From: Gemmatimonadota bacterium
Lineage (GTDB): Bacteria > Gemmatimonadota > Gemmatimonadetes > Gemmatimonadales > GWC2-71-9
Length of the DNA: 11,866 nucleotides
NCBI GenBank assembly: GCA_036679605.1
Contig: JAZDCZ010000401.1
Span: 1 to 11,866, forward strand
Direction: 5' to 3'
This document shows, piece after piece, positions 1 to 11,866 of this stretch. The stretch's first letter is position 1, and the number at the start of each line of letters is the position of its first letter. The position numbers were made by a program, and so were the translations under genes. Under the pieces are notes generated by a model. The model was given only the letters and a program-made list of their open reading frames with translations. It ran no database searches and had not been told where the DNA came from.

Positions 1-270
1 GACCAGGGAGAAGCGCCAGGTGCGGTCCCCAGTTTGTGTCTGATTCCGGGGCGTGCGTTCACGAGGCAGGGACACAGGCTCGGCCGTGGCCATGGCTGCT
101 ATGATCGATTGATGTCGTCGCTTGCCGCGCTAGGCACGACGGTGGGGGTCGCGTACGATTGTCAGATCGTGCCGGAGCTTCCCGTTGAATCCTTCGACCG
201 CTCGGTCGAGTGCCTTGTAACCGAGGTTGGATTGTCCAGCTGTCGTTCGATTCCCTCGGTAACCCGGTAG
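1..270 (+). CDS. 5-formyltetrahydrofolate cyclo-ligase (YgfA/MTHFS family), C-terminal part; 5' end is outside the window
   Basis: Frame is open from base 1 (DQGEAPGAVPSLCLIPG...). It carries the family motifs IPGRAFTRQGHRLGRGHGCYDR (cf. VPGxAFDxxGxRLGxGxGYYDR) and AYDCQIVPELPVESFDRSVECLVTE. TAG at 268-270. Confidence 0.9.
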   Translation, partial: DQGEAPGAVPSLCLIPGRAFTRQGHRLGRGHGCYDRLMSSLAALGTTVGVAYDCQIVPELPVESFDRSVECLVTEVGLSSCRSIPSVTR

Positions 271-279
271 GCAAGCCTT

Positions 280-1407
280 GTGATGCGCCCGGTCGAAGAA
301 CAATTGCAGATCATCAAACGGGGCGCCGTCGAGCTTATCGACGAAGACGAACTCAGAGAAAAGTTAAAGGGTAACCGACGGCTGCGTGTAAAAGCCGGGT
401 TCGATCCGACCGCGGCCGATCTCCATTTAGGCCACACAGTCCTGATCGAGAAGCTTCGGCAGTTTCAAGAACTCGGTCACCAGATCATATTTTTGATCGG
501 TGATTTCACGGCGCGTATCGGAGACCCAACTGGCAGGTCCGATATCCGCCCGATGCTCAGCGACGAGGAAATCCGACACAACGCTGAGACCTACCAGGAG
601 CAGGCATTCAAGATCCTCGACCGAGAGGCAACCGAGATAGTGTGGAACGGGACGTGGTGCGAGCGTCTCGGTGCCGCCGGGCTGCTCCGGTTGGCGAGCG
701 AACACACCGTGGCGCAATTGCTCGAGCGCGACGACTTTCAGAAGCGATACAAGGGGCGACAACCGATTGGCCTGCATGAATTCCTCTATCCCGTATTGCA
801 GGGATACGATTCGGTCGAATTGAAGGCCGATGTCGAACTCGGCGGCACTGACCAGAAGTTCAATCTATTGATGGGCCGCGACGTGCAGAGGAACCGCGGA
901 CAGGCGCCGCAGGTGGTAGAAATGTACGGCAAGCTGATGTCGATTTCCGATGGACTTATGGTGCGCTACTACGAACTTCTGAGCTCGGCCAGCGAGGAAA
1001 GGTTGGAGGCCGTTCGCTCGAGCGTGGTGCATCCCATGGAAGCCAAAAAGGCTCTGGCGGCCGAGATCACCGGGCGGTTTCATGGAGCCGTGGCTGCGGC
1101 GGCCGCAGAGGCGGATTTCAGGCAACGCTTTCAGAGGCACGCGCTACCCGATGAGATTCCCGAGTTCCGTTGGCCGGGAACCGAAGCTTCCCTGTGGATC
1201 TGCCGGTTGTTGACCGAGACCGAGTTGGCCGGGGCTAAGCTTGCGAAATCCAATGGGGAGGCGCGGAGATTGATCGCCCAGGGCGGAGTCAAGGTCGACG
1301 GAGCCCGGGTGATCGACGCCGATGCCGAGGTCGAGGCGAAAGGGGCAGCGCTCGTGCAGGTGGGGAAGAGACGGCTCGTCCGCGTGATTTTTGCGGCCGG
1401 AGCCTGA
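280..1407 (+). CDS. tyrS: Tyrosyl-tRNA synthetase with C-terminal S4 domain; the KMSKS loop is missing in frame
   Basis: [15 protein letters not shown] (HIGH motif), [46 protein letters not shown], and S4-like [18 protein letters not shown]...VGKRR. Start is GTG 280 or ATG 283. PQVV joins EMYGKLMS directly, with no KMSKS. Confidence 0.95.
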
Positions 1408-1424
1408 GCCTCCGGAGAACCCGG

Positions 1425-1455
1425 GGCGATTGTGCAATACCCAATCGCCAGCTTT
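1425..1455 (+). terminator. Possible intrinsic terminator hairpin after tyrS
   Basis: Perfect 8-bp inverted repeat GGCGATTG (1425-1432) / CAATCGCC (1442-1449), 18 bp after the stop. The U-tail is weak (AGCTTT). Confidence 0.35.
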
Positions 1456-1496
1456 GGCTGAGAATTAGCTCCGCTTGTGATCTGCCCGGAGCAGAG

Positions 1497-1525
1497 TTGA
1501 AATGTACACCGCATAGGTGTACGAC
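1497..1525 (+). promoter_or_regulatory. Sigma70-type promoter with an embedded palindromic operator (toxin-antitoxin autoregulation)
   Basis: TTGAAA (1497-1502), 17 bp, TACGAC (1520-1525). The perfect inverted repeat GTACACC-gcata-GGTGTAC (1504-1522) fills the spacer and overlaps the -10. It lies directly upstream of the toxin remnant and antitoxin. Confidence 0.7.
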
Positions 1526-1653
1526 TGAAGGGCCAGAGAAAAGGTCAACGGTCTATTCGGCTCAGTCGTACCTACCGAGCCATCTATGTCGTCAGGCGCG
1601 ACGGGGCACTGGAATTCGTAAGCGTCGAGGAGGTAAACAAGCATGAGTACTAG
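1525..1653 (+). pseudogene. HigB/RelE-family toxin, C-terminal 42 codons only (5' half deleted); not in the ORF track
   Basis: My translation: LKGQRKGQRSIRLSRTYRAIYVVRRDGALEFVSVEEVNKHEY*. This fits the RelE/HigB pattern LKGxRxGxxSIRLxxxYRxIY. In-frame TGA at 1498-1500 and no ATG/GTG after it. The stop overlaps the antitoxin start by 11 bp. Confidence 0.8.
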
Positions 1654-1966
1654 ATCCAACACGAGGACCAGGGACTCCAAGCGGTTCCTAGAAAAGTTGT
1701 CCGGAGGACCGCTCACGTTCGGCGGACTGCTCGCCGCGATCCGCGAGGCGGAGGGGGCAACCCAGGTGGATTTCGCCGCAACGCTCGGAATCTCTCCATC
1801 ACACATGTGCGACATTGAGAAGGGCCGTAAGGTCGTTGGTGCCGCACGCGCTGCACGCTTCGCAAAGATTCTCGGCTATTCGCCCGAGAGCTTCGTAGCG
1901 CTCGCTCTGCAGGGACAGGTCATTGAGGCGGGCCTCAAGCTCAACGTGAGCGTGGAAGCAGCGTAG
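1643..1966 (+). CDS. XRE/HTH_3 transcriptional regulator, HigA-like antitoxin
   Basis: IREAEGATQVDFAATLGISPSHMCDIEKGRK is an XRE helix-turn-helix. Strong SD GAGGAGGT at 1627-1634. The toxin-then-antitoxin order is that of higBA. Confidence 0.85.
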   Translation: MSTRSNTRTRDSKRFLEKLSGGPLTFGGLLAAIREAEGATQVDFAATLGISPSHMCDIEKGRKVVGAARAARFAKILGYSPESFVALALQGQVIEAGLKLNVSVEAA

Positions 1967-2019
1967 CAGCACCTAGGCGCGCACCCCCCAATGGCTGAAG
2001 GCAGGGACTATGAACTTCT

Positions 2020-2104
2020 GCGACTAGGCTTTTCAAGTGGGCGTAGGGAAGTATCGAATGCGGTCGACCATATCGATTATGTTTACTGAGAGGCTGTGGT
2101 ACCG
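2020..2104 (+). repeat. ~85-bp direct repeat, copy 1, containing a degenerate dif-like site (2060-2087)
   Basis: Aligns by hand to 4789-4874 with 6 substitutions and one 1-bp gap. Core: GCGGTCGACCA-TATCGA-TTATGTTTACT. Confidence 0.9.
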
Positions 2105-2181
2105 GCCTTGGAGACTGACCCCCGCGCCCCTTTGGTTGCAATCTCCTTGTTTGGCGGCGCCCGTTGTGATTCTATCGGTTT

Positions 2182-3840
2182 ATGGACGGTTCGCGTCAGA
2201 GGCGTCTGCGTAGTTCAAACATTCTTTTCTCCGCGATCATGGCGGCGTTCACCCTAGCGACTGCTCTGGGCGGCGGCGCGTTGGCGTTTGCTCAGTCCTC
2301 GACCTGCCTGACGCAAAAGTCCCGCCACGTGAGAGCTGCGGCATCGCGGGCGTGCCGCGCCTATGTCACCGCGGCACGCCACGGTACGGCACCGGACCTT
2401 TCACGCATGGACCGCGTGCGCGTTGACACTGCCTGCCGTGTGGATGTTGTTGCGGTCTGCGCTGAGCTGGCGGGACTGTGTTACGGAGCGGCCTTCGATT
2501 CGGCGACGGCAACGTTTTTGAATCCGGTAGGCGATCGATGTGCACGCATTATCGGGACGAGCTGCAAGTCGGCTCTGAAAGCCGAGATGAAATCCCCGGG
2601 ACACGCCACGGCACGCCTGGCGCGAATTGCGCGTCGATGCAGTGGCCCGATCGACGGAGATCTCGGCGGCGCTTGTGCGACACAGACCGCCGTTGAGGGA
2701 GCTATCCAGTGTTTGGCCCCAGAAGTTGCGAGTCTTTCGAGACGCATCGTTACGCCTCCACCTATGTCGTCGAACGGCGAAACGTGGGTACGCCATCGCG
2801 GCGGGACGGTGTGCAAGGGGGCACTGGCCCAGCCCTTGCCGGGCACTGACGTTTGGGTATCTCCAAGCGGCGACGATACCAATCCCGGCACATCCGACGC
2901 ACCTTTGCGTACACTGGCCCGCGCGCTCTGTAACGCGATACCGGGTCAGACGATTCACGTGGGTTTGGGTACCTATGGCGAATCGGTACTGTTGTCGGAG
3001 TTCGGAGACCCGATGACGCCGATTCGGATCATCGGCGAGGTTGGACCTCAAGGCGAACTGCCGGTACTCGACGGCGGAGGCACCCTGACGATGGGCATCG
3101 CCATCATAGGTGAGGACATTACGCTAAAAAGCGCCGGCTTTGTCATCGAGGATATCGAGACGAAAAACTATACCGACGAGGGGATCCTGGCCGTCATTGC
3201 AGAGAATGTAACCGTGCGTGGCTGTCGCGTGCACGACAACGGTTTTCATTCCATCGACCCCGATGCGGACGGCGAAGGCTTCGGCGTGTCCTTGGTTGAC
3301 GTGACGGGTGCCCTGATCGAATCCGTCGAGGCCTATGCCAACGGGCCGGACATGGCTCGCCAGGGCCGCGGAATTTTGGGTACCGGCATCGATGTGTTCG
3401 GCTCCGACGACGTAACCGTGCGTGGCTGCGATCTGCACGACAATATCGGCGGGGGCCTACTCATAGAGGACTGCGCAAACGCCCTGGTCGAAAACAACAC
3501 GATCCGTGCTAACCATCTTGACGCTGCCGGTGACTACTGGGACGGCGGAATCTGGGTCGACGGTGGCCACGACGTAACTGTGCGTTCCAACACACTCAGC
3601 GGTAACCTCGGGCCGGCAATCGTGCTGAGCGACGAAGGAGTACAAAACCCCACGGGGTACGCGATTATCGACAACACGCTCGACGGCAACTTCTGGGCAA
3701 TTTACCTGTGGAACTTTGGCGTATGTCCCTGGCCGGCCCCGACTGTCGTAGCCCATTCGGGGAACGTGTTCACGAACAGTACGCGCAGCGATATCCTGTG
3801 TAATCCGTGGGAATGCGGTGTCGGTAAGCCCTGTGGCTGA
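2182..3840 (+). CDS. Secreted right-handed parallel beta-helix protein (pectin-lyase fold, DUF1565-like start) with a Cys-rich N-terminal domain
   Basis: Basic/hydrophobic signal peptide ending ALAFA|Q. About 140 aa with 10 Cys, then VWVSPSGDDTNPGTSDAPLRTLARA (from 2851). PbH1-like repeats follow (VTVRGCRVHDN, VTVRGCDLHDN, ALVENNTIRAN, VTVRSNTLSGN). Alternative ATG at 2239. Confidence 0.85.
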   Translation: MDGSRQRRLRSSNILFSAIMAAFTLATALGGGALAFAQSSTCLTQKSRHVRAAASRACRAYVTAARHGTAPDLSRMDRVRVDTACRVDVVAVCAELAGLCYGAAFDSATATFLNPVGDRCARIIGTSCKSALKAEMKSPGHATARLARIARRCSGPIDGDLGGACATQTAVEGAIQCLAPEVASLSRRIVTPPPMSSNGETWVRHRGGTVCKGALAQPLPGTDVWVSPSGDDTNPGTSDAPLRTLARALCNAIPGQTIHVGLGTYGESVLLSEFGDPMTPIRIIGEVGPQGELPVLDGGGTLTMGIAIIGEDITLKSAGFVIEDIETKNYTDEGILAVIAENVTVRGCRVHDNGFHSIDPDADGEGFGVSLVDVTGALIESVEAYANGPDMARQGRGILGTGIDVFGSDDVTVRGCDLHDNIGGGLLIEDCANALVENNTIRANHLDAAGDYWDGGIWVDGGHDVTVRSNTLSGNLGPAIVLSDEGVQNPTGYAIIDNTLDGNFWAIYLWNFGVCPWPAPTVVAHSGNVFTNSTRSDILCNPWECGVGKPCG

Positions 3841-4004
3841 AGGTCGCACCGATTTTGCGTTCGAGCGCGGCGCTCTTACACGCGATTTTGCCGCGACTGT
3901 TCGAGCCGACGGCTGCGGAGAACTCTTAGGCATTATTGACGCCGCTTTGAATCTAGATGTCCCCGGTGAGTAAGGTTTACTTTTTGAGCACGGGACCGAA
4001 GACG

Positions 4005-4146
4005 TATCGACGGCATGTGCGCACCCGCTGATCGGGTCACAACTATACCTGGTGCACGAGTCCCCGTCGTCGCAAGGAGGAGCGGGCGTTAGACAGGACC
4101 CTACGCCATTGCATGTCTCGCATTGGCTGCACGTGATCGACGACAT
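4005..4146 (-). pseudogene. Fragment of a Cys-rich repeat protein (Dictyostelium CTDC-like repeat)
   Basis: CSQCETCNGVGSCLTPAPPCDDGDSCTRYSCDPISGCAH resembles CDDGNxCTxDxCDPxxGCxH. There is no signal peptide, and the rest of ORF 3457..4161 is non-protein-like and runs antisense into the beta-helix gene. Boundaries are approximate. Confidence 0.5.
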
Positions 4147-4171
4147 CGGGTCTACCTTCAAAAGAAGGCAC

Positions 4172-4792
4172 TCACCCGGTGTGGGTGCGACGTACCTCTC
4201 GTTTCATATCTTCCCAGCCCTCGATGGCCCTACGGCACGACTGCGAGTTGATGCAGAGGTGCGACCAGATGGACAGTGACGGTGTCGCTATAAGCGGAAT
4301 CGCGCCGCGACTACGGCTTTTCTTGCAAACCCCGCAGGGGGCGACGATCAATACGACCGCGGAGTCAGGCTGGGCGGCCAAGCGGACCAATCCGTCCAAA
4401 TTGAAGAGCGTGACGGCAGTGTACTCCATGTCGGGATCGTTGATCGGGCCGTGCAAATCAAAGGGACGGGTTTGTACGTCGCCGGCCCAGTGTTGGCGGT
4501 TGAGTTCGGACATGCGGGTCTGCACGTTCGGGCTCGCGTCGATTTTTCTCAGTTCGTCATCTGAAGCGTCCCGGCGATCTCCGTAACCCAAGCCTTCGCG
4601 GATGAACCATTTGAGTTCATCGTGGAGGTCGGTGGAACTCGCCAGGCTGGTAACGACGATGTCGATCTCTTTCTTGTATTCGAGAGACTTACCGATCCCC
4701 GGCCATTCGCTGAGCTGGTCCGCTATTGTCGTCGGAACGAACGGGGGCACGGGGAGTCCTACGAATCCTACGTCGGGAAGATTCTCGAGCGA
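4172..4792 (-). pseudogene. 5'-truncated SorC/DeoR-type sugar-binding domain gene (C-terminal part)
   Basis: EIDIVVTSLAS, AGDVQTRPFDLHG, VVLIVAPCGVCKKSR and IWSHLCIN resemble the Sugar-bind (NagB-like) fold pattern. The frame extends upstream of 4750 (SLENLPDVGFVGLP) to a TAG at 4793-4795, which lies inside repeat copy 2. No HTH and no convincing start. Confidence 0.55.
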
Positions 4793-4874
4793 CTAGGCCT
4801 TTTAAGTGCGCGTAGGGAAGTGTCGAATGCGGTCGATAATATCGATTATGTTTACTGAGAGGCTGTCGGTACCG
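4789..4874 (+). repeat. ~85-bp direct repeat, copy 2, containing a dif-like site (4829-4856)
   Basis: Core GCGGTCGATAA-TATCGA-TTATGTTTACT has the 11-6-11 layout and ATAA-N6-TTATGT signature of E. coli dif (GGTGCGCATAA-TGTATA-TTATGTTAAAT). The right arm matches 9/11. The repeat itself is certain; the dif function is inferred. Confidence 0.9.
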
Positions 4875-4921
4875 ACGAAGAGAAGATTTGTCTTCGCCGA
4901 ACGTGGTTCATCAGTGCCCCC

Positions 4922-5404
4922 GTGCCCTGGCGGCTTTATCGCATCGAACGCGAGGCCAAGCGCGACGGCCTGCGCGGCGAGGAACTCGTGCGCCTGCGTG
5001 CGGGGGAACCCAAAGCGATGCTGGCGGTTTTGGGTGAGTATATCGAACGGCTTAGGCCGACGACGCTGCCGAAAAGCGGGCTCGGTACGGCGATTACGTA
5101 TGCCCGATCACAATGGCCGTCTATCACGCGCTACCTTGCGGTGCCCGAGGCCGAGCTGGACAACAACAGCTGCGAGAACGCGATCAGGCCGCTGGCTCTG
5201 GGCCGCAAGAATTGGCTGTTTGCCGGCAGCGAAGCCGGCGGACACCGAGCGGCAACGCTATTTTCCATCGTCATCACGTGCAAACGGCTCGGCATTGACC
5301 CGCAGGACTATCTCGCCGATATCCTGGCCCGTATTCCCACGCACAAGCTCTGACGCATCGAAGAGCTGACGCTGCGGGCCTGGCAGGCCGCACGCGAATC
5401 GTAA
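4922..5404 (+). pseudogene. IS66-family transposase (TnpC), C-terminal fragment with an internal stop
   Basis: LYRIERE, LPKSGLGTAITYARSQW, ELDNNSCENAIRPLALGRKNWLFAGSEAGG and TCKRLGIDPQDYLADILARI are diagnostic. After TGA 5351-5353 the frame continues RIEELTLRAW (cf. RIDELLPWNW) to TAA 5402-5404. The N-terminal part, tnpA and tnpB are absent. Confidence 0.95.
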
Positions 5405-5459
5405 ACCCTCTACTCTCTTGCGCCGACACGGTCGACTACGTTGTTCGTCGGACGGTTAC
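4922..5459 (+). mobile_element. IS66-family remnant: right end with terminal inverted repeat
   Basis: GTTCGTCGGACGGTTAC (5443-5459) reads GTAACCGTCCGACGAAC on the - strand, the GTAA-start end typical of IS66. It ends 55 bp after the tnpC stop. No left end seen. Confidence 0.85.
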
Positions 5460-5706
5460 GAAGAACAAGAAGCGTCGGGTGATCTACAAGGCCGAGGTGA
5501 CCCGGTTGGAAGCCCGCGAGCCGGATGGTCAGGTAGCCCTTTGGCCGATCGCTCGCCATTGCTACAGGTGTCTTCCAAATTCCGCTGCGCGTCAACCCAT
5601 TGCTAGGAGCTACCGGCATTGTCACAAGTTTGAAAACTTCTGTGCCCCCTCAAAACTCGATCGAGGTGAAATGTGTTGACTATACAATGTCGGCAGATGA
5701 TGCCGA

Positions 5707-5972
5707 TCAGCGATCGCCGCCGCGACGGCCGATGCTCGGACCTCCTCCGGAACGCCCGGCCCTGCCGAACGCGCCGCCGCGCCCAGTGGCCCTACCCGTC
5801 GCACCGCCCGCGTCGGAGACCTGTATCATGCCGGCCTCGACCATCTCGAGGAACGCAGGCCTTTCAGCGCCGTCGTCGCTAACCTGCCCCGACTTACCCG
5901 GCCCGAGCCGTAACAGCTTGTTGCGAGGCAGCGGCACCTTGATCGGCGCCGGGTCAAACGGCCTTGTCGCAT
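5707..5972 (-). pseudogene. Small hypothetical protein gene, probably frameshifted near its start
   Basis: PIKVPLPRNKLLRLGPGKSGQVSDDGAERPAFLEMVEAGMIQVSD plus a Gly-rich tail looks protein-like. ATG 5972 (MRQGRLTR) is one base out of frame with it near 5948. Confidence 0.35.
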
Positions 5973-6213
5973 AATTCCCGAACGGCTCGAAAGTCCCTAC
6001 CTACGGCCGACGGGTCACGCTGCATGCCGGTGGCGTAGAGGTTCCGGTAGCCGAGCCGTTCACTCTAGACATCACCGACGAAGACGTCACCAACGAGAAA
6101 ACGCTGGGCCGAGGAACGCGACCGCAACGAGCAGTCGGGTGACCTCAGGCAGCCGAGCCGCTCGCCTCGCACACGTCACACGTAGGATTGGCTGGACCTC
6201 GTTTTGCGTTCAA

Positions 6214-6543
6214 CTACCACTTCTCCGATAGGTCGGCCACGATCGGTATGCGCCAGCGCTCTCCTTTTACTGCTTTGAGGATTGCGACGATGAAGATCGC
6301 GATCATGGCGAGGTGTATAAGGGAGAACAGCGCTCCACCCGCATAGTACAGCGGCCCTGAGTGGAAAAAGAAGGGCAAGGCTATCGTCCAAATTAAATAC
6401 GCGGCCGAAAGCGTCAGTCCTTGCTTGGCATGCCACCTGATAAACTCATTGTCTTCTGCCATTAGATACGGGATCAAGCCAAGCGGTCCCAGATAGGCAA
6501 GAACTATCATCACCGAATCATTGTCAGACTTCTCATTAGCCAT
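6214..6543 (-). CDS. DUF4870-like small membrane protein
   Basis: IVLAYLGPLGLIPYL, FIRWHAKQGLTL and KAVKGERWRIPIVADL, with about three hydrophobic helices. ATG 6543 has an SD (GAGGT) and is preferred over 6588. Confidence 0.85.
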   Translation of the reverse strand: MANEKSDNDSVMIVLAYLGPLGLIPYLMAEDNEFIRWHAKQGLTLSAAYLIWTIALPFFFHSGPLYYAGGALFSLIHLAMIAIFIVAILKAVKGERWRIPIVADLSEKW

Positions 6544-6638
6544 ATAGAACCTCAGATCTCTTCGGGCGTCTTGGGGTTGACCAGTCACCCATGGGCGAAC
6601 CCCGCCCGACCGGAACCCTTATTCTTAATTATAGTCAC

Positions 6639-8600
6639 TCACGGCTTGCAACTCACCCGTTTTCCGCTTCCGCCTTGCCTGCAGCGTGCGGCGGCAGTGA
6701 AACAGTCGTCGCCGATGTCGAGAACCGCTTCCAGGCCCGCCCCGGGGTCTTGAAGGCTCACGTCCCGGGCCTTGACACGCCACCGCTCTGTTCCGTCGTT
6801 GCGGACTTTAAGGCGGGCGCGCCTGATTCCTCCGGCGACCGCTCCGGTCGGATCGCGAAACGTGAAGCTCGTACCGGAAGGCCCCGCTCTAAAGGTACCC
6901 GCGGGAATCGTTGCGGTATAGACGGTGCCCGTCGCATCGGCCAGCACGACGCTGACGTCCTCGGACAAAGGGTCGAGTGCGCCATTCGCCGAGGCGGGGA
7001 GACTACCGCGAAGAAGCAAGGTGTCATCTGCGCCCCCGGGCCCACTGCTGAAAAACCCCAGACGGCCCCGCTTGAGTACCAGGTTCTGATCACGCCGGGT
7101 CGGGCAGAGATCGCAAAGATCACCGATCCCGTCGCCGTCGCTGTCGATCTGCTCGGGATCGGGAATGCCGGGGCAGGTGTCGGGGACAGATTTGAGGAAC
7201 TCCACCACATCGGCACGCTGTTCGTCCTTCCACTTGAGATCGAAAACAAACTCGTGACCCCGTACTCCACCTGGTTTGTCCGCCCCCGGTGGCGTGCCGG
7301 TGGCGATAAAACCTGGCTTCAGTCGGGCCTTGTCGAAAACTTCCTCGATCGTGGCGAGGGTTCCATCGTGAAAGTAGGGCGGCGTTGCCCACAGGTTGGC
7401 CAAGGGTGTGACACGGTAAAAGCCGGATGCGATGACACCCTTGGTCGTGAGATCGGGATCGGTGCCGATGACGCTGAGGGGAATCGGATCCAGGTTTGAG
7501 TAGCGACCCAGGTGTGGCGAATGGCAGTCGTCGCATCCCGAGTCGAAGAAAACGCGGCGTCCTCGCCGCGCAGCTATGGAATCCACGTTGGGGTTCTCGA
7601 TCAACTGGTCGAGCACGTAGCCGTACACCGCGAGCCCTTCCAGCTCCTCTGGCGTCGCCGGGCGTTGCGCCGCCTCGAGGTTCGCCGAGCCTGCATTGCG
7701 GGCGTCGATGCTTATCGCCAGTGCCGTAAACTCAAGGCGCGAGAATCCGGTTGTATAGAGGTGTGGTGGTATGTTGCTGGGATTGCAAGCGCTCCCCGTG
7801 ATGATCACCCCCACATCCAGCCGTCCCGGTCCCCAGTCCTGGAGACAATGCTTCTTGGCGGGGGAGAAGGATGGGGAGAACGCCAGCATGGCGCCCAGAT
7901 CGAGCTGGATATTGGGCAGCCCCTCGACCTCGGCGCCCGTCAGCGGATCGGTTCCCGTGTGACAGAAGACGCAGGTAGTTCCGTAACGAACGGTGCCCGT
8001 GCCGTCGAGCATCTTACGGATTCCGACCCAGCCACTGCTCAGGTTCCCGAGGGGGTCGAGCGTACCGGGTGTGTCTTCCGGTTCATCGGCGGGGATGAGC
8101 CCGAAGTTCTCCCCCTGGGCGAGGATAGTCTCCCACGGGATGCCCAACTGATCCGTCAGCACGACCTCGTTGCCAAAGGTCTCTTCCTCCCACCCCTCTT
8201 CCCCTAGTTCGATCGCATCGGCGAGCGCAACCCCGGTGACGGTGAAGGGAACTCCGTTGCTGTCTTCCCATTGGGTCAGCGTCAGGGTCTGGTCGCCGAA
8301 CGTGCGCAGCTTGGTGCTTTGCAGTGAGACCACCACTTTACCCGGGGTGGCTCGGGGAGGGACTTCAACGATGATCTGGCTGTCGGACCAAAGCTGGACG
8401 ACTTGAGCGTCGAGGAGATCGAAACTGACAGTACCGCCCCCCTGGACGGTTCCGAACCCGGCCCCCGTTATCGTCACCACCGTGTTCCAGGGCCCTGCCT
8501 GCGGGCTCACGTCGGTGATGTTCGGGCTGCATCTTGCCGGGGACGGGGCGAGCAAAAGAAAGCAAGGCAACAAGACGATCGCAACAATGGCCTTTTTCAC
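6639..8600 (-). CDS. Secreted multidomain di-haem c-type cytochrome: IPT/TIG + di-haem (CCP/MauG/RoxA-like) core + TSP3 Ca-binding repeat + C-terminal beta domain
   Basis: Signal peptide MKKAIVAIVLL. IPT motif PNITDVSPQAGPWNTVVTITGAGFG...WSDSQIIVEVP. CXXCH motifs CVFCH (7959-7973) and CDDCH (7521-7535). LWATPPYFHDGTLATIEEV and GHEF. DTCPGIPDPEQIDSDGDGIGDLCD (~7101-7181). SD GGAG before GTG. Confidence 0.85.
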   Translation of the reverse strand: MKKAIVAIVLLPCFLLLAPSPARCSPNITDVSPQAGPWNTVVTITGAGFGTVQGGGTVSFDLLDAQVVQLWSDSQIIVEVPPRATPGKVVVSLQSTKLRTFGDQTLTLTQWEDSNGVPFTVTGVALADAIELGEEGWEEETFGNEVVLTDQLGIPWETILAQGENFGLIPADEPEDTPGTLDPLGNLSSGWVGIRKMLDGTGTVRYGTTCVFCHTGTDPLTGAEVEGLPNIQLDLGAMLAFSPSFSPAKKHCLQDWGPGRLDVGVIITGSACNPSNIPPHLYTTGFSRLEFTALAISIDARNAGSANLEAAQRPATPEELEGLAVYGYVLDQLIENPNVDSIAARRGRRVFFDSGCDDCHSPHLGRYSNLDPIPLSVIGTDPDLTTKGVIASGFYRVTPLANLWATPPYFHDGTLATIEEVFDKARLKPGFIATGTPPGADKPGGVRGHEFVFDLKWKDEQRADVVEFLKSVPDTCPGIPDPEQIDSDGDGIGDLCDLCPTRRDQNLVLKRGRLGFFSSGPGGADDTLLLRGSLPASANGALDPLSEDVSVVLADATGTVYTATIPAGTFRAGPSGTSFTFRDPTGAVAGGIRRARLKVRNDGTERWRVKARDVSLQDPGAGLEAVLDIGDDCFTAAARCRQGGSGKRVSCKP

Positions 8601-8641
8601 ACGCGGACTCCTCCCCCCCCCCTTGTTTTGATAGTCAAGTG

Positions 8642-8666
8642 CACAGCCATGTCACAGCTATGTCAA
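8642..8666 (-). promoter_or_regulatory. Candidate promoter of the cytochrome gene with an 11-bp tandem direct repeat
   Basis: On the - strand TTGACA (8661-8666), 17 bp, TGCACT (8638-8643). It is overlapped by CACAGCCATGT/CACAGCTATGT (8642-8663, + strand). Confidence 0.45.
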
Positions 8667-8972
8667 CGATCATTCCTGCAACACCATGTGGAGAACTCCC
8701 CGAGGAGAAGCTGCCGACAGGCGCGGCTCTTGACCGGCGTGGTTATGGGCGACGACACGGGCCGGTCGGGTTTTCGCCCATCATTCTCCCTCTGCCGAGG
8801 GACCGACGAGCGGGCCATGACGGACAGAGGGTTGCCGTGTTGCATCCGAACAAACTGAGTCGCGAAGACTCCCATGCCGGCCCGATCTGTACCTGCTTGC
8901 TCCTTTAGTATCTTGAGAGGTCGAGGCCGAAGGTACAGGGCCCTATTGTACTCCAGTTCGCAGAGGGTAAAT

Positions 8973-11663
8973 GTGACAACTGATATGAGACGAACGTACG
9001 AAAGCTGTTCTGGCGCGCTCACTGCCTGCGCCGTTGTTGCGTTGACTTGCCTCGCTCCCGCGAGCGCATTTGCGCTGGAGACGATCTCGGGGATCATTCG
9101 TTCCGCGACTACCGGCGCACCGCTGCAGGGGATCGATCTTGATGTGTTTGACGCCTCGACCGGTAGAACGGTCGCTATAACCGGTGACACGACCGGCGCG
9201 GCCGGAAACTACACGGTGACGCTGCCCGGACCCGGATCCTACGTAATCCGCACCGATCCGACCGCCGCACAAGGAGTTGCCAGCCAGTACTACAACGGCG
9301 TCTTTCTGAAGAGTCAGGCCCAACCCATCGTAGCCGCTATCGGCTCGGCGACCATGGGAGTCGATTTCTCGCTCCCTGCCGGGGTCATCTTGAGCGGAAC
9401 GGTTACCTCCGGGGGACTAGGTATCGCGGGCGTCGACATCGACGTATTCGCGGACAACGGTGAGTTCCTGGGCGCGTATAACGCGAAAACCGCGGCCGAT
9501 GGCAGCTACGCGGTCGGCGCACTACCGCCGGGCAACTACGTCGTACGCGCCGACCCCGATATCGCGCTGAATACTCAACTATTCACCCGTACCTATTTCG
9601 CAGGTTCGGCAGACCTCCTGGGAGCAACTCTGATACCCGTAGGAACGACCGATGTCAGCGGAATCGACATGGCGTTGACGCCCGGTGGAACGATCAAAGG
9701 AGTCGTGACCGCCGCCGCAAGCGGGCTTCCGTTGGCCAACATAGACCTGGACCTTTTCGATCTCACGGGCAAACGAATCAACGTACAGGCCAAGAGCGAC
9801 CTCATTGGTCTGTACGAGATCGGCGCCGTTCCAAGCGGCAGCTATCTCCTTCGGGTGGATCCGAGCCTTGCGCAAGGCTACGCACGCACGTACTACGTCT
9901 CGTCTGCCGCCGAAAGCAGTGCAGCACCGATCGCTGTGGTGGCAGGATCCCGCACAGGCAATGTCGACTTCGCAATCGCAGATGGCGGCACGCTCAGTGG
10001 CACTATCCGAGCGTCGGGTATCGGAACGCCTTTAGCGAATATCGACCTCGACCTCTTTGATTCGTTCGGCAGCTTCCTCGCGACCTACACCGCAAAGACC
10101 GACGTGGCGGGTAATTACCAGATGGGCCCGTTGGCGCCGGGGACTTATTTCATACGAGCGGATCCGACTGTCGCCCAGGGTTATGCCGACCAGTTCTGGC
10201 CCGCCGCAGTCGATCTAGTGTTCGCCAGCGCCGTCACCATCAGCGTCGGCGCCGATACCGCGTTGATTGATTTCGACCTCGTCTCCGGGAGCGCGGTCAC
10301 AGGCACCGTGCGTGATATTGGCGGGATGGCGCTGTCCGGAATCGACCTGGATCTATTCGATGCTGCCACCGGCAGTCGACTTCGCCAGGGATCCACCAGT
10401 ACCGTCGATGGTACCTATCGCTTCGATTCACTCGCGCCGGGCGGATATCTGGTCCGAGCTGACCCCACGGGTATCCAGGGATTCGCCCGCCAGTACTTCA
10501 ACGGTCAGTTGGCCAAGGCGGTTGCCGATGTCGTTGTGACAGGAGCCGGCGCGGCGACTACCGGCGTCGATTTCGCACTTGACCTAGCCGGAACCTTATC
10601 CGGGCAGGTCCTCGATGCAGGCGGGGTGCCCGTGGCCGGTATGGATATGGACGTATTTAACGGACAGGGTCTAGGCGCCATTCGAATGGACCAGCCGGCG
10701 GTCACCGACGTAACGGGCAACTACTTATTCGAAGCTCTACCGCCGGGAAACTACATCGTGCGCGCAGATCCCGATCCGGCGGTGTCGCTACCAGTGTATC
10801 ACCCGGCAACAACCGATCCCGCACTGGCCACGCTCATCCCGCTGGCACCCGGGCAGGCCGCCGTAGGCAAGAACGTCACGCTTGGCACAACGCTTTCTTC
10901 CGCTCAGAGCACCGCCCAACAGTCATGCCTCACCGCGTTACACAAGGACCTCGCCAGGGTCGACAAGACCCAGGGACGCGAGATTCTACGCTGTATCAAA
11001 AAGAAGGCCGGCGGCAAACTGAGCGGTACGGTGGAGAATTGCATCATCCAAGACGCCAAAGGCAAGCTCGCCAAAGCTGCGTCAAGAACGGTATCTGACT
11101 TCAACAGACGTTGTGTGGCTCAATTGCCCACGATTGGAGCGACGGATCCGCAAGTCGTCAACGATGTCGGGCGGCAAGAAGAGACGAACGTCGCACACCG
11201 GATGTTTGGCGTCGATCTGGACGTCGGGATCGTTACCTCTGCCAACGGCGCCACCCGTTCCGTCTCTAGTTGTCAGCTCGCGCTGTCCAAGCAAGCGGCA
11301 AAGTGCAGTCTGACCAGGATTAGTGGGTTCTCACGTTGCCTAAAAAACGGACTAAAGAGCGCTGCGGTCGTGTCCGCCGGCACACTGTCGAGCTGCCTGG
11401 ACCAAGATCCGGCCGGACGGATAGCCAAGGCCTGCGGCCCGGTCGCCGGCAAGCTCGGGCGCATAATAGGAAGCCGCTGCAACCTTGCACCTGCAGAACT
11501 TTCCGCAGCCCTTCCCGGCTGCGCAGGAGCTACCGCTGGTGTAGCTGAGTGCGTCGACGGCATACTCGCATGCAGCGTATGCACCGGCCTCAACACCGCC
11601 GACGCCCTCGGCCGTGACTGCGACCTTTACGACGACGGCACGGCTAACTCGAGCTGCCAGTAG
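8973..11663 (+). CDS. Large secreted protein: six ~100-aa carboxypeptidase-regulatory-like (prealbumin/Cna-B-type) beta-sandwich repeats plus a Cys-rich helical C-terminal domain
   Basis: Signal peptide ending APASAFA|L. The repeat consensus GxxxGxV..GxPLxxIDLDxFD..T..GxY...LxPGxYxxRxDP..QGxAxxY..DFxL occurs six times. The last ~250 aa contain 16 Cys. Start is probably GTG 8973 (SD GAGGG 8963-8967) or ATG 8985 rather than 8874. Confidence 0.85.
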   Translation: MTTDMRRTYESCSGALTACAVVALTCLAPASAFALETISGIIRSATTGAPLQGIDLDVFDASTGRTVAITGDTTGAAGNYTVTLPGPGSYVIRTDPTAAQGVASQYYNGVFLKSQAQPIVAAIGSATMGVDFSLPAGVILSGTVTSGGLGIAGVDIDVFADNGEFLGAYNAKTAADGSYAVGALPPGNYVVRADPDIALNTQLFTRTYFAGSADLLGATLIPVGTTDVSGIDMALTPGGTIKGVVTAAASGLPLANIDLDLFDLTGKRINVQAKSDLIGLYEIGAVPSGSYLLRVDPSLAQGYARTYYVSSAAESSAAPIAVVAGSRTGNVDFAIADGGTLSGTIRASGIGTPLANIDLDLFDSFGSFLATYTAKTDVAGNYQMGPLAPGTYFIRADPTVAQGYADQFWPAAVDLVFASAVTISVGADTALIDFDLVSGSAVTGTVRDIGGMALSGIDLDLFDAATGSRLRQGSTSTVDGTYRFDSLAPGGYLVRADPTGIQGFARQYFNGQLAKAVADVVVTGAGAATTGVDFALDLAGTLSGQVLDAGGVPVAGMDMDVFNGQGLGAIRMDQPAVTDVTGNYLFEALPPGNYIVRADPDPAVSLPVYHPATTDPALATLIPLAPGQAAVGKNVTLGTTLSSAQSTAQQSCLTALHKDLARVDKTQGREILRCIKKKAGGKLSGTVENCIIQDAKGKLAKAASRTVSDFNRRCVAQLPTIGATDPQVVNDVGRQEETNVAHRMFGVDLDVGIVTSANGATRSVSSCQLALSKQAAKCSLTRISGFSRCLKNGLKSAAVVSAGTLSSCLDQDPAGRIAKACGPVAGKLGRIIGSRCNLAPAELSAALPGCAGATAGVAECVDGILACSVCTGLNTADALGRDCDLYDDGTANSSCQ
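9081..10885 (+). repeat. Six tandem ~300-bp diverged coding repeats
   Basis: Motifs IDLDVFD, VDIDVFA, IDLDLFD (x3) and MDMDVFN, each followed by RxDP, recur about every 100 aa. Confidence 0.85.
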
Positions 11664-11866
11664 GAAACTGACCAACCGAGTCCGAACCTAGACCGGAATG
11701 CCACTACCTCTGCTCGGCGGTAACGTAAGCGCTCCGGCGCGGTGCGTTGACTACGGCGCCGGAGAAAGCCTATGGACAGACAGGGCAATTGCGGGCTACC
11801 GACTGCCCGACGGTGAACTCTAGAACCCGCAGGGCATCGCTTGCCGAGATCGCACCGGAGTTGTCC

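Follow-up and report, generated by a model that had tools for sequence, protein, structure and literature searches.

How can a tyrS gene be read without interruption when the KMSKS loop of its product, tyrosyl-tRNA synthetase (TyrRS), is missing? This question is raised by a contig of 11,866 bp, which was analysed over its whole length and is referred to below as the window. An earlier note on this DNA had offered three answers: an assembly or sequence artefact, a recent deletion for which a second tyrS compensates, or a repurposed paralogue. The first of these is the best supported, as the gap is private to this contig and near-identical DNA from other samples enters the missing segment. We put the probability that the 90-bp gap in tyrS is an assembly artefact at about 0.8. 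The source organism, a Binatia-like bacterium, most likely has an ordinary TyrRS of 404 aa.

The tyrS gene and its missing segment

The tyrS open reading frame (Table 1) encodes 374 aa from the ATG at 283, or 375 aa from a GTG at 280, and is 30 codons short. As the earlier note had stated, it contains neither stops nor frameshifts; PQVV directly precedes EMYGK. The TIGR00234 profile recognizes the protein in two stretches with 322.9 bits (curated cut-off 113.8), whilst the intact protein P0002 is matched in one stretch with 371.3 bits. Pfam detects PF00579 and the S4 domain PF01479, the latter with 25 bits at a cut-off of 22.8.

Table 1. Features at and around the tyrS junction (alignment A1 includes the window protein; X5 is a public sequencing run, and P0002 and P0003 are the closest proteins)
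Feature	Position	Strand	Basis
5-Formyltetrahydrofolate cyclo-ligase gene, 3' part	1-270	+	PF01812
tyrS, tyrosine--tRNA ligase, Thermus/Acinetobacter type	283-1407	+	TIGR00234, PF00579, PF01479, PDB 6bqy/1h3e/6byq
HIGH-type motif HLGH, intact	424-435	+	H48, G50, H51 invariant in alignment A1
Tyrosine-pocket motif YPxxQxYD, intact	787-810	+	Y169, P170, Q173, D176 invariant in A1
Junction codon, 90 bp missing, 2 nt shared (GT, 916-917)	916-918	+	X5 overhangs; records 3 and 29; P0002/P0003 alignment

The closest solved structures are those of the TyrRS of Acinetobacter baumannii (6bqy), Thermus thermophilus and Helicobacter pylori (PDB 1h3e and 6byq were also matched). When aligned with 6bqy, residue 213 of the window protein pairs with residue 219 and residue 214 with residue 250. 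Exactly 30 residues are therefore absent, and the same number is missing relative to P0002 and P0003, close to the size of about 30 aa proposed earlier. They comprise everything between the end of the last Rossmann strand and the beginning of the next helix, KMSKS included. The KMSKS loop that characterizes bacterial TyrRS under TIGR00234 was not found in the contig sequence, and its reported loss is real at that level. According to First and Fersht, as excerpted in PMC10450160, residues of the KMSKS loop stabilize the transition state of tyrosine activation. Going by established class I structure, the adenine pocket would be lost along with the KMSKS segment.

Elsewhere, the protein is preserved. 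H48, G50, H51, D74, Y169, Q173, D176, and Q191 are invariant in alignment A1, and these residues, the Pfam matches and the predicted model all agree with the earlier claim that the HIGH motif, the tyrosine-binding motif and the anticodon-binding and S4 domains are intact.

A clean break between positions 918 and 919 had been proposed. The in-frame loss stands, but the exact site does not. P0002 and P0003 have a Val at each end of the missing segment, so that an alignment may put the gap before or after the Val encoded by 916-918, and matches of the window in public contigs run through 917 on the left flank and from 916 on the right. The DNA break therefore lies inside this codon. Within 780-1060 of the window, a comparison outside which the missing bases fall, no long repeat touches the junction.

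The segment in relatives

The distance from a GGxDQ anchor to a motif in the downstream helix is 25 in the window, compared to 55 in 71 and 56 in four of 76 related loci (one was unparsed). KMSKS is present in all 76 and in four loci without this anchor, i.e., in 80 of 80, none of which shares the 30-codon loss. The loss is equally absent from the best 119 homologous proteins, 118 of which carry K[MLI]SK[ST] and one KMRKS in a segment of full length. As the 8,000 best candidates were scored and the best 120 listed, the privacy of the gap is stated for near relatives. The same deletion, which the earlier note had suggested looking for in relatives, was thus encountered in none of them. Among the proteins listed, P0002 is the closest (333 of 374 residues identical, 89%) and P0003 the second closest (83%); both are 404 aa long. 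The window protein forms a cluster with one member, known from a single contig, the window itself.

When written as a degenerate DNA pattern, the junction peptide found no match in the viral collection, and a viral origin of the gapped tyrS was discarded for that reason. One match in the JGI metagenomes lies within an unrelated gene (L093) and was rejected as a second example: it encodes a 682-aa membrane protein, which may be antiporter-like, and is no tyrS, and the match is one of chance. Among 130 loci searched at up to 3 mismatches, only the window's own junction was matched. Among the papers listed in a literature search, from which absence from print does not follow, none concerned a bacterial TyrRS lacking KMSKS.

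Two further variants were seen. The only tyrS of genome G046 (L132, contig C143) has an in-frame TAA before the end of the catalytic core, probably another error in a metagenome-assembled genome (MAG). Four genomes of a sister family in the bin's order (L082-L085) encode a Thermus-type TyrRS with the variant motif KMSQS.

Owner of the contig and the second tyrS

A 5-formyltetrahydrofolate cyclo-ligase gene is located directly upstream of tyrS (within ~300 bp) in 10 loci, including L001-L004 and L006. Because the same gene adjoins tyrS in the closest Binatia-like loci, the window tyrS is the orthologous, housekeeping locus of a Binatia-like lineage. In a quick tree of 38 rows (seven chosen loci, for which no protein was parsed, were left out), the window TyrRS groups with P0002 and P0003, followed by L001 and the Binatia locus L002 (SH-aLRT 95-99). 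The window contig (C337) is Binatia-like and foreign to its bin, G000.

The bin measures 6.7 Mb with a contamination of 6.3%, whereas its family comprises 18 genomes with sizes of 2.4-4.4 Mb. The TyrRS type of the window is absent in all 18 (no match had an E below 5.8e-25; 17 of 17 when the unpublished G015 is excluded). Two other families of the bin's order were represented by 12 genomes, five of which carry it with 53-57% identity; these are far more distant than the Binatia-like matches, and the loop is present in the four that were parsed. In a comparison of 21 regions of the same-genus genome G001, covering about 0.4 of 3.7 Mb, 342,587 bases were alignable to G000, 333,038 of which on contigs of at least 20 kb. 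The 2.0 Mb of smaller contigs, C337 included, are mostly foreign. The tetranucleotide and GC profile did not clearly separate the window contig, with a median of ~58% GC in all size classes.

The search for a second tyrS, another check that had been proposed, had a twofold outcome. An intact gene was found in the bin on contig C357, but it provides no cover. It encodes a TyrRS of another type (KFGKT), 27% identical to that of the window, and its region is syntenic with G001 over 5 kb at 74.8% identity. It belongs to the bin's main organism, whilst the window contig is foreign, and was for that reason rejected as a backup for the gapped copy. The same contig contains, at ~125,190-129,990, repeats of 28-32 nt at a spacing of 61 nt, which resemble a CRISPR array.

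In the order to which the genome of L001 belongs, exactly one tyrS locus was found in 27 of 31 genomes and none in four, with the window protein and the other type as queries, and all 15 loci fetched from this order encode KMSKS. The proposal that a second tyrS makes up for a recent deletion is weakened, since the C357 copy belongs to a different organism and the nearest order is single-copy. Loss of tyrS would be lethal in an organism with a single copy, and such an organism should not survive a deletion of this kind.

DNA downstream of tyrS

The DNA 3' of tyrS is strain-variable (1398-2073): contigs of run X6 leave the window behind 1398, and a contig of run X2 joins 1409 to 2073, thereby omitting a toxin-antitoxin-like pair at 1486-1966. 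A copy of this pair with 97% identity is present on G000 contig C196 (9310-9945; L131). The HTH antitoxin (1643-1966) is intact and has a HigA-like match below the cut-off. Only ~42 C-terminal codons are left of its upstream partner, as 161 bp that the C196 copy has at ~1522 are missing from the window. We take this remnant, which had no match in NCBIfam, to be RelE/HigB-like.

An 86-bp direct repeat (2020-2104 and 4789-4874, 92% identical) encloses a beta-helix gene (2182-3840) and a 192-aa ORF without a Pfam match, and may bound an insertion. A C-terminal remnant of an IS66 transposase follows at 4922-5353, with a related piece on contig C220 (89% DNA identity). The minus strand at 6639-8600 encodes a 653-aa protein with a signal-like N-terminus and matches to a TIG domain and a RoxA-like cytochrome c. 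A plus-strand gene at 8874-11663 encodes a 929-aa protein with carboxypeptidase-regulatory-like repeats and a Cys-rich C-terminal domain, relatives of which occur on four more of the bin's small contigs.

The junction in contigs of other samples

Six public runs share part of the window. Contigs from four of them (X1, X2, X5, and X6) were compared, whilst X3 and X4, with a small word share, were left out. The comparison concerns assembled contigs, which drop rare variants, and the statements below cover the pieces listed (291 more exist; for X5, eight of 77 records were listed). Coordinates of minus-strand records follow the record's own direction, as checked for records 31 and 32 against the overhang at 1398.

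Record 29 of X6, with a depth of 50.9, is identical to the window in 111 of 111 letters over 807-917 and then continues with four letters unlike the window. Likewise, the match of X1 record 3 stops at 917, where 11 non-window letters follow. In X5, an overhang of 15 letters behind 917 reads V-L-T-M-P-L in frame, just as the missing segment begins in P0002. From the other side, three X5 contigs reach 916 from overhangs with the consensus end T-E-P-A, which is the end of this segment in P0002; among the best 119 proteins, the ending (T/S)(D/E)PAV occurs in P0002 and P0003 only. The overhangs thus represent the ends of the missing segment and do not reach KMSKS itself. Since those in X5 match the segment ends of P0002, both ends of the missing piece exist on these flanks in near-identical populations.

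Among the listed pieces of the four runs, no contig crosses 916-918, and X2 has no listed piece at the junction site. Contigs that start exactly at 916, in X5 and X6, could point to a deletion allele. For X6 this was rejected, as record 29 of that run passes 917 unbroken; for X5 they may still be such a sign. Two strains are present in X5, one of them without a single difference from the window in three of the listed pieces (1170-1335, 1369-1553, and 1937-2200; depth 12-15). Its record 22 crosses the 161-bp shortening with no difference. The shortening is therefore real, and because record 22 bridges it, a real deletion allele can appear in X5 contigs. The window's own strain probably carries the missing segment at 917, although a short contig of this strain that bridges the junction may be present among the other pieces of X5.

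Selection and predicted structure

Of 40 strain differences listed (139 more exist), 24 lie within tyrS, where 14 of 20 codons are synonymous. The terminal branch of the window TyrRS in the quick tree (0.083) falls between those of its sisters (0.066 and 0.099). Of 126 columns conserved in at least 95% of 112 relatives, the window misses 15 by the gap and two by substitution (T88I and R145Q, neither of which is located in the HIGH motif or the tyrosine pocket). At least two substitutions at these columns are found in 13 of the 112 relatives, and the level in the window is slightly high; the TyrRS of T. thermophilus likewise has Gln at the position of R145Q. Judged by these comparisons, the rest of tyrS shows neither decay nor relaxed selection, and few signs of a new role.

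The predicted model of the window protein has a TyrRS fold (mean pLDDT 87.3), with T. thermophilus TyrRS as the best match (TMq 0.73). Its pLDDT is 61-67 over residues 211-230 and below 50 at 218-221. In the model of the intact P0002, predicted with a pLDDT of 87-96 over 201-250, residues 211-215 form a strand, followed by short bridges and, at 241-249, a helix. The window model is strained at the junction, where the helix that opens the next domain is drawn into the strand and an unwound linker.

Origin of the gap

Of 136 oriented overlaps between contig ends of G000, 64 measure 114 nt, which is the mark of a short-read graph assembly with a largest word near 115. A false join in such a graph takes more than two shared bases, so the join reflects either real junction reads or a step outside the graph. 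Ns are absent from the 6.7 Mb of the bin. According to the excerpted text of PMC7111523, sequence is left duplicated where scaffolds are joined in spite of an overlap, and wrong protein sequences are spread by local errors; the excerpt of PMC11017572 attributes many apparent pseudogenes to assembly errors. The small contigs of G000 contain 27 exact two-copy tandem duplications (15-101 bp) in 2.0 Mb (13.5/Mb), 16 of which are not a multiple of 3 in length. As controls, 22 were found in 4.7 Mb of large contigs (4.7/Mb), two in 0.4 Mb of G001 (5.0/Mb), and one in 0.46 Mb of other loci (2.2/Mb). The excess fits faulty joins, but the small contigs may instead stem from organisms richer in repeats. 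Reading frames may be broken by seven of 16 duplications, vs. 34% in the controls. Gaps of at least 20 nt between G000 and G001 (15 missing from G000 and six from G001) come from ~0.34 Mb at ~72% identity and are not diagnostic.

An assembly artefact could have arisen as follows. The short-read graph would have broken on both sides of the KMSKS-coding stretch, fragmented by co-occurring strains, and the flanks would then have been joined over a true gap with the intervening bases dropped, by a wrong scaffold distance or the removal of Ns. Such a join would be the mirror image of a duplication, i.e., a deletion without homology, and the frame would have been kept by chance (1 in 3). If so, the locus is a warning that a MAG gene which has cleanly lost a catalytic module in frame can pass family cut-offs, give a well-folded prediction, and be stored as a separate protein, and that a "second copy" within one bin can be that of another organism.

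It is unlikely that the 90 bp were instead truly deleted, very recently, between two GT dinucleotides, or that a chimeric molecule of the library prevailed in the consensus; either event would leave a dead enzyme, devoid of the KMSKS loop and of the residues near the adenine pocket. The 2-nt microhomology and the in-frame cut also suit a natural deletion, the same strain carries the real 161-bp shortening 600 bp downstream, and the source organism may have an unseen second tyrS. However, tyrS is single in all 27 genomes of the order with a match, X6 is identical through 917 and has no branch there, and a lethal allele is unlikely as the consensus; such an allele would be restricted to a minority of the chromosomes or to a strain that has another tyrS, as yet unseen. 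Should the loss be real and tolerated, it would show, as a natural experiment, what a TyrRS is capable of without its KMSKS module.

Very improbable is an activation-null paralogue, i.e., a tRNA-binding protein or a silent subunit paired with an active TyrRS in a heterodimer, in a strain whose housekeeping tyrS has just lost the KMSKS module and which lives on an unseen second TyrRS: the frame, the tyrosine pocket, the dimer interface, and the anticodon-binding and S4 domains are kept, the model still has a TyrRS fold, and inactive synthetase halves exist in trypanosomes (excerpt of PMC9437257), but the 80 loci, 119 proteins, and two pattern scans yielded no second example, the gene occupies the orthologous locus with an unrelaxed HIGH motif and tyrosine pocket and a rate that is not raised, an active partner in the lineage is not known, and the predicted model is strained at the junction. 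If true, this repurposing, for which the analysis gave no support, would mark the origin of a catalytic null among bacterial TyrRS.

Comparison with known systems

The window TyrRS has the HLGH motif, tyrosine pocket, dimer region, and helical anticodon-binding and S4 domains in common with TyrRS of the Thermus/Acinetobacter/Helicobacter type. Nearest to it are P0002 and P0003, with 89 and 83% identity outside the gap, and the Binatia-like loci L001 and L002. In contrast to TyrRS of the Thermus type, the protein as written lacks KMSKS. Thus, as written, it would not be a working TyrRS, but the underlying gene probably encodes one.

Catalytically inactive synthetase forms like those compared here are conserved and coexist with an active enzyme. 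Splice variants of human TyrRS have reportedly lost catalytic elements while keeping the tRNA-binding parts. In contrast to such conserved forms, the window TyrRS is a singleton at a housekeeping locus. The loss of catalytic elements with retention of tRNA-binding parts also likens it to the pseudo-dimeric TyrRS of trypanosomes and to LeuRS2, as far as these are covered in the excerpt of PMC9437257. In the same excerpt, the cyclodipeptide synthase AlbC is described as lacking the C-terminal tRNA-binding domain; unlike cyclodipeptide synthases, to which it therefore does not belong, the window TyrRS keeps its helical and S4 domains.

MAG assembly errors as presented in the excerpts of PMC7111523 and PMC11017572 are alike in that an essential gene is broken on a short, misbinned contig, and in the duplications at probable joins elsewhere in the assembly. 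The cases in the excerpt of PMC7111523 concern unsupported sequence and duplications with Ns, whereas the loss seen here is in frame and free of Ns and would follow from the same type of join.

Follow-up and report, generated by a model that had tools for sequence, protein, structure and literature searches.

Two direct repeats in a contig of 11,866 nucleotides (the window, analysed at its full length) are probably orphan oriIS ends of an IS91/ISCR-type rolling-circle element, into which a mimic of the host dif site appears to be built and from which the transposase gene has gone. The locus looks like the decayed scar of an IS with a single accessory gene in its midst, and its interest lies in the mimic at the level of the family, where rolling-circle IS ends across a bacterial class seem to keep a host-dif mimic at a fixed place. 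If XerCD acts at this mimic, it would link HUH transposition and Xer recombination, two systems that have been treated as separate, would provide a way to resolve rolling-circle multimers, and would make site-specific recombination points of scattered orphan ends. The finding also carries a warning for genome scans, in which paired dif-like sites can be IS91-type ends, and not IMEX or pdif modules.

The repeat pair and its contig

The window is the whole of contig C337 in a 6.7-Mb bin, the 40 relatives of which span 2.0-4.4 Mb. Two TyrRS genes are present in the bin, C337 is set apart from the large contigs by its tetranucleotide composition, and the TyrRS encoded on C337 is 64-78% identical to that of a Binatia-class genome versus 35% to that of the bin's same-genus relative. 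With this second TyrRS, C337 looks like Candidatus Binatia DNA within a mixed bin. The clean dif site at C133:40505, which lies at a GC-skew flip, was therefore rejected as a reference for comparison, being the site of the bin's main organism and not that of C337; the chromosomal dif of the contig's own organism is absent from the bin.

The direct repeat (2020-2104 and 4789-4874) aligns over 86 bp with 91.9% identity, i.e. with six substitutions (repeat positions 11, 15, 21, 34, 49 and 50) and one gap, at a spacing of 2769 bp, which confirms the ~85-bp pair of the original prediction. The alignment scores 121 bits, and none of 20 shuffled windows exceeded 31.9 bits; the 8% divergence between the ends means that they are not a fresh target duplication. 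Copy 2 exceeds the repeat, since its homology with other genomes extends to 4928 (140 bp). The element end of copy 1, at 2020, faces higA/tyrS, and that of copy 2, at 4789, faces into the bracketed DNA (Table 1). As described earlier, both copies contain an 11-6-11 core with the same TATCGA spacer and the same right arm. All six substitutions lie to the left of the spacer, a skew that was considered as a sign of crossover and rejected (P about 0.08).

Table 1. Features of the window around the repeat pair
Feature	Position	Strand	Evidence or remark
higBA-like toxin-antitoxin pair, toxin gene internally deleted	1486..1966	+	just outside copy 1
Probable oriIS-side end, copy 1, orphan (85 bp)	2020..2104	-	repeat; end motif; homology to G175 transposase-linked end
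dif-like core 1 (11-6-11)	2060..2087	+	GCGGTCGACCA TATCGA TTATGTTTACT; left arm is the GACCA variant
552-aa predicted secreted protein, Cys-rich N-terminal domain and right-handed beta-helix	2182..3840	+	PF13229 E=1e-26, DUF1565
3' half of gene, 391-aa protein of no assigned family	4172..4788	-	cut exactly at copy 2 outer edge
Probable oriIS-side end, copy 2, orphan (140 bp)	4789..4928	-	end motif; span equals that of G175 transposase-linked end
dif-like core 2 (11-6-11)	4829..4856	+	GCGGTCGATAA TATCGA TTATGTTTACT
IS66 remnant, tnpC 3' third and right end	4929..5459	+	PF03050, PF13817, NF033517

When the repeat was sought in the 40 relatives of the bin, a check proposed along with the original prediction, the search brought up nothing better than E=0.1, and blastn of plasmids and phages returned no match to the repeat. 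The exact core had 0 matches in genome, viral and metagenome collections, and a further exact-pattern search of metagenome contigs yielded a single match, which gives another copy. The one match in an RNA family search (E=0.92) lies outside the repeat. No inverted repeat at the ends was seen among the 25 longest listed, and stable hairpins in the ends were not above shuffles, with folding z-scores of -0.8, +1.1 and +0.3 when the oriIS ends were examined for a subterminal palindrome.

Homology to transposase-linked oriIS ends

The identity of the repeats is suggested by their homologues. Among 401 Binatia genomes, three matched the repeat at E<=0.01 and one of these, G175, did so strongly (78% over 96 bp, E=8.6e-13). 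The G175 homologue covers the same 140-bp span as copy 2 and is located 122-261 bp downstream of a Y2 transposase, which is the position of oriIS. This transposase matches PF04986 (E=1.7e-17) and an ISCR clade Ia model (E=7.9e-41), in the latter case with a score far below the model's cut-off because the protein is a fragment. A second G175 transposase has a 3' flank that did not belong to the training set of the repeat profile and matches this profile at E=2.6e-5, and a second direct copy in the same genome, 1.8 kb away, is without a core. Genome G261 harbors a dispersed family of such ends, including one copy that runs into a transposase fragment, as well as two direct pairs of ends around 3.9 and 4.8 kb.

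Four annotated ISCR ends served as the seed of an end motif, which was then refined with DNA from downstream of transposases, excluding both the window and G175. Out of 23,690 positions, the refined motif places 4789-4810 first and 2020-2041 third, and its matches end exactly at the left edges of the repeat. The unrefined matrix, seeded on the four annotated ISCR ends only, places the window edges outside its top 10, and the end motif here is therefore divergent. Four copies in two genomes have one outer edge in common and four different, unrelated flanks; the (T/C)CGC that the ends share may belong either to the element or to the target. C337 is without a transposase gene, no terIS was identified on it, and the assembly holds no complete partner transposase, with only a 26-aa fragment on contig C271 matching the G175 transposase. 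The original prediction had named identity of the repeat with an IS end as an outcome that would count against it, and homology to IS91/ISCR-type oriIS ends is what these comparisons point to.

Several features are shared with well characterized ISCR elements. The G175-linked transposase is 35-39% identical to those of ISCR1/ISVsa3 over its C-terminal part, the distance from the stop codon to the end motif is about 230-260 bp, as compared with an oriIS region of 232 bp given for ISCR1 (PMC6218425), and the TT..A...CCTA end is similar. The window differs from ISCR1 and ISCR2/ISVsa3 in its divergent end motif, the lack of a transposase and the dif mimic within the end. Elements of the IS91 family start at oriIS, and for IS91 itself the terminal 82 bp of the right end are sufficient (PMC13181058). 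In the case of IS801, short fragments of the right end are shed, which are moved in trans and have been proposed to serve mainly as recombination homology (PMC3189936); in these, as in the window, short right-end pieces have defined inner break points, but the ends here measure 85 and 140 bp versus 229-679 for IS801, and here a dif mimic is present.

A dif-like core in the ends of Binatia elements

A dif pattern was found in 185 of 301 Binatia genomes, mostly once in each, and the chromosomal dif of both G041 and G175 reads ACGTCCGATAA GATATA TTATGTCAACT. Compared with this site, core 2 agrees at 8/11 positions of the left arm, 3/6 of the spacer and 9/11 of the right arm, and core 1 at 6/11, 3/6 and 9/11, respectively, so the predicted resemblance to dif stood for the arms and fell short in the spacer. 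When scored with a Binatia dif matrix, core 2 reached 15.5 bits, a value attained by one of 400 background windows, and core 1 reached 4.3 bits, which is not above shuffles. The score of core 2 supports the likeness to dif put forward originally and shows it to be non-random.

By the same measure the core is not the chromosomal dif of the Binatia class, judging from the 33.6-39.4 bits of the 19 chromosomal sites in the matrix. That copy 2 might nonetheless be the chromosomal dif of its organism, with copy 1 a partial duplicate, is hardly credible: cumulative GC skew in the window does peak near 5000-5200, and the organism's dif is missing from the bin, but in addition to the gap in score the G175 homologue is separate from the canonical dif of G175, and the site lies within an IS end. 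The canonical dif of G175, on another contig, and that of G261 each sit elsewhere in their genomes. Of 32 chromosomal-type dif loci, a single one has an end motif of at least 10 bits within 90 bp, and together with the spacer mismatch this makes integration at the chromosomal dif unlikely.

Of 34 transposase loci that were examined, 10 were dropped (three too short and seven without an end motif), leaving 24; a mimic was defined as a dif-like site of at least 4 bits within 200 bp inside the end. The loci in which ends were called had also served to train the end matrix; the dif matrix did not draw on them. A dif mimic was present in 19 of the 24 Binatia ends, versus 0/22 outside the ends, 0/24 within genes and 13/400 background windows, and in a separate test 16 of 27 transposase-downstream regions beat all 60 shuffles. 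As the elements are related, these counts are not independent events. The mimic lies 38-42 bp from the end in seven ends of the same orientation, and 25-37 bp from the end and in opposite orientation in other ends; both window cores are 40 bp inside the element end. Spacers of the mimics are 6 or 7 bp and variable, and one arm is usually poor. Copy 1 shares its GACCA left arm with L220 and L221, two transposase-linked ends of genome G127. Taken together, these comparisons indicate that a dif look-alike is built into IS91/ISCR-type ends across Binatia and is not there by chance. No paper linking IS91/ISCR ends to dif or Xer was found in the literature searched, which took in few subscription journals; one paper that came up has Xer only as the outgroup of a tree.

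It is highly improbable, in our view, that this resemblance is devoid of Xer function, the core being a promoter, a transposase-binding site or the site of an element-encoded tyrosine recombinase, and the pair an IS scar only. In L184, L188 and L202 the left arm is identical to that of the Binatia dif, and mimics are found in both orientations and at different distances from the end, a combination that is difficult to account for if Xer binding is not under selection. A role outside Xer recombination would be consistent with the flank to the right of the core, which in near homologues is as conserved as the core itself, with the absence of a mimic above shuffles from all four annotated plasmid (enterobacterial) ISCR ends (0/4), with the integrase and IS91 pairs that exist in the assembly, and with the outward promoters in the oriIS region of ISCR1 (PMC6218425). 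This reading assigns the repeats the same IS-end identity as the best explanation, and differs only on the role of the mimic.

Junctions, bracketed genes and possible routes

The break points around copy 2 can be assigned to interrupted genes on either side. The product of the ORF at its outer edge is 73% identical to residues 189-386 of protein P0001, the match starting at 4789, and the 5' half of a P0001-like gene was not found in the assembly. This edge is 40 bp away from the core, on its outer side; IS66 tnpC is interrupted mid-gene at the inner edge, at a distance of 72 bp. The junctions thus follow IS boundaries and not the spacer. In the window, G175 and G191, truncated copies share one break point, preceded in each case by CGCC, and this base lies 138-141 bp from the end in intact copies. 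Homology of the IS66 remnant with contig C220 stops at 5461, and the contigs of sequencing run X1 have a loose end at 5460.

Since the two flanks of copy 2 derive from different genes, a later step of recombination, deletion or capture would have joined them. We suggest that an HUH transposase inserted short right-end pieces at different places, by one-ended transposition as in IS801, and that recombination or deletion between pieces then brought unrelated flanks together, leaving 2.7 kb of Binatia-like DNA between two of them. The putative mimic may bind host XerC/XerD, most likely recruiting XerCD to resolve multimers or cointegrates of element copies that share a spacer. Because the two window spacers are identical, Xer recombination between the copies would be possible in principle, and XerCD excision of the 2769-bp unit is conceivable; this unit could in principle also be excised by the transposase (oriIS to oriIS) or by RecA. 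A single contig does not tell in which order these events took place or which recombinase was involved.

The original prediction, i.e. an independent cassette with a dif site at either end, mobilised by nothing but host XerCD in the manner of IMEXs or pdif modules and fixed by decay of one XerC arm, is very unlikely and largely refuted by the IS-end homology. Its starting observations hold, including direct orientation, 11-6-11 cores, an identical spacer, one weaker arm and the lack of a recombinase on the contig (none of the 35 PF00589 matches in the assembly is on C337). Against these stand homology of 86-140 bp, far more than a 28-bp site needs, cores that lie within oriIS ends, breaks at IS boundaries, a location away from the chromosomal dif and a spacer that agrees at 3/6 positions. 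Moreover, a broken gene takes up half of the bracketed DNA that lies beyond the beta-helix gene. Given the recurrence of the GACCA arm in transposase-linked ends, this arm is not evidence of decay after integration, and the proposed stabilization by loss of one XerC arm is not supported.

A more far-reaching scenario, in which a branch of IS91/ISCR elements has co-opted XerCD, such that circles of oriIS and captured genes made by the transposase would be integrated and excised at mimics within other ends, appears rather unlikely to us; if true, arrays resembling integrons but lacking their own integrase would be built, with the 2769-bp beta-helix unit as one of the cassettes. As an account of the window itself, with a transposase in trans making the circle of oriIS and gene, XerCD integrating or excising it at the mimic of another end, and the 2769-bp unit representing the integrated circle, hybrid capture is quite unlikely. 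The layout is what integration would leave, but is equally well explained by independent insertion. The identical spacers and right arms, with substitutions confined to one side, would suit a crossover in the core, and similar direct pairs are seen in G175 and G261, but long and short copies do not follow the same order in different genomes, the pairs showed no consistent polarity of their weak and strong cores, and the coreless G175 copy does not fit. Among the G261 copies, arms are kept while spacers vary, and XerD-like genes are encoded in all four Binatia genomes tested; yet the mimics often have a 7-bp spacer or one poor arm. In run X1, probably the source sample, a single contig spans 1937-4871 with zero differences, and depth is flat (15.2 over this contig vs 14.8 in the right flank). 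Neither the empty-site allele nor the 2769-bp circle junction envisaged originally was among the joints listed from the contigs of this one run, which drop rare forms.

We find that the window pair fits IS91/ISCR oriIS ends by its sequence, and departs from IMEXs and dif modules in location, spacer and junctions. In Acinetobacter, pdif modules are known to have only the 28-bp site in common; inverted sites usually flank them on plasmids, and they have accessory genes and higBA-type pairs adjoining the dif-like sites. A higBA-type pair and an accessory gene likewise lie beside dif-like sites in the window, but the latter are here part of IS ends of 86-140 bp in direct orientation. IMEXs, e.g. 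the gonococcal genetic island and the TLC/VGJ phages, integrate at chromosomal dif with a largely matching central region (PMC5357621); they resemble the window in having 28-bp dif-like sites, one good and one poorer arm and no recombinase of their own, and differ in that the window site belongs to an IS end, does not lie at dif and has a 3/6 spacer. A likeness in layout is seen in the ISCR28 oriIS sandwich around armA or sul4 (Yuan 2024, as cited in PMC12772301), where two oriIS ends in direct orientation flank a gene, but the window has no transposase gene beside either end and no resistance gene. The CR2-sul2 unit, mobilised by the GIsul2 integrase, is a related precedent (PMC9376610).

In G+C the bracketed DNA does not differ from its flanks, and the beta-helix gene between the two orphan ends is intact. 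Partial homologues of its product are present in 4 of 251 Binatia genomes (E<=1e-25), none of them full length, and its N-terminal domain is of Binatia type; similarity of this domain to the C-terminal domain of a 929-aa protein was not significant. The higBA-like pair on the other side of copy 1 consists of an HTH antitoxin and a weak RelE-type match, and is 97% identical to an intact copy on contig C196.

Element ends and dif-like sites in comparison genomes

In the Binatia genome G261, 13 loci (L225-L237) match one end, most of them with near-consensus dif mimics whose spacers differ, and with four of the 13 matches ending 0-6 bp past the XerD-side arm. These loci are the best place we have seen for testing Xer crossover. 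At a locus in G191 (L247; C31:1-420), a back-to-back fusion of two IS ends is present, each with its origin directed outward, an arrangement that resembles a MITE, and one of the two pieces begins at the same inner break as copy 2 of the window. Four identical dif-like sites, spaced at exactly 4906 bp, were identified on a 20.7-kb contig of G223 (L163; C2:1-20000), and no IS end motif was found near them; the likely explanation is a small plasmid whose sequence was assembled into a concatemer.

The mixed source bin and its mobile elements

The source bin, G000, is a mixed bin, with a size of 6.7 Mb, as compared with 2.0-4.4 Mb in relatives, and two TyrRS genes. Its 51 contigs above 30 kb sum to 4.5 Mb, and the remainder includes many small contigs that are rich in mobile elements. 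The canonical dif of its main organism lies 15 kb from xerD, and coincides with a sign change in GC skew. Apart from the additional orphan end and the transposase fragment (see table), a tyrosine recombinase adjoins an IS91 transposase in three cases (C399, C152 and C338), and three recombinases stand in tandem on each of C340, C271 and C381, rows which we take to be RIT-like.

Features of the window and of bin G000
Feature	Location	Strand	Remark
tyrS	window 280-1407		anomaly near 915-925
higBA-like pair	window 1486-1966		second copy G000:C196:9310-9944
Weak sigma-70-like promoter	window 2036-2007	-	starts within copy 1
Predicted secreted protein, IPT/TIG and cytochrome c	window 6639-8600
929-aa protein, carboxypeptidase-regulatory-like repeats	window 8874-11663
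Canonical dif of main organism	G000:C133:40505-40532		at GC-skew sign change
Additional orphan end	G000:C206:397-517		more divergent; E=5e-4
26-aa fragment of matching transposase	G000:C271:3924-4001

Other features of the window

The two copies of the higBA-like pair are 97% identical, and the toxin gene is ~160 bp shorter in the window. The weak sigma-70-like promoter is directed outward from copy 1, antisense to higA (one found, 0.1 expected). The tyrS product lacks ~25-30 residues, including the KMSKS loop, and its match to the Binatia genome G041 is broken in two at residues 207-216. Other contigs of sequencing run X1 carry extra letters at the anomaly, which is either an assembly slip or a real deletion. 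The two genes at 6639-8600 and 8874-11663 are not part of the finding.
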